DNA of 51,238 nt, from contig JANNSF010000175.1 in the NCBI GenBank assembly GCA_031402315.1, forward strand, positions 1-51,238, read 5' to 3'. The notes beneath the pieces were generated by a model. It saw only the letters and a list, made by a program, of their open reading frames with translations, did not search any database and was not told where the DNA came from. Positions within the stretch are counted from its first letter, which is position 1; each line of letters starts with the position of its first letter. Shown piece by piece: positions 1-51,238 of the stretch. Both the position numbers and the translations under genes were made by a program. This DNA comes from a bacterium (lineage in GTDB: Bacteria > CLD3 > SB21).

Positions 1-683
1 ATTTTTGGAATAACTATATATATGGCGATACGGATGAACTATTCTTACCTGTGCAAAATTTTTCGGGTGAAACCAATATCATTCTTTCTTTTGATGTTGC
101 TTATGCCCAATACAACGGGACTTCGGATGACAAACTGAGTGTGATGACGTCTACAAACTGTGGCGCTACATGGACGAGTGTGTATTCAAAGCAAGGGGCT
201 GTGTTGACAACCGCGCCTTCTAATTCTACAAGTACTTTTTTGCCCAATGCAACGCAATGGCGCAGAGATACAGTTTATTTGAATGCATTGGCCAATCAAA
301 CTTTTGTGCTGGTAAAGTTTTCGGCTATTGCAGGTTATGGCAATAATCTATATCTGGATCATGTTAATCTTGGTAAACCCGGCACTACCGGAACCACTAC
401 CTCAGTGAGTGAAATCAATAGAAATACCATTAGCTGTCAATTATTCCCTAACCCAAGTTCCAACATAACTGCACTTTCTGTCCATTTATCACAAAATGAA
501 TCTATTGAAATTACAATTCTCAACAGTATAGGGCAATTGGTCTATTCTTCAAAAAACAACAGCCTTTTTGTCGGGTCCAATACCATTCACATTAATACTG
601 AAGCTTGGGCGGCGGGAGTTTATGTGGTGAATGTATCCAGTTCAAAAGCTATAGTAAATACCAAATTAATAATTGAAAAATAA
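1..683 (+). CDS. Secreted protein, 5'-truncated by the window edge, ending in a type IX secretion (Por) C-terminal sorting domain
   Basis: Frame 3 is open from nt 3 to the stop at 681-683, so the GTG at 51 in the ORF track is not the true start. The last ~80 aa (LFPNPSSNITALSV..ITILNSIGQLVY..GVYVVNVSS..KLIIEK) fit the T9SS C-terminal domain pattern. The upstream part is Ser/Thr/Asn-rich and looks beta-rich. Confidence 0.7.
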   Translation, partial: FWNNYIYGDTDELFLPVQNFSGETNIILSFDVAYAQYNGTSDDKLSVMTSTNCGATWTSVYSKQGAVLTTAPSNSTSTFLPNATQWRRDTVYLNALANQTFVLVKFSAIAGYGNNLYLDHVNLGKPGTTGTTTSVSEINRNTISCQLFPNPSSNITALSVHLSQNESIEITILNSIGQLVYSSKNNSLFVGSNTIHINTEAWAAGVYVVNVSSSKAIVNTKLIIEK

Positions 684-819
684 CTTTACGAAACGTTAGA
701 TACAAGAGCTAACAATTGGATTAACCATTAAACCCTGAACAGACCGTGGAGAAATTCAACAGTCTACGATGTAAGTGTTTGTTTGAACGGCTTGGTTACT
801 TCTTGCGAACTTTTGAGTT

Positions 820-1389
820 TTAAACCTTAAGCAGGCCACGGAATCCCCTGCCAGCATAATACGATTCGGCCCCGTTGTGATACACAAAAACGGTTCCATA
901 GCGAAAATCAGCGAAGATCGCCCCGCCTAACTTTCTAATTAAAGCTGGTGCTTTTACCCAACTGGATGTTTTTGTATCAAACTTTCCAAACTTTTGCAAT
1001 GCGCGATATTGCTCTTCCGTTAATAACTCAATACCCATTTCGGCGGCCATACCCTCAGCACTGGCTTTAGGTTTATTTTCTTTTCGTGAGTCAAGTGCTT
1101 CTTGATCGTAGCATATACTTCTGCGACCTATAGGGCTTTCATCCGAACAATCATAGAAGGTGTACTCGTCTGTTTTTTTATCATACGCCACCACATCAGG
1201 TTCTCCACCCGTTTCCTCCATTTTATGAAGTGACCACATTTTTTGAAAATTTGCTTTTAGTTTAGCTTCCAATTTAAGCCATTCAATCCCTTCATGACGC
1301 TTCCCATTTTTTTCAAAACGAATCTTTAACGTATTGAGCAGTTCTTCGCGTTGTTTTGGAAGCAACTCTTTTTTACTTGTCTTTGCCAT
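820..1389 (-). CDS. DUF4256 family protein (function unknown)
   Basis: The 189-aa ORF matches, over nearly its full length, the DUF4256 pattern as I recall it (WSLHKMEETGGEPDVV, YDCSDESPIGRRSICYD, MGIELLTEEQYRALQ, DTKTSSWV, VFVYHNGAESYYAGRGFRG). AT-rich. Confidence 0.7.
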   Translation of the reverse strand: MAKTSKKELLPKQREELLNTLKIRFEKNGKRHEGIEWLKLEAKLKANFQKMWSLHKMEETGGEPDVVAYDKKTDEYTFYDCSDESPIGRRSICYDQEALDSRKENKPKASAEGMAAEMGIELLTEEQYRALQKFGKFDTKTSSWVKAPALIRKLGGAIFADFRYGTVFVYHNGAESYYAGRGFRGLLKV

Positions 1390-1529
1390 ACTGTTTTTAT
1401 ATTCTAATATCTTGTATTGAGTAAAAATTAATTCATCAACTTTATCAAACCGTGTCTGATTTAGAGGGGGTTAGACTTTGAACCGCCACTTTTGCCAAAC
1501 CCGTGTTATAGGCTGCCCTTCTTGTCTGT

Positions 1530-2021
1530 TTATTTCATTTTGTTAAACATATAACGGCTTATTTTCCATTGTCCGTCCACCTTTCGAAGCACAAACAATT
1601 CTCTGTTTTCTTCTGGAACTGTCTGCCCGTTTGCGTGAATAAGTGTTGTGCCTTTTGAAGTTGTCCTTGCAAACGCATAGTCGCCATCAACGACAATTTC
1701 GTCAATGAAAAACTCAATATGCAATTGAATGGTTTTAAATACAAATTCATAAGAACCCTTTATCTGTTCCTGTCCACTTGCGGAAGGTCCGTTTGAAGGC
1801 ATAAATACACCGTCTTGAGTATAAAGCGGTAATACTTGAGCAACATTGGAAGCATTTAGTGCGTCACGGTATGAGAATAACATTTTCTCAATGGCTTGTT
1901 TTTCTGTTGTTGTAGTCATTTCTGTTTTGTTTTTATTACTATCAATTGATTGTTTTTCTGTATTGTTTTGGCAACTCGTAGCAAGTATGAGCAGAACCGC
2001 TGGAATAATTATTTTTTTCAT
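1530..2021 (-). CDS. NTF2-fold (SnoaL/DUF4440-like) lipoprotein
   Basis: A lipoprotein-type signal (MKKIIIPAVLLILATSC) is followed by a ~120-aa region typical of NTF2-like/DUF4440 proteins (..YRDALNASNV..LYTQDGVFMP...DGDYAFAR...ENRELFVLRKVDGQWKISRYMFN). Confidence 0.6.
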   Translation of the reverse strand: MKKIIIPAVLLILATSCQNNTEKQSIDSNKNKTEMTTTTEKQAIEKMLFSYRDALNASNVAQVLPLYTQDGVFMPSNGPSASGQEQIKGSYEFVFKTIQLHIEFFIDEIVVDGDYAFARTTSKGTTLIHANGQTVPEENRELFVLRKVDGQWKISRYMFNKMK

Positions 2022-2094
2022 TTTCTTATTGATTTAATTACGTTGTAAAGTTGAGTAATTGTTATAGCCAGTGCATTTAGCAACATTATTTACG

Positions 2095-2787
2095 TTAATT
2101 TTTTTCATTATTGATAGCAGGTCGTATACCATAAATTAGCAAATAACCAATCATCCAAAATTCTCCAACTGTCGCAGGTATAACAAGGATATCTGAATAC
2201 GGACTATGAACTCCTGCGCAGATAATAAAGGTCTGCAAGATGTATCCTATTCCACCAATAAATAGTATTCGTCCGAGCCAAACAGGCATTCTTCCTGAAC
2301 TGATTACAATAGCCCCCATTGGCATTAGCCAAAGTCCAAAGAAAAGACCACCAACTGACCAAGCATTTGTGATTAGTTGCCCTAATAGTTGCATCATTAT
2401 TGCTTTCTCTTGTAAATTCGGCAAAGATGAATTAGCAATCTCAATGGCAGAGTTCATCGCTATTGCACTAACCACAATTACAACAGCGTTAACTGTTCCC
2501 CAAATTCCAAGTATAGAGGCCGCCCATTTGTTTATTTCACGAAACAGTCTATAAAACCATACTGCGGCAAGTGCTTGCGAAACAACAATAAGCAACTCAA
2601 ATAGAAGTCTCACTCTTGAAGTTGTCTCAAGCTCAGTTAAATTTGTCAACGTTTTTTGAGGGTCGCCAGAAACGAAAATCTGTGGGTGAAAAATTAGAAA
2701 TCCCAAAATCCCAGAAATTGCCAAGATCAAATACCACAAACCTGTAAGTCTTGCAGTCTTAATTAATTGTTTTTGTTCCATTGTCAT
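2095..2787 (-). CDS. DUF4386-like integral membrane protein
   Basis: The 230-aa ORF has about 6 hydrophobic helices. The N-terminal pattern (ARLTGLWYLILAISGILGF...DPQKTLTNL) recalls DUF4386. No enzymatic motif was seen. Confidence 0.55.
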   Translation of the reverse strand: MTMEQKQLIKTARLTGLWYLILAISGILGFLIFHPQIFVSGDPQKTLTNLTELETTSRVRLLFELLIVVSQALAAVWFYRLFREINKWAASILGIWGTVNAVVIVVSAIAMNSAIEIANSSLPNLQEKAIMMQLLGQLITNAWSVGGLFFGLWLMPMGAIVISSGRMPVWLGRILFIGGIGYILQTFIICAGVHSPYSDILVIPATVGEFWMIGYLLIYGIRPAINNEKN

Positions 2788-2812
2788 TTTTCCGTTTGTT
2801 TACTGTTTAATT

Positions 2813-2921
2813 GCATTGGCTATAGCGTTTTGCAGATTTGCGATGGGCGGGATTTTCACCACTGAACTTTATGCGGAGCACGAAACCCCGCCTATTGCAA
2901 ATGTGCTGTTATAGCCAGTGC
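2813..2921. repeat. 109-bp imperfect palindrome with GCAYTGGCTATARC termini (attC-like or MITE-like element)
   Basis: The left arm at 2813-2851 is gcattggctatagcgttttgcagatttgcgatgggcggg. The right arm at 2886-2921 has reverse complement gcactggctataacagcacatttgcaataggcgggg. The arms align with a few mismatches and indels, and the central spacer is about 34 nt. Confidence 0.65.
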
Positions 2922-4062
2922 TTCTTGTCATTTGTCGCCAAAGTTTGATGATGCACCCTTGTTTCATTTTTCCGTCAAGCACAAGTCCAACTGCCTTTTT
3001 CAAGTCGTCAAGTGGAATTGAGTCAGTTTTCCAGCCGTAAGGATATGTAATGTGTGAACTTGTTTTTTTGTCTTTTTCGCAGAGTATATGTTTGGCTCCG
3101 TCTGGTAATTGGGTGGTCTTTTCAACCATAAAAGTCCGTTCTACTTTATCTCCTGCTTTAGTTAGCAAATAAACTTTGTAAGAAATGTCTAAACTTTCTT
3201 TTGGGTCAACGAGATATTTGTAAACTGTCATTTTCTGTCCGCCCCATTCATACTCGTCAATTGCTACATTTTTATATTTCATATCGTCTTCAGAAAGTTG
3301 GTTATTGTTGTAAGCAACTTTCATTAGTCCTAAGATGCTGTCAGCCTTTACATATTCTTTAGCACCATTGTATGACTTGATTAGTTTAGGATAATATTCA
3401 AAGTCCTTGGGATTAATGTTTATTACTTGCGAATAAGCCTTGGCAGATTTCAAATAGTCTTTTGTAAATGTGTATTCAAGTTGTCCGATAGTTTGAAGGG
3501 TTGTTAAATAGTAGCTATTTGTTTTCGGAACGTTGTCCGCTGCTTCGTAAAATAATGTCAACGCTTTTGCGAATTCCTTTTTTTCGTGATAGATGTGGGC
3601 TACCCAAAAGAATGGCTCACCAAAAGTATTTGGAAGTTTCTTAGCTTCTTCAAAGACTGCAAGTGCTTTGTCCTGCTGCCCTTGATAGTAAAGGATAAGT
3701 CCTTTCTCATTTACAAACTCCTGATTTGTCGACTCTTTTTTTATTGCACTTTCAATTTCTTTCATTGCCTCGTCATACTTTTTAATGTAACGAAGTGAAA
3801 GTCCTTTATAAAAGTGAACTGAACCATTGTCAAGTCCTTTTGAGATTGCTTTGTCGTAAAACTCAATTGCTTTGTTGTCGTTTTCGAGTTGGAAAAATGC
3901 GAAGCCTACCATATACAATTCGTCAGGCGTTAGTTTGTCCGCTTTACTCTCAAGTTTAATAAGGTCTTGATAATTCTTGTTGTTGTAAAGTTCTGTTGCA
4001 GTCTGTCCGTATGAAAACGAATAGAGCAAAACTGTCAAAATGAATGTCGCTGTTTTTCTCAT
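2869..4062 (-). CDS. TPR-repeat protein with N-terminal signal peptide
   Basis: Signal peptide MRKTATFILTVLLYSFSYGQ, followed by several 34-aa TPR-like units (A..FY.KAI..., G.SL.Y.KKYDEA...). The last ~18 codons run into the palindromic element at 2813-2921, so the true C-terminus is uncertain. Confidence 0.6.
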   Translation of the reverse strand: MRKTATFILTVLLYSFSYGQTATELYNNKNYQDLIKLESKADKLTPDELYMVGFAFFQLENDNKAIEFYDKAISKGLDNGSVHFYKGLSLRYIKKYDEAMKEIESAIKKESTNQEFVNEKGLILYYQGQQDKALAVFEEAKKLPNTFGEPFFWVAHIYHEKKEFAKALTLFYEAADNVPKTNSYYLTTLQTIGQLEYTFTKDYLKSAKAYSQVININPKDFEYYPKLIKSYNGAKEYVKADSILGLMKVAYNNNQLSEDDMKYKNVAIDEYEWGGQKMTVYKYLVDPKESLDISYKVYLLTKAGDKVERTFMVEKTTQLPDGAKHILCEKDKKTSSHITYPYGWKTDSIPLDDLKKAVGLVLDGKMKQGCIIKLWRQMTRSTGYNSTFAIGGVSCSA

Positions 4063-4509
4063 ATGTTTTGTTGTCGTTGTGTCGTCTGTTAGTATTGGCT
4101 ATAACTTGTTTATAGCGGCCACAAAATCACACCTATGCAACAAAAACACGCTGGCTTTGTGCCATAAGTAGCCGAAGTTATTTTGTAATTCAAACACATA
4201 CAAAGATTACTATATATCAGACCGAAAGTCAATGAAGAGGTCACACTTGTTTTCACTTCTTATCTTCCTCGTCAGGTCGCAGAACCGATAAGCGCCAGAA
4301 TTTAAAGGCTTCACGCCTCGTTGAATGGTCCATTGGAGCGAGAGGAAATGGACTTGTCATTGTAGTTCATGCTCCCATCAATAAATCCGAGCTGAAGACA
4401 AAAATAGTTCCGGACTCGGGCTATCCACAGAATCCCTTTTGAAAGGCCGCGCCTGCCATTTTGATTAAAATAATCTTTCCCTGAAAATATTTTCTATATA
4501 TTCTGTTCG

Positions 4510-6621
4510 ATGAAACCTTCACTCTCAACAGAAATCAAGTATCTCAAAGGCGTCGGTCCTAAACGCGCCGAAGCTTTGAATTCGGTTGGCATTCATACGT
4601 TTGCAGACCTCCTCGATTATTTTCCGCGCAAATATATTGATCGCGCCAATATGATGAAAATCGAGGACATCAAGGTCGGCGATCAGGTGACCATTATTGG
4701 CCAGGTTGAGGATTTCAATTTGAAGTCCAATCGCAAGGGATTCGGCGGGCGATTTGAACTCATGCTCACAGATGACACAGGGCGTCTGCAACTCGTTTGG
4801 TTTCAGGGCGCGCAGTGGGTGAAGAATGCCTTTGAAGTGGGCGAGACGATCGCGGTTTATGGAAAAGTGGATCAATTCGGCTACTTCAAACAAATCGCAC
4901 ATCCGGAAGTGGACAGGCTCGACTCCGAAGAATCCGATAATTTTATTCACACCGGCGCCCTCATTCCGCTTTATCCTTCGACGGAATTTCTTCGCCGCAT
5001 GTCATTAGAAAGCCGTGGATTTCGAAAGCTGATCTATCCGATTTTGGATATGACGTCGGAATTTCAGGAAACTCTTTCTCCGGAAATAATTCTCGCCCAT
5101 CAATTATTGCCGCTATCCGCAGCCCTCCGTCAGATTCATCAACCGATTACTCAGCAAAATCGCCTCAAAGCCGAAGAGCGCATTAAATTCGAAGAACTCT
5201 TCTACCTTCAACTCATGATGGCGATAAGAAAAAAGTCAATCCAATCGCCCAAAGGCATACCGTTTACGGAAAGGGTTACAAAAACAAAGACTCTTTTAGC
5301 TAAATTGCCTTTCGAACTCACCGCGGCGCAAAAAAAAGTGATTCGTGAAATTTATAATGACATGTTATTGCCGCGCCCTATGAATCGACTTGTGCAAGGC
5401 GACGTCGGAAGCGGGAAAACCATTGTCGCGGTGATCGCGATCCTGCTCGCGGTGGAGAATGGCTACCAGACTGCCTTTATGGCGCCGACTGAAATTCTAG
5501 CGGAGCAACACTATTTCGTTTTGCAGGAATTGCTGTGGGAACTCGGGGTGCGAATCGCTTTGATCAAGGGTGGTCAGAAAAAATCTGAGCGAGAAAGTAT
5601 TCTAGAGGACATTCGAACGCATCAAGTGGATATCGTGATCGGAACGCATGCAATATTTCAGGAGCGCGTCGAGTTTGAAAAGCTCGGGTTCGTCGTCATC
5701 GACGAGCAGCATCGCTTCGGCGTCATGCAGCGCGCCGAAATTCGCCAAAAAGCGGTGGCTAAAGGATTTCATCCCGATGTCCTTGTCATGACCGCCACAC
5801 CCATTCCACGCACACTGGCCATGGCCATTTACGGCGACTTGGATATTTCGATCATCGGTGAAATGCCGGTTGGACGCAAGCCCATTAAGACGGCTGTCCG
5901 AAACGAAGGTGCGCGTGAAAAGATCTATGCCTTCTTGCGCGAACAGGTTACGGCAGGTCGGCAGATTTACATCGTCTATCCCTTGATCGAAGAGTCGGAA
6001 AAAATTGATTTGAAAGCGGCGAAGGAAGCCTTCGAAGAATTGCAAACCAAAATCTACCCGGATTTGCGTATCGGCTTGCTTCATGGAAAAATGAAGAGCG
6101 CTGAAAAACAAGATATCATGGCGAAATTGAAAAAACACGAACTCGATATCCTCGTCAGCACGACCGTGATCGAGGTCGGAATCAATATTCCGAATGCAAG
6201 CGTCATGCTGATCGAACACGCGGAAAGATTTGGTCTCTCTCAACTTCACCAGTTGCGGGGCCGAGTGGGACGGGGCTCGGATCAATCGTATTGTATCTTG
6301 ATGGTCGGAAAAAAGTTCCTCATGGAACATACCGAAATCCGGCTCAATGTCATGGAAGAAACAACGGACGGCTTTCAAATTGCGGAAGAAGATCTAAAAT
6401 TACGCGGGCCGGGAGAATTTTTAGGTACGAAACAATCCGGGCTTCCCGAACTCAAACTTGCGAATATTATCTGGGATAAAGACCTGATGGCTTTGGCGAG
6501 AACTTCGGCATTTGATCTCATCGAAAAAGATCCACAATTGCGTGCGCCTCAAAATAGTATGATTAAAGAAAAATTTGAAAGACTCTTTCGTGAGAAGATA
6601 TTTTTAGGGGATGTGAGCTAA
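4510..6621 (+). CDS. recG: ATP-dependent DNA helicase RecG
   Basis: 703 aa with an N-terminal wedge/OB region and SF2 motifs GDVGSGKT, VIDEQHRFG, MTATPIPRT and QLHQLRGRVGRG. Length and motif order are typical of RecG. Confidence 0.95.
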   Translation: MKPSLSTEIKYLKGVGPKRAEALNSVGIHTFADLLDYFPRKYIDRANMMKIEDIKVGDQVTIIGQVEDFNLKSNRKGFGGRFELMLTDDTGRLQLVWFQGAQWVKNAFEVGETIAVYGKVDQFGYFKQIAHPEVDRLDSEESDNFIHTGALIPLYPSTEFLRRMSLESRGFRKLIYPILDMTSEFQETLSPEIILAHQLLPLSAALRQIHQPITQQNRLKAEERIKFEELFYLQLMMAIRKKSIQSPKGIPFTERVTKTKTLLAKLPFELTAAQKKVIREIYNDMLLPRPMNRLVQGDVGSGKTIVAVIAILLAVENGYQTAFMAPTEILAEQHYFVLQELLWELGVRIALIKGGQKKSERESILEDIRTHQVDIVIGTHAIFQERVEFEKLGFVVIDEQHRFGVMQRAEIRQKAVAKGFHPDVLVMTATPIPRTLAMAIYGDLDISIIGEMPVGRKPIKTAVRNEGAREKIYAFLREQVTAGRQIYIVYPLIEESEKIDLKAAKEAFEELQTKIYPDLRIGLLHGKMKSAEKQDIMAKLKKHELDILVSTTVIEVGINIPNASVMLIEHAERFGLSQLHQLRGRVGRGSDQSYCILMVGKKFLMEHTEIRLNVMEETTDGFQIAEEDLKLRGPGEFLGTKQSGLPELKLANIIWDKDLMALARTSAFDLIEKDPQLRAPQNSMIKEKFERLFREKIFLGDVS

Positions 6622-6746
6622 TGTCTGCGTACCGCTTCTGGTATGCTGTCACGAAAAAGGTTGTTTATTATGCAGAAAATAATATCGCGCCGAAGAAAAT
6701 GCGCTATGGAGTTTGATTTTTATTAAACCGTAAACACTAAACCATT

Positions 6747-7040
6747 TTAACGATGCAAAATGCGAATTGACTTTAAGATGGCCTCTTCATCGACAAGACG
6801 ATTCGTCACATATTTATGGAGAATACTCGATATCAATGTTTGATAGGGCAGACCTTCTTGTTTGGATCGGAGTTTGAGTTCTTCCAATACACTTTCTGAA
6901 ATCCGTATGTTTACCGTTCGGCTTTTGCGAACACGAGTGATCAGCGTTTCTATTTTTTGTCTTTTTTTCTTGTCGAGAGGACGGTAGGCGCTTGCGGCGT
7001 CCTCAATTTGCTGTTCGAATGAATCCAATTTAGAGCTCAT
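6747..7040 (-). CDS. brnA: BrnA-like ribbon-helix-helix (CopG family) antitoxin
   Basis: 97 aa. The C-terminal RHH-like segment (TVNIRISESVLEELKLRSKQEGLPYQTLISSILHKYV) is typical of BrnA/CopG antitoxins. The gene starts 8 nt downstream of the putative toxin gene on the same strand. Confidence 0.65.
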   Translation of the reverse strand: MSSKLDSFEQQIEDAASAYRPLDKKKRQKIETLITRVRKSRTVNIRISESVLEELKLRSKQEGLPYQTLISSILHKYVTNRLVDEEAILKSIRILHR

Positions 7041-7047
7041 GGTTCTC

Positions 7048-7305
7048 CTATTTGAAAAGTTTATGAAATTTCCTGCTTGGAAATATTGTTTTCAGAACAA
7101 TATTATTATCTGCATCGACAATAAAAGGAACGACATGCGTATAGGACTTGTATCGGACAATGAAAATCATTTGATTCGGTCGTACCGGATTTTCGAGTAT
7201 GTGCAAATACTTTTGGTCAAGGATAATTTGTGCAACATCCTCAAAAGACACGCCTCGGGTTTCTTTTAATTTTTTGTTTTTTGTTTCGCTCCAAAGAATA
7301 GTCAT
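7048..7305 (-). CDS. brnT: BrnT-like (DUF497) toxin
   Basis: 85 aa. The N-terminus ILWSETKNKKLKETRGVSFEDV matches the W-x3-K-N-x7-G-x-SFE signature of BrnT/DUF497. The toxin-first gene order is typical of BrnTA. Confidence 0.6.
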   Translation of the reverse strand: MTILWSETKNKKLKETRGVSFEDVAQIILDQKYLHILENPVRPNQMIFIVRYKSYTHVVPFIVDADNNIVLKTIFPSRKFHKLFK

Positions 7306-7384
7306 TGGTCAAATATATGGCATATCGTATACATTGTCAACTTAGGCGCCTCAAATGAAGCCTTCACCTAGCGAGTAACAACTA

Positions 7385-8650
7385 ATGTCCACCCCTCACG
7401 ACGCCTACGCTGTTCTTCGGTTGCCTGAATTTCGCTGGTTCATTTTTGCCAAATTCCTCTTCATTCTGGCTGTACAAATGCAAAGTACGATCGTAGGCTG
7501 GCAGATTTATGAAATCACGAAGGACCCTTTATCCTTGGGGCTTATCGGACTGGCGGAAATCCTTCCTTTTTTTGCGGTGGCACTGCATGCCGGCCATGTC
7601 GCGGACGTGGTGCCAAGACGACGAATCATTATTTTGGCAACGTCTGCTTTTTTTATCGGCGTGATCTCACTGCTTTTCTTTACGCTTGACGATGGCGCGG
7701 TATTGAAGCGCCACGGAGTTTGGCCCATTTATGCGGTGATTGCTTTGACCGGATTGGCGCGTGCCTTTGACGGGCCTGCGATGAATGCGTTCGTCACGCA
7801 AATCGTCCCACGGGAACTTTATCCCAATTCCGCCGCGTGGGGCAGCACGACCTGGCAAACGGCGGCCGTTATGGGGCCGGCGCTGGGTGGTGCGATCTAC
7901 GGCTGGGCCGGTGTTACGGCGGCATACGCCACGGCGGCAGGACTTGCCGCGCTTGCCATCGTTGGAATGACGCTGGTGAAGCCAAGACCTTTGCCGGTGC
8001 GTGAGATGGAAGAATCTGTAGCCGAGAGCCTTAAAGCCGGAATTCGTTTTGTATTCAAAACGCCAATTATCCTGGGCTCGATTTCACTTGATATGTTTGC
8101 GGTTCTATTCGGCGGGGCGGTCGCTCTTTTACCTATTTTTGCGGCTGAGGTTCTGCATGTCGGGCCGGAAGGTTTAGGTGCTTTGCGTGCTGCGCCATTT
8201 ATCGGAGCTGCCATAACCGCCATTTTTTTGGCGCATCGTCCTCCCAAACGTCGTGCCGGAATCATACTTCTTCAATGTGTTGCCGGATTTGGATTTTGTA
8301 TCATCGCGTTTGCGCTATCGGTTAATTTATACTTATCGCTATTTATTCTCGCGCTCAGCGGCGCTTTGGATTGCGTCAGTGTGATCATCCGCGCAACCAT
8401 TCTACAACTTTATACGCCGGATGCCATGCGCGGTCGCGTTTCCGCCGTGGACAGTATTTTTATTGGTTCGTCCAATGAACTCGGCGCTTTCGAATCAGGC
8501 GTTGCGGCAAAACTGCTGGGACTTGTCCGCTCTGTAGTTTTTGGAGGAACAATGACTTTGATCGTAGTAGCCGCTACAGCGTATCTCGCTCCGGCATTGA
8601 GGAAGCTGCATATTGGGGCGGGACATGATGACGAATTGAAAGGTAATTAG
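7385..8650 (+). CDS. MFS transporter (EntS/MFS_3-like exporter)
   Basis: 421 aa with about 12 hydrophobic helices and an MFS loop motif (GHVADVVPRRR). Noticeably G+C-richer than its neighbours. Confidence 0.8.
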   Translation: MSTPHDAYAVLRLPEFRWFIFAKFLFILAVQMQSTIVGWQIYEITKDPLSLGLIGLAEILPFFAVALHAGHVADVVPRRRIIILATSAFFIGVISLLFFTLDDGAVLKRHGVWPIYAVIALTGLARAFDGPAMNAFVTQIVPRELYPNSAAWGSTTWQTAAVMGPALGGAIYGWAGVTAAYATAAGLAALAIVGMTLVKPRPLPVREMEESVAESLKAGIRFVFKTPIILGSISLDMFAVLFGGAVALLPIFAAEVLHVGPEGLGALRAAPFIGAAITAIFLAHRPPKRRAGIILLQCVAGFGFCIIAFALSVNLYLSLFILALSGALDCVSVIIRATILQLYTPDAMRGRVSAVDSIFIGSSNELGAFESGVAAKLLGLVRSVVFGGTMTLIVVAATAYLAPALRKLHIGAGHDDELKGN

Positions 8651-8657
8651 CATCCTC

Positions 8658-11600
8658 TCACGGCCTGACAACCGGAAAATAGAATTTCGAATACAGATTA
8701 TCCCGGTCTACGGTCGGATGCTGTTGATTCTGTGTCGCTTTCGGTACGCCGTTTGACACATATTCGCGTAATTCGTCCGTCGTGACTTTCCCGTCGCCAT
8801 TGCGATCGGCTCCGCCGGATTTTAGACCGCGAATGATGTATTCTGTGAAATAGCCGTTCTGAATTTCGTCCGACTCGTAGGAAAATTCAGATCCTTGCGA
8901 GGAAGAAAAAACGATGGTACCCGATCGCCGCAAAAGATCATTGTAAATAAAGCGATTTTTCTTATACCAATGGGGATTCGGTTTGTCTTGAGCTAATTTG
9001 AAGCCTCTCACCGAACGCGCTTTTTTACCGGCGATCGCTCCTCCACTTGCTCCCTCCTCTTCCTTTTCACCCGACTCGCACGTGTCCATAAGAAATAGTT
9101 TTTTTCGCGCGGAAAGATTCTGAAATAGGCTTTCGATTCGTTCAAATGCAATTGCCGTCTTCTCCGGGTGGTGCCATTCCGAATTGTAGGCGAGATAATA
9201 ATACGATGCGTCCGCTTCTGCGGAATACATCCCGTGACCCGCTATAAACAGAATGACAATATCTTCCGTCGTTGCGGAATCCAAAAACATTTTGGCCTCG
9301 TCAAACGACGCGGATGAAACACCTTGATCGAGATAGATTCGTGTGCGGACATTGGCGAAGCCCGTATTCATTTTCTTAAACGTCGATTCCAAATCCAAAA
9401 CATCCTTCGCTGCGTACTTGAGATTGATCGTGCTGTCCTGATATTTTGAAACACCGAATCCCAGGAAATAGAGTTCCGGCAATTTTTTTTCCTGATAGTC
9501 GGCAAGTATAAAAGGCCGGTAAGACTCAGTCCCGCGCCGATTTGTGCAACCGATTTCGATTTTATTCGACCCGTTTTGCAAAGTGACGTTCACTTCGATC
9601 GTCGTATCATGACCGGATAACCATTGTTCGGATGCAATGGAAACCGGTACGTCATTGGCAAAAACCTGATAGGCCGACAAAGTGTTTTTTGAATCGGAAA
9701 ATTTTGCACGAATAAAAAAATTTTTGCCGTTTTGTTTCGATTCTAAAATGACAGCCGTTGGCAATTGCAGGTTTTCATCCTGAATTCCTTCTTCCGTGAG
9801 ACCTAACCTCTTGAGACGAATCTGGTAGCGACGATAGAAATGTTCGTTGAGATCATTGGAACCAAGTTTGAACTGTTTCAAAATGGAATCCGGACGATTG
9901 TACCGTGCTGAGAATTGGTCAATGCCGTACGCCGACAGACCCTGAACCATCGCGACAAATTTTCCGCCATTACGCGATGCATCAAAATATCCTTCTTTTG
10001 TAAACATTATCCAATCTTCATTGTCCGCAATCCATGCAACATGATCGCCATTGCGAATATCCCAAAGTCTCACCGTTGCGTCATCGCCGCCGCTCAGCAG
10101 CTTTGCACCATCCCGCGAAAAGCAGAGCGTATTCACAAAATTCGAATGACCTTCGAAGGTCTGAATTAGCGATCCTCCGGGCGTCCAGATCTTAACCGCA
10201 TTTTCCGCCGTGGCCGCCAGACGTCGCCCGTCCGGAGAGAATACGATTTGCCCAAAATTTTTATTCTGAATATTGTTTAGATCCCGGATAAATTTCCCCG
10301 TGCTGTCCCAGAGGCGAATCCCGGGAATATCATTGCAGCTGAGACTGGCAAAATATTTCCCATCGGGTGAAATGGTGACGCTTTCAATAAGCCCGTAATC
10401 TCCGTGTGACATTGATTTCAGCAGTTTTCCATTATAGTCCCAGACTTTTACTTCTCCATAATTTCCCCCGCTGATAATCTTATCGCCGGACACGTCGAGA
10501 CCATTCACTCCCTTATGACCGGACATGGAACGCAAAATTTTACCTGTCGCGATATCCCAAATCCGAACTCGCCCATCCTCCCCGTGCGTTACGTTCGCGC
10601 ACGTGATGATTTTCTTACCGTCCGGAGACGCCCGAAGACCACTCATCGCAACCACCTGATCTTTCCAGTTGGAAATTAATTTTCCCTCCAAATCCCAAGT
10701 CTTTATGTTTCCATCGGCATCTCCGCTCGCGAAATGTTTTCCGTCTCCGATTATTGCGATTCCGATAATGTAATCATCATGCCCCTTGAAGTTCTTAATC
10801 AAACTTCCATCCGAACTCCAGATGCGAATTTGCTTATCCCAGCTTCCGCTGATGAAATATTTTTCGTCCGGAGTCATCGCGACGGACTGAATCCAATGTC
10901 CGCCTTCGCCGGGTCCTTTTGCTTCCCCCAGTGTTTTTTGCAAAAGCCCGGTCCGGTCCCAAATCTTAAAGGTATGATCGTAGCTCGTACTGATAATGTT
11001 TTTTTCATCCGGTGAAAGCGCGATGCAGGACATCGCTTCTTTATGACCGGAGGGAATAGCCTTCGTGAGTTTACCTTCTGTGCTCCAAACTCGGATCATC
11101 TTATCATATCCCGCACTCAATAAAGTTTTTCCGTCTCTTGAAAAGACAAGACTGTAAATATTTTCGGAAGGATTGTAGAGCGTACGAATAATTTTTCCAT
11201 TCGAACTGAAAATCTGAATGACGTTTCTCCAGCCGCTTACTGCAATTTCTTTTCCATCCGGCGAAAAGCGAACTTCAGAAATTTTATTGCCGAAATTTCC
11301 AAACGTCTGAAACTCATGTGAGGCAACATCCCATAGCATTATTTTGAAATCTTCACTACCGCTCACTATTTGTTTCCCGTCCGGTGAAATGTCAAGTGAA
11401 GTCACGAGCGCTGTATGCGCCTTCCTTTGAAATTCCACTTCACCCTCAGTGGTCAGTACGCCGACCGACGTATTCGCCGAAAAAGTAAACCGGTTTCCGT
11501 CCGGAAAGAATTTCAATCGTGTTACAGGACCTTCCACATAGAAAGATTGTACGTGATTTCCATAGACACTCCACGATTCGACTGTCGGACTTGCGCCTCC

Positions 11601-11861
11601 CAGGATAAGTGACTGTCCATCCGGCGAAATATCGAGACACCAGACATTGTCACTCGCGTGAATGGTTCGCAGGAGCCGTCCATCCATCGTCCAGAGTTTT
11701 ACCGTCCGATCGGATCCTGCGGTCGCAAAAAAATTGCCGTCCGGTGAAAAGCATACGAATGAAACACCCCCGCCATGCCCCTCCTGCAAGGTCATTTCAA
11801 TCGGGAATTTTTGTGAAAAGACACTTGCGACCGAACAAAGTGCTAGTAAGATTCGCTTCAT
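8658..11861 (-). CDS. Secreted multi-WD40 beta-propeller protein with C-terminal caspase-like (peptidase C14) domain
   Basis: The start is set at MKRILLALCSVASVFS (Sec-type signal, ATG at 11861), although the ORF is open to 11948. About 580 aa carry WD40-like repeats (..SPDG..L.SGS.D.T...W.). An Ig-like linker follows. The C14 domain shows the His/Cys dyad contexts LFIAGHG and FLMDTCESG. Confidence 0.8.
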   Translation of the reverse strand: MKRILLALCSVASVFSQKFPIEMTLQEGHGGGVSFVCFSPDGNFFATAGSDRTVKLWTMDGRLLRTIHASDNVWCLDISPDGQSLILGGASPTVESWSVYGNHVQSFYVEGPVTRLKFFPDGNRFTFSANTSVGVLTTEGEVEFQRKAHTALVTSLDISPDGKQIVSGSEDFKIMLWDVASHEFQTFGNFGNKISEVRFSPDGKEIAVSGWRNVIQIFSSNGKIIRTLYNPSENIYSLVFSRDGKTLLSAGYDKMIRVWSTEGKLTKAIPSGHKEAMSCIALSPDEKNIISTSYDHTFKIWDRTGLLQKTLGEAKGPGEGGHWIQSVAMTPDEKYFISGSWDKQIRIWSSDGSLIKNFKGHDDYIIGIAIIGDGKHFASGDADGNIKTWDLEGKLISNWKDQVVAMSGLRASPDGKKIITCANVTHGEDGRVRIWDIATGKILRSMSGHKGVNGLDVSGDKIISGGNYGEVKVWDYNGKLLKSMSHGDYGLIESVTISPDGKYFASLSCNDIPGIRLWDSTGKFIRDLNNIQNKNFGQIVFSPDGRRLAATAENAVKIWTPGGSLIQTFEGHSNFVNTLCFSRDGAKLLSGGDDATVRLWDIRNGDHVAWIADNEDWIMFTKEGYFDASRNGGKFVAMVQGLSAYGIDQFSARYNRPDSILKQFKLGSNDLNEHFYRRYQIRLKRLGLTEEGIQDENLQLPTAVILESKQNGKNFFIRAKFSDSKNTLSAYQVFANDVPVSIASEQWLSGHDTTIEVNVTLQNGSNKIEIGCTNRRGTESYRPFILADYQEKKLPELYFLGFGVSKYQDSTINLKYAAKDVLDLESTFKKMNTGFANVRTRIYLDQGVSSASFDEAKMFLDSATTEDIVILFIAGHGMYSAEADASYYYLAYNSEWHHPEKTAIAFERIESLFQNLSARKKLFLMDTCESGEKEEEGASGGAIAGKKARSVRGFKLAQDKPNPHWYKKNRFIYNDLLRRSGTIVFSSSQGSEFSYESDEIQNGYFTEYIIRGLKSGGADRNGDGKVTTDELREYVSNGVPKATQNQQHPTVDRDNLYSKFYFPVVRP

Positions 11862-12033
11862 GAAAGATGCACCTGATTTATATTTGTCAAAACTATCAAT
11901 TTTATGATATGAAGGCAATTGAATATGAGGAGCACTATTGTGGTCCATGCCTTTGCCTTTGGACTGCCAATCTTATTGACAGTTGTGGAATACTGTTCTA
12001 AGTTTAGCCTACGCATTTATAATTCATTTGACC

Positions 12034-15000
12034 ATGACGCTATCTTTTTTTCATCACAAGCTTCTGTTGCGTTTTATACTAAAAAATTTTTTTATAGTTG
12101 TCGGATTAACATCGCAGTCCCCCTCCCACGCACAGGATTCCGAACGATCAATTTCCCAATATGTTCACGACGTCTGGACGGCCGAACAGGGGCTTCCGCA
12201 AAACACTGTTTTCTCCATCGTTCAATCACGTGAAGGCTATATCTGGTTCGGTACGTTTGAAGGTCTCGTGCGATTTGACGGACTGCGATTCACAATATTT
12301 GATCATTCCAATACGCCGGAAATGACCGACAACTGGATCACGGCGCTTTACGAAGATCGTGACGGCCGTCTGTGGATAGGAGGCGGATCGGATCGTGCAT
12401 ATACGCCCAATAGCAGTAACGTCGGCATGCTGCTTATGCTCCAGAATGGTAAATTCACATCCTACGGAATCCGTGATGGTCTGTCTAATTCTTTCATCAA
12501 TGCGATCACTGAAGACAAGGATGGCCACTTGTGGATTGGCACTCGCAATGGCTTACTTCTGTTTAATCCATCCCTTTCTGCTACTCCGAAATTTACCGCA
12601 TATTTTGCGAAAGACGGCCTACCCCATAACTATGTCTCATCTCTTTGCCCGGACCGGACCGGGTCGCTTTGGATAGGAACATTAGGCGGGATATCAGAAG
12701 TTGAAATGTCTGTGGATGGAAAAATAAATTTTCGATCGTCTTACTTTTCCGGACCAACTGCAATCCAGATTCACGCGCTGATGCAGGACGACTCTGGGAG
12801 CCTGTGGGTTGGATCGAACAAGGGCCTTTTTAGAATTTCTCGGGACACAAGAACGGTGAGCTACACCGTAAAAAACGGACTGTCTCATAACGTTGTAACT
12901 TCTCTAATGAAGGATGTTTCAGGAAGCGTTTGGATTGGAACGTATGGAGGCGGTATTAATCGGCTCAATCCTAAAGACCCTCGCGAAACATTCTCCGTTT
13001 ATGGAATGAAGGAGGGGTTAAGCGAAAATATTATCCACTGTATATTTGAAGACCGCGAAGGAGGTATTTGGATTGGAACCCGAACCGGAGGACTCAATCG
13101 ATTGCGTATTGGAAAGATGATTACCTATAATAAAAAGAGCGGCATGTCCGGGGACGAGGTCAATACTCTTATCGAAGATTCCAAGGGTATCCTGTGGTTT
13201 GGAAATTACAACGAAGGAGGACTCAATCGATTAGACAATGGCCAATTTAGTGTCCTCACCGTCACGAATGGAATGGCCGATAATAATATTCGTTCCCTCT
13301 GCGAAAGCAGTGACGGCGGCTTGTGGATAGGCACTATTACTTCAGGGCTAAATTATTACAAGAACGGAAAATTCAAAACGTACACGACCAAAGACGGCTT
13401 GGGTAGTAATAGTATTGCGTCGATTTTTGAGGACGAAGGCCGAACCTGGATAGGTACAAATAATGGTCTAAATCTTATTGAGAATGGTCGCTTTTCGCTG
13501 TTCAAAACAAAGGACGGACTATGCAGTGACCTTATTAGAATTCTCTATAAAGATCGGAATGGCCGACTATGGATCGGAACGAATGCCGGATTAAGCCTGT
13601 TGCACCATGGAAAACTCTATTGTTTTAATACGACGAATGGACTATCGGCGAATTTAATTCGCAGTATCTACGAAGATCAGGACGGCGCCATTTGGATTGG
13701 GACGCAAGGCGGCGGACTTAATAGGATTAGGCCCGACAGCGCGTTTGCGAGTGATCCCTCCTCCCTCCGAAAAGAGCAAATAACTTCCTATACAGTGCGT
13801 GATGGACTATTTGATAATAGTGTCTTTTCTATCCTGGATGATGATTTGGGTTATTTTTGGATGAGTTGTAATAAAGGAATCTATCGGGTTAGTAAACAAC
13901 AATTAAAAGACTATGACGAACGAAAAATAGCAGGATTACAATGCACGGTCTATGGCACAGCCGATGGTATGGTCAATCAGGAGTGTAATAGCCTGGCATG
14001 GAAAGCGCGCAACGGCTGGCTTTGGTTTCCTACCGTCAAAGGCGCCGTAGCTGTTGATCCGAAAAACATCAAGATCAACACTATCCCGCCGCCGGTCGTC
14101 ATTGAAAAAATCGTAATCGATGGAGAAATGTTTAAGCCGAGTGACAACATTGTCATTCCTGCGGGAAAAAATAATGTCGAATTCCATTTCACCGGCTTGA
14201 GTTTTTCTGCAACGGAAAAAGTGCAATTCAAATATAGGTTGGAAGGATTTGACGACGACTGGATCTCAGCCCAAACGCGGCGGGTAGCCTATTATACCAA
14301 AATTACGGACGGTAGCCACATATTCCATGTCACGGCCTGCAATCAAGATGGTGTTTGGAATGAAATCGGCACGTCCGTCAAAGTAAGCGTACTGCCGCCG
14401 TTTTGGAAAGCCCGATGGTTTCAGACACTGCTCGTGCTCACACTGATCGGAAGCGCATTTATGATCTATACGATTCGAATCCGATCGATAGAGCTTGAAA
14501 AAATAAAACTTCAGAAGCTTGTCAATCAGCGCACTCAGGAATTGCAAAATCAGACACACCGGTTGGAGGGCGCCTTGAAGCAACTCAGCGGTGCCCAAGT
14601 TCAGCTTGTTCAATCTGAGAAGATGGCATCTCTGGGCCAGATGGTTGCCGGAATTGCGCATGAAATTAATAATCCACTGTCCTTCATCTACGGCAATCTT
14701 CAATTTATGGAACACGCGTTTAAAAAATTTGAAGCGAAGGAAGCCTCCATGTCCGATGTCTTAGATGCTCTGAACGGTTCCTTGAACGGCAGTACCCGCA
14801 TTAAACAAATCGTGGAGAAGTTGAAGAGTTTTTCAAACACGGATCAGGCTGTCATTAAAGAAACTTTGATCAATAAGGATCTGGAGGCCATTCTGGATCT
14901 TTTTGTGATGCATGAAGAACACCTGGTGATCGAAACTAAATTTGACAAACAACTGGACACCGTCAAAACATGTCATAATGTAGCCAATATCAATCGTTGT

Positions 15001-15342
15001 TTTTACAATGTGCTCCGTAATTCAATACAAGCCATTCGCGAGGCCGAGTCAACGGGTAAACTCGAGGTCGGTGGTGGCAAGATAGTGATCACGACGGCTT
15101 TGGTGGATCGGCATTGGAGCGTAAGTATATTGGATAATGGAATTGGTATCGCACCCGAAATTATAGACAAAATTTTCGATCCGTTCTTTACAACACGCAC
15201 GGTTGGTCGGGGAGAAGGGCTTGGTCTATCGGAAGTTTACGGTATTATAAAAACTCACGGAGGCCGGATTGATGCCGACAGTAAGCCCGGAAAGGGGACG
15301 GAGATCAGCATGACAGTTCCATTGACAGTGACTGGGAGTTAA
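12034..15342 (+). CDS. Sensor histidine kinase with periplasmic two-component-regulator-propeller repeats and a Y_Y_Y domain; no receiver domain
   Basis: Many Reg_prop-type repeats (GLP.N.V.SI..D..G.IWIGT..GL.R). Y_Y_Y region FKYRLEGFDDDW. One TM helix (WFQTLLVLTLIGSAFMIYTI). H-box AGIAHEINNPL. HATPase motifs DNGIGI and GEGLGLS. The start is set at the ATG at 12034, and the ORF is open from 11983. Confidence 0.85.
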   Translation: MTLSFFHHKLLLRFILKNFFIVVGLTSQSPSHAQDSERSISQYVHDVWTAEQGLPQNTVFSIVQSREGYIWFGTFEGLVRFDGLRFTIFDHSNTPEMTDNWITALYEDRDGRLWIGGGSDRAYTPNSSNVGMLLMLQNGKFTSYGIRDGLSNSFINAITEDKDGHLWIGTRNGLLLFNPSLSATPKFTAYFAKDGLPHNYVSSLCPDRTGSLWIGTLGGISEVEMSVDGKINFRSSYFSGPTAIQIHALMQDDSGSLWVGSNKGLFRISRDTRTVSYTVKNGLSHNVVTSLMKDVSGSVWIGTYGGGINRLNPKDPRETFSVYGMKEGLSENIIHCIFEDREGGIWIGTRTGGLNRLRIGKMITYNKKSGMSGDEVNTLIEDSKGILWFGNYNEGGLNRLDNGQFSVLTVTNGMADNNIRSLCESSDGGLWIGTITSGLNYYKNGKFKTYTTKDGLGSNSIASIFEDEGRTWIGTNNGLNLIENGRFSLFKTKDGLCSDLIRILYKDRNGRLWIGTNAGLSLLHHGKLYCFNTTNGLSANLIRSIYEDQDGAIWIGTQGGGLNRIRPDSAFASDPSSLRKEQITSYTVRDGLFDNSVFSILDDDLGYFWMSCNKGIYRVSKQQLKDYDERKIAGLQCTVYGTADGMVNQECNSLAWKARNGWLWFPTVKGAVAVDPKNIKINTIPPPVVIEKIVIDGEMFKPSDNIVIPAGKNNVEFHFTGLSFSATEKVQFKYRLEGFDDDWISAQTRRVAYYTKITDGSHIFHVTACNQDGVWNEIGTSVKVSVLPPFWKARWFQTLLVLTLIGSAFMIYTIRIRSIELEKIKLQKLVNQRTQELQNQTHRLEGALKQLSGAQVQLVQSEKMASLGQMVAGIAHEINNPLSFIYGNLQFMEHAFKKFEAKEASMSDVLDALNGSLNGSTRIKQIVEKLKSFSNTDQAVIKETLINKDLEAILDLFVMHEEHLVIETKFDKQLDTVKTCHNVANINRCFYNVLRNSIQAIREAESTGKLEVGGGKIVITTALVDRHWSVSILDNGIGIAPEIIDKIFDPFFTTRTVGRGEGLGLSEVYGIIKTHGGRIDADSKPGKGTEISMTVPLTVTGS

Positions 15343-15383
15343 TTTTTCAAACATTTTTCATTTTTTTTCGTTAGAATTGCAAT

Positions 15384-16460
15384 ATGAAGAAAATTCTGAA
15401 GCCCGTTCTGATCCTCTCGATGGTGTCCTTTTTTGTTTGGCTCACGTACTCCCGCATCACATCCGGGCAAGCCCAATCTTTTCAAGCGGCCAGCAACCGT
15501 CCTTCGCCCGTAAAAGCGATGATTGCGAGAACGACGACTCTGGATAATAAACTGGAAGCGATCGGCTCCATCCTTGCCAACGAAGAAGTTGAATTAAAAA
15601 GCGAGATCACCGGTCGTGTTCAAAAGATTTATTTTAACGAAGGGCGTAGCGTTCGGCAAGGGGAACTGCTTGTGAAAATTAATGATGCCGAATTGCAGGC
15701 ACAACTCGCACGCTCAGAATCGAAAAAGAAACTTGCGGAATCACAAGAGGCGCGCCAACGAATGCTCTCTGAAAAAAGCGTCATCAGCCAAAACGAATAC
15801 GATATTGCACTGAATGAGCTGACGGTTGTAAAAGCGGATATTGAAGTCATCAAAGCTCAAATCGCCAAGACGGAAATCCGTGCTCCCTTTGACGGCATGA
15901 TCGGACTCAAATATATATCCGAGGGTAGCTACATTGCACCTACCAATCGAATCGCAAGTCTGCAAAATCGCAATTCCGTAAAAATTGACTTTACAATTCC
16001 TGAGAAATATTCGGCCGCTGTAAAAATCGGTGATCTCATCGAATTTACCGTCGAAGGGCAGCAACAAATATTTAAAGGAAAGGTTTACGCGATCGAACCG
16101 AAAATCGATCCCGTAACTCGTAGTTTGCCGCTTCGGGCTATGGCAACGGCCGATATCAAGATACTACCGGGCGCATTTGCCAATATCTCGCTCTACATGA
16201 GTGAACAACCCAAGGCGCTCATGATACCTACACAAGCTTTGATTCCGGAACTCAAAGGTCAACGTGTTTTTATTTACCAAGCCGGAAGAGCGATGTCTCA
16301 GAAAGTGAAAACGGGGATTCGCACGAGCGATCTCGTTCAGATAACGGATGGCCTCAAAGCCGGCGATACGGTGATCGTCTCCGGCACCATGCAGCTGCGT
16401 CACAATATGCCGATTCAAATCGAGTCCTTTGTTCAATCCACGCGCGACGTTCTTCCGTAA
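15384..16460 (+). CDS. Efflux RND transporter periplasmic adaptor (membrane fusion protein)
   Basis: 358 aa with a signal anchor, a coiled-coil hairpin (AELQAQLARSESKKKLAESQEARQR) and lipoyl/beta-barrel segments typical of the HlyD/AcrA family. It lies directly upstream of the RND permease. Confidence 0.9.
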   Translation: MKKILKPVLILSMVSFFVWLTYSRITSGQAQSFQAASNRPSPVKAMIARTTTLDNKLEAIGSILANEEVELKSEITGRVQKIYFNEGRSVRQGELLVKINDAELQAQLARSESKKKLAESQEARQRMLSEKSVISQNEYDIALNELTVVKADIEVIKAQIAKTEIRAPFDGMIGLKYISEGSYIAPTNRIASLQNRNSVKIDFTIPEKYSAAVKIGDLIEFTVEGQQQIFKGKVYAIEPKIDPVTRSLPLRAMATADIKILPGAFANISLYMSEQPKALMIPTQALIPELKGQRVFIYQAGRAMSQKVKTGIRTSDLVQITDGLKAGDTVIVSGTMQLRHNMPIQIESFVQSTRDVLP

Positions 16461-16490
16461 AACGTTTCGATCGTTAGCGAAAGCTTTGCC

Positions 16491-19400
16491 ATGAGCCTTT
16501 CAGAAACCTGCATCCGCCGTCCCGTTCTAGCGATAGTGCTCAATCTGGGAATTATTCTGTTTGGGGCTATCGGATTCACTTTCCTCGGCGTCCGGGAATA
16601 CCCTTCGATTGATCCGCCGGTCATTACCGTTCGAACGAGTTATACCGGTGCCAATGCCGATGTCATTGAGTCGCAAATCACGGAACCTCTAGAAAAGTCA
16701 ATCAATGGTATAGCCGGCATTCGACTCATATCCTCCGCGAGCAATCAAGGTTCCAGCAACATAACCGTCGAATTTAATCTCGAAATTGATCTCGAGACCG
16801 CGGCGAATGATGTGCGTGATAAGGTTTCTCAAGCGCTGCGCCAATTGCCCCAAGACATTGACGCCCCTCCGGTCGTTACCAAGGCCGATGCTAATTCGGA
16901 CGCCATCATTTCAATGACTGTTCAAAGCGACATTCGAAACATTCTTGAATTGAGTGATTTTGCTGAAAATTTTATTGGCGAACGCCTTCAAACTATTCCC
17001 GGCGTTAGTTCCGTTCAAATATGGGGTCAGAAACGTTATGCGATGAGGATCTGGATGGATCCTGAAAAACTTTCTTCGTATCAGTTGTCACCTCTTGACG
17101 TGCGGTCCGCGCTAGACCGGGAGAATGTCGACGCCCCAAGCGGAAAAATTTATGGTGATCAGACCGAACTCTCGATTCGCACCAAAGGACGACTGACGAC
17201 CGAAGAAGAGTTTAATAATCTTATTATTTCGTCCACCGGGCAACGGACCATACGCCTCAAAGACATTGGCTACGCAATTCTCGGCCCGGAAAATGAGGAA
17301 ACCGTTTTGAAGCAGTCCGGCCAACCAATGGTAGGCGTGGCACTCATTCCCCAACCGGGCTCCAATTACGTGGAGATCGCTGAGGAATTTTATAAGCGCG
17401 TGGATCAATTGAAAAAGGATGTGCCCTCCGACTATCGCCTAAATCTCGCGCTGGACAATACGCGCTTCGTAAAGCGCTCGATAAAGGAAGTTGAAGAAAC
17501 TCTTCTTATTGCGGTCGCGCTCGTGGTGCTCATTGTATTTCTGTTCTTCCGGGATTGGGTTGTCGCGATACGACCTCTTATCGATATACCCGTTTCCCTT
17601 ATTGGGGCTTTTTTCATCATGTACATCGCCGATTTTTCTGTAAATATCCTAACCCTACTGGCGATTGTTTTGGCGACCGGTCTGGTCGTGGACGATGGCA
17701 TCGTCGTGACCGAAAATATATTTAAAAAAATCGAGAACGGTCTATCCCCGATGGAAGCAGCTTTTAAGGGATCGCGCGAGATATTTTTTGCGGTCATCTC
17801 CACGTCGATCACCCTGGCGGCGGTGTTTTTACCGGTTATCTTCTTACAAGGATTCGTCGGGCGTTTATTTAGGGAATTTGGTGTCGTGATTGCAGGCGCG
17901 GTTTTGATTTCCGCTTTTGTATCATTGACACTTACGCCCATGCTCAGTTCACGCATGTTTAGAAAGAATAAGAAACATACGCGGTTTTATGAAATGACCG
18001 AGCCTTTTTTTGTCTATATGACCGATGCCTATCGGCGTTCTCTTGAAAAATTTATTTCCAGAAAATTTATCTCCATAGGCATTGTCGTTGCCGCCATTGT
18101 TTTGATTTTCGTGGTTGGTGCTTTCTTACCGTCCGAATTAGCGCCATTAGAAGATCGGAGTTTAATTCGGCTCTCCGTTACGGCCCCCGAAGGGGCATCG
18201 TTTGACTACACGGATCGATTCCTAAATGAAATTGTAGCACTGGTAAATGACTCCATTCCTGAGAAGAGGATTTTTCTGACGGTCACTGCGCCCGGCTTTG
18301 CCGGATCGGGTGCTCCCAATACCGGTTTCGGTCGCTTGGTATTGACAGAGCCTGATCAGCGCAATCGCTCGCAGCAACAAATCGCCGGCATACTAGGAGC
18401 AAAAGTCAGAAATTATCCTGACGCTCGCACGTTCATCCTTCAGGAACAGACTATTTCCGCTGGCGGTGGCGGTCGCGGCGGACTGCCTATTCAATTCGTA
18501 ATTCAGGCGCAATCGTTTGATAAATTGAAAGACGTTCTTCCAAAATTTTTGGAAGAAGTCTCAAAAGATCCAACGTTCCAGGGGTTTGACGCCAACCTGA
18601 AATTCAATCGGCCCGAACTGCAGGTTTCGATCGATCGCAATCGCGCGCGCAGCCTTGGAATTTCAATTGCCGATGTCGCCCAAACCATGCGCCTTGCATT
18701 GTCCGGTCAGCGGTTTGGCTATTTTGTGATGAATGGCAAACAATATCAGATCATAGGACAAGTCGCGCGCGAATTTCGCGACGAACCGCTTGATTTAAAG
18801 TCTCTAAATGTGCGAACGCGTGACGGACAAATGGTTCAACTGGATAATCTGGTTACTGTATCCGAGCAAAGCGGTCCTCCGCAATTGTACCATTATAATC
18901 GCTACCAGTCAGCAACCATTTCGGCCGGAATTGCGCCCGGAAAAACAATGGGCGAAGGAATTGAGGCTATGAGAGTTATTGGAAAGAAGATTCTGGATGA
19001 TACGTTCAGCACGGCTCTGGCCGGACCTTCACGTGACTATGCCGAAAGTTCATCGAATATTCTTTTCGCGTTTTTTCTTGCGTTGATATTGATCTACCTT
19101 GTTCTGGCAGCCCAGTTTGAAAGCTTTCTCGATCCGTTTATTATTATGTTGACGGTGCCTCTGGCGCTTGCGGGAGCCGTTCTATCCCTTTGGTATTTTA
19201 ACCAATCGTTGAATATTTTTAGTCAGATCGGTATGATCATGCTCATTGGTCTGGTAACTAAAAATGGAATTTTGATTGTAGAATTTGCAAATCAACTTCG
19301 TGAAAAAGGCAATTCCCTGCGAGATTCCATTCTTGAAGGCTCCACGCTTCGGCTACGACCTATCGTCATGACAACGCTGTCAACTATATTAGGGGCGCTC

Positions 19401-19604
19401 CCTATAGCTCTTGCCCTTGGCGCGGGCGCAAAAAGCCGAATTCCGATGGGTATCGTGGTGATTGGTGGATTATTGTTTTCTTTAATGCTGACCCTCTACG
19501 TTATCCCGGCCATCTACGCTTTATTAAAACGTGATAACCCGCAAGTCTTAGCGGTGAATCCGAAATCAGCAGAACATGCTGTGGTTACGACAGAGATTTC
19601 TTAA
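16491..19604 (+). CDS. Efflux RND transporter permease (AcrB/HAE1-like)
   Basis: 1,037 aa with 12-TM topology and two large periplasmic loops. The N-terminus (CIRRPVLAIVLNLGIILFG) and the VVDDGIVVTENI motif are characteristic of the family. Confidence 0.95.
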   Translation: MSLSETCIRRPVLAIVLNLGIILFGAIGFTFLGVREYPSIDPPVITVRTSYTGANADVIESQITEPLEKSINGIAGIRLISSASNQGSSNITVEFNLEIDLETAANDVRDKVSQALRQLPQDIDAPPVVTKADANSDAIISMTVQSDIRNILELSDFAENFIGERLQTIPGVSSVQIWGQKRYAMRIWMDPEKLSSYQLSPLDVRSALDRENVDAPSGKIYGDQTELSIRTKGRLTTEEEFNNLIISSTGQRTIRLKDIGYAILGPENEETVLKQSGQPMVGVALIPQPGSNYVEIAEEFYKRVDQLKKDVPSDYRLNLALDNTRFVKRSIKEVEETLLIAVALVVLIVFLFFRDWVVAIRPLIDIPVSLIGAFFIMYIADFSVNILTLLAIVLATGLVVDDGIVVTENIFKKIENGLSPMEAAFKGSREIFFAVISTSITLAAVFLPVIFLQGFVGRLFREFGVVIAGAVLISAFVSLTLTPMLSSRMFRKNKKHTRFYEMTEPFFVYMTDAYRRSLEKFISRKFISIGIVVAAIVLIFVVGAFLPSELAPLEDRSLIRLSVTAPEGASFDYTDRFLNEIVALVNDSIPEKRIFLTVTAPGFAGSGAPNTGFGRLVLTEPDQRNRSQQQIAGILGAKVRNYPDARTFILQEQTISAGGGGRGGLPIQFVIQAQSFDKLKDVLPKFLEEVSKDPTFQGFDANLKFNRPELQVSIDRNRARSLGISIADVAQTMRLALSGQRFGYFVMNGKQYQIIGQVAREFRDEPLDLKSLNVRTRDGQMVQLDNLVTVSEQSGPPQLYHYNRYQSATISAGIAPGKTMGEGIEAMRVIGKKILDDTFSTALAGPSRDYAESSSNILFAFFLALILIYLVLAAQFESFLDPFIIMLTVPLALAGAVLSLWYFNQSLNIFSQIGMIMLIGLVTKNGILIVEFANQLREKGNSLRDSILEGSTLRLRPIVMTTLSTILGALPIALALGAGAKSRIPMGIVVIGGLLFSLMLTLYVIPAIYALLKRDNPQVLAVNPKSAEHAVVTTEIS

Positions 19605-19607
19605 TAA

Positions 19608-20147
19608 CTAGGCGATCTGACTCTCACTTTTCTCATCGACGACAAAAAGGGATTGACCTTTTTCGACGTTTTTGCCCTCGCTAATATTCAATTTTTTCAG
19701 TATTCCCTTTACAGGAGATTTTATTTCATTCTCCATTTTCATGGCCTCCAAAATCATAACGCCTTGCCCCTGCTCAACAGGGCTTCCCTCTTTGAGCAGA
19801 ATCTTACTGACCAATCCTGGAATTGGCGCTTTGACATCGCCGGCTGATTTGACCTTCGTATGCCCGATATGCGATTTCATAAGATAGGTTCGCTCGTCTT
19901 CGACGTCGAATTCAAAACGGTAGCCTCTTGTAAAAACCGCACTGCGCGAGCCTTTTCGGTCAATAATGACGCGATAGGATTTGTCATTGACGAGCATGGA
20001 ATACAAGGATCCACGGCCGGCCGGTTTAAAATCCACATCAAACTTTTCTGCCATGGGACCATGACCGATCGTCATTTTTAATGAGTCGCCTTCTTCAAAA
20101 ACTTCGACTTCGTACTTTTGATTTTGATTCGTGACAATGTATTTCAT
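19608..20147 (-). CDS. Biotin/lipoyl attachment domain protein (BCCP-like biotin carrier)
   Basis: The C-terminal ~70 aa carry the biotinyl-lysine motif (ILEAMKMENEI). The N-terminal ~100 aa are of unknown type. No carboxylase partner lies adjacent. Confidence 0.7.
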   Translation of the reverse strand: MKYIVTNQNQKYEVEVFEEGDSLKMTIGHGPMAEKFDVDFKPAGRGSLYSMLVNDKSYRVIIDRKGSRSAVFTRGYRFEFDVEDERTYLMKSHIGHTKVKSAGDVKAPIPGLVSKILLKEGSPVEQGQGVMILEAMKMENEIKSPVKGILKKLNISEGKNVEKGQSLFVVDEKSESQIA

Positions 20148-20208
20148 TTGAAATTCGATTTGGATTGAATAATTTATTTCAATTCACGAGTAAAGTTAGT
20201 GAAATCTA

Positions 20209-21210
20209 ATGAAAAATCAATCTAATCCCGTCTTTCAGAATCGATACGTCTATTTTTTTAGCCTTGTTCTTCCTTTTGTCACTCTGACAGGAAACATAAT
20301 GGGCTACCCTTACTCCGGGATCGGAATATTTTTTGCTTTGGGGATTTACCCTTTACTCGATGTGCTATTGGGCGATTCGGAGGGCATGAATCTGGAATCG
20401 GGCGATCCGGATTTTTTTGATATGATTTTATATTTTCATGTTCTTTTTCAGGCTCTATGCTTTGTGTCGTTATTCTACACGACGAAAAAATCGTCAGAGT
20501 TCCCTTGGCTGTCGGTACTCTCCACCGGCATAAATTCAGGTATTTCAGGCATTGTGATTGCGCACGAATTGATTCATCGAAAGCATGTGTTGCAGCGTTA
20601 TCTTGGAATTTTTTCTTTATGGACGGTCAATTATATGCATTTTTACGTGGAACATATTCGCAGGCATCACAAAGATGTGGGTACCGATTTAGATCCGGCT
20701 TCGGCACGATACGAAGACGGATTGTTTTGGTTTTCAATAAAAACAATCCCGTCCCAGTGGTGGAGCGCCTTTACAATCATGCGTGAAAGGAGCGGGATTA
20801 TTAATCTTGTCATTGCTTTCATGTTTTTGCAACTCATTTCGAATTTTACTATTTACGTTCTGCTTGGAGAAATGGCTTTTTTGGTAGCTTTATCCCATAG
20901 TTTGTTGGCCATTCTTCTTTTGGAATTTGTTAATTATATCCGCCATTGGGGACTGCGACGCGATCCCACGGAAAGAGTTGCGGTGGCGGATAGTTGGCAG
21001 TCGAATGCGCGCTGGAGCCGTTGGACATTGATCGAATTGACCCGTCACGCCGATCATCACTATCTCGCTTCGCGAGAATATTGGAAATTGAAATTCTATG
21101 AGGAAAGCCCTTCTCTTCCGGGAGGCTACTATGCCTGTTTTTACTTAGCTCTCTGCCCGCCGTTTTGGAGAAGGATTGCCGGTAGACGTCTCCCAAAAAC
21201 CCATCATTAG
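20209..21210 (+). CDS. AlkB-like integral-membrane di-iron hydroxylase (alkane 1-monooxygenase / fatty-acid desaturase family)
   Basis: All signature boxes appear in AlkB order: HELIHR, EHIRRHH, NYIRHWG (the NYxxHYG-like box) and RHADHH. The N-terminal half is hydrophobic. Substrate unknown. Confidence 0.8.
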   Translation: MKNQSNPVFQNRYVYFFSLVLPFVTLTGNIMGYPYSGIGIFFALGIYPLLDVLLGDSEGMNLESGDPDFFDMILYFHVLFQALCFVSLFYTTKKSSEFPWLSVLSTGINSGISGIVIAHELIHRKHVLQRYLGIFSLWTVNYMHFYVEHIRRHHKDVGTDLDPASARYEDGLFWFSIKTIPSQWWSAFTIMRERSGIINLVIAFMFLQLISNFTIYVLLGEMAFLVALSHSLLAILLLEFVNYIRHWGLRRDPTERVAVADSWQSNARWSRWTLIELTRHADHHYLASREYWKLKFYEESPSLPGGYYACFYLALCPPFWRRIAGRRLPKTHH

Positions 21211-21265
21211 ACGATAGGCCTATTGACGCAGCCCCTTTGACGAGAAGGTTAGCGATTTCGTGTTC

Positions 21266-22141
21266 TTATAACTTCTCTGGAAAATACTTAAATATTGTTT
21301 TGTTGTACCACGCCTCGCAAAAGTAGAACATGCCAATGGCCAGCGCAATTCCTGCAAACACATCTACAACGTAATGGTAAAAACAATACGCGGTTGATAC
21401 CACAAGCCCTAGGATAAAAGGCAAAAACCACAAAAATAGATCACGACGATAGCGGTACGAATAAAATAGCACCAAAAGAGCAATCGCAACGTGACTGCTT
21501 GGAAATGCGGCCCCGGGTTTCTCCGCATGCTCATACAGCCAGTCCATGAAAACGACAAACGGTCCTCCATTTAGAAACCTGCCGATTCGATCTTCCAAAG
21601 GACCGCGAACCGGTATCACCAGATAGCAAAGGTAACAAATGTAAAACGTGAGTGTGATTCCAAACAGCATTCTGAAAAAATTGGCATTTCGCGATGAAAA
21701 GAGAAGAGCACCGAAAAGAATGGGAATTACGTAGTAGGAAAAATAACACAAATGAAAGAATTCATTGATCCAAAAATTGTTCCAGTGCTCATAGAGCCAG
21801 ATATTTGGATCGCGACCGAAAAGCATGAGATCCGCATTTCGGAATGCGTCGTCCCAAAATTCTTTAAAAACCAATTGATTGAGTAAGCCCGTCTCAACAA
21901 ATAACAGGGCATAGGTTAAAATGACATACCAGTGACGGATGAATCTGAAGAGGGGTTTTTCGGAATCACCAAAGTAAAATACAATTCCAACAGAAGCTGC
22001 AATAGCCATGGAATGACAAAATAGGAATATGGGCCAACCGTTCAGATCATTATGAAAGAGGGTAACCAATATCAGTATTATTGCCTGATAAACTATGAAC
22101 GCGATATCGCCCGGATTTAGATTTTTTAGAAATCTTGTCAT
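21266..22141 (-). CDS. PAP2-superfamily membrane phosphatase/phosphotransferase (sphingolipid-synthase-like)
   Basis: Multi-TM protein with PAP2 C2/C3 motifs (PSSHVAIA and YHYVVDVFAG). The start is set at the ATG at 22141, which forms an ATGA overlap with the stop of the upstream SDR gene. The ORF is open to 22171. Confidence 0.7.
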   Translation of the reverse strand: MTRFLKNLNPGDIAFIVYQAIILILVTLFHNDLNGWPIFLFCHSMAIAASVGIVFYFGDSEKPLFRFIRHWYVILTYALLFVETGLLNQLVFKEFWDDAFRNADLMLFGRDPNIWLYEHWNNFWINEFFHLCYFSYYVIPILFGALLFSSRNANFFRMLFGITLTFYICYLCYLVIPVRGPLEDRIGRFLNGGPFVVFMDWLYEHAEKPGAAFPSSHVAIALLVLFYSYRYRRDLFLWFLPFILGLVVSTAYCFYHYVVDVFAGIALAIGMFYFCEAWYNKTIFKYFPEKL

Positions 22142-23199
22142 AACCAATCGTGTGCTTTGTACCAATTCCAAGTCTCCCGGCAGCCTCGCTCGATTTGGAA
22201 TTGCGCCTTGAACCCCAATTCCTCACGAATCTTTTTGGAGGTGCACGTCCACGCTTTCTGCCGCAGTTCAATGATCTTCTGTCGGTTAAGAAGGGCGGGT
22301 GATTCTGAAAAATGCGCCAAAAATTCCGCGAAGTAAGCGGCCGCGACAATTATAGATTCCGGTATCACAAGGGAAATGGTTTTACGTGCACTTGCTTTTT
22401 TGATGGCCTCATTAAATTCTTGCCATGTATAGACATTTCCATCATCGACATAGTACGTTTGACCATGACTCCGAGACGACTCTCCGGCCAAAATGATGGC
22501 ATCGACAAGATCATCAACATAGACGATACTAAAATATTTCTCTTGGAACCCAACCGACAAACATAGGTGTTTTGCGATACTTCGGAAAATTGAGAGAATA
22601 TCTTTTTCACGCGGACCATAAACCGCGGGTGGGCGAATAATCGTAATCGGAAGCTTATCAAAATATTCTCGTGTAAGCTTCTCCCCTTCGAATTTACTTT
22701 TACCGTAATGGGTCAATGGATTGGATGGAAAAGATTCTTCCCGAGGCTTATCCTTTTCGGACGGCCCGGCCGCCGCAAGACTGCCGACATGAACAATTTT
22801 TTTAACGGACGAATTGCTGTGAAGACACGCCTCGCAAATGTTCCGGGATCCTTCGGCATTTATTTGATAGTACGTTTTTTCATCTTTTGCCTTCGTGATG
22901 CCACCGCAGTGAAAAACATAGTCCATATCTACGACCGCGCGATTCAAGGAATCAAGATCCGTAACGTTGCCTTGAATCCAATTAATTGACTTATTTGTAA
23001 GCCAGCCGTAATTCCTATGGCGAATTAGACAAAAAACTTCGTATCCACGTTCCAGTAGTTTTTCCGCCAAATGGCTTCCAATAAAGCCTGTTGCGCCGGT
23101 TATCAATGCCTTCAATGGGTGAGTTCTTTCTACAGTCTGCTTCCGCCCGAAATTCGTGGTGCGTACATGGTCACGCTTGACTCGTTTCGAAGCGTGCAA
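22138..23199 (-). CDS. NAD-dependent epimerase/dehydratase (extended SDR)
   Basis: Rossmann motif ITGATGFIGSHL plus extended-SDR length. The ~33-aa basic N-terminal extension may reflect a later, non-ATG start. Confidence 0.8.
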   Translation of the reverse strand: MHASKRVKRDHVRTTNFGRKQTVERTHPLKALITGATGFIGSHLAEKLLERGYEVFCLIRHRNYGWLTNKSINWIQGNVTDLDSLNRAVVDMDYVFHCGGITKAKDEKTYYQINAEGSRNICEACLHSNSSVKKIVHVGSLAAAGPSEKDKPREESFPSNPLTHYGKSKFEGEKLTREYFDKLPITIIRPPAVYGPREKDILSIFRSIAKHLCLSVGFQEKYFSIVYVDDLVDAIILAGESSRSHGQTYYVDDGNVYTWQEFNEAIKKASARKTISLVIPESIIVAAAYFAEFLAHFSESPALLNRQKIIELRQKAWTCTSKKIREELGFKAQFQIERGCRETWNWYKAHDWL

Positions 23200-23222
23200 T
23201 GCCGATTTAGGATCTGATTTCT

Positions 23223-24335
23223 CTAAATAGTTTTATCGTAAAGTCGATAGCGCTTGTAGACTTTAGCCCCCATATTCTCGAGCGGCCGATTCATCGCCAT
23301 ATTATCTTCCAGTATCCAAGACATTTCAGCCCACTTATAATTTTTACGCATCGCCGTTTCAAAACATTTGTAATAGAAAACCGCATCAATACCGAAACTT
23401 CGATAGTTCTTTTTTAGGCCAAGCGTGATAACTCGCAGAGATTTGATGGCCCCGGATCGTGTATTCAAAAGAAGAGTGATTAATCCGAAAGGCAACAGTC
23501 GGCCGTTTTTTATTTTTTGTAAAGCTTCGTTGATATTGGGAATCACAAGCGAAAAACCAATAGGTTCGCCATTTTTCTCCGCGATGAATAAAAAGTCGGG
23601 ATCAAGAATCTGTTTCAACTGCGCCCCGAGGTGGTCAAATTCCCGGTCGGTCATTGGAATGAAGCCCCAGTTGCGCTCCCAAGCGTCGTTGTAAATCTCT
23701 TTTATGCGGGCAACTTCTCCCTTAAAATCCTTCATATTCGCACAACGAACAGTAAATCCACCTCGCTTGGTAATAAGTTCCGCGCCACGTTTGAGCCGTT
23801 CCGGAGCCTCTTTGGGCACGTCAATTCGATACGCCAGGAGATCCTTCGATTTTTGTAATCCGAATTGCTCAAAAAACTTAATATAGTACGATGGATTATA
23901 AGTCATCATGATCTGTGCCGGCTGGTCAAAGGAATCGATTAAAAGGCCACAATCGTCATTCGTCGAGAGATTCACAGGCCCTCTGAATGTATCCATGCCT
24001 TTTGATTTCACGAAGTTACGTGCCGCATTCAAAAGCGCTTCGGCGGCCGGATAATTTTCCATACACTCGAACATTCCAAAAAAGCCGATTATGTCTTCGT
24101 GAAAAACATTGTGGGCGTGATTGATGATAGCCGAAATTCGACCTTGAGCCACCCCATTTTCATAAGCCATGAAGTGGGCAACTTCCGCATGGTCAAAAAA
24201 AGGATTTTTCTTGGGATCGAGAAATTCCGTCCGCTCCATTAGGAGAGGTGGAACCCAATTTGGATCACTTTTATAGACTTTCCACGGAAATCGAATAAAT
24301 TCTCTGAGTTTTGTAACCTGTTTTACTTCAATCAA
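23223..24335 (-). CDS. Uncharacterised two-lobed GNAT-fold-like acyltransferase family protein
   Basis: 370 aa. The pattern (FIRFPWKVYKSDPNWVPPL...GRISAIIN...GFFG.FE...GPVNLSTNDDCGLL...NWGFIPMT..EF) recalls a conserved family usually annotated as GNAT-like N-acetyltransferase. This is a recognition-level call only. Confidence 0.45.
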   Translation of the reverse strand: MIEVKQVTKLREFIRFPWKVYKSDPNWVPPLLMERTEFLDPKKNPFFDHAEVAHFMAYENGVAQGRISAIINHAHNVFHEDIIGFFGMFECMENYPAAEALLNAARNFVKSKGMDTFRGPVNLSTNDDCGLLIDSFDQPAQIMMTYNPSYYIKFFEQFGLQKSKDLLAYRIDVPKEAPERLKRGAELITKRGGFTVRCANMKDFKGEVARIKEIYNDAWERNWGFIPMTDREFDHLGAQLKQILDPDFLFIAEKNGEPIGFSLVIPNINEALQKIKNGRLLPFGLITLLLNTRSGAIKSLRVITLGLKKNYRSFGIDAVFYYKCFETAMRKNYKWAEMSWILEDNMAMNRPLENMGAKVYKRYRLYDKTI

Positions 24336-24447
24336 TTTTCAAAATTCTTTCATTTAAGTGACCAAACATAGCTATTTCACGAAAAGATTCAAATACCAAA
24401 AAAGCCTTGCATGACTTTGCCATTTTCTATATGTTTGCCCCGCTCTT

Positions 24448-24513
24448 CAATGAGCAATGAACAATGAACAATGAGCAATGCGTTCTTTGTTGGTCATTGC
24501 TCATTGTTCATTG
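24448..24513. repeat. Heptamer tandem repeat (CAATGAR x4.7) forming a 19-bp perfect hairpin immediately upstream of tRNA-Lys
   Basis: 24448-24480 reads caatgag caatgaa caatgaa caatgag caatg. 24495-24513 (cattgctcattgttcattg) is the exact reverse complement of 24462-24480. The loop is 14 nt, and the tRNA begins 5 nt after the right arm. Confidence 0.7.
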
Positions 24514-24518
24514 TATCC

Positions 24519-24591
24519 GCGACCATAGCTCAATTGGCAGAGCAAATGACTCTTAATCATTAGGTTGAAGGTTCGATTCCTTCTGGTCGCA
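24519..24591 (+). tRNA. tRNA-Lys (anticodon CUU)
   Basis: Hand-folded cloverleaf of 73 nt. Acceptor stem GCGACCA/TGGTCGC, D arm GCTC-AATTGGCA-GAGC, anticodon arm AATGA-CTCTTAA-TCATT (anticodon CTT), variable loop AGGTT, T arm GAAGG-TTCGATT-CCTTC, discriminator A. CCA is not encoded. Confidence 0.9.
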
Positions 24592-24719
24592 CTCAAAATA
24601 AAGCTCTAAATTTTTAGATTGATTGTTCGTTTGACAGTATCAAATACTGTGTGTACGTTTGTTTTTACTTACCCGAATATAATTTTGAAATTGCAATAAC
24701 CGCTTATGAGTAGGGTGTT

Positions 24720-25700
24720 ATGAAAAAGCTTATTTTCTTTGTTGCTCTAATCATGTTTTTTAGTTCATGTCTTACTCCAGAAGAAAACTATTGCGATAAA
24801 GATATTTACAGATACCTAACTGTTCGCTCTATTATGAGTGTTGGTGGTAATACTACGATATGGACAGACAATAGAAATTACTTGTCGACCGATGGGGGCA
24901 ATAAATGGTCAAAGACAACACGCGCATTTCGATACCTTTATTCTTATGTAATACATGATTCCCAGATCGTTGCTTCCACGGAAAAGGGAATTCTAACATC
25001 CTTAGACGGCGGCCTGAGTTGGACTGGACCAGTCATCGGCGCTCCACTTGGAATAAGTACTATCATCAACATTGGAGAAACGTATTTCGTATTTGGTTAT
25101 GACTTGTATCGCAGTGTATTGTATCGCAGTATGGATCGCGGGATGAATTGGAGCGTTCTCTCTTCAAATTTACCAGATAACTCTTATACTTATGGTAGTT
25201 CAATAACTGTTCTTGATTCACAAATCTTTGTTTGTCGTAATGGAGAAGTTTACTCGTCCAAAAATCTCGGAGTTTCATGGCTCGAGCTGACCTTGGCAAT
25301 TTCCGACACGTTTGTTTTGGAAAGTGTGTTAGCTATTGGAAATTATCTCTTCGCGATTAATTATAAAATCGATCTTACGGAGCGTGACATGTTTATGTCC
25401 GCAGATTCAGGAAAGACTTGGGCATTAACGGGATCGAAACTGGGTTTTCATCGTTTCTTAAGCATCGGTGCGGAGATCTATTTATTTAACTTTTGCGGAG
25501 AGCTCCTCAAATTTAATGGAGAAAACTGGGATTTCATTGGCAAGCCATACGAACGATGTGAACATCCAGCCTTTTGTGTGATTGGAACAAATATTCTCGT
25601 CGGAACAGATGATCGAGGACTATTTTATTCTGCTGATAGTGGAAAAACTTGGGCATCAAAAAACAACGGTTTCCCTTTGGTCAGTGATTGTGACCGATAG
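24720..25700 (+). CDS. Lipoprotein with BNR/Asp-box-like repeats (probable beta-propeller)
   Basis: Lipobox (FFSSC). Six S-x-D-x-G-x-x-W-type boxes are present: STDGGNKWS, SLDGGLSWT, SMDRGMNWS, SKNLGVSWL and SADSGKTWA twice. Confidence 0.6.
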   Translation: MKKLIFFVALIMFFSSCLTPEENYCDKDIYRYLTVRSIMSVGGNTTIWTDNRNYLSTDGGNKWSKTTRAFRYLYSYVIHDSQIVASTEKGILTSLDGGLSWTGPVIGAPLGISTIINIGETYFVFGYDLYRSVLYRSMDRGMNWSVLSSNLPDNSYTYGSSITVLDSQIFVCRNGEVYSSKNLGVSWLELTLAISDTFVLESVLAIGNYLFAINYKIDLTERDMFMSADSGKTWALTGSKLGFHRFLSIGAEIYLFNFCGELLKFNGENWDFIGKPYERCEHPAFCVIGTNILVGTDDRGLFYSADSGKTWASKNNGFPLVSDCDR

Positions 25701-25719
25701 TAAGAGATAAATATTCTGT

Positions 25720-26514
25720 ATGATGAATTTGAAAAAACTAAAGACCATTCTCGGTGTTATTCTTGGCATAGTGGCGTCTACTACCTTGTTTTCTCAAGAC
25801 ACAAAAGCTACGCTGAATCTTTCTACCACACCCGATCATGCGCAGGTATGGATGGATGGAGTCTATATGGGCCGATCTCCTGTGATCATAAAAGAAATTG
25901 ATGAAGGCCCGCACCGGATTACAGCGAAATTTTATGCTGACGGGAGAGCCTTTGTCGGCGACATCGAACTTCCTTTTTTCAGCGGGCAGGATAAAGATTT
26001 TTGTTTAACTTTAAGACCGCTCCTCGATGAGTCTGCGATCGAAGCGGCGTTGTCATTCGGTGGCTCTTTTGTCAGGCTTAGAAGCGACCTCGACCCGACA
26101 AGAAGACTCCATAAGAAATCGTCCAATGTCAATATCGCACTCATTATGCATCCGCCAACGAATAATTTATGGAGTAAGTGGTCCATTACGGTAAGTTATG
26201 AGCATCGCGATCCTTCGATAACCACAGACGGCGAAGCGTTTGCTGCTATTTTTGGTTATGATTTCAATGAGTTGGACGAAACGCTGTCGATCTTTCCTCA
26301 GATAGGTGTCAGCCAATTTAATTTTAGAAAATCCGGTCCGGGTTTTCCGAATGGCCTGATCATCGGCATGCGTTGCCGGATTAAATTAATTGGACGTTAC
26401 AGTATTCATACCTACCTCAATCATGAAGCTTATCCTGATTTGCCCGTAAAATATGATTCCCGAAAAATCAAAGCGAGCGGCTCGTATTTTGGCCTAGGAC
26501 TATCTTACCGGTAG
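25720..26514 (+). CDS. PEGA-domain protein with C-terminal beta-barrel-like region
   Basis: Signal peptide, then a PEGA-type segment (AQVWMDGVYMGRSPVIIKEIDEGPHRITA). The C-terminal half has alternating hydrophobic beta-strand-like periodicity. Confidence 0.55.
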   Translation: MMNLKKLKTILGVILGIVASTTLFSQDTKATLNLSTTPDHAQVWMDGVYMGRSPVIIKEIDEGPHRITAKFYADGRAFVGDIELPFFSGQDKDFCLTLRPLLDESAIEAALSFGGSFVRLRSDLDPTRRLHKKSSNVNIALIMHPPTNNLWSKWSITVSYEHRDPSITTDGEAFAAIFGYDFNELDETLSIFPQIGVSQFNFRKSGPGFPNGLIIGMRCRIKLIGRYSIHTYLNHEAYPDLPVKYDSRKIKASGSYFGLGLSYR

Positions 26515-26557
26515 AGCATTGGGAACCGACCTCGATTTGTTTTTCTAATAATCCCCT

Positions 26558-27205
26558 TTGTATTTGGCATCGCGTAGCTTAGATTTTAGTATGTTTTCTT
26601 TTAAGAAAAAATCCGTGGCTCTGCGGGAACCCGATCTTATTTGGAAGTCCCGGGATCTAAAGAATTCAAACCTGCTCCTAAATGCGCACAAGAAAATTTC
26701 AGAAGGTTGTCGGGTATTGATTCTTTGCCATTTCAATCAAACTCTTCGGGATTTTTCAACGACTTTAAAAACACTAAATTATCCAAATGACTTCGAGCGC
26801 TGGACGCAAGGATACTATTCGGAGTTATGTATCGGCCTTTCAGAAAATTTGCCTGAAATAGCATGGACGGACTCGCCGCAAGAGCGATGGATTTTTGTGA
26901 CGGAATTTTATCCGATTCCATTACGCGATGAAAAAATCGTTGCCTGGGCAGGACCTTATACGCATATTGGTTTTTATGATTCGATGGATTCGCCTTTGTT
27001 CAAATTATTTGGCAGCGAGCAGATGATCACACTTCTTGAAGGACTTGGTTGGAATGATACGGAACCTATGTCTAACAGTATGATTACGAAGGCGCTTCAG
27101 AACGCCCAGAAGAGGGTTCTAAAGAAGATGCTTGTTGATAATCCCGCAGGGTCAAGTGAAGAGTGGTTTGAAATTAACTATCCGAAAGTGAATTCCGCAC
27201 AATGA
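26558..27205 (+). CDS. Hypothetical cytoplasmic protein
   Basis: Long ORF in the same direction as its neighbours, with no recognisable motif. The start may instead be the ATG at 26591 (MFSFKKK). Confidence 0.4.
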   Translation: MYLASRSLDFSMFSFKKKSVALREPDLIWKSRDLKNSNLLLNAHKKISEGCRVLILCHFNQTLRDFSTTLKTLNYPNDFERWTQGYYSELCIGLSENLPEIAWTDSPQERWIFVTEFYPIPLRDEKIVAWAGPYTHIGFYDSMDSPLFKLFGSEQMITLLEGLGWNDTEPMSNSMITKALQNAQKRVLKKMLVDNPAGSSEEWFEINYPKVNSAQ

Positions 27206-27291
27206 TTTTCCGTCCAAATAGTCTTGTAATTGAACGGGTTCAAGTATCGCAATATAAGGTACTTACTATAAAGTATTAACGAGGTTGATGT

Positions 27292-28806
27292 ATGAAACTT
27301 TTCCTTACTCTGATAGCGTTTGCAGCTTCTCTGGCTGCACAGTCCTCTTTGCCTCTTGACAGTATGGACGCCTACATTTCACGTGCGATGATAGTATGGG
27401 GTGTTCCGGGCGCCTCGGTCGCAATTGTGAAAAACGACTCCATGGTTTTTGCCAAGGGCTACGGTGTTAAAAGGATCGGGACAAAGGATTCGGTTAATTC
27501 TCAAACCAGTTTCGCCATTGCGTCCTTGACGAAATCTATGACGGCATCGTGCCTGGCTATTCTTGTTGATGAGGGCAAAATGAAATGGGACGATCCGGTT
27601 CAAAAATATGTGCCGGAGTTTCAGCTTTACGATGCGTATGTCACGCGCGAAATGACCATTCGTGACCTGCTCAATCACCGTAGCGGACTTGAGACGTTTA
27701 GCGGTGATTTGCTTTGGTGGGGCACATCGTACGACAGCAAAGAAGTTTTGCGCCGGGCGCGTTATCTCAAACCGAAATCCAGCTTTCGCAGTAAATACGG
27801 TTATCAAAATATTATGTATATGACCGCCGGCCTTGTTATCGAAAAGGTTTCCGGTATGAGCTGGCACGAATTCATACGCACGCGGATTTTTTTGCCGATC
27901 GGGATGAATTCGACCGTTACGAAGTTTTCGGATATTGCCACTCTGTCCAATAAAGCGACCCCACACTCTAAACTCGGAAAAAATCTATTCGTCGTTGATT
28001 ATCGCAATTGGGATAATATCGCGGCGGCGGGCTCAACGATCTCGAATGTCGAGGATATGGCCAAATATATTCGGTTACAATTAGGGCATGGTGCATTTAA
28101 GGGGCAGCGAATTTTTTCTGAAAAAGTTCAGTACGAAATGTGGAGCCCACAAACATTGGTTCAGATTTCCCAATTTGGCCTGCAATTTAATCCAACCCGC
28201 CACTTTAATACGTACGGTTTTGGTTGGGGAATGATAGACTATCGCGGCAAAAAGATACTTATGCACAGCGGGGGATACGACGGCATGATTTCCCAAATGG
28301 TTCTTGTTCCGGAGGATAATTTTGGTTTTGTCATCCTCACCAATAGTATTAGTAGTATGGCTTCTTCCTTGATATTTGGACTCATTGATCGGTCCATGGG
28401 AATTTATGATCGTGATTGGAGTGCGGAAATTCTTAAACTCTCCAAATCAGCGGAAGAAAAGGAAATACTTGAGGAAAAGAAAGCCGACAGTTTGCGGGTT
28501 AAAAACACAAAACCGTCTCTGGCTCTTGAAAAGTATGCCGGCACCTACAGCGGCGAATTGTATGGCGATGCAATTGTTGTGATTGAAAAAAACAAAATGA
28601 AAATCAAATTGGTTCCAACGGCGAGTTTAACCGGCACTCTTACGCATTGGCACTACGACACCTTCAAAATTGAATTGGACGATAAAAATCTACCGTCTGG
28701 TACGGTTCAATTTTTACTTAGTCCAAAAGGCGAAATTGATGAAATGAAAATCGACATTCCAAACCCGGATTTCGATTTTTTGGAATTGACGTTTAAGAAA
28801 AAGTAA
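27292..28806 (+). CDS. Serine hydrolase of the beta-lactamase/transpeptidase-like family (class C-like) with C-terminal lipocalin-like domain
   Basis: Signal peptide, S-x-x-K motif (ASLTKSM), a Y-x-N-like motif (YQN) and about 500 aa total length, typical of this family. Confidence 0.8.
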   Translation: MKLFLTLIAFAASLAAQSSLPLDSMDAYISRAMIVWGVPGASVAIVKNDSMVFAKGYGVKRIGTKDSVNSQTSFAIASLTKSMTASCLAILVDEGKMKWDDPVQKYVPEFQLYDAYVTREMTIRDLLNHRSGLETFSGDLLWWGTSYDSKEVLRRARYLKPKSSFRSKYGYQNIMYMTAGLVIEKVSGMSWHEFIRTRIFLPIGMNSTVTKFSDIATLSNKATPHSKLGKNLFVVDYRNWDNIAAAGSTISNVEDMAKYIRLQLGHGAFKGQRIFSEKVQYEMWSPQTLVQISQFGLQFNPTRHFNTYGFGWGMIDYRGKKILMHSGGYDGMISQMVLVPEDNFGFVILTNSISSMASSLIFGLIDRSMGIYDRDWSAEILKLSKSAEEKEILEEKKADSLRVKNTKPSLALEKYAGTYSGELYGDAIVVIEKNKMKIKLVPTASLTGTLTHWHYDTFKIELDDKNLPSGTVQFLLSPKGEIDEMKIDIPNPDFDFLELTFKKK

Positions 28807-28838
28807 ACCTGCTGGCATCTATTTAAAGGAGAACTACG

Positions 28839-29363
28839 ATGGCAAAGCTAATGGCATTCAATTTTCAAAAGTGGATTAACGAACATCGCGATTTATTGAA
28901 ACCGCCGGTCGGAAACCAGGTTGTCTGGAAGGACACTGAGTTTATTATTATGGTGGTTGGCGGCCCCAATGCACGACGCGATTATCACTACAACGAGGGC
29001 GAAGAGTTTTACTATCAGATCGAAGGTGATATTGTTCTTAAAATAATCGAAGACGGAGAACCGCGTGATATTGCTATTAATCAAGGCGATATTTTCCTCC
29101 TACCGCCGCGCACACCACATTCTCCAAGACGGCCCGCCAATACGATTGGACTTGTCATTGAAAGAAGGCGCGAGGAAAAGGAAAATGACGGCTGTATTTG
29201 GTTTTGTGAAAAGTGCGGCAATAAACTCTATGAGGAGTTTTTCTTTTTGACCAATATCGTCACACAATTGCCACCCGTTTTTGATCGCTTTTATAATAAC
29301 CCGGATCTTTGTACGTGCAAGAAGTGCGGCACTAAAATGGAGCGTCCCGTTATAAAGTCATGA
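28839..29363 (+). CDS. 3-hydroxyanthranilate 3,4-dioxygenase
   Basis: 174-aa cupin with RRDYHYNEGEEFYYQIEGD and LLPPRTPHSP iron-site motifs. C-terminal rubredoxin-like CxxC..CxxC (CEKCGN...CKKCGT). A good Shine-Dalgarno (AAGGAG) lies upstream. Confidence 0.9.
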   Translation: MAKLMAFNFQKWINEHRDLLKPPVGNQVVWKDTEFIIMVVGGPNARRDYHYNEGEEFYYQIEGDIVLKIIEDGEPRDIAINQGDIFLLPPRTPHSPRRPANTIGLVIERRREEKENDGCIWFCEKCGNKLYEEFFFLTNIVTQLPPVFDRFYNNPDLCTCKKCGTKMERPVIKS

Positions 29364-29379
29364 CTAGCAGAGAGGGTTT

Positions 29380-29940
29380 TTGATCATGCTAATGGATGCT
29401 TTTTTGCCGGAATTTGAAGAAGCAAAGCGATATTCAATTCACATCAACGCCTCACCGGAGGTTGTTTTTGAGGCCATTAAGAGAACTGATTTCTTGAATT
29501 CAAAAATTATTTGGTTTCTTTTTTCCATCCGATCGATTCCATCCATTGTTACCGGGAAGTTCAAGTTTCATACGGCCGAACCCGTTACTATCCAGAGCAT
29601 GGAAAAATCCGGCTTTGTCTTTCTCGGCGAAACCCCTAACGAAGAATTGGTCATCGGTGTTGTTGGCCCGTTTTGGAAATTGACGGGTAATATCTGTAAG
29701 GACGTCTCATCCGATTCTTTTCTTGCATTCAACCGGCCCGGAAACGCTAAAGCGGTTTGGAATTTTATGGTCAAGAACAATTCCTCCGGGACGGAATTGT
29801 CCACAGAGACACGTATTCATTGCCTGGATAAAAAAAGTTTGCAATCCTTCAAGCGATACTGGTTTTTTGTCGGGTATTTTAGCGGAGTTATTCGAAATGT
29901 CATGCTTAAGATGATAAAAAGAAGCGTTGAGCGTACTTAG
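29380..29940 (+). CDS. Hypothetical protein, possibly SRPBCC/START-like
   Basis: The ORF has coding-like composition, and N-terminal segments (YSIHINASPEVVFEAIK) recall the SRPBCC fold. TTG at 29380, with ATG alternatives at 29386 and 29392. Confidence 0.35.
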   Translation: MIMLMDAFLPEFEEAKRYSIHINASPEVVFEAIKRTDFLNSKIIWFLFSIRSIPSIVTGKFKFHTAEPVTIQSMEKSGFVFLGETPNEELVIGVVGPFWKLTGNICKDVSSDSFLAFNRPGNAKAVWNFMVKNNSSGTELSTETRIHCLDKKSLQSFKRYWFFVGYFSGVIRNVMLKMIKRSVERT

Positions 29941-30038
29941 GTTTATGGTTGCAGATTGTGGCGTTCTGTTTTAATAACGATATTCCAGCACATTTTTATT
30001 CTGGAAATTGTGATAGCCAACTATAGAGAGGAGAAATA

Positions 30039-30374
30039 ATGGATAATAATCTGCCGAGTTCTTCAGTGTTTTCTTTTTTGGCACAATTGCCACTTCTCGT
30101 CACCTGGGTCGTTGGTTTTGCAATTGCGGCCGCTCAAAAGGCCCGTCACCCTCGGAAAATGACGCTGGTCATGATGGCACTTGGCATATTCATTTTTAAC
30201 TGGTGTGGTCATATGGTCATGAGTTTCGTTATTCCTCGCCTTGCAACCTACGATAGTATGTCGTGGATGTTTTTTGCGCAGAATATGGTGTCCATGCTGG
30301 TTTCAACCGTCGCATGGATTATTATTCTGATTGCAATCTTAGGAGGGCGTGAGGAGGTTTCTCGATTAAATTAG
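30039..30374 (+). CDS. Small membrane protein (3 predicted TM helices), function unknown
   Basis: 111 aa, strongly hydrophobic. A Shine-Dalgarno (AGGAG) sits 6 nt upstream of the ATG. Confidence 0.45.
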   Translation: MDNNLPSSSVFSFLAQLPLLVTWVVGFAIAAAQKARHPRKMTLVMMALGIFIFNWCGHMVMSFVIPRLATYDSMSWMFFAQNMVSMLVSTVAWIIILIAILGGREEVSRLN

Positions 30375-30375
30375 A

Positions 30376-31149
30376 TTACGTCAACCGTAGAACCGGCTCA
30401 ATAAATTTGAGTCGCTCGTCGCCGGGATAGTAGACCTTTTCAAGATAGAGCCCTGACGGCGGAGCGGTTAACTGAGCCGGCGCCGTCGAAAATTTTTTGA
30501 GTAGTTGTTCGACGTTTTCAGAAGTCATATTGCCCCTGCCCACCTCAACAAGAACACCCACCATTTGACGCGCCATCTTCCAAAGAAAATGTGAACCGAC
30601 AACACGAAGCAAGATTAGCTCTCCATGCTCTTCGACGCGAAATTCCTCGATCTGAACTCGTGCCGACTCGTGTTCTCCATCCTTTCGCGTGAAAGATTCA
30701 AAATCATGCATGCCTTCAAAAATTCTTGCAGCCCGCTCCATATTTCCAAAATGGAGTTTGTCTTTGATCCACCACACCATTTTTTTACCAAATGCCGTTC
30801 GGCGTCTTGAAATTTGGTAAAGATAGCTGCGACCCGTGGCATCGTGACGGGCATGAAATTTTGGATTAGTTTTTTCCAGGTGGACAATATGAATATCGGG
30901 CGGCAAACGATCGTTGATATTAAATCGTAAACGCGTCGGGTCGTGATCTACAGCGTCCAAATGGGCGACCTGACCAAGTGCGTGAACACCGGAATCCGTT
31001 CTCCCGGAGCCCTGCAGATCAATAGTTTGCGTCGGAAAGACATCCCTGACGGCCTTGATAATTTCACCTTGTATCGTTCGAGCATCGTTTTGAACCTGCC
31101 ACCCGCTGTAACGCGTGCCGTCGTATTCGATGATGAGCTTATAGCGCAT
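30376..31149 (-). CDS. truA: tRNA pseudouridine(38-40) synthase TruA
   Basis: MRYKLIIEYDGTRYSGWQ N-terminus and the catalytic-Asp motif GSGRTDSGVHA. Length 257 aa. Confidence 0.95.
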   Translation of the reverse strand: MRYKLIIEYDGTRYSGWQVQNDARTIQGEIIKAVRDVFPTQTIDLQGSGRTDSGVHALGQVAHLDAVDHDPTRLRFNINDRLPPDIHIVHLEKTNPKFHARHDATGRSYLYQISRRRTAFGKKMVWWIKDKLHFGNMERAARIFEGMHDFESFTRKDGEHESARVQIEEFRVEEHGELILLRVVGSHFLWKMARQMVGVLVEVGRGNMTSENVEQLLKKFSTAPAQLTAPPSGLYLEKVYYPGDERLKFIEPVLRLT

Positions 31150-31152
31150 GGG

Positions 31153-31866
31153 TTAGAGGTAGTGACCGATCATACGCTGCCAATACGGCCAGTCGTGACC
31201 GACACCGTTTTCCCAAAAAAAGTACCGGTGCCGGATTCCGCGGCGGTTTAGAAGATCGTGAAAATACTCATTCCGTTCGCGACAAGGATCGAGATCGCTC
31301 GTCACGATGGTGATTTCTGTTTTGGTATTGTATTGATGTAAGTACGCCGGATCGGTTAGATTTTGAATAAAATGAGCGGGGTTGTTATAATAGCAATTGT
31401 CATCGTAATAGCCATTCAAAAAGCCCTGGATAGAAAAGGAGCCGCTAAGGCTTATGGCTTTATCAACAAGCTCCGGATGACGCAATGCAAAATTAAGAGC
31501 GTGATAGCCTCCAAAACTGCACCCCAGCAGGGTGAGATAACCGGTACCGGTTTTTTGCCGAAGATAAGGTAGAAATTCATGAATTAAGTATTCTTCATAG
31601 AGAAGATGTCTCCTGACTTTTTCAGCGGGATGGATTTGATCATTGTACCAACTCTCGTTGTTGATCGAATCCACGCATAAAATCTGGATTAGGCCTTGCT
31701 CTATTTTTTCGGCAAGGGGATCGATCATGTGACGATCTGAAAACTCATGAAGGTTGCCCAGGGTCGTTGGGAAAATAACAACCGGAGCGCCTGCATGACC
31801 GAAATGCTGAAAATGCATGTCTTTTTGAACTCGATCTGAAAACCACCCATGAATGTAGTGCTGCAT
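31153..31866 (-). CDS. Esterase family alpha/beta hydrolase
   Basis: Nucleophile elbow GCSFGG plus a C-terminal His context (GVGHDW). Size and pattern fit the putative-esterase family. Confidence 0.65.
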   Translation of the reverse strand: MQHYIHGWFSDRVQKDMHFQHFGHAGAPVVIFPTTLGNLHEFSDRHMIDPLAEKIEQGLIQILCVDSINNESWYNDQIHPAEKVRRHLLYEEYLIHEFLPYLRQKTGTGYLTLLGCSFGGYHALNFALRHPELVDKAISLSGSFSIQGFLNGYYDDNCYYNNPAHFIQNLTDPAYLHQYNTKTEITIVTSDLDPCRERNEYFHDLLNRRGIRHRYFFWENGVGHDWPYWQRMIGHYL

Positions 31867-31933
31867 ATTTCTCCTCTTATAAACTATTCTTAGACACCTC
31901 TATCTATGTATTCTTGAAATGCCGAATTGATGT

Positions 31934-32683
31934 TCAATCAACGCCTGTCATCGCTTGGAGTTCCACGCTAACAGAACCGATGGCGATTTTACTCTTCATG
32001 AGGACCGGGATTTTCCGAATATCGTCGGTCAACCAGATATTTAAGTCACTTTTGTTGTTAAACGGTCCAATCGGCGTCTTGACTACGATGCAGTCAAACT
32101 CCCCCGCGGCTACTCTGATTTTCTCTCGTTTAAAAACCGTGACGGAACTGTATTTATAACGGCCATTGTCAAATGTGGCAAGTATAATCTCTTGTCCAAT
32201 TTGCATGGGTTGATTACGTAAGTAGTAGAAGGAAGAAATAATATCTTGTAAAAACTCCGGGATTGAAATTTCATACTTTCCAGAATCCACATCGTCAATG
32301 ATGGCGCGCTTCTGATCATGAAAAAAGTCAACTGTGAAACTTCTTTTGGTTCCTCCTTCGGATGTTTTTTTGACATACTTCAAAGGATATAGACCCTCCT
32401 TGTCGAAATAACTTTCAAGCCGGTCGTCGACAGGATAAAGCGAAGAAAAAAAGGAATTCGACTTCGTTGTTGCGGTTATCAGAAAACACGGTCGATCGCG
32501 GTACAAGCTTTCGCTTTCTACGGCCAGAATTGCGGTACCTGCATTAATAAATTCCCACCCTATAGAAAAGGTCAGCGATTCGCCGATTCTAAAGGCGTGA
32601 TTTTCGATCTTACGGAGCGGCTGGGTCTGGAGATGGCCCAAAGGGAAAATAATCGAAAATATCGCAGAAAGAACGATGGTCAT
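31934..32683 (-). CDS. DUF3108-like protein
   Basis: Signal-like N-terminus and the pattern FRIGESLTFSIGWEFINAGTAILAV...VAAGEFDCIVVK, typical of DUF3108 as I recall it. Confidence 0.5.
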   Translation of the reverse strand: MTIVLSAIFSIIFPLGHLQTQPLRKIENHAFRIGESLTFSIGWEFINAGTAILAVESESLYRDRPCFLITATTKSNSFFSSLYPVDDRLESYFDKEGLYPLKYVKKTSEGGTKRSFTVDFFHDQKRAIIDDVDSGKYEISIPEFLQDIISSFYYLRNQPMQIGQEIILATFDNGRYKYSSVTVFKREKIRVAAGEFDCIVVKTPIGPFNNKSDLNIWLTDDIRKIPVLMKSKIAIGSVSVELQAMTGVD

Positions 32684-32707
32684 GATGGAGTGGTTATGAG
32701 TAAAATA

Positions 32708-33544
32708 CTATAATGGTTTTTGTGATATTTTCTGCTCAGCCATAGAAATTATTTTTTGAAAACTCTGATCGATCGTGGTATTGATATCCGCAAAAGTTTT
32801 TACATAGAAGTCCATGGAAAATCCCATAGGGTCGGGTACTGAGTCCGCGATGGTGACGGCCCGGTCTTTTCCGAATACTTTAAATAAGTAAGATTTGTGC
32901 CGCGCCCCCGGAAAATTTTCTTGAATAAAGTTAAGATGATCAATGGACATAGCGAAAATTAAGTCGGATTGTTCAATCAGAACACGATTAATAGCTTTCG
33001 AGCGATGATTGGCGATATCGACCCCGTTTTTCGCACAAACTTTGACAGAATTTTCAGAGGGCTTATTTCCATCGTAGGCATAGATGCCGCAGGACTCCAC
33101 CCACATTTTTTCACGCAGGTTTTCCGGTGCCTCAATCATCATTTTACGGCGGAACAGTCCTTCGGCCATCGGACTTCGACAAATATTTCCGGTGCAAACG
33201 AACAGAACAGAAAACATGTCATTAAATCGGTATGATCCCATATAACTCTCAAATATGTTGTAAGGTTGATTGCTATTCTCAGATGGACTTTTTGGAGCAA
33301 AAAGAGCCTTTTTCTTGATCGGCTTAGTTAAGAGCACCGTTTTCTCACTTTTTATGAGCTTCTTGGCCGCCTTTTTGTCTATTTTCTCTTTTTTTCTGAC
33401 TTTCTTAGATGAAGCTTTTTTAGCGTGTTTTGGATTTGCCTTCTTAAGGGGTCGTTTGGCTTTTTTACCTGCCGCTTTCTTAATGGATTTCTTGGCTGAC
33501 TTTTTCGCCTTCTTTTTTGCGACTGATTTTTTATTCTTTTTCAT
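32708..33544 (-). CDS. Low-molecular-weight protein-tyrosine phosphatase (or arsenate-reductase-fold) domain with ~110-aa lysine-rich N-terminal extension
   Basis: P-loop VLFVCTGNICRSPMAEG (CX5R-S) with a downstream DP motif (VPDPMG). The N-terminal region is about 45% Lys (KKKAKKSAKKSIKKAAGKKAKRPLKK...). It is in frame with no stop and fills the gap to the upstream gene. Confidence 0.8.
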   Translation of the reverse strand: MKKNKKSVAKKKAKKSAKKSIKKAAGKKAKRPLKKANPKHAKKASSKKVRKKEKIDKKAAKKLIKSEKTVLLTKPIKKKALFAPKSPSENSNQPYNIFESYMGSYRFNDMFSVLFVCTGNICRSPMAEGLFRRKMMIEAPENLREKMWVESCGIYAYDGNKPSENSVKVCAKNGVDIANHRSKAINRVLIEQSDLIFAMSIDHLNFIQENFPGARHKSYLFKVFGKDRAVTIADSVPDPMGFSMDFYVKTFADINTTIDQSFQKIISMAEQKISQKPL

Positions 33545-33579
33545 AGATGCATTACCTGAAATTAGTTGCCGTAATATTT

Positions 33580-34647
33580 TTATGCTGAAAGTCGATTTAC
33601 TTCTTGCACGTCCTCTTTTTCAAACACTTCCACTTCGAGACCCTCGGAACAATTGGTGCAGATCGGAATACTCTTTCGTTTCTCGAATACGTTTTTCCGA
33701 AATTGGAAATAGGTTTCATTTTTCCAGATTTTTTTCATTCCGCCCTCATCAAACACATTACCCAATGGATATTCTGCATTTTTATCAAAGCAGCACGGCG
33801 AAACAACGCCATCCCAATTGATCACCGGGCAAAGCAGAACCCATCGGCAAAAATTGATTTCGCCAAGCTTCATTTTTATTTCGCCGGCCTCATCCAATTC
33901 GTACCGCCGATATTTTTCATTGAGAGGCAGAAACTCTTCGGCCTGTTCTTTGGTATAGACCTGGGCTGTTTTGAGCGATAGGACTTGAGCGCCGCATTCT
34001 GTAGCAAGTTCACGAATCGTTTGAAGCTCGTGTTCGTTGTGTTTCATGACAATAAACTGAAGTTCAATCTCGGGGGTCCTTGAGTTCAATCGCTTTTTTG
34101 CGGCGGAAACCGCTTTCATACCCTCGTAGACTTTTTCAAATTTTCCGTTTACACGATATTTTTCATAGGTCTCTTGGGACGCACCGTCCACCGCAACGAT
34201 CAAGGTATCCAGACCTGATTTTACGATCGCGTCCGCATTCTCTTTTAGAAAGTGTCCATTCGTGCTGGTCATCGTGCGAATGCCTTTGGAGTTTGCGTAA
34301 GAGACCATTTCGCAAAACTCTCGGTTTACAAAGGGCTCTCCCTGACTCCAAAGTGTTAAGTGTAGAAGGTACGCTCCCATTTCATCCATTAGCACTTTGA
34401 ATTTATCTAATGTCATTATTCCGTTTTCGCGCGTCATGAGCTTACTACCTGTAATACAAAGCGGGCAGCGCAAATTACAAATATTAGTCGGCTCAATCAT
34501 CATGAGAAACGGATGACCCCATGCTACATTTTTTTTAGTCAATTTGTTTACACCATAAGATAGGACTGTAAGTCCCATATTAGGTAGTTTTCGCCAATTT
34601 TGAGGGCGTCTCAAAATTCTGGCCGCTTCTCTTAAGACATAATTCAT
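33580..34647 (-). CDS. Radical SAM enzyme with C-terminal SPASM-type auxiliary cluster domain
   Basis: CNLRCPLC (CX3CX2C) lies about 57 aa from the ATG at 34647. The GEPF and SGLDTLIVAVDG motifs are present. The C-terminal Cys-rich region (CRWVLLCP...SPCCFD...CTNCSEG) is SPASM-like. The ORF-track start at 34677 is a TTG. Confidence 0.85.
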   Translation of the reverse strand: MNYVLREAARILRRPQNWRKLPNMGLTVLSYGVNKLTKKNVAWGHPFLMMIEPTNICNLRCPLCITGSKLMTRENGIMTLDKFKVLMDEMGAYLLHLTLWSQGEPFVNREFCEMVSYANSKGIRTMTSTNGHFLKENADAIVKSGLDTLIVAVDGASQETYEKYRVNGKFEKVYEGMKAVSAAKKRLNSRTPEIELQFIVMKHNEHELQTIRELATECGAQVLSLKTAQVYTKEQAEEFLPLNEKYRRYELDEAGEIKMKLGEINFCRWVLLCPVINWDGVVSPCCFDKNAEYPLGNVFDEGGMKKIWKNETYFQFRKNVFEKRKSIPICTNCSEGLEVEVFEKEDVQEVNRLSA

Positions 34648-34753
34648 AAGTTGAAAATATCTTTTATTTAAGGTCAAAAAGCAAGCTAATGATTGGAATA
34701 CGAATTTATTATCAATGACTAAGTTTAAAACTCGCTACGTCGCAACATTTATC

Positions 34754-34806
34754 TTGACAATAAAGTATAGATTCATTATAGTCAATGAGATTGAGACGCA
34801 GTCTCA
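34754..34806 (+). promoter_or_regulatory. Near-consensus sigma70-type promoter (TTGACA-17 nt-TATAGT) followed by a 15-bp perfect palindrome (TGAGACgcaGTCTCA), a possible operator
   Basis: TTGACA at 34754-34759, a 17-nt spacer and TATAGT at 34777-34782. The palindrome lies at 34792-34806, just downstream of the expected start site. A Shine-Dalgarno (AGGAG, 34849-34853) precedes the ATG at 34858. Confidence 0.55.
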
Positions 34807-34857
34807 TTTATCTGTGAATTTTTAGAAGTTTTACCAATATCGTACAATAGGAGTTTC

Positions 34858-36231
34858 ATGAAAAAGATCGTCGGACTAATATTCGCTTCGTCTTCTATTG
34901 CTGTTCCGAGCAACGCTACGATTTTTCCGCCTAGTATCCCTCACATTATGAAGTACTTTTATACAGTACTCTGTTTCATTTTGCTCAGCGCTTCGGCATT
35001 TGCACAGTCTTCAGTCCAGGATTCATTACGGGAATTAAGCCGTCGCATCGATATTCTTGCTGAGGAAATGGAAAGAATGAAACTCGGTGAAGTGGCAGAT
35101 GTAAAATACGAGGGCTCACGGGGCCTTGGTCCGGCTGCTGCCAAAGTCTATCAATTGAAAAAAAGCGGCGTTTCGATCGCCGGTTACGGCGAAATGCTAT
35201 ACGAAAACTATACCCGAAAATTGGATAACAAAGAACCGTCAAAAAACCAGGATCAGTTTGATTTTCTGCGCAACATTCTATATATAGGTTATCGGTTTAA
35301 CGACTGGATTCTGTTTAACTCGGAGATTGAAATTGAGCATGGCTCTACCGGCAAATTCCGGAATGGAAAGCCAATAGGAGAAATTGGAATAGAGTTTGGT
35401 TATATGGAACTCATGTTCTCCAAACATGCCAACCTCCGCGTAGGCATGATGCTCGTGCCTGTTGGGATTGTCAATGAAAAGCACGAGCCTTCGACATTTT
35501 TCGGAACTAAGAGGCCTCAGGTTGAGCAGGTCATCATTCCGTCAACCTGGCGCGGCAACGGAGCGGGTTTCTACGGCGAGATAATTTCGGATGTGAGTTA
35601 TCGTATCTACCTTTTAGAAGGTCTCGATGCATCAGCTTTCACAGAAAGAGGTATTCGCGAAGGGCGTCAGAGCGGGGCGAAGGCGTTTGCGGAAAACCTA
35701 GCCCTAACCGGCCGTTTGGATTTCACGGGACTGGATGGCGCCATTCTTGGCGCGAGTTTCTTTAATGGCAATTCAAACCAGTCCATCGCGGATAGCCTTG
35801 ATAACTTTGATCCGGTGACAACGGTTTTTTCGGTCCACGGCGAATATGCTTGGAAGGGTTTGGAGGCGCGCGCGTTATACACACAGGTAAACCAAAAGGA
35901 TGCGGCACAGTTTCGGAAAGAGTACTATAGAACACTTGGTTCGAGAATGACGGGCTGGTACGCGGTTGCCGGCTATGACCTGATGCCACTCATTGTGCCC
36001 GGCACGACGCATTATTTTGCGCCCTTTGCGCAATACGAAAAATTTAACACACACGCGAAAGTACCCGAGGGACTTTCAAAGGACCGGTCGCTCGACCGAA
36101 CCATAAAGACAGCCGGAATCACCTATAAACCGCATCCCAACGTGGCGTTTAAGATAGACTACCGCTGGAACGCCAACAAGAAAGGAACTGATAACGATCA
36201 ATGGAATATGGCCGTAAATTACCTTTTCTAA
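34858..36231 (+). CDS. Outer-membrane beta-barrel porin (OprO/P-like class)
   Basis: Signal peptide, an N-terminal coiled-coil segment (LRELSRRIDILAEEMERMKLG), alternating beta-strand pattern and a C-terminal ..AVNYLF (terminal Phe). The alternative start at 34948 (MKYFYTVLCFILLSASAFAQ) gives a cleaner signal peptide. Confidence 0.6.
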   Translation: MKKIVGLIFASSSIAVPSNATIFPPSIPHIMKYFYTVLCFILLSASAFAQSSVQDSLRELSRRIDILAEEMERMKLGEVADVKYEGSRGLGPAAAKVYQLKKSGVSIAGYGEMLYENYTRKLDNKEPSKNQDQFDFLRNILYIGYRFNDWILFNSEIEIEHGSTGKFRNGKPIGEIGIEFGYMELMFSKHANLRVGMMLVPVGIVNEKHEPSTFFGTKRPQVEQVIIPSTWRGNGAGFYGEIISDVSYRIYLLEGLDASAFTERGIREGRQSGAKAFAENLALTGRLDFTGLDGAILGASFFNGNSNQSIADSLDNFDPVTTVFSVHGEYAWKGLEARALYTQVNQKDAAQFRKEYYRTLGSRMTGWYAVAGYDLMPLIVPGTTHYFAPFAQYEKFNTHAKVPEGLSKDRSLDRTIKTAGITYKPHPNVAFKIDYRWNANKKGTDNDQWNMAVNYLF

Positions 36232-36791
36232 AGCTGTCTGAACATAGTCTTCGTTTTGGACAAGCAGTAGCATGGCTCATGGTTGTCGCGCTCTTCCCTT
36301 TATCTTCGCCAATTTCTTGTCAAGTCTACCTTACGCGGGATCAAGCTCTTGCTTTGCATTTTCCAGATTCGAAAATCGAAAGGAAGACGCTTTTCCTAAC
36401 CGACGCACAAGCAGAGCAAATTCAGACATCTTCAAAATCCAAACTAAACTCCAAGATTGTTGCGTACTACGTTTCCAGCAAGAATGACGGAATCGACGGT
36501 TACGCTTTCTTCGAATCGGAAATCATTCGAACTCAAAAGGCGGCCTTCATGGTTGCGCTCAATGCTACGGGCAGCGTTATCGCCGTGGAAATTCTCACAT
36601 TTCTTGAACCAAAGGATTATCTTCCACCCTCACGATGGTTGAGGCAGTTTAATGATAAATCGGGCGACGACGACCTCTATTTAAAGCGCGGCATACCAAG
36701 CATCTCGGGTGCGACAATCTCCGCTCAGGTGCTTAGCGAAGGGGTTCGTCGATGCCTGGCCATTCACAAAATCGTATCCACGAAGGAATAA
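36201..36791 (+). CDS. FMN-binding domain protein (substrate for ApbE flavinylation)
   Basis: C-terminal FMN_bind signature IPSISGATISAQ, where the Thr of SGAT is the flavinylated residue in NqrC/RnfG-type domains. The N-terminus is hydrophobic. The start is uncertain (36201 overlaps the porin gene; alternative ATG at 36279). Confidence 0.7.
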   Translation: MEYGRKLPFLKLSEHSLRFGQAVAWLMVVALFPLSSPISCQVYLTRDQALALHFPDSKIERKTLFLTDAQAEQIQTSSKSKLNSKIVAYYVSSKNDGIDGYAFFESEIIRTQKAAFMVALNATGSVIAVEILTFLEPKDYLPPSRWLRQFNDKSGDDDLYLKRGIPSISGATISAQVLSEGVRRCLAIHKIVSTKE

Positions 36792-36792
36792 T

Positions 36793-37332
36793 ATGCAGTA
36801 TTTGCAAAAAGGGGGATTTCAAATGAATCCCATGATGCGACTTACTCTTGCATTTCTTGTTTTCTTTCTGTCCCTGTTTGTTGTGAGTAATTTTCTGATG
36901 TATTTCGAGAGAATGGGATTAACCCCGTCCTCGGTCATCGCTTATTACAATGGCTCCGAAGAAGACTTTCGACCCGCCCGCACGTACGGCTCGATGCTCG
37001 AAGTTGCACATGGACATCTACCGATGATGGCAATCGTACTGCTGATGTTGACTCATCTGGTAATTTTTGCGCCATTTTCCACAATTCAAAAAGTCACTTT
37101 TATCTCTACATCCTTCCTCTCAGCTCTTGCGGAGGAATCGGGCGGGTGGCTTATTCGATTCGTCGACCCTGGATTTGTCTGGGTAAAGATTGCGGGCTTT
37201 GTTATTTTACAGGCAAGCCTTGTGTTCCTGCTGAGCTCGCTTGCCCTATTCCTGTGGCGGTCTCGTCGCGAAAACGGCAAATCTCAGCCGGGCTCCGTAC
37301 TCGCTGAGCAGGAACGCGACGAAAACTCTTGA
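36793..37332 (+). CDS. Four-helix membrane protein with conserved His pairs, function unknown
   Basis: The ATG at 36793 lies 1 nt after the stop of the upstream gene. There are four hydrophobic helices, and the motif MLEVAHGHLPMM..LTHL suggests cofactor or metal ligation. The stop overlaps the apbE start (TTGA). Confidence 0.45.
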   Translation: MQYLQKGGFQMNPMMRLTLAFLVFFLSLFVVSNFLMYFERMGLTPSSVIAYYNGSEEDFRPARTYGSMLEVAHGHLPMMAIVLLMLTHLVIFAPFSTIQKVTFISTSFLSALAEESGGWLIRFVDPGFVWVKIAGFVILQASLVFLLSSLALFLWRSRRENGKSQPGSVLAEQERDENS

Positions 37333-38315
37333 AAACCTCTTATTCTTCTCGTCGTGAGTTTTGCCGGTCAATCTTTCTCGGCGGCCTAAGTTTGCTGACG
37401 TTGGGTTGGCGGTCCAATCATAAACTTGTGCGACGCGCGACACTGACGATGGGTAGTCTGCTTGATATTCAGGTCTTCACCTCCGATACGAGACATGCTC
37501 ATCAGGCTATCCAGAAGGCTTTTGAGGAGTTTCACCGACTGGATGGCTTACTCAGCGTTTTTAAACCCACCAGCCTCGTTACCCAAATCAACCGAGGTGC
37601 GGGCAAATGTGCCGTCGAGCTTCCCGATGAAGTTCTGGCTTTGGTGCAGCACGCTATGATCTACGAGAAGGCGACGGACGGCAATTTTACCATTCTCGTT
37701 GAACCGCTTATGCGACTCTGGGGTTTTCGTGGTCACGAGTCAGCGAGATACCCAACGGACCGCGAACTGCATTTGGCCGTTGAAGCCGCCTGTCCTGGAA
37801 GTCTTTTTATTGAAGCAAAGAACAATATGGTCGGACTGCTTAATCCTCACTCGGCCATTGATTTTGGCGGCATTGCTGTGGGCTATGCTCTGGATCGTGC
37901 GGTCGCCGTGCTTCGATCAGAAGGTATAGAGTGTGGCTTGATCAATCACGCGGGTGATATCATTGCGATGGGCGCTCCGCCCGATTCCGAGGGGTGGGAT
38001 GTTGCTATTACTGATCCGTCAAACCGTGCCGATGCAGCGTATCAATTTACGCTAAAAGATGCGGCCATTGCTACATCCGGCAATTATGAATCCTATCGAG
38101 ACGTCGGCGAAACCAGGATCGGCCATATTCTGACGCCGCACCGAGGTTCCAATCCAAATCACTATCTCAGCCTGAGCATTATCACCTCAAACGCGATGGA
38201 TGCAGACGCACTATCAACAGGTCTTTTTTGTAGCGGCTCAATTCCGTTGCACACCAAACACATTGCCATTACGGCCAATCCGGGAAGCCCACCTACTGTG
38301 AGCGTGCGTGTATAG
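37329..38315 (+). CDS. apbE: FAD:protein FMN transferase ApbE (Tat-exported)
   Basis: Twin-arginine signal (SRREFCRSIFLGG). ApbE family motifs are present (MGSLLDIQV, DFGGIAVGYALD, AIATSGNYE, HILTP, DALSTG). Confidence 0.9.
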   Translation: MKTSYSSRREFCRSIFLGGLSLLTLGWRSNHKLVRRATLTMGSLLDIQVFTSDTRHAHQAIQKAFEEFHRLDGLLSVFKPTSLVTQINRGAGKCAVELPDEVLALVQHAMIYEKATDGNFTILVEPLMRLWGFRGHESARYPTDRELHLAVEAACPGSLFIEAKNNMVGLLNPHSAIDFGGIAVGYALDRAVAVLRSEGIECGLINHAGDIIAMGAPPDSEGWDVAITDPSNRADAAYQFTLKDAAIATSGNYESYRDVGETRIGHILTPHRGSNPNHYLSLSIITSNAMDADALSTGLFCSGSIPLHTKHIAITANPGSPPTVSVRV

Positions 38316-38484
38316 AATCTAACCGCAAGTTCGCGGCTTGTTTTGACTTGAGATGTTTTTACAAAGAATTCTCTTCACAACAATATTCAATAAATTAGCA
38401 TCTATTCAAATTCGTTGAATTTTCACTAAAAATTATCTTTATTCCTTTAGTTAACTTGAACGCTAACTCTTATTTAGCCTGAAT

Positions 38485-39543
38485 ATGAAAAAAATCGCGG
38501 TTATTCCCGGTGACGGAATTGGATATGAAGTCATTGACTGTGCGAAGAAAGTAATTGAGGCGACAAACTCCAAATCCTCGATGCAAATTAGCATGGTGGA
38601 TATGGACTATGGCGCCGAAAAATATTTGAAAACGAAGATCACGATGCCCGAAGAGCAGTACGAAGATTTTCACACAAATTACTCTGCTATTCTAATGGGT
38701 GCTTTTGGTGATCCGCGTGTACCCGGCAATGAGCATGCGAAAGATATTCTTCTTGGCACTCGTTTCAAACTGGATCTGTATGTCAATTTTCGCCCAATCA
38801 AATTACTCGATGAAAAATTTTGTCCTCTAAAGAACAAAACAACACGAGATGTTAATTTTACTGTTTTCCGTGAAAACACCGAAGGCGTTTATGTTGGAAT
38901 AGGAGGAATTTTTAAGAAGGGGACCGCGGACGAAATTGCAATACAAGAGGAAATCAATACGCGCAAGGGGGTTGAGCGAATTATTCGATACGCATTTGAA
39001 TTCGCCCACAAAAACAAACTCAAAAAAGTAGCCATGGCCGATAAGAGTAATGCGATGCAGTATGGGCATAACCTGTGGTATCGATGTTTCTTTGAAGTCG
39101 CTTCTGAATTTCCGGAAATCCAGGCTAAACACTATTACATTGACGCACTCGCGATGATGATGATTCGGGAACCGGAGCAATTTGAAGTGATTGTTACCAA
39201 TAATCTTTTTGGCGACATCATTACCGATCTGGGTGCGCAATTGCAAGGAGGCATGGGACTTGCAGCTTCCGGGAATATCAACCCTCAGGGCGTCTCAATG
39301 TTTGAACCTGTTCATGGAAGTGCACCGGATATTGCGGGAAAAAATATAGCCAATCCGGTTGCGGCTATCTTGACGGCTGAAATGATGCTTCGTCATTTGG
39401 GTTTTGTCAAAAATGCCAATATGATCGAACGCGCGGTTCGGGTTGCAATTCAGAAGAACCGGCTGACGAAGGAGTTAGGCGGAAACCTGGGTACAAAGGA
39501 ATGCGGTGATTTCATTTGTGATGTCATAAAAGCGGACAATTAA
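38485..39543 (+). CDS. Isopropylmalate/isocitrate/tartrate dehydrogenase family oxidative decarboxylase
   Basis: N-terminus KIAVIPGDGIG, the motif NLFGDIITDLGAQLQGGMGLAASGNINP and HGSAPDIAGKNIANP. The exact substrate cannot be told from sequence reading. Confidence 0.85.
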   Translation: MKKIAVIPGDGIGYEVIDCAKKVIEATNSKSSMQISMVDMDYGAEKYLKTKITMPEEQYEDFHTNYSAILMGAFGDPRVPGNEHAKDILLGTRFKLDLYVNFRPIKLLDEKFCPLKNKTTRDVNFTVFRENTEGVYVGIGGIFKKGTADEIAIQEEINTRKGVERIIRYAFEFAHKNKLKKVAMADKSNAMQYGHNLWYRCFFEVASEFPEIQAKHYYIDALAMMMIREPEQFEVIVTNNLFGDIITDLGAQLQGGMGLAASGNINPQGVSMFEPVHGSAPDIAGKNIANPVAAILTAEMMLRHLGFVKNANMIERAVRVAIQKNRLTKELGGNLGTKECGDFICDVIKADN

Positions 39544-39623
39544 GCGATCATGTTTATCAAAAACACTTGTGAATCAGTGAAGTGTCAGCCTAAAATATTC
39601 GCCATGGTGAGCGAGGTCAAACT

Positions 39624-40592
39624 GTGATTATTCTCACCGGAGGAGCTGGATTTATCGGTAGCGCGACACTTGGTAAGCTGAATGAAATGGGTCACGACAA
39701 TATTCTGATTGTTGATAATTTAGGATCTACTGAGAAGTGGAAAAATCTGGTCGGCAAGAAATTCGCAGACTACATTCATAAGACCGAATTTCTAAAACGC
39801 CTCGATAATAAAGCCTATTTTGAGGACGCTACATCTGTAATTCATTTCGGAGCGTGCTCCTCTACGACCGAGCACGATATGGATTATCTCATGCAGAATA
39901 ATTTTCGTTACTCCCAAAGGCTAGCCGAATGGGCACTGGCCAGGGATTTGCGTTTTATCTATGCCAGCAGCGCGGCCACCTATGGAGATGGCGCAAATGC
40001 TTTTTCGGATGACGATGTCAATACGCCGAAACTGAAACCCATCAATCGATATGGATATTCTAAACATCTTTTTGATTTGTGGATTTTACGTGAAAACATT
40101 CAAAACAGAATAGCCGGGCTGAAGTTCTTTAATGTTTTTGGGCCCAACGAATACCATAAAGGTGACATGCGTAGCCTTATTCATAAAGCCTTCATACAAA
40201 TTCAGGAGACGGGTAAGATTCGGCTTTTCAAGTCTCACCGAAATGATTATCGGGATGGCGAACAGGTTCGTGATTTCATTTATATCAAAGACTGCGTTAA
40301 TATTATCGATTGGCTGTTACAGACGCCTCAGGCTAATGGTATCATGAATTTGGGTACCGGCAAGGCTCGTTCCTGGAACGATCTCGCAAAGGCTATCTTT
40401 GATGCGATGCGCGTGAAACCAAATGTCGAATACTTTGATATGCCGGAGATATTGCGCTCCGCTTATCAGTATCGTACGGAGGCCGAAATCTCAAAGCTTC
40501 AAGGAATGGGTTGCCCCGTTGTATTTCAATCACTTGAGGATTCTGTAAAGGACTATGTGACGAAGTATCTCATGAAGTCTGAGTATTTGTAA
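39624..40592 (+). CDS. hldD: ADP-L-glycero-D-manno-heptose 6-epimerase
   Basis: MIILTGGAGFIGS....LN..G...ILIVDNL N-terminus, YGYSK catalytic context and 322 aa, all typical of HldD/RfaD. GTG start. Confidence 0.8.
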   Translation: MIILTGGAGFIGSATLGKLNEMGHDNILIVDNLGSTEKWKNLVGKKFADYIHKTEFLKRLDNKAYFEDATSVIHFGACSSTTEHDMDYLMQNNFRYSQRLAEWALARDLRFIYASSAATYGDGANAFSDDDVNTPKLKPINRYGYSKHLFDLWILRENIQNRIAGLKFFNVFGPNEYHKGDMRSLIHKAFIQIQETGKIRLFKSHRNDYRDGEQVRDFIYIKDCVNIIDWLLQTPQANGIMNLGTGKARSWNDLAKAIFDAMRVKPNVEYFDMPEILRSAYQYRTEAEISKLQGMGCPVVFQSLEDSVKDYVTKYLMKSEYL

Positions 40593-40637
40593 TGATGGGA
40601 TGATATTTCAATAATAACCTCGGTCCAATAAATCATC

Positions 40638-41588
40638 ATGGTAGCTTTTTCCGACATTATCGCGGCTAACGCGCGAATACAAAAGGCAATTCATAAGACC
40701 CCCATTTTGTCGTCCGGCCTGATCAACACGCAGACAAATAACTCTATTTTCTTTAAGTGTGAAAACTTCCAACGTATTGGCGCATTCAAGATTCGCGGAG
40801 CCTACAACAAAATTGCCTCTCTTTCTCGGGATGAACTGAAACGAGGAGTAGTCGCTTTCTCATCAGGAAATCACGCCCAAGGCGTTGCGCTTGCATCACG
40901 GATGATTGGAACCACGGCAAAAATTGTAATGCCGAACAACTCTCCGGAAATAAAGTTAAATGCAACCAGGGCTTATGGGGCTGAGGTTATCATTTATGAT
41001 TTCTTGACCGGAAATCGTGAGCTTATTGGAAGAAAAATTGCCGAGGACGAAAATCGCGTTCTTGTCCCGCCGTTTGATGACGAATTGATCATCGCCGGGC
41101 AAGGTACGATTGGACTTGAGGTAGCCGAAAAAATAAAGAATTTGGATTACGTTTTTGTACCGGTCGGTGGAGGCGGTTTGCTCGCAGGAAATGCGATTTC
41201 TTTCAAATCACTGTACCCAAAAATTAAGGTTATTGGCGTTGAAACGGAGAACGCAAACGATGCCTATCAATCGTTTCGTAAGAAGGAAATTGTAACCATC
41301 AAGCCCCCCGATACGATCGCGGACGGCATGCGAACCCTCTCTCTTGGAAAGCGAAATTTTGAAATTATTTTGAAGTATGTGGATGATATCCTAACCGTCT
41401 CAGACCTTGAGGTTATTCACGCCATGGAGTGGATTTATTCTCGACTTAAGATTGTTGTCGAGCCTACCGCGGCTGTTCCTTTTGCGGCCGTTATGAAGAA
41501 CGAATTAGGCCTTAATGGAAAAGAGATCGCCGTCGTTTTAAGTGGTGGAAATATTGATGTAAAAGATTTTTTTAGCTATCTGAAATAA
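40638..41588 (+). CDS. PLP-dependent threonine/serine dehydratase family enzyme (serine racemase-like)
   Basis: PLP-lysine motif FKCENFQRIGAFKIRGA, followed by SSGNHAQG and the glycine loop PVGGGGL. Confidence 0.85.
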   Translation: MVAFSDIIAANARIQKAIHKTPILSSGLINTQTNNSIFFKCENFQRIGAFKIRGAYNKIASLSRDELKRGVVAFSSGNHAQGVALASRMIGTTAKIVMPNNSPEIKLNATRAYGAEVIIYDFLTGNRELIGRKIAEDENRVLVPPFDDELIIAGQGTIGLEVAEKIKNLDYVFVPVGGGGLLAGNAISFKSLYPKIKVIGVETENANDAYQSFRKKEIVTIKPPDTIADGMRTLSLGKRNFEIILKYVDDILTVSDLEVIHAMEWIYSRLKIVVEPTAAVPFAAVMKNELGLNGKEIAVVLSGGNIDVKDFFSYLK

Positions 41589-41595
41589 TAGATCA

Positions 41596-42360
41596 TCACA
41601 AAGATAATTCCCATTTCTTCAGTTTTTCAATCATGGCGTAGTGGGTTAGATCAATTTGGATCGGTGTAATCGATATATTATTTTTAGCCACCGCTACGTC
41701 GTCTACATCGTCTTCGTGATCTAAAATCATCTTTTTCCCGGTAAGCCAGTAGTAAGCTCGACCGCTCAGATCAAGCCGTTTTTCAAATTCCTCTTCGTAT
41801 CGTCCTCTTCCTTGCCTTGCTATGACAACTCCTTTCAATTCGGATCTTTTACCGGGCGGAATATTGATATTCAGAAGCACGTCCGGTGGCAGGCCTTTGG
41901 CTAAGACTTCTTTTGCAACGCGAGCCGTGAATTCAGCCGCAAACGAAAGATCAATTTTATGATCGAAGCTAATGGACGATGTTGCAATGGCCGGAATTCC
42001 CATAATAACACCTTCCGTTGCCGCTGAAACGGTACCCGAATACAGTACATTGGTGGCTGTATTGGACCCATGGTTGATGCCCGAAACGACAATATCCGGT
42101 TTTTGCGGCATAATCATTTTGATAGCGATTTTGACACAATCCGCCGGCGTGCCGGAAATAGCATAGCCGGAGAATTTCTCGGCGCGTTCGTATTCAATGA
42201 CCCGAATCGGATCATGAATTGTAATAGCGTGCCCCACAGCACTACGCTCGATATGGGGCGCGACGACGGTTACTTCACCGATCTTTGTCAATTCTTTGTA
42301 GAGCGCGAAGAGGCCGTTTGAATCGATACCGTCATCGTTGGTCAGTAGAATTCGTGTCAT
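41596..42360 (-). CDS. surE: 5'/3'-nucleotidase SurE
   Basis: MTRILLTNDDGIDSNGL N-terminus, GINHGSN and YSGTVSAA motifs. 4-nt overlap with accD. Confidence 0.95.
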   Translation of the reverse strand: MTRILLTNDDGIDSNGLFALYKELTKIGEVTVVAPHIERSAVGHAITIHDPIRVIEYERAEKFSGYAISGTPADCVKIAIKMIMPQKPDIVVSGINHGSNTATNVLYSGTVSAATEGVIMGIPAIATSSISFDHKIDLSFAAEFTARVAKEVLAKGLPPDVLLNINIPPGKRSELKGVVIARQGRGRYEEEFEKRLDLSGRAYYWLTGKKMILDHEDDVDDVAVAKNNISITPIQIDLTHYAMIEKLKKWELSL

Positions 42361-43232
42361 AGCTTCTGCGGTTCGAATCTTGTATTTGTATTAGCTTCAA
42401 AGAATTTCAAAAGGCGAGAAAGGGTTTTCTTCAAGTCGTTGCGTGGAACGATCAAATCCACAAATCCGTGGTCGACCAAAAACTCCGCCGTTTGAAATCC
42501 GTCCGGAAGATCTTTGCCCGTTGCTTCTTTTACCACGCGCGGACCGGCGAAACCAATTAACGCGCCCGGCTCGGCTAGTATGACGTCGCCTAACATGGCA
42601 AAACTCGCAGTCACTCCGCCGGTCGTTGGATCTGTTAGTAGTGAGATGTATGGAATTCCGGCTTCATGAAGTAACGACAACTTCATGCTCGTTTTTGCCA
42701 TTTGCATGAGTGATAGAGCACCTTCCATCATGCGTGCGCCACCCGATGCGGAAACAATGATCATGGGCAACTTGTGTTTATAAGCTTCATCCGCCGCCCG
42801 TGAAATTTTTTCACCAACGACCGAACCCATGCTGCCACCGATAAACCCGAAATCCATGACGGCCACCATGACGGGCCGACCTTCGATTTTACCATAACCC
42901 GTGTGAATGGCATCCTTGATGCCTGTTTTTTTAATCATCGCGTTAATTCGATCGGAGTATTTTTTCGTATCAACAAACTCAAACGGATCAACCGAGATCA
43001 TATTGGCGTGCGTTGGCACAAAACTCCCCTCATCCAGCATGAGTTGAATATAGGTTCTGGCAAAGACGCGAAAGTGGTAGCCGCATTTTGGACAAATAAA
43101 GAAATTATCCGCAACGTCCTTCTTGTATAAAACTTCACCACATTTATCGCACTTTCGCCAAACGTTAGGCAGATCTTTTTTTTCACCGCCCTCGGAACGA
43201 ACCCCTTCTTTTTTACGCTGAAACCAATTCAT
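42357..43232 (-). CDS. accD: Acetyl-CoA carboxylase carboxyltransferase beta subunit
   Basis: N-terminal zinc ribbon CDKCGEVLY...CPKCGYH and the carboxyltransferase core (MDFGFIGGSMGSVVGEK, SGGARMQEG-like SGGARMMEG). Confidence 0.95.
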   Translation of the reverse strand: MNWFQRKKEGVRSEGGEKKDLPNVWRKCDKCGEVLYKKDVADNFFICPKCGYHFRVFARTYIQLMLDEGSFVPTHANMISVDPFEFVDTKKYSDRINAMIKKTGIKDAIHTGYGKIEGRPVMVAVMDFGFIGGSMGSVVGEKISRAADEAYKHKLPMIIVSASGGARMMEGALSLMQMAKTSMKLSLLHEAGIPYISLLTDPTTGGVTASFAMLGDVILAEPGALIGFAGPRVVKEATGKDLPDGFQTAEFLVDHGFVDLIVPRNDLKKTLSRLLKFFEANTNTRFEPQKL

Positions 43233-43254
43233 TTTTAGGACCTTTGCGTTTGTA

Positions 43255-43704
43255 TTATTTCAAATCACAATCCATCAGGATTGCATCCTCAGCATTCATG
43301 AATCCGTCATGGTAGTAATCTTTCCGTTCACCTACTTTATGAAATTTATTCTTTTCATACAATTTAATAGCAGGAATATTGGATTTGCGAACCTCAAGCA
43401 TAACTTTCTTGCAATTCTTTTTTTTTGCGATTTGAAACACTTCATTCATAAGGGTCTGCGCATAACCTCTTTTTTGAAAATCCGGATGAATCGCAATATT
43501 CGCAAGATGACATTCGTCCATGACTATCCAAATGATAATAAATCCGATTACGAGGCCGTCAATTTCCAGAACATATTGCAAGGAAAGATCGGAATTTTTG
43601 AATTCATCCAAGAAGTTATTTTTGGTCCACGGATTTTCAAATGTACTCTTCTCGACGATTAGAACTCGTTCTATGTCATCTTGCGTCATGGCCCTTAGGT
43701 TCAC
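43255..43704 (-). CDS. rimI: Ribosomal-protein-alanine N-acetyltransferase RimI-like GNAT
   Basis: 149-aa GNAT with the acetyl-CoA motif (HPDFQKRGYAQTLM). It overlaps tsaB by 4 nt in the conserved tsaE-tsaB-rimI order. Confidence 0.8.
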   Translation of the reverse strand: MNLRAMTQDDIERVLIVEKSTFENPWTKNNFLDEFKNSDLSLQYVLEIDGLVIGFIIIWIVMDECHLANIAIHPDFQKRGYAQTLMNEVFQIAKKKNCKKVMLEVRKSNIPAIKLYEKNKFHKVGERKDYYHDGFMNAEDAILMDCDLK

Positions 43705-44342
43705 ACGGCACCCCGAAATCCCTGTACATAAAATGGCGATAGTGTGTGAAGAACGTCTTTTTCATTCTGCTGTATTCTTTTGAAGGCCAGCTCATTTAGA
43801 GCAAACGGATCAATTTCAAGCTTCTCTTGTTTATCATCGATGCGTGGGATATCCAAGTCTGTGACAAGAAGATGAGGTTCCTTTAATCGCAACAAAAGGT
43901 CTTCCAGTCCAAGTACCATAACTTTACTCAAACGTTTTCCCTCCATATACTCTGCGCAATAGAACTCGTCTTTTCGCGACACCATCGCGACCACGACTCT
44001 TTCAATTCGATGTCGGTGTGTAAATCCTATTACATCGAGCGTACCTATACCCAATAGTGGGACGCCTAGGGAATAAGCCAGTCCTTTTGCAACGGACATT
44101 CCAATTCTCAGACCCGTAAAGGAGCCGGGACCCTGGGAAATGGAAACAGCGGATATGTGATGCTTGTTTGTATGGGTAATCGCCAACAGAGTATCAATAA
44201 TCTGTAATATTTTTTCCGAGTGGCCTACAGAAGCTTTAAGAATGCACTTTTCGATCGGCAATATCTTGACTTGAGTATAGCTGGAAATTGCGATCCCGCA
44301 CTGTTTTGTCGCGGTGTCAATGCCTAATATAGTCATATTCAA
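43701..44342 (-). CDS. tsaB: tRNA t6A37 biosynthesis protein TsaB
   Basis: ILGIDTA N-terminus, GPGSFTGLRIG motif and about 213 aa. Located between tsaE and rimI. Confidence 0.9.
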   Translation of the reverse strand: MNMTILGIDTATKQCGIAISSYTQVKILPIEKCILKASVGHSEKILQIIDTLLAITHTNKHHISAVSISQGPGSFTGLRIGMSVAKGLAYSLGVPLLGIGTLDVIGFTHRHRIERVVVAMVSRKDEFYCAEYMEGKRLSKVMVLGLEDLLLRLKEPHLLVTDLDIPRIDDKQEKLEIDPFALNELAFKRIQQNEKDVLHTLSPFYVQGFRGAV

Positions 44343-44757
44343 TCCGTCGTTCTGTGGCTGCGGTTTTTTTTAGGCTAATTTTCCAGTAGCTTTGAGTTAT
44401 ATTCATCTCAATTCGCTCTGCCCATTCGACCAGACAGATGCATTTCTCATCAAAAAGGTATTCCTGTAGGCCTAAGTCATCCCATTCTTTTTTTGCATCA
44501 ATTCGGTAGAAGTCAAAGTGATTGATTTCTATAGTGCGGCCTGAAAGTATTCCTAAATATTGGTTTTGAATAATGAATGTCGGACTATTGACGGACTCTT
44601 CAACGTTGAAAAACTCGCATATTCCTTGAATTATTTGAGTCTTCCCGGAGCCCAAGTCTCCAAAAAATCCAACAACATCTCCGGAACGCAGATTCTCAGC
44701 AAAAGCCCTTCCAAAGGCGCGAGTGTCTTGTACGCTTTTTGATTGTATGATTTCCAA
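44317..44757 (-). CDS. tsaE: tRNA t6A37 biosynthesis ATPase TsaE
   Basis: 146 aa with Walker A GDLGSGKT, SPTF and HFDFYR motifs. Confidence 0.9.
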   Translation of the reverse strand: MEIIQSKSVQDTRAFGRAFAENLRSGDVVGFFGDLGSGKTQIIQGICEFFNVEESVNSPTFIIQNQYLGILSGRTIEINHFDFYRIDAKKEWDDLGLQEYLFDEKCICLVEWAERIEMNITQSYWKISLKKTAATERRIEYDYIRH

Positions 44758-44762
44758 TAAAT

Positions 44763-45476
44763 CTAAATGTGTTTAGCCGCGGGCTGATCCAAAAACCAAA
44801 GCAGATTACCGTGAGTTGGTTTTACACGAACAGCCGGCAAGTCCTCACCGCTAAAAATGCGTTTCAAAATATCTGATTTTGTTGGCCCGGATGCAATAAA
44901 CATGACATTGTTGGCATTATTAATGGTCGGAAAGGTAAAAGTGACGCGGTGTTTGCCGAGTTTTTTCACAAAATTATCCATAACAAGGAAGTTTTTTTCA
45001 TGAATTGCATCCGTGTCGGGAAATAGTGATGCCGTATGACCATCATCCCCCACACCCAATAATATCAAGTCAAACTTTGGAAATTCTCCGTCGGCCAAAC
45101 TGAAAAATTCTTTTATGTCGTCTTCACATTGCTGAGCCGCAAGCATGAGATCCTCTTCGGTTCCGATTCGATGGACATTGGATTCCGGAATTGAGATCTT
45201 ATCCAATAAGGCGGTTTTTGCCATACCATAATTCGAATCCGGATGCGTTTTTATGACATCTCGCTCATCGCCCCAAAAAAGGTGAACTTTAGTCCAATCC
45301 AATTGTTTACTGTACTCACTGCCAAGCAGGGTGTATATTACTCGCGGTGTCTGCCCTCCGGACAGAACAAAAGAGAAAAAATTGTGATCCTCTATACTTT
45401 TGGTTCCAATTTCTATGATCTTTTCGGCGGATTTATTTTGTAATTCTTCAGCTGAATCAAATACATGCTTTTCCAT
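44763..45476 (-). CDS. pgl: 6-phosphogluconolactonase
   Basis: LSGGQTP and LLGVGDDGHTASLFP motifs of the 6PGL/NagB family. 237 aa. Confidence 0.9.
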   Translation of the reverse strand: MEKHVFDSAEELQNKSAEKIIEIGTKSIEDHNFFSFVLSGGQTPRVIYTLLGSEYSKQLDWTKVHLFWGDERDVIKTHPDSNYGMAKTALLDKISIPESNVHRIGTEEDLMLAAQQCEDDIKEFFSLADGEFPKFDLILLGVGDDGHTASLFPDTDAIHEKNFLVMDNFVKKLGKHRVTFTFPTINNANNVMFIASGPTKSDILKRIFSGEDLPAVRVKPTHGNLLWFLDQPAAKHI

Positions 45477-45679
45477 AATTCCTCACGGTTAGATTTGCTC
45501 GCACTCCGATATTCAATGCCGGTTTCAAGATAAAATAAATCAAAAAGTAAACAAAGGACATTTTATATTGAAGCTTTTCACCGCATGGCTATACTTTTGT
45601 CATCAAGTAGACACTACAGTGAATGGCGCCAGATTAATTCGTCATTGGTGCTAAATAATCAATCTCCAAGAGTGGACCA

Positions 45680-46519
45680 TTACAATTCAAATGAATCAAA
45701 CGGGCTTTTAACTCTGGATTTAGAAGCATCCGTAATATGCGTATAAATTTCAGTAGTCCGGATCGATTGATGCCCCAATAAATCTTGAATATATCTAATG
45801 TCGGTCCCGTTTTCCAATAGGTGTGTCGCAAAACTGTGGCGAAGGGAATGAACACTCGCCTTCTTCGCTATTTTGGCGCGTTGTAGGGCTTGCTTAAAGA
45901 CCAATTGGACACTTCGTGCGGAATAGACCTCATTGTTTTGACCTTCAAACAGATAGTCTTTAGGCCGGTATGCTTCGTAGTAACTTCTTAAGAGGACCAG
46001 AAGGTTCTCAGACAGCATGACCTCTCGATCTTTCTTTCCCTTCCCGTTTTCGATACGAATCCTCATACGTCCGCTATCGATACACGCGAGCTTCAGTTGA
46101 ATACACTCCGATAGTCGCAGTCCGGCGCTATAGATCAGCGCAAGTATCGTTTTGTGCTTGAGGTTCTCGGTCAATTGAATTAGTTTTTGAATATCTTCTT
46201 TGGATAGCACATGAGGTAATTTTGATTCTGTTCTCTTGGGATAAAGATGTTTTAGATCAAACCGGATATGGAATACTTCTTTATAAAATAGTGCGATGGT
46301 TGCGACTAATTGTTTTTGATAGCTTTGAGAAATTTTTTTATGTTCAACACAGTACAAGATGTATTTTTCGATTCGATTGATGGGTATCTCCTTAGGGTCT
46401 ATACCCTTAAAATCTTTAATCAAAACAGCGATGGCACTCAGGTATGTGCGAATACTATTAGGACTGTAGCGAAGAATAATCAGGCGCTTTTCGAATTTGT
46501 CTATTTGAGGTTGAAACAT
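45680..46519 (-). CDS. Tyrosine site-specific recombinase (XerC/D-IntI-like clade, without the IntI-specific insertion)
   Basis: SAM-like N-domain (YSPNSIRTYLSAI). The catalytic residues appear in order: AGLRLSE (Arg), KGKKDREV, HSLRHSFAT (His-x-x-Arg), LLGH and EIYTH (Tyr). The tail is ..VKSPFD. The start is set at the ATG at 46519 (MFQPQIDKF); the ORF is open to 46594. Confidence 0.85.
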   Translation of the reverse strand: MFQPQIDKFEKRLIILRYSPNSIRTYLSAIAVLIKDFKGIDPKEIPINRIEKYILYCVEHKKISQSYQKQLVATIALFYKEVFHIRFDLKHLYPKRTESKLPHVLSKEDIQKLIQLTENLKHKTILALIYSAGLRLSECIQLKLACIDSGRMRIRIENGKGKKDREVMLSENLLVLLRSYYEAYRPKDYLFEGQNNEVYSARSVQLVFKQALQRAKIAKKASVHSLRHSFATHLLENGTDIRYIQDLLGHQSIRTTEIYTHITDASKSRVKSPFDSFEL

Positions 46520-46678
46520 AAAAACCTTCGTTAATCTGCCAAATTTAATACAATTAGCGAAGATAACAAAGGCAATATTAACGAAATTGCGCATAACTAG
46601 GCGTTACCAGTAATGCTATGACGACAGTGCAGACCATCAACGACAGAAAAAAAAATGAACAGACGAGCCAACGCTTCA

Positions 46679-46742
46679 GCAAAATCAAAAGAGCTGCAAC
46701 CCCACCCACAAGCCGACACAGTTGCAGCACATTTGATTTTGC
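46679..46742. repeat. Imperfect palindrome E1 (22-nt arms, 20-nt loop) in the integrase/helicase divergent intergenic region
   Basis: gcaaaatcaaaagagctgcaac (46679-46700) pairs with gttgcagcacatttgattttgc (46721-46742) at 20 of 22 positions, with two A-A mismatches. It is flanked by direct copies of CCAACGC at 46668-46674 and 46744-46750. Confidence 0.7.
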
Positions 46743-46776
46743 TCCAACGCACTATAAAATTTAGTAACCTTGTAAT

Positions 46777-49700
46777 ATGACAGATTTAGTTTTTTTAAAA
46801 GCATTAAGGGACAAACTCAAAGGTGGTAACACACGGTCAATTCATTTGAATGTGTTGCCAGGACGGTTTGCGACACGGCTTGACTTAGCTAATCTGAATT
46901 ACATCCGACCCGACTTTGCAGAAAAATTTCTTGACCAACTTTTGACCACCGCTTGTTTTGACTTCAAAATTTCTTTTGACGGAATTGATTTAAACTCCAT
47001 TCAGTCAGACGAACAAAAGCGACTTGGACTTTTATCAAAGCGGTTAAACTCTCTCAACATTGAAAATGAGGACAACTACAAAGAACACGGAATAAAAACT
47101 TTCGGTTTTGGTTTTCCTATTCTCATAAAGCCATCAAAGCAAGACCCGAAGAAAATTATTAAAGCTCCACTTTTCATTTGGCAGTTAGAAATAATCAAGG
47201 CGACAAACAAAGTCAACACGTGGTCAATCCTTCGCAACAAGACACGAAACGAAAACGGAAAAATTATTGACGAAGAAGTTCACTCTGTTGAACTAAACGA
47301 AGTATTACTTTCATTTTTAAAGACAGATGAGAGTATTTCTATTCCTCAAATAAATGAAGACCTTTTGGAAGATGCAGTGATTGACCAAAAGGAATTGATT
47401 GAAGAATGTTACAAAGTGCTGAAAGCACTTAACACAAACGCAACGACCAGCATCAAAGAAAGTTTGCTTGCGAAATTCAAAGAACCATTAAGAAACATTC
47501 CAGAATCATCAGCTTTGGAATCAGTTTCGGGCAATATCCCTTGGATACATTTTGGCGGAGTGTTCGGATTATTCCGAACACAAAAAGAAAGTATCATCAC
47601 CGACATTGATAAAATCATTGACAAGTTTGATGAATTTGATTTTGAAAATTTGGAGGTAGAGAATTTTTCGGGAACTGCACACAGTGCAGTTGAGACCGAC
47701 CCAAGCCAACAAGAAATTCTCACGACATTAGGAATTGAGCCAAAGAAAATAATTCAGGGTCCACCCGGAACGGGAAAAAGTCAATCGCTAACAGCACTTA
47801 TCACAAATGCTTTAGCGAACAATTTAAAATGCCTTGTTGTGTGCGAAAAGAAAACCGCACTTGATGTAATCAAAAACAATCTACACAGAGAGAACGACCA
47901 ATTAGGGGCATTGGCAGCAGTTGTTGAGGACATTAACAAAGATCGAGACGGAATAGTAAATTCTGTTCGTGACCGATTGGGCAACCTTTCACAATACGCA
48001 AGTTTCAATCAAACGAATTACACAACAGTTCGGGAAACAGTTGAAGTAAAAGCAGCAGAACTAAACCACCAACACAAACAACTTGACAAGAAAATTTATT
48101 TAGGCAAGTCGTGGACTGAATTAGTTGGTGAGTTTTTGAAACGACAAAAGGTTGCGGACTTTGAAACATTGAAACCGAAACTTGATTACAAGCAATTCAA
48201 GTTTCAAGAAGATGAAAAAGAACTTGCTGAAATCGTCAGCAGAATAAAAACAGCAAAGAAACTTTACGCTGATGTAAAGCGGCTTGACCATCCACTTGAA
48301 ATTTTAAGTGATGCAATTTTCAAAGAAGATAATCCGAGAGCCATTCAACTAAAGTTGGAAGAACTCTCAAAGGAGACAGCCAAACAACTTGAAGAAGTAA
48401 AAGCAGAACTGCAAAAAGAAATAACAGAATACCAAAAGTGGCTTGACAGCCACTTTGGTGAATATTATTTTGCAGTCAAGCAGCAAATCACCAACTACAA
48501 AGATTTTGTTGTTTCTAATCACGAACAGTTCGGAGAATTGTTTTTTAAGAATGACGGTTTTACAAAATTCCGAATACAAACGTTGAGTATTGTTTCCAAG
48601 CGTTACAAAATGCTGAAAGGAAACAGAATTACTTTAGTCAATCAGGTTGCAGAAATAAAGCAGGTTCATCAAACGCTAAAATATTTTGAACACAGTTACA
48701 TTGAAGGCAACCACACACCTACTCTCAAAGTTTTCGTTGACAACATTGATAAGTTAAGCGACCACACAGAAGAATGGTTTAAGAACAACGAAAAAGTTAA
48801 ACAAGATTATTTGCAAAACTTTTCTTCAAATTATTTGCATCCGCTTTTCACAGACAAAACAAGTTTGCAAAACACAGAGAAAAATTTTGAACAAATCATT
48901 TCTAATATCAATCAAGAGAAACTTTTAAGACGGACTATTTCTGACACAACAAATCACAATCAGAAAATTTCCGAAACGGAAATTTTACAAACAGAAATGA
49001 AGTCCATTTCTGCAAACCTTGAAGATTTCAGAGAGTATTTTGATTGGAGAAAGTTCTACATTGAACTTACTCCATTGCAACGGACAGTTGTAAGGTCAAT
49101 CATTGAAATCAATTGCAAGAATTGGGAAACAACTTTTGAAAGTTGGTATTACCATTGGTTGCTTGCAATTGCAGAAAGCAATTTGAAAGGTTTGCCGAAA
49201 AGTGATGACAAGATTGTTGAATTGGTTGAATCAAAAGAGCAACTGAAAAAATTCCAAATCAAAAGCATTATAAATAATTGGTCAGTCCGACAATTGCAGT
49301 CAGCAAAGAGAGCACAGACACAAGGAGTAAATCCAATTAGCTTATTCAACAAACGGGGAAGCAGAGGAGAACGAAGAAACTCTTTGAGAAAAATTATCAC
49401 AACAGATTTTCAACTGTTCACTGATTTTTTTCCAGTAGTAATGTTAAGCCCGACAGTTTGCAGTTCTGTAATTCCATTAGCCGAAGGAATTTTTGATGTC
49501 GTGATTTTTGACGAGGCAAGTCAGTTGAGATTAGAAGATACCTTTCCTGCATTGCTTAGAGGAAAAATAAAAGTTGTTTCAGGCGACAGCCAACAAATGC
49601 CACCGTCAAACTTCTTTCAAGGCGGAACAGCTTTGCTAAGTCCGACAGAAGAAGATTACGATGAAGAACAAACAGCAAGTGAATCACAAACACCATCATC

Positions 49701-51159
49701 AAATCGTAATGCAAACAATTCTCTTGACCTTGCAGACAGCGAATCGCTTTTGGTTTATGCAGAGAACTGCAATTACAAGCAATCCTATTTGAAGGTTCAC
49801 TACCGTTCACAGCATCCACACTTGATTGACTTTTCTAATCATGCTTTTTATGGCAAGCGACTTATTCCAATGCCAGCGAAACAGGAATACAAACCAATTC
49901 AGTTTATTGAAGTGAACGGACTTTACGAAGACCAAGTAAACAGAGACGAAGCAAGACAAGTAGTTGACATTTTACTAAATCACATCAAGCCATTTAAGAA
50001 TGGAAAATATCCGTCAGTTGGTGTAGCAACTTTCAATTTGTATCAGCGTAATTTAATCCTTGAAGAAATCACAAAGGCAAGACAACAGAAACCCGAATAC
50101 GATAAAAAGATTGCGGACTTAGGTTCTGATTTGTTCGTGAAAAATTTAGAGAATATTCAAGGTGATGAAAGAGACATCATAATTATCTCAACAACTTTTG
50201 GAAAGAAAGCAGACGGTTCTTTTCGCCAATCGTTTGGACCGATTTTGCAACGCAACGGCTACAAACTTTTGAATGTAATTGTAACAAGAGCAAAGTATAA
50301 AGTTTTTGTATGCACTTCTATTCCGCAAGAGCATTATAACTCTTATCCAGTTCTGTTACAGCAAATGAAGAATAATGGCAGAGCCATTTTCTATTCTTAT
50401 TTGGCTTATGCCAAATCGGTAAGTGAAAATAATCTTGAAACAAAAGAATCGTTGCTAAAGCAACTCTATGAAAATTGCGAATCAAAAACTTTTGAAATCG
50501 ACCATGATGTTTACGGTTCGGAATCTCCATTTGAAGAAGAAGTTTATTACCGACTTGCTGAAAAAATTGGACAAGACCGTTTGCAACAGCAATATAAAAT
50601 CGGTGGTTTCAGAATTGATTTAATTGTGAAATCAAAAGTTACAGGCAAACCAATCATTGCTATTGAATGTGACGGAGCAAAGTATCACAGCAGCAATGAA
50701 GCGTATGCTTGGGATATGTTCAGACAATCACGACTTGAAGAACAGGGTTTTACTTTTTACAGAATATGGTCAACTAATTGGTGGTATTCAGTAGAGAAGG
50801 AATTGAAAAAAGTTGTTGCGTTTATTTCACAAGTTGACAAAGAAGAAAAGCAAGAAGATATTCTTCCACTTGACGAAGTTTTGAAAGTGAATGAAATTGT
50901 TCCAATCACTTTGCGACCAGAGACGAAAAGAAAGGTTTCGTTTGCTTCAACTGTTACAGTAAAGAATCCCGAAGGGAAAATTTTGAAAGTAAAATTTAGC
51001 AAGACACAAGCAACACAAAATGTAAAACCCGACAGCAACGGAATGATTACAGTTTATGAGAAAGCACCTTTAGCAGTTGCGATTATGAATAGAACAGAAG
51101 GCGAAGCATGTCAGTTGGGAATGTTAGAACTCTATTATGAAATATTGAAAGTAGAATGA
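46777..51159 (+). CDS. Giant DUF4011 / Upf1-like SF1 helicase fused to a DUF559 (Vsr/PD-(D/E)xK-like) nuclease domain and a Gre-like C-terminal tail
   Basis: Walker A GPPGTGKSQ (nt 47758-47784), VIFDEASQL (from 49501), GDSQQMPP, HYRSQH, QGDERDIIIIS and LNVIVTRAK. A ~580-aa insertion separates Walker A from the DEAS box. The nuclease-like block is FRIDLIV..IAIECDGAKYH..FYRIWSTNWW. The N-terminal ~300 aa are DUF4011-like (GIKTFGFGFPILI...APLFIWQLEI). Confidence 0.85.
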   Translation: MTDLVFLKALRDKLKGGNTRSIHLNVLPGRFATRLDLANLNYIRPDFAEKFLDQLLTTACFDFKISFDGIDLNSIQSDEQKRLGLLSKRLNSLNIENEDNYKEHGIKTFGFGFPILIKPSKQDPKKIIKAPLFIWQLEIIKATNKVNTWSILRNKTRNENGKIIDEEVHSVELNEVLLSFLKTDESISIPQINEDLLEDAVIDQKELIEECYKVLKALNTNATTSIKESLLAKFKEPLRNIPESSALESVSGNIPWIHFGGVFGLFRTQKESIITDIDKIIDKFDEFDFENLEVENFSGTAHSAVETDPSQQEILTTLGIEPKKIIQGPPGTGKSQSLTALITNALANNLKCLVVCEKKTALDVIKNNLHRENDQLGALAAVVEDINKDRDGIVNSVRDRLGNLSQYASFNQTNYTTVRETVEVKAAELNHQHKQLDKKIYLGKSWTELVGEFLKRQKVADFETLKPKLDYKQFKFQEDEKELAEIVSRIKTAKKLYADVKRLDHPLEILSDAIFKEDNPRAIQLKLEELSKETAKQLEEVKAELQKEITEYQKWLDSHFGEYYFAVKQQITNYKDFVVSNHEQFGELFFKNDGFTKFRIQTLSIVSKRYKMLKGNRITLVNQVAEIKQVHQTLKYFEHSYIEGNHTPTLKVFVDNIDKLSDHTEEWFKNNEKVKQDYLQNFSSNYLHPLFTDKTSLQNTEKNFEQIISNINQEKLLRRTISDTTNHNQKISETEILQTEMKSISANLEDFREYFDWRKFYIELTPLQRTVVRSIIEINCKNWETTFESWYYHWLLAIAESNLKGLPKSDDKIVELVESKEQLKKFQIKSIINNWSVRQLQSAKRAQTQGVNPISLFNKRGSRGERRNSLRKIITTDFQLFTDFFPVVMLSPTVCSSVIPLAEGIFDVVIFDEASQLRLEDTFPALLRGKIKVVSGDSQQMPPSNFFQGGTALLSPTEEDYDEEQTASESQTPSSNRNANNSLDLADSESLLVYAENCNYKQSYLKVHYRSQHPHLIDFSNHAFYGKRLIPMPAKQEYKPIQFIEVNGLYEDQVNRDEARQVVDILLNHIKPFKNGKYPSVGVATFNLYQRNLILEEITKARQQKPEYDKKIADLGSDLFVKNLENIQGDERDIIIISTTFGKKADGSFRQSFGPILQRNGYKLLNVIVTRAKYKVFVCTSIPQEHYNSYPVLLQQMKNNGRAIFYSYLAYAKSVSENNLETKESLLKQLYENCESKTFEIDHDVYGSESPFEEEVYYRLAEKIGQDRLQQQYKIGGFRIDLIVKSKVTGKPIIAIECDGAKYHSSNEAYAWDMFRQSRLEEQGFTFYRIWSTNWWYSVEKELKKVVAFISQVDKEEKQEDILPLDEVLKVNEIVPITLRPETKRKVSFASTVTVKNPEGKILKVKFSKTQATQNVKPDSNGMITVYEKAPLAVAIMNRTEGEACQLGMLELYYEILKVE

Positions 51160-51169
51160 CCCAACGCAT

Positions 51170-51236
51170 TTGGTGGCACATTTGTATTTTTTTCAACGCA
51201 CAGACCAAAGCTAAAAAAATCCAAAAGAGCCACCAA
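51170..51236. repeat. Imperfect palindrome E2, related to E1 but with the two arm types in swapped order, at the very end of the window
   Basis: ttggtggcacatttgtattttt (51170-51191) pairs with aaaaatccaaaagagccaccaa (51215-51236) at 19 of 22 positions. It shares GCACATTTG(T)ATTTT and AAAATC(C)AAAAGAGC with the E1 arms, including the same A-A mismatch pattern. Confidence 0.7.
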
Positions 51237-51238
51237 GC

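What the first reader, a model, noticed from the sequence alone, without database searches (positions are those of the whole stretch)
45680..51159. Integrase-linked 1,460-aa DUF4011 / Upf1-like helicase fused to a DUF559-type nuclease: candidate single-gene immunity or anti-mobile-element module
The ORF at 46777-51159 has four parts, N to C. (i) A ~300-aa DUF4011-like region. (ii) An SF1B/Upf1-like helicase core (GPPGTGKSQ, DEAS, GDSQQMPP, HYRSQ, QGDERDIIIIS, VTRAK), with a ~580-aa charged, probably helical insertion between Walker A and motif II. (iii) A DUF559/Vsr-like PD-(D/E)xK block (IAIECDGAKYH, about nt 50600-50800). (iv) a Gre-like tail, reported separately. The gene is divergent from a tyrosine recombinase. 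It lies in DNA much more AT-rich than the adjacent pgl/tsaE operon: hand counts of single 60-nt lines gave 30-42% G+C inside the gene against 53-58% in sampled core lines. It has no Shine-Dalgarno, although several core genes do. It is bounded by repeats and the contig end. Helicase-plus-nuclease polypeptides of this helicase clade underlie known defence systems: Nhi, and Mokosh, which pairs a related helicase with a PLD nuclease. To my knowledge this particular domain order is not a named system.
Basis: partly seen in the sequence, partly recalled or inferred. Interest (0 to 1): 0.8.

Follow-up and report, generated by a model that had tools for sequence, protein, structure and literature searches.

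The report
Hhe-like defence helicase-nuclease in integron cassette
The 1,460-residue helicase-nuclease is real and belongs to a catalogued family of candidate anti-phage proteins related to Hhe; what is unusual is that it travels as a very large (about 4.8 kb) integron-type gene cassette, inserted next to a short integrase that lacks the domain thought to define integron integrases.

Summary
The ORF at 46777-51159 and its four-part architecture are confirmed: a DUF4011-like N-terminus, an SF1B/Upf1-like helicase with a ~460-aa helical insertion, a Vsr/DUF559-type (REase_MTES_1575) nuclease, and a GreA/B C-terminal-domain-like tail. All catalytic motifs are conserved across relatives. PADLOC assigns the protein to candidate system PDC-S37 (3e-143), and the same domain order is that of the known single-gene system Hhe. 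It scores well below the NCBIfam cut-offs for Hhe and ProA, so it is a sister family, not a member. There is no conserved partner gene, contexts vary even among 88-100% identical copies, and defence genes are frequent neighbours. All this fits a stand-alone defence gene. The integrase linkage has a specific explanation. The gene is an integron-type cassette that begins at a G|TT junction (46603/46604) with an attI-like site 84 nt from the recombinase start. The same cassette (91-99% DNA identity) sits in at least six other arrays, bounded by attC-like hairpins. The window ends before its own attC. The integrase is IntI/XerA-like but lacks the IntI-specific domain, and relatives of it show cassette turnover at the same junction. 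Function is inferred, not shown.

The parts
45680..46519 (-). Short IntI/XerA-like tyrosine recombinase, 279 aa from Met26. The mechanical ORF extends to 46594, but that start lies 9 nt from the cassette junction.
   Evidence: Pfam Phage_integrase 5e-42 plus SAM_4. NCBIfam XerA_Arch/integron integrase 211 bits (cut-off 220) and TIGR02249 integron integrase 204 (cut-off 265). Best PDB match is VchIntIA 2a3v (3e-36), but IntI4 residues 180-246 face only 24 residues here. The catalytic R, HxxR, H and Y motifs align. Relatives are 274-283 aa.
46520..46603 (+). attI-like region between the recombinase start and the crossover G|TT (G46603 | T46604). It contains three TTAACGAA / TTCGTTAA repeats.
   Evidence: The window and L008 (integrase 77% identical) are alike up to ...GGC-G|TTA and then diverge. 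Of 226 pairs of related integrase loci, 128 break at a GTT in both members.
46604..46776 (+). Cassette leader that travels with the gene. It holds a 23-bp-arm hairpin at 46678-46743 and a sigma70-like promoter TTGATT-16-TAAAAT at 46733-46760. There is no Shine-Dalgarno.
   Evidence: DNA homology to L001, L005, L088, L089, L090 and L172 begins at 46588-46612. Hairpin. Promoter-like site. The leader recurs before another cassette in L168.
46777..47676 (+). N-terminal DUF4011-like domain (aa 1-300).
   Evidence: Pfam DUF4011 scores 18.6 bits here and hits 28/33 distant members. phmmer finds 293 representatives, nearly all 1200-1650 aa. AF2 gives pLDDT 76 and pTM 0.71 with no PDB fold match.
47698..47976 (+). 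Helicase RecA1 first part with Walker A (aa 308-400).
   Evidence: AAA_11 hit; GPPGTGKSQ invariant; SMUBP-2 match.
47977..49356 (+). Low-Pro/Gly, charged insertion of about 460 aa inside RecA1 (aa 401-860), probably a helical or coiled-coil arm.
   Evidence: P+G 3.9% against 8-10% elsewhere. Longer relatives have paired insertions at aa 554 and 692. Covered by the PDC-S37 model from aa 450.
49357..50331 (+). Helicase motifs II-VI (aa 861-1185), the rest of RecA1 plus RecA2.
   Evidence: AAA_12 3.6e-16; DEASQ, GDSQQMPP, HYRS, QGDERD and TRAK invariant.
50512..50841 (+). Vsr/DUF559-type PD-(D/E)xK nuclease, REase_MTES_1575 (aa 1246-1355).
   Evidence: Pfam 6e-28. E1253, D1281, E1297, D1299 and H1304 conserved. 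Foldseek: I-Bth0305I 3r3p and NGO0050 3hrl, TM 0.74.
50899..51156 (+). GreA/GreB C-terminal-domain-like tail (aa 1375-1460).
   Evidence: Foldseek: Rnk 3bmb 5e-4, Gfh1, GreA and GreB, about 80 residues at rmsd ~3.3 A. Pfam GreA_GreB hits 8/33 family members, best 5e-9. Absent in a subgroup and deleted in L001.
51170..51236 (+). Downstream hairpin (24-bp arms) related to the leader hairpin. The cassette's own attC would begin about 146 nt after the stop, beyond the window end.
   Evidence: In L088 the attC lies at stop+146..+277 and ends CAAAAC|GTTACCAC.

Best explanation
The ORF encodes an apparently active single-polypeptide helicase-nuclease of the PDC-S37 family, a sister of Hhe and ProA. 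Its most likely role is stand-alone defence against phages or other invading DNA. It is carried on a ~4.8-kb integron-type gene cassette captured at the attI-like site of a chromosomal integron-like platform in an uncultured FCB-group bacterium. Proposed mechanism, all inferred: the DUF4011 N-terminal domain and the long helical arm sense or hold a nucleic-acid or protein cue of infection; the Upf1-like SF1B motor uses ATP to translocate 5'->3'; and the C-terminal Vsr/DUF559-type endonuclease nicks or cuts DNA, destroying the invader or stopping the cell. The Gre-CTD-like tail probably docks the enzyme on RNA polymerase, coupling surveillance to transcription. The gene has its own promoter-like leader. 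It is moved between arrays by site-specific recombination at G|TT, presumably by the neighbouring short IntI/XerA-like recombinase acting on hairpin-forming attC-like sites.
For: Family: PADLOC PDC-S37 3e-143, Hhe 1e-69, MkoC/MkoA. All 33 distant members hit PDC-S37 and Hhe. NCBIfam ProA 463 bits and Hhe 320 bits. Activity: all helicase and nuclease motifs are invariant or >=90% conserved down to 29% identity, and the nuclease and Gre folds are supported. Stand-alone and mobile: 88-100% identical copies have unrelated neighbours. Among 120 flanking ORFs in 31 loci, no Pfam family recurs more than 4 times. Neighbours include type I R-M, NA-iREase, SIR2, RelA/SpoT, KAP NTPase, Wadjet JetABCD, SoFic, a DRT and several PDCs. 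Copies at 89-98% identity are binned to different phyla. G+C is 36.4% against 43.9%. Cassette: homology with seven other contexts starts at the same GTTACCAG and ends at attC-like sites. The cassette start is the complement of its own R''. The attI junction is shared with L008. attC-like sites are enriched upstream on the opposite strand, 72 in 312 kb against 0-1 per 45 kb background. L013 has co-oriented ORFs between sites, and arm pairs covary. Hhe is an experimentally used single-gene helicase-nuclease defence (10.1101/2024.10.10.617714), and integron cassettes are known to carry defence systems (10.1101/2024.07.02.601719).
Against: No member of this subfamily has been tested; PDC-S37 is only a candidate. 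Scores are far below the Hhe and ProA equivalog cut-offs. Only a minority of neighbours are recognisable defence genes, and I ran no matched control for enrichment. Most family members are not in cassettes. The recombinase lacks the IntI-specific domain held to be essential for attC recombination, so its activity on these sites is unproven. The window itself holds no attC. Pairing is partly built in, because sites were selected for arm complementarity. The mechanistic roles of DUF4011, the arm and the Gre-like tail are conjecture.
Confidence: 0.62

Rival explanations
1. It is a housekeeping DNA repair or replication helicase-nuclease of the Dna2/AddAB or very-short-patch-repair type, as some sources annotate it ('very-short-patch-repair endonuclease').
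For: JGI names relatives 'very-short-patch-repair endonuclease'. The nuclease fold is Vsr/DUF559-like. In P. aeruginosa a large DUF4011 gene is a conserved core flank of a defence hotspot (PMC10250203).
Against: Near-identical copies lie in unrelated contexts and in different phyla. There is no conserved synteny. The gene sits in a mobile cassette, has atypical G+C and a patchy distribution, with only 293 representatives among 1.84 billion.
Confidence: 0.05
2. It is primarily an anti-plasmid or inter-element competition factor, or an addiction-type function that stabilises the cassette array, rather than an anti-phage system.
For: It is carried by a mobile platform alongside IS elements, metal-resistance and ABC-3C-type conflict genes. 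One copy neighbours Wadjet, an anti-plasmid system. Helicase-nuclease fusions can target any invading DNA.
Against: The closest characterised relative, Hhe, is assayed as anti-phage, and NCBIfam labels the ProA and Hhe families anti-phage. There is no antitoxin-like partner.
Confidence: 0.15
3. The integrase adjacency is coincidental: a Xer-like recombinase of some other element lies next to an island, and the repeats are unrelated palindromes such as REP-like elements or terminators.
For: The recombinase lacks the IntI-specific domain, and Cury et al. [quoted passage not shown] No other helicase copy has it nearby. The window contains no attC.
Against: The junction lies 84 nt from the recombinase start at a G|TT. 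Groups of loci with 99-100% identical recombinase-proximal DNA diverge at exactly that point into different cassettes, with 128/226 pairs at GTT. Sites are enriched on the expected side and strand, and cassette boundaries are identical in seven contexts.
Confidence: 0.1

Closest known systems
PADLOC phage-defence candidate PDC-S37 (single-gene candidate, PADLOC-DB v2)
   Same: The strongest profile match (3e-143, 477 bits, aa 450-1382 on model positions 487-1363 of 1550). All 33 distant family members match it, best 1e-146. Single gene with no conserved partner.
   Different: It is a candidate only. I found no paper describing or testing it. Two separate matched stretches suggest divergence in the N-terminal third.
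Hhe (single-gene helicase + Vsr-type endonuclease defence; NCBIfam NF042953 'DUF4011 domain-containing anti-phage protein Hhe')
   Same: Same domain order: DUF4011, SF1 helicase (AAA_11/AAA_12), Vsr/DUF559-like nuclease, in a single gene. PADLOC Hhe 1e-69 over aa 862-1353.
   Different: Only the C-terminal third aligns. It scores 320 bits against a cut-off of 2000. It is about 350-450 residues shorter than the Hhe models (1797-1911 positions), has a Gre-CTD-like tail, and its DUF4011 is only remotely similar.
ProA (NCBIfam NF058533 'anti-phage protein ProA')
   Same: The best NCBIfam hit: 463 bits, aa 615-1433 on model positions 998-1781 of 1903.
   Different: Far below the 1500-bit cut-off. 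I could not find the source publication, so nothing can be said about its mechanism.
Mokosh (MkoA/MkoC) and Nhi
   Same: Related Upf1-like SF1 helicase core (MkoC 9e-25, MkoA 2e-21); the general helicase-plus-nuclease logic.
   Different: No PLD nuclease domain and no Nhi hit in PADLOC at E<=0.1. The nuclease is Vsr/DUF559-type and C-terminal.
Integron gene cassettes carrying defence systems (BRiCs; sedentary chromosomal integrons as defence biobanks)
   Same: A promoter-proximal cassette next to a divergent tyrosine recombinase, crossover at G|TT, hairpin attC-like sites, co-oriented arrays, and IS110-type insertions. Defence cargo is known in integrons.
   Different: The recombinase lacks the IntI-specific domain. 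The cassette is about 4.8 kb, whereas a 4-kb attC spacing was inferred to be immobile in Vibrio. The host is FCB-group rather than Proteobacteria. The cassette carries its own promoter-like leader.

Membership tests
Hhe | N-terminal DUF4011 domain | tested here: inconclusive
   18.6 bits against a cut-off of 22.2 in this protein, but 28/33 distant family members hit DUF4011, best 4.6e-9.
Hhe | SF1 helicase core with intact motifs | tested here: met
   AAA_11 and AAA_12 hits; motifs I-VI invariant.
Hhe | C-terminal Vsr/DUF559-type endonuclease | tested here: met
   MTES_1575 6e-28 and DUF559 21.3 bits; fold match to 3r3p/3hrl; catalytic E/D/E-x-D/H conserved.
Hhe | Reaches the NCBIfam equivalog score (2000 bits) | tested here: not met
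   320.1 bits, aa 820-1374 only.
Hhe | Protects against phage when expressed | not testable with these tools
   Needs an experiment.
PDC-S37 (PADLOC candidate) | Significant match to the PDLC05009 profile | tested here: met
   3e-143, 477 bits; 33/33 relatives. PADLOC's own coverage rules were not applied.
PDC-S37 (PADLOC candidate) | Single-gene system without an obligate partner | tested here: met
   No recurrent neighbour among 120 flanking ORFs in 31 loci.
ProA | Reaches the NCBIfam equivalog score (1500 bits) | tested here: not met
   463.5 bits.
Mokosh | PLD-family nuclease (MkoB, or fused in MkoC) | tested here: not met
   No PLD domain in the Pfam scan. Only the helicase core matches MkoA/MkoC.
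Integron (canonical) | Integrase carries the IntI-specific additional domain around patch III | tested here: not met
   IntI4 residues 180-246 face 24 residues here. TIGR02249 scores 204 against 265. Relatives are 274-283 aa. The intI_Cterm profile itself could not be run.
Integron (canonical) | attI site next to intI where cassettes are inserted at G|TT | tested here: met
   Junction at 46603/46604. Relatives with identical proximal DNA carry different first cassettes from the GTT onward.
Integron (canonical) | Cassettes end in imperfect-palindrome attC sites (R''-L''...L'-R') | tested here: met
   Met in related loci. The window ends before this cassette's attC. IntegronFinder's attC model was not available.
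Integron (canonical) | Recombinase-dependent excision and integration of cassettes | not testable with these tools
   Inferred only, from the same cassette occurring in seven or more contexts.
GreA/GreB | C-terminal globular domain | tested here: met
   Foldseek Rnk/Gfh1/GreA/GreB, E 5e-4 to 2e-3, prob 1.0. Pfam is below cut-off here.
GreA/GreB | N-terminal coiled coil with an acidic tip that reaches the RNAP active site | tested here: not met
   Only the ~80-residue C-terminal domain aligns, so this is not a transcript-cleavage factor.

The most novel reading that the evidence does not exclude
The neighbouring ~279-aa recombinase represents a large FCB-group (Bacteroidota/Ignavibacteriota) family of integron-type platforms whose integrases lack the I2/IntI-specific domain, yet which show abundant natural cassette turnover at an attI-like G|TT junction and arrays of structured attC-like sites. 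These platforms can mobilise cassettes as large as 4.8 kb carrying complete defence genes. This would be either an ancestral-like or a secondarily simplified integron. It would contradict the view that the extra domain is essential for cassette recombination.
Probability: 0.4. Interest if true: 0.75.

Novelty: new member of a known kind. Interest (0 to 1): 0.55.

Why it matters
For the protein, this adds an intact, compact, Gre-tailed representative of an untested candidate defence family (PDC-S37). It comes with natural controls: a tail-less allele at 99% identity, and both cassette and non-cassette copies. That makes it a convenient entry point for asking how Hhe-like helicase-nucleases sense infection and whether RNA polymerase docking is involved. 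For mobile-element biology, it shows a full-size defence gene moving as a ~4.8-kb cassette between arrays and across phylum-level bins. It also points to integron-type platforms run by integrases that lack the domain used to define, and computationally detect, integrons. Such platforms would be missed or labelled CALIN by standard tools. They bear directly on how single-strand attC recombination evolved (PMC7790495, abstract seen).

Tried and rejected
(1) The source publications for ProA and PDC-S37 were not found in the held library; one search was wasted by prefix matching. (2) The sequence search of the PDB found only the Walker A region of SMUBP-2. (3) The fold search of the N-terminal domain gave no credible match (best E 0.025, prob 0.06), so its fold remains unassigned. 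(4) Rfam found nothing for the 170-nt element or any attC-like site in L001/L005. (5) An exact-sequence look-up of the long form of the integrase ORF was not on record; the 279-aa form is the one gene callers use. (6) Cluster look-ups and an AccD search did not name the host. (7) CAACGC, which looked repeated around the gene, is not enriched in the window (23 found against 26.5 expected). (8) I considered that the leader hairpin at 46678-46743 is a degenerate attC and rejected it, because its AAC/GTT lie on the loop side and not the outer side (read). (9) I considered that the integrase mobilises the gene as a classical integrative island and rejected it, because homology with other copies stops at the G|TT junction and never includes the integrase. 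(10) I did not use a covariance model for attC-like sites, because the variable loops align poorly; I used a custom scanner with shuffled controls instead.
Full report
OBSERVATION. The window contains an uninterrupted ORF at 46777..51159 (+), 1460 aa. It is divergent from a tyrosine-recombinase ORF at 45680..46594 (-). Pfam places REase_MTES_1575 at aa 1252-1350 (6e-28), AAA_12 at 989-1179 and AAA_11 at 309-507, with DUF559 marginally above cut-off. Scanned on their own, the N-terminal 320 aa give DUF4011 at 18.6 bits (cut-off 22.2), and the last 89 aa give GreA_GreB C-term at 20.5 bits (cut-off 26.9).

So are the nuclease residues E1253, D1281, E1297, D1299 and H1304. At 29-43% identity D1299 is still invariant, and D1281, E1297 and H1304 are at least 90% conserved.

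The G+C dip is real but modest. The ORF is 36.4%, the adjacent operon 42.4% and the rest of the window 43.9%, and no equal-sized window elsewhere is as low. The gene lacks a Shine-Dalgarno, but so do most neighbours; only pgl has a clear one. Two related hairpins flank the ORF at 46678-46743 and 51170-51236, and the window ends 79 nt after the stop.

WHAT THE PROTEIN IS. PADLOC's library gives PDC-S37 at 3e-143 (477 bits), Hhe at 1e-69, and MkoC/MkoA for the helicase core. NCBIfam gives 'anti-phage protein ProA' at 463 bits (cut-off 1500) and 'DUF4011 domain-containing anti-phage protein Hhe' at 320 bits (cut-off 2000). The protein is therefore related to both named families, is a member of neither equivalog, and falls in a family that PADLOC already lists as a single-gene candidate.

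A phmmer search of the N-terminal 310 aa against 1.84 billion representatives finds only 293 proteins, nearly all 1200-1650 aa. Of 33 distant members, 33 hit AAA_11/AAA_12, 32 MTES_1575, 28 DUF4011 (best 4.6e-9) and 8 GreA_GreB (best 5e-9). All 33 hit PDC-S37 and Hhe.

AlphaFold2 models are usable: C-terminal 276 aa, pLDDT 80; N-terminal 320 aa, pLDDT 76 and pTM 0.71. The tail matches the C-terminal domains of Rnk, Gfh1, GreA and GreB (E 5e-4 to 2e-3, about 80 residues, rmsd ~3.3 A). The nuclease matches the Vsr-like I-Bth0305I and the DUF559 protein NGO0050 (TM 0.74). The N-terminal domain has no solved structural relative, and no close relative has a solved structure.

The ~460-aa insertion in RecA1 is poor in Pro/Gly (3.9%). 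Longer homologues carry paired insertions at aa 554 and 692 (68+66, 29+73 aa). I read that as lengthening of both strands of an antiparallel helical arm; this is an inference. The tail is missing in a Flavobacterium/Alistipes subgroup. It is also deleted in one allele that is 99% identical over the aligned DNA (L001 compared with L168).

CONTEXT OF RELATIVES. The family is large, with over 2,230 proteins at E<=1e-10 among scored candidates. Copies at 89-98% identity are binned to Ignavibacteriales, Chitinophagaceae and Ferruginibacter. More distant ones occur across Bacteroidota, in several Patescibacteria, and in a few other bins. Binning of mobile DNA in MAGs is unreliable, so the cross-phylum claim is tentative.

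Neighbourhoods of copies at 88-100% identity are unrelated to each other:
- IS110 plus ABC-3C-type conflict genes, copper oxidase and MerT.
- KAP NTPase.
- Type I R-M, NA-iREase, RelA/SpoT and a 1178-aa SIR2 protein.
- Por-secretion proteins.
- Peptidase M1 and Mqo.

For 31 further loci I scanned the two nearest ORFs on each side, 120 proteins in all. No Pfam family recurs more than four times. PADLOC hits include a complete Wadjet (JetABCD), type I REase, SoFic (2), a DRT, and PDC-S02, S04, S69 and M62B. I ran no matched control, so 'enriched for defence' is suggestive only. 'No conserved partner and no conserved synteny' is solid.

WHY AN INTEGRASE IS NEXT DOOR. blastn of the window against these loci shows that homology starts at window 46588-46653, just beyond the recombinase. 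It runs to the window end and never includes the recombinase. In the window, L005, L088, L089, L090 and L172 the shared DNA begins at the same ...C-G|TTACCAGTAATGC; L001 begins ...CGTTAGTTAG at the same position. In L088, L089 and L090 that point is the 3' end of a preceding imperfect palindrome. In the window it follows ...CATAACTAGGC, 84 nt from the recombinase's probable start.

About 146-277 nt after the stop, L088 has a ~130-nt imperfect palindrome: CTACTGGTAAC...CCCGCAAAAC|GTTACCAC (DNA folding -25.9 kcal/mol top strand, -30.6 bottom strand). L001 has the equivalent site. The cassette's first bases (TTACCAGTAA) are the complement of its own distal arm (CTACTGGTAA), as expected for a unit that circularises at G|TT. 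The cassette is thus about 4.82 kb, and the window ends before its attC.

Similar sites recur in L001/L168 between co-oriented ORFs. In L005 every site is interrupted exactly at G|TT by an identical ~170-nt GC-rich element with no Rfam match.

THE RECOMBINASE. From Met26 it is 279 aa, the length gene callers use and that of its relatives. Its best solved-structure match is the Vibrio integron integrase IntI4 (2a3v, 3e-36). However, IntI4 residues 180-246 face only 24 residues here, while alignment to XerA (5hxy) is continuous. From memory, that IntI4 region holds the I2 helix and the residues that contact the extrahelical attC bases. NCBIfam scores it just below 'XerA/integron integrase' (211/220) and below TIGR02249 (204/265). 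The catalytic R, HxxR, H and Y motifs align. The field treats the extra domain as defining and essential. Smyshlyaev et al. note that it is 'not fully conserved' in their integron-like subgroup.

DOES THIS RECOMBINASE FAMILY RUN CASSETTE ARRAYS? I fetched 80 metagenomic loci encoding relatives at 43-77% identity. Many end within 100-350 nt upstream of the gene, as repeat-rich arrays would cause. A custom scanner for AAC...imperfect hairpin...GTT (40-170 nt) finds 0-1 hits per 45 kb in the window core and in shuffles. In the 80 loci it finds 72 hits upstream on the opposite strand (312 kb), 22 upstream on the same strand, and 35 downstream (347 kb). L013 has six sites with one or two co-oriented ORFs in each interval.

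The junction evidence is decisive. Among 226 pairs of loci whose similarity starts in the recombinase 5' end and then stops, 128 stop at a GTT in both members. Most of the others stop a few bases later, within similar cassette 5' ends. Groups with 99-100% identical proximal DNA carry different first cassettes (L020/24/25/27; L028/31/36; L068/75/76; L059/61; L047/60/62). The window pairs with L008 in the same way.

An alignment of 54 sites of the ~130-nt class shows compensatory changes at all 12 predicted arm pairs (for example AU 34/UA 20; AU 23/CG 20). Pairing is partly built in here, because the sites were selected for arm complementarity. The enrichment, orientation, spacing and conserved unpaired motifs do not depend on that selection.

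I conclude that the element is integron-type in architecture and dynamics, but fails one canonical membership criterion. Complete integrons have been reported in Ignavibacteriae and Chlorobi (PMC9024848). I could not run IntegronFinder's profiles, so I cannot say whether those are this family.

HOW COMMON IS THE CASSETTE FORM? Among 69 helicase loci from named genomes, only L088, L089, L090 and L143 show flanking attC-like sites, with weaker candidates in L116 and L127. None has this recombinase within 10 kb. Copies at 77-91% DNA identity (L091, L092, L093, L098, L103, L109) share only the ORF, give or take a few bases. The gene therefore exists both as a cassette and as a free island gene, as reported for other integron-borne defence genes. 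A 2026 preprint reports that cassette size limits recombination and inferred that a 4-kb attC spacing is immobile in V. cholerae. Here a 4.8-kb cassette occurs at 91-99% DNA identity in at least seven contexts.

MECHANISM. Shown: intact ATPase/helicase and nuclease motifs, supported nuclease and Gre-CTD folds, stand-alone distribution, mobility, and membership of a candidate defence family related to Hhe. Inferred: defence function; 5'->3' translocation, by analogy with Upf1-like SF1B helicases; DNA nicking or cleavage by the Vsr/DUF559-type domain; sensing by DUF4011 and the arm; and RNA polymerase docking by the tail, by analogy with Gre/Rnk/Gfh1 C-terminal domains. The leader carries a sigma70-like promoter (46733-46760) that would give a near-leaderless mRNA. 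For Hhe itself, the PhageMaP screen points to activation by the functions of T7 DNA-metabolism genes rather than by direct recognition. A similar indirect trigger is plausible here but untested.

VERDICT. The protein is a new member of a known kind. The added value is the context: a very large defence cassette at the attI-like site of an integron-type platform whose integrase lacks the IntI-specific domain. The host is an uncultured FCB-group bacterium that I could not name.

Noticed in passing
L005 1398-1599, 2155-2356, 4779-4980, 9662-9863, 14619-14820, 15345-15546 (also L006): An identical ~170-nt GC-rich element (ATGTGGCGCCATTCGGCGCCACAT...CCGGCGATCC) is inserted exactly at the G|TT crossover of all six attC-like sites of one array. 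It has no Rfam match. It could be a miniature attC-targeting element.
   Followed up: partly
L001 8445-9806; L168 8445-9806; L169, L170, L171: An IS110-family transposase sits between an attC-like site and the helicase cassette. This resembles the IS1111-attC elements that target integron attC sites (comparison from memory).
   Followed up: no
window 50853-51148 relative to L001 14063-14077: L001 carries a ~295-bp deletion that removes the Gre-like tail from an otherwise 99%-identical gene, while L168 holds the undeleted form in the same array. This is a natural tail-less allele.
   Followed up: partly
window 46602-46752 and L168 19940-20091: The cassette's 150-nt leader (hairpin plus promoter-like region) recurs at 77% identity in front of a different large cassette gene, a 1065-aa N6_Mtase/Eco57I/Methylase_S protein. 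It may be a reusable promoter-bearing leader.
   Followed up: no
L089 and L090 about 157 nt after the helicase stop; L172 9198-9581: The helicase unit keeps its R'' box (CTACTGGTAA) but the rest of the attC differs between arrays, so R'' also behaves as a recombination breakpoint.
   Followed up: partly
L010, L019, L028, L056, L068, L075, L076, L082 (downstream of the integrase match): attC-like sites also occur just downstream of several integrase genes on the opposite strand (26 hits). This suggests the integrase gene can itself lie within or between arrays.
   Followed up: no
window 48436-48438 and 48850-48852 (aa 554 and 692): Longer homologues have paired insertions at these two positions (68+66, 29+73, 58+149 aa), consistent with extension of an antiparallel helical arm.
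   Followed up: partly
L001/L168 5019-7601: The same array carries HNH_2/CTD11, MC6/MC7 and DUF2326 genes (ABC-3C-type conflict systems), a multicopper oxidase and MerT/HTH genes. The arrays mix defence and metal-resistance cargo.
   Followed up: no
window 24456-24512 (-): The only attC-scanner hit in the window core. It is a short perfect-looking hairpin (AATGAACAATGAGCAATG...CATTGCTCATTGTTCATT), more likely a terminator.
   Followed up: no
window 1-4000: This stretch is also AT-rich (36-39% G+C) relative to the window mean. I did not examine it.
   Followed up: no

Follow-up and report, generated by a model that had tools for sequence, protein, structure and literature searches.

Paired palindromic modules within a large cassette at an integron-type gene-capture platform of Bacteroidota

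Classical integrons are organized around a tyrosine recombinase that diverges from a junction site, beside which lie co-oriented and mostly promoter-less cassettes. Each cassette ends in an imperfect palindrome with ..TAAC and GTTA.. cores and a G|TT crossover, the inverse core of this palindrome complements the cassette's own 5' end, and the cargo includes defence and resistance genes. The locus described here shares all of these traits. It occupies the last 5.6 kb of a 51,238-nucleotide stretch of bacterial DNA (contig JANNSF010000175.1; the whole stretch is referred to as the window) and marks where an integron-type platform for gene capture in Bacteroidota begins, only the first cassette of which is visible in the window. 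The platform nonetheless differs from classical integrons in that its integrase is without the IntI-specific insertion, is mostly 274–281 aa long and scores below the integron-integrase cut-off, in that its attC-type sites are long (~130–230 nt) and in that many of its cassettes are multi-gene units of 4–10 kb. Large cassettes of the platform also contain palindromic modules, here called E, for which we know of no integron counterpart.

Two published studies are relevant when referring to this group. With IntegronFinder 2.0, only In0 elements and one Salinibacter integron were found in Bacteroidetes (PMC9024848). In Riemerella anatipestifer, the resistance genes aph(3')-IVb, lnu(H) and blaRATA each integrate, independently of homology, after natural transformation as a gene with a short 5' UTR and an attC-like 3' UTR of ~140 bp, with no recombinase or platform being named and the mechanism being called unresolved (PMC13148043). 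This system matches the small attC-type cassettes that we found in Weeksellaceae but is without E modules. A description of the platform or of the E element was not found in the literature, of which our coverage was incomplete, and an earlier description is possible.

The recombinase gene lies on the minus strand at 45680..46594 as the longest open reading frame (304 aa), while the gene call in the protein collection starts at Met26, at about 46519, and gives 279 aa. The product is a tyrosine recombinase, an Xer-like integrase of integron type with the Pfam domains Phage_int_SAM_4 and Phage_integrase, and its best full-length, ungapped similarity is to XerA (PDB 5hxy, residues 42–291). It differs from XerA, XerC and XerD, however, in falling below the NCBIfam cut-off (211 bits against XerA_Arch, NF040815, with a cut-off of 220) and in its context, which is one of cassette arrays and not of a dif-type chromosome-resolution site. 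Against the integron integrase model TIGR02249, it scores 204 bits (cut-off 265) with the match broken into two stretches, and against PRK15417 it scores 138 bits (cut-off 435). When aligned with VchIntIA (2a3v), 24 residues of the query (205–228) stand opposite 67 residues of the chain (180–246), and the additional, IntI-specific domain near patch III is thus absent, as the alignment and both models indicate. The first-pass annotation had called the locus integron-like. This description stands for the divergent recombinase, the junction and one discrete defence-type cassette, while classification as IntI does not, the IntI insertion being absent. The recombinase belongs to a family of at least 7788 proteins at E ≤ 1e-40, those listed being mostly 274–281 aa long, which is found on chromosomes and plasmids alike. 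Plasmid-borne homologs carry the PGAP name 'site-specific tyrosine recombinase/integron integrase', and the mobile tet(X3) of an Acinetobacter plasmid is flanked by a truncated integrase of this family and a partial attC-type site.

Upstream of the recombinase gene, which faces away from it, is the recombination junction, G|TTACCAGTA (46603..46612, plus strand), where the attI side ends with G46603 and the first cassette runs from T46604. The 3' end of this cassette was taken from 99%-identical metagenome copies in other samples (L081–L083), and not from the genome of the window. The window ends with the letters ...GAGCCACCAAGC, the last two bases of which, GC, are the start of GCCAACGCA; the copies continue with the whole of GCCAACGCA, a trailer of ~50 nt and an attC-type palindrome of ~150 nt, TACTGGTAAC...GTTACCA. 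The true attC lies ~60 nt 3' of the second palindromic module (E2), beyond the window. As TTACCAGTA (46604–46612) exactly matches the reverse complement of TACTGGTAA, which lies in the inverse core of the attC (7/7 complementary in the comparison of inverse core and cassette start), the cassette begins at G|TT (46603/46604). Homology to the other copies and to cassettes with the same scaffold likewise begins at G46603. In L081, the palindrome at 14520–14668 passes as an attC by its R''/R' cores, L-type stem, asymmetric spacer and position at the cassette end. It folds into a 7-bp GGTAAC.../...GTTACC base and a second stem of 13 bp, with AAAAC facing an unpaired A, with folding z-scores of -4.7 (plus strand) and -5.3 (minus strand), and scores 106.5 bits with the nhmmer family model. 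The cassette consists of a leader, the first module (E1), a helicase-nuclease gene, E2, the trailer and attC, and starts at 46604. The circular cassette junction in this reading would be TACTGGTAAC.../GTTACCAGTA.

This arrangement is not limited to the window, as relatives of the recombinase adjoin co-oriented cassette arrays in many Bacteroidota, which reach 10 sites within 10 kb (L021, L042). For 104 pairs of neighbouring sites in Bacteroidota arrays, we compared the 7 nt before AAC with the 7 nt after the GTT of the previous site. The inverse core was complementary to the cassette's own 5' end at a mean of 5.61 of 7 positions, perfectly so in 46 of the 104 pairs, as compared with 2.93 when the GTT that follows the same site was taken and 2.62 when random sites were taken. 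Near 80 integrase homologs, 115 of 133 attC-type sites lie upstream on the opposite strand. Ten lie downstream on the integrase strand, all in Saprospiraceae (L069, L072, L079) or unclassified Bacteroidota MAGs (such as L057), and such a downstream array is a further difference from classical integrons. Empty (L061) and occupied, two-cassette (L005) junctions share CGTATATTTG(T/G)GTG|TT. An attI motif, CGTATATTTGKGTGTT, is found 70–120 nt upstream of most matching integrases, in 28 of 84 loci at ≤4 mismatches, chiefly in Chryseobacterium and Epilithonimonas. It was not recognizable in the window at ≤4 mismatches, where it has diverged and where the junction is defined via the complementarity of the cassette ends. 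As in classical integrons, the arrays harbour IS110-family elements and group II introns. Contigs tend to end at E repeats, which explain why assemblies break at such loci; the window does stop inside an element, as proposed earlier, and the earlier suggestion that the contig broke on a repeat is supported.

The cargo of the window cassette (46777..51159, plus strand) encodes a candidate anti-phage protein of 1460 aa that joins, by Pfam, an SF1 helicase (AAA_11/AAA_12) to a C-terminal MTES_1575/DUF559 nuclease. In PADLOC it matches PDC-S37 with 477 bits over residues 450–1382 and Hhe with 233 bits, while in NCBIfam both ProA (463 bits, cut-off 1500) and Hhe (320 bits, cut-off 2000) remain under their curated cut-offs. 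By these scores the protein is a relative, and not by the curated thresholds a member, of the Hhe/ProA/PDC-S37 anti-phage helicase-nucleases. Homologs with 85–100% identity are present in many metagenomes, often on contigs of 4.4–6 kb; none was found among the 80 integrase loci. The non-coding parts recur independently of this gene. The C/A-rich leader (46604..46667, plus strand), with its ACAGAC-type motifs, is conserved together with E1 around unrelated cargo, the two being common to L140, L207, L136, L059, L106, L152, L034, L097, L157 and L145. The same cassette anatomy was read in L052, L061, L034 and L096, and the complete leader-E ... E-trailer-attC scaffold, or chassis, recurs around unrelated, mostly anti-phage, multi-gene cargo, including Zorya, type III RM, a DpdF/PsyrT-like helicase, a methyltransferase and a viperin-like radical SAM enzyme. 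Lincosamide and streptomycin nucleotidyltransferases were found as resistance cargo in the platform, which carries complete anti-phage systems as well.

The coding part of the window cassette stands between the two palindromes. The E1 module (46668..46752, plus strand) comprises a 5' motif, CCAACGC (46668–46674), a hairpin (46678–46743) with 23-nt arms at 46678–46700 and 46721–46743 that are 91% complementary, and a 3' motif, CCAACGCA (46744–46751). The E2 module (51161..51238, plus strand), which is cut by the window end, comprises a 5' motif, again CCAACGCA (51161–51168), a hairpin (51170–51236) with 24-nt arms at 51170–51193 and 51213–51236 that are 88% complementary, and the GC of its 3' motif. 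Only one base (C51160) separates this 5' motif from the stop codon TGA (51157–51159). The first-pass annotation had described E1 and E2 as related palindromes with the same two A·A mismatches and swapped arm types, and so they are: the box order is CAAAAGAGC ... GCACATTTG, with the two mismatches, in E1 and GCACATTTG ... CAAAAGAGC in E2, and the left arm and loop of E2 repeat the right arm and flank of E1 (26 nt, 81%). E1 is a circular permutation of E2. An inverted copy was rejected, as a reverse complement would give T·T mismatches and a different order. The two copies of CCAACGCA are the motifs that flank the two modules on the side of the cargo, and not target duplications. This 8-nt repeat had been thought to bracket the ORF; it is located as described and does not by its count reach significance (the window has 3 copies where 1.8 are expected, and 26 of 100 shuffles reach 3), but it is part of a conserved (G)CCAACGC flank motif.

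As single-stranded DNA, E1 folds with z-scores of -6.3 (plus strand) and -6.9 (minus strand), and the complete E2 of a 99%-identical copy with z-scores of -3.7 and -5.2; in each case, none of 200 shuffles folded as well. With a covariance model trained on 15 E2-type elements from other loci, the truncated E2 of the window obtains 55.8 bits (E 6.5e-10) and its complete copy 71.6 bits. At the gathering score, Rfam finds one tRNA in the window and no family that covers E1 or E2. The possibility that the E box is a copy of the attC L box was considered and rejected, since CACATTTG is present in 0 of 209 attC-type sites. In one fossil site of the window, AAC is followed by GCACATTTGC.

More than 140 E elements were collected, with 136 unique E2-type and 13 unique E1-type sequences (the latter from 16 matches, most of them nearly invariant), and the family is conserved across Bacteroidota. 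Its consensus is a 9-bp box with two A·A mismatches (T·T on the other strand), box pairs and mismatches being invariant, and direct repeats of (G)CCAACGC in the flanks and the loop. In the unique E2-type elements of other genomes, the flank motif is present within one mismatch in 71 of 136 cases on the 5' side and in 90 of 136 on the 3' side. On the opposite strand the repeats read GCGTTGG, which by sequence seems to be the same kind of core as the integrase crossover site, and the motifs run opposite to the GTT cores of the array. Positions 1–5 of stem s1 (unfiltered) are 79–98% Watson-Crick with 3–4 pair types each and G·T at ≤1%, and compensatory double changes were seen in 7 of 13 pairs in the first E alignment. 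The conserved sequence lies in the middle of the stem; the outer stem is variable, which makes sequence-specific cleavage within the stem unlikely.

The positions of the elements are ordered as well. In cassettes with verified ends, the E1 box starts ~84 nt past G|TT, and the distance from the stop codon to the 3' E box has a median of 16 nt (interquartile range 15–19, n=35), that is, the stop falls right at the 5' motif. The ATG follows the 5' E box by 34–42 nt in the tightest cases. An attC-type site was found within 250 nt after 0 of the 16 E1-type matches, while 6 of the 16 are preceded by one. Among verified cassettes, E is present in 0 of 52 shorter than 2 kb, in 2 of 10 of 2–4 kb and in 10 of 12 of at least 4 kb; part of this sample came from loci chosen for containing E2, and the integrase-selected loci give the same pattern. 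As small cassettes are without E, E is dispensable for cassette mobility in general. Outside the platform, decay is seen (L085, L087). Carriage by phages was considered and not upheld: a scan of viral contigs gave 57 matches with a broad length spread, against ~45 expected by chance on a rough estimate. The tag GCACATTTG-N(33–38)-CAAAAGAGC can be used to mine defence cassettes from metagenomes.

Set beside attC sites, E is likewise a strand-oriented imperfect palindrome in the non-coding DNA of a cassette. It starts at the stop codon, and its stem of ~19–21 bp contains unpaired positions that are conserved and is preceded on the 5' side by an RYYYAAC-like motif. It differs from them in having no GTTRRRY partner, as its 3' flank repeats the 5' motif, in having a variable stem base and a conserved middle, and in being found at both ends of the cargo, followed by the real attC. 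E2 stems covary and fold well, and, unlike in attC sites, the central box and loop are strongly conserved in sequence. Strand-specific, mismatched stems with conserved loop or flank motifs are also known from ssoA-type single-strand origins, Frpo-type ssDNA promoters and the subterminal hairpins of IS200/IS605. The likeness of E to these signals would be one of architecture only. In the complete E2 copy of L081, the loop reads TAGCGTTGG on the bottom strand and resembles the CS-6 motif TAGCGT (the loop of the window E2 reads TAGCTTTGG), but the locus has no HUH transposase or rolling-circle replicon.

The most likely role of E would be that of a folded-DNA accessory site. The strict Watson-Crick covariation with almost no G·T, the invariant A·A mismatches and the (G)CCAACGC repeats in flanks and loop point to a fold at the DNA level, so that E modules may act as hairpins or cruciforms, as attC sites do. 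In such a scheme, the integrase or a host factor for single-stranded DNA might bind E modules as accessory sites that flank the attC of a circular cassette, and E could thereby assist in the synapsis, excision or insertion of long cassettes, or in their processing as single strands. Against such a role stand the lack of E in small cassettes, the orientation of the motifs relative to the GTT cores of the array and the variable outer stem. That an integron-type platform, E1 and E2 as internal parts of its cassettes and E as folded-DNA accessory sites jointly explain the locus is, in our estimate, slightly better than an even prospect.

Control of expression should be considered as an alternative, with the 5' E insulating or regulating entry, the 3' E terminating, and both shielding large, potentially toxic defence operons from array read-through. 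E brackets the coding part tightly, the stop codon lying at the 5' motif and the ATG, for half of the cases, 34–70 nt past the 5' E; the 5' E must fall within the 5' UTR or the promoter region that serves the cargo, which mostly consists of defence systems; many E2 stems finish in a T-run; and a weak sigma-70-like match, TTGATT-16-TAAAAT, overlaps the 3' arm of E1. However, G·U-type pairs are absent in ~136 sequences, which disfavours a selected RNA structure, and neither a terminator nor an insulator needs the invariant 9-bp box, the mismatches and the loop motifs. At the E2 of the window there is neither a T-run nor a terminator-like call, a 5' terminator would stop expression of the cargo and leave too little promoter room after it, and neither E1 nor E2 has a conserved promoter of the Bacteroidota type (TTTG ... 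TAnnTTTG). We consider this role unlikely, while giving it more weight than the alternatives that follow.

It is distinctly improbable, in our view, that E is a secondary recombination or loading site by which cargo was joined to a ready attC scaffold at the cargo-proximal (G)CCAAC motifs, so that E would mark the way in which large cassettes are built or exchange their cargo. Near-identical 5' modules precede different cargo with homology stopping in the 3' motif (L005 versus L061; the window E1, L034 and L059), the 3' modules of unrelated cassettes are similar exactly from the 5' motif onward, and whole leader-E1 and E2-trailer-attC modules are common to cassettes with unrelated cargo. The motifs, moreover, resemble the integrase crossover core, and the permuted order of E1 and E2 is what would be expected if motifs at both stem ends recombine. 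Nonetheless, no cargo-less leader-E-trailer-attC unit was found among the 52 cassettes below 2 kb, within a given element the motifs do not covary, and ordinary homologous recombination between cassettes could equally give common modules. The wider idea that the E-bracketed scaffold might be an adaptor that makes large foreign DNA into integron cassettes, joined at (G)CCAAC, is a long shot by these sequence comparisons; if true, it would show a concrete and testable way in which cassettes arise de novo, a long-standing question of integron biology, and it would operate in a phylum-wide integron class that relies on a Xer-like integrase.

Similarly slim are the chances that E is a selfish miniature palindrome, MITE-like or REP-like, that inserts at CCAACGC-type targets within the non-coding DNA of cassettes and hitch-hikes on them. 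A hairpin within 7–8-nt direct repeats does resemble an insertion with target duplication, and 26 pairs of elements are at least 90% identical from box to box (boxes, inner stem and loop) with wholly different outer stems, as if the hairpin tip had been pasted into different small palindromes. However, the 5' and 3' motifs of an element are no more alike than motifs taken from different elements and so are not fresh duplications, and target-site duplication was ruled out as the two flank motifs do not covary. The ordered positions, in the leader and abutting the stop codon, the restriction to large cassettes, the lack of an associated transposase and the presence of only two copies in the 51 kb of the window also argue against it.

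The original proposal, that E2 is the attC of the helicase cassette and that the mobile unit is the segment 46744–51168 bracketed by CCAACGCA, is scarcely credible: ACCCAAC (51159–51165) does fit RYYYAAC at the stop codon, the usual attC start, the palindrome is imperfect with conserved mismatches and the locus is integron-like, but the 3' flank GCCAACGCA is a direct repeat, with no complementary, GTTGGGT-type core either in the 99%-identical copies of this cassette or in the family consensus, a genuine attC-type site with an inverse core matching 46604 follows ~60 nt on, E elements are present also in cassette 5' leaders, and the attC-type model overlaps 1 of 160 E elements. The coordinates on which that proposal was built, for the stop codon, ACCCAAC and both copies of CCAACGCA, are all right; the cassette, however, starts at 46604 and takes in E1, the ORF, E2, the trailer and attC.

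Should the platform be what the statistics on cassette ends suggest, a very common class of Bacteroidota integrons has been hidden from standard detectors, which are expected to miss it as its integrase is without the IntI signature. The E modules are a new element, and their presence means that large cassettes have a dedicated non-coding scaffold. It gives access to the question of how integrons handle, or assemble, cassettes that are ten times as large as usual.

The stop codon TGA of the helicase ORF (1460 aa, + strand) lies at 51157–51159, ACCCAAC is found at 51159–51165 and an 8-mer, CCAACGCA, is present on the + strand at both 46744–46751 and 51161–51168. Two related palindromes stand on either side of this ORF, namely E1, with arms at 46678–46700 and 46721–46743 (23 nt, 91%), and E2, with arms at 51170–51193 and 51213–51236 (24 nt, 88%). 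In all of these features, the sequence description of the first-pass annotation was confirmed by our sequence check. Both palindromes are built from the 9-mers GCACATTTG and CAAAAGAGC, which pair with two A.A mismatches and whose order is reversed in E2 relative to E1, and the left arm and loop of E2 repeat the right arm and flank of E1. It should be noted that CCAACGCA on its own is not significant in the window (3 copies vs. 1.8 expected). Folding of E1 and E2 as ssDNA is far above shuffles on both strands (z −3.7 to −6.9). The ORF itself codes for an SF1 helicase with a fused MTES_1575/DUF559 nuclease. Its product is akin to PDC-S37, Hhe and ProA, all candidate defence proteins, without being a member by curated cut-offs; the proposal of a defence-type cassette at this locus holds.

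The divergent ORF (304 aa; 279 aa in the gene call) encodes a catalytically typical tyrosine recombinase, the closest structural-sequence relatives of which are VchIntIA and XerA. It scores below both NCBIfam cut-offs, for the integron integrase and for XerA, and its alignment with VchIntIA is interrupted at the IntI-specific insertion, where 24 residues stand opposite 67. As the upstream genes are housekeeping ones (pgl, tsaE, tsaB, rimI, accD, surE), the locus is chromosomal, and the window's genome can be assigned to Bacteroidota from a T9SS sorting domain and from all relatives. A genome scan yielded 80 loci with recombinases 41–58% identical (Flavobacteriales, Bacteroidales, Chitinophagales, Saprospiraceae). 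In these loci, contig ends are frequent precisely on the array side of the integrase, in agreement with the earlier view that the assembly broke at repeats.

In L005, one of the comparison loci (L numbers), two palindromes of 130–140 nt with TAAC...GTTA ends were found between small ORFs, and BLAST and an iterated nhmmer model brought the number of such attC-type sites to 262, spread over 110 of 208 loci. Near integrases, 115 of 133 sites are upstream on the opposite strand, while the 10 of 133 located downstream on the integrase strand are all from Saprospiraceae or unclassified Bacteroidota MAGs. We compared the 7 nt preceding the AAC of each site with the 7 nt following the GTT of the previous site. 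On average, this inverse core and the previous site's core were complementary at 5.61 of 7 positions, with 46 perfect matches among 104 pairs, vs. 2.93 for the site's own following GTT and 2.62 for random sites, and this is the signature of integron cassettes, with recombination at G|TT. The primary site was read empty in L061 and occupied in L005, with the conserved sequence CGTATATTTG(T/G)GTG|TT. The integron-like nature suggested for the locus is borne out by cassette-end complementarity and by the recombinase family beside the arrays; the platform operates like an integron, but the window integrase falls outside IntI by the defining test. The window also contains a fossil cassette run on the − strand at 700–2950, 45 kb from the integrase, comprising an attC-type site with a mutated core (2932–2806; TGGCTATAAC ... 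GCTATAGCC), an isolated inverse core (TGGCTATAAC) at about 2070 and a half site (1531–1479). These fossil sites separate small ORFs (DUF4386, SnoaL-like, DUF4256).

The first-pass annotation considered E2 to be the attC of a mobile unit at 46744–51168, and neither part of this reading survives. A complementary GTTGGGT-type core is absent 3' of E2, the attC-type model overlaps just 1 of 160 E elements, as we term the hairpin modules of E1 and E2 type, and a separate attC-type palindrome follows E2 in 99%-identical copies (L081–L083). There, past ...GAGCCACCAA, the order is GCCAACGCA, a 50-nt C/A-rich trailer, TACTGGTAAC, the palindrome and GTTACCA; the fold of this palindrome comprises a base of 7 bp, an asymmetric spacer and a second stem of 13 bp. 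TACTGGTAA is complementary at every position to TTACCAGTA of the window (46604–46612), directly after G46603 and just upstream of the integrase. As G46603 is also the start of homology between the window, other copies and other cassettes with the same scaffold, the cassette extends from 46604 to an attC ~60–210 nt past the window end. E1 and E2 can be placed inside the cassette, the attC being read from the 99%-identical copies in other samples.

Helicase homologs 85–100% identical are abundant in metagenomes, many on contigs of only 4.4–6 kb, and where a copy lies outside an intact platform, its E elements have been lost in part (L085) or have decayed (L087). Four independent metagenomic contigs carry a gene for an IS110-family transposase immediately ahead of the helicase cassette, at ~100 nt from the GTT of the cassette (L081 8445–9806, L082 578–1939, L083 4307–5668, L084 286–1647), and the first bases past GTTA in these contigs are unlike those in the window (GTTAGTTAG vs. 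GTTACCAGT). One protein match in the homolog search, P0004, is a 98% identical helicase copy in a MAG labelled Ignavibacteriales, reflecting either a cassette that crosses phylum-level boundaries or a mis-binned contig.

Three approaches, namely pattern matching under relaxed criteria, a covariance model and a single scan of metagenomes (at least 120 contigs), together gave at least 136 unique E2-type and at least 13 unique E1-type elements. The 5' half consists of the motif (G)CCAACGC, an outer stem (s1) of ~5–7 bp, a 9-bp box and an inner stem (s2) of 5 bp; the loop of ~20–25 nt often contains the motif once or twice more (in the examples inspected, GCCGACACAC-AAGCCAACGC), with at least one in 79 of 136 E2 elements among the matches listed; and the 3' half consists of s2', box', s1', in many a T-run, and the motif GCCAACGC. 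E1 is a circularly permuted E2, with the same motifs after each arm exit and before each arm entry (base and loop). Among the matches listed, the box pairs and both A.A mismatches are invariant, three or four Watson-Crick pair types occur at each position of s1 and s2, and G.T accounts for at most 1% at s1 positions 1–5, unfiltered. This Watson-Crick variety with near-zero G.T argues for selection on DNA, folded as a hairpin or cruciform, and against selection on RNA. In 26 element pairs, identity from box to box (boxes, inner stem, loop) reaches 90% or more, with no relation between the outer stems or between the flanks (examples come from L097, L099, L125, L117 and L185, among others), and the outer stem TTGGTG/CACCAA is common to the window, L019 and L034, where inner stems differ; the outer and inner segments of the stem thus occur in independent combinations. 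The bottom-strand loop of a complete E2 copy (L081 14420–14440) reads TTTAGCGTTGG and includes TAGCGT, the motif called CS-6 in single-strand origins of the ssoA type, a tentative lead; the window's own E2 loop (51194–51212) reads TAGCTTTGG at the same place.

The order G|TT, leader, E, cargo, E, trailer, attC is common to L052, L061, L034, L096 and the helicase cassette. Among the matches listed, E1-type elements are found in the leader only and E2-type elements at either end. For the 3' E, the median distance from the end of the last gene's stop codon to the box is 16 nt, which places the stop at the 5' motif, and in half of cases an ATG lies 34–70 nt downstream of the 5' E. In the 74 cassettes with verified ends, E elements are present in 0/52 below 2 kb, 2/10 of 2–4 kb and 10/12 of 4 kb or more. 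Some attC-type sites of ~230 nt escape the nhmmer model (L096 90–310 and 6880–7110), so that E elements "without nearby attC" are overcounted. The leader-E1 and E2-trailer-attC modules of the window cassette are homologous to modules around wholly different cargo, with the scaffold carrying Zorya (L140), type III restriction-modification (L152), a DpdF/PsyrT-like helicase (L207), a methyltransferase (L145) and a viperin-like radical SAM enzyme with a glycosyltransferase (L157); further E-bracketed cargo includes an RM/SIR2 set, a chromate-transporter operon and a type ISP-like methyltransferase with a PLD nuclease. The last is flanked, within one array of L052 (− strand), by resistance-type gene cassettes at 5900–6670 and 320–1183 (LinB-like lincosamide nucleotidyltransferase, ANT(6)-type streptomycin adenylyltransferase).

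For Bacteroidetes, IntegronFinder 2.0 listed one integron, in Salinibacter, and otherwise just In0 elements (PMC9024848). Homology-independent integration of resistance genes with an attC-like 3' UTR in Riemerella anatipestifer (PMC13148043) and tetX, catB and aadS clusters adjoining a "XerD" in Chryseobacterium (PMC11194056) describe pieces of the Bacteroidota platform without naming it. A plasmid-borne platform is found in Chryseobacterium sp. SNU WT5 (L208, NZ_CP041688.1, 11776–22000), where the integrase bears the PGAP name for plasmid-borne homologs, "site-specific tyrosine recombinase/integron integrase", and five or six attC-type matches lie after it on its strand, one of them marginal (E 0.09). 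This array harbours an IS110-family transposase and a group II intron reverse transcriptase; IS110-family elements and group II introns are classical attC-targeting elements. In the tet(X3) region of an Acinetobacter indicus plasmid (L266, NZ_CP041297.1, 6001–8151), a truncated integrase homolog directly upstream is 50.9% identical to the window integrase over residues 75–304, and tet(X3) has GTTATGTGCC ahead of it and, behind it, an attC-type site of which the 5' two-thirds are present (E 2.6e-16). Given the truncated integrase and partial site, mobile tet(X3) looks like a captured cassette of the Bacteroidota platform.

We consider as established the cassette logic, the cassette-internal location of E1 and E2, the conservation and covariation of E elements and their restriction to large cassettes with the shared scaffold. 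A description of E modules was not found in our literature search. As DNA-level hairpins with invariant mismatches, an attC-like stem length (~19–21 bp, that of the attC R-spacer-L stem) and core-like motifs (GCGTTGG on the other strand, similar to the integrase crossover core), E modules suggest a protein-recognised folded-DNA site. In a circular cassette, two of them would stand on either side of attC, resembling accessory arms. They might instead be expression-insulating modules, cargo-loading or secondary recombination sites, or selfish palindromic elements. Our best guess, tentative and short of an even chance, is that E modules help, as accessory sites, in the synapsis, excision or insertion of long cassettes or in their handling as single strands. 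What is new here is an integron class with a Xer-like integrase and a previously unreported cassette-internal hairpin scaffold.
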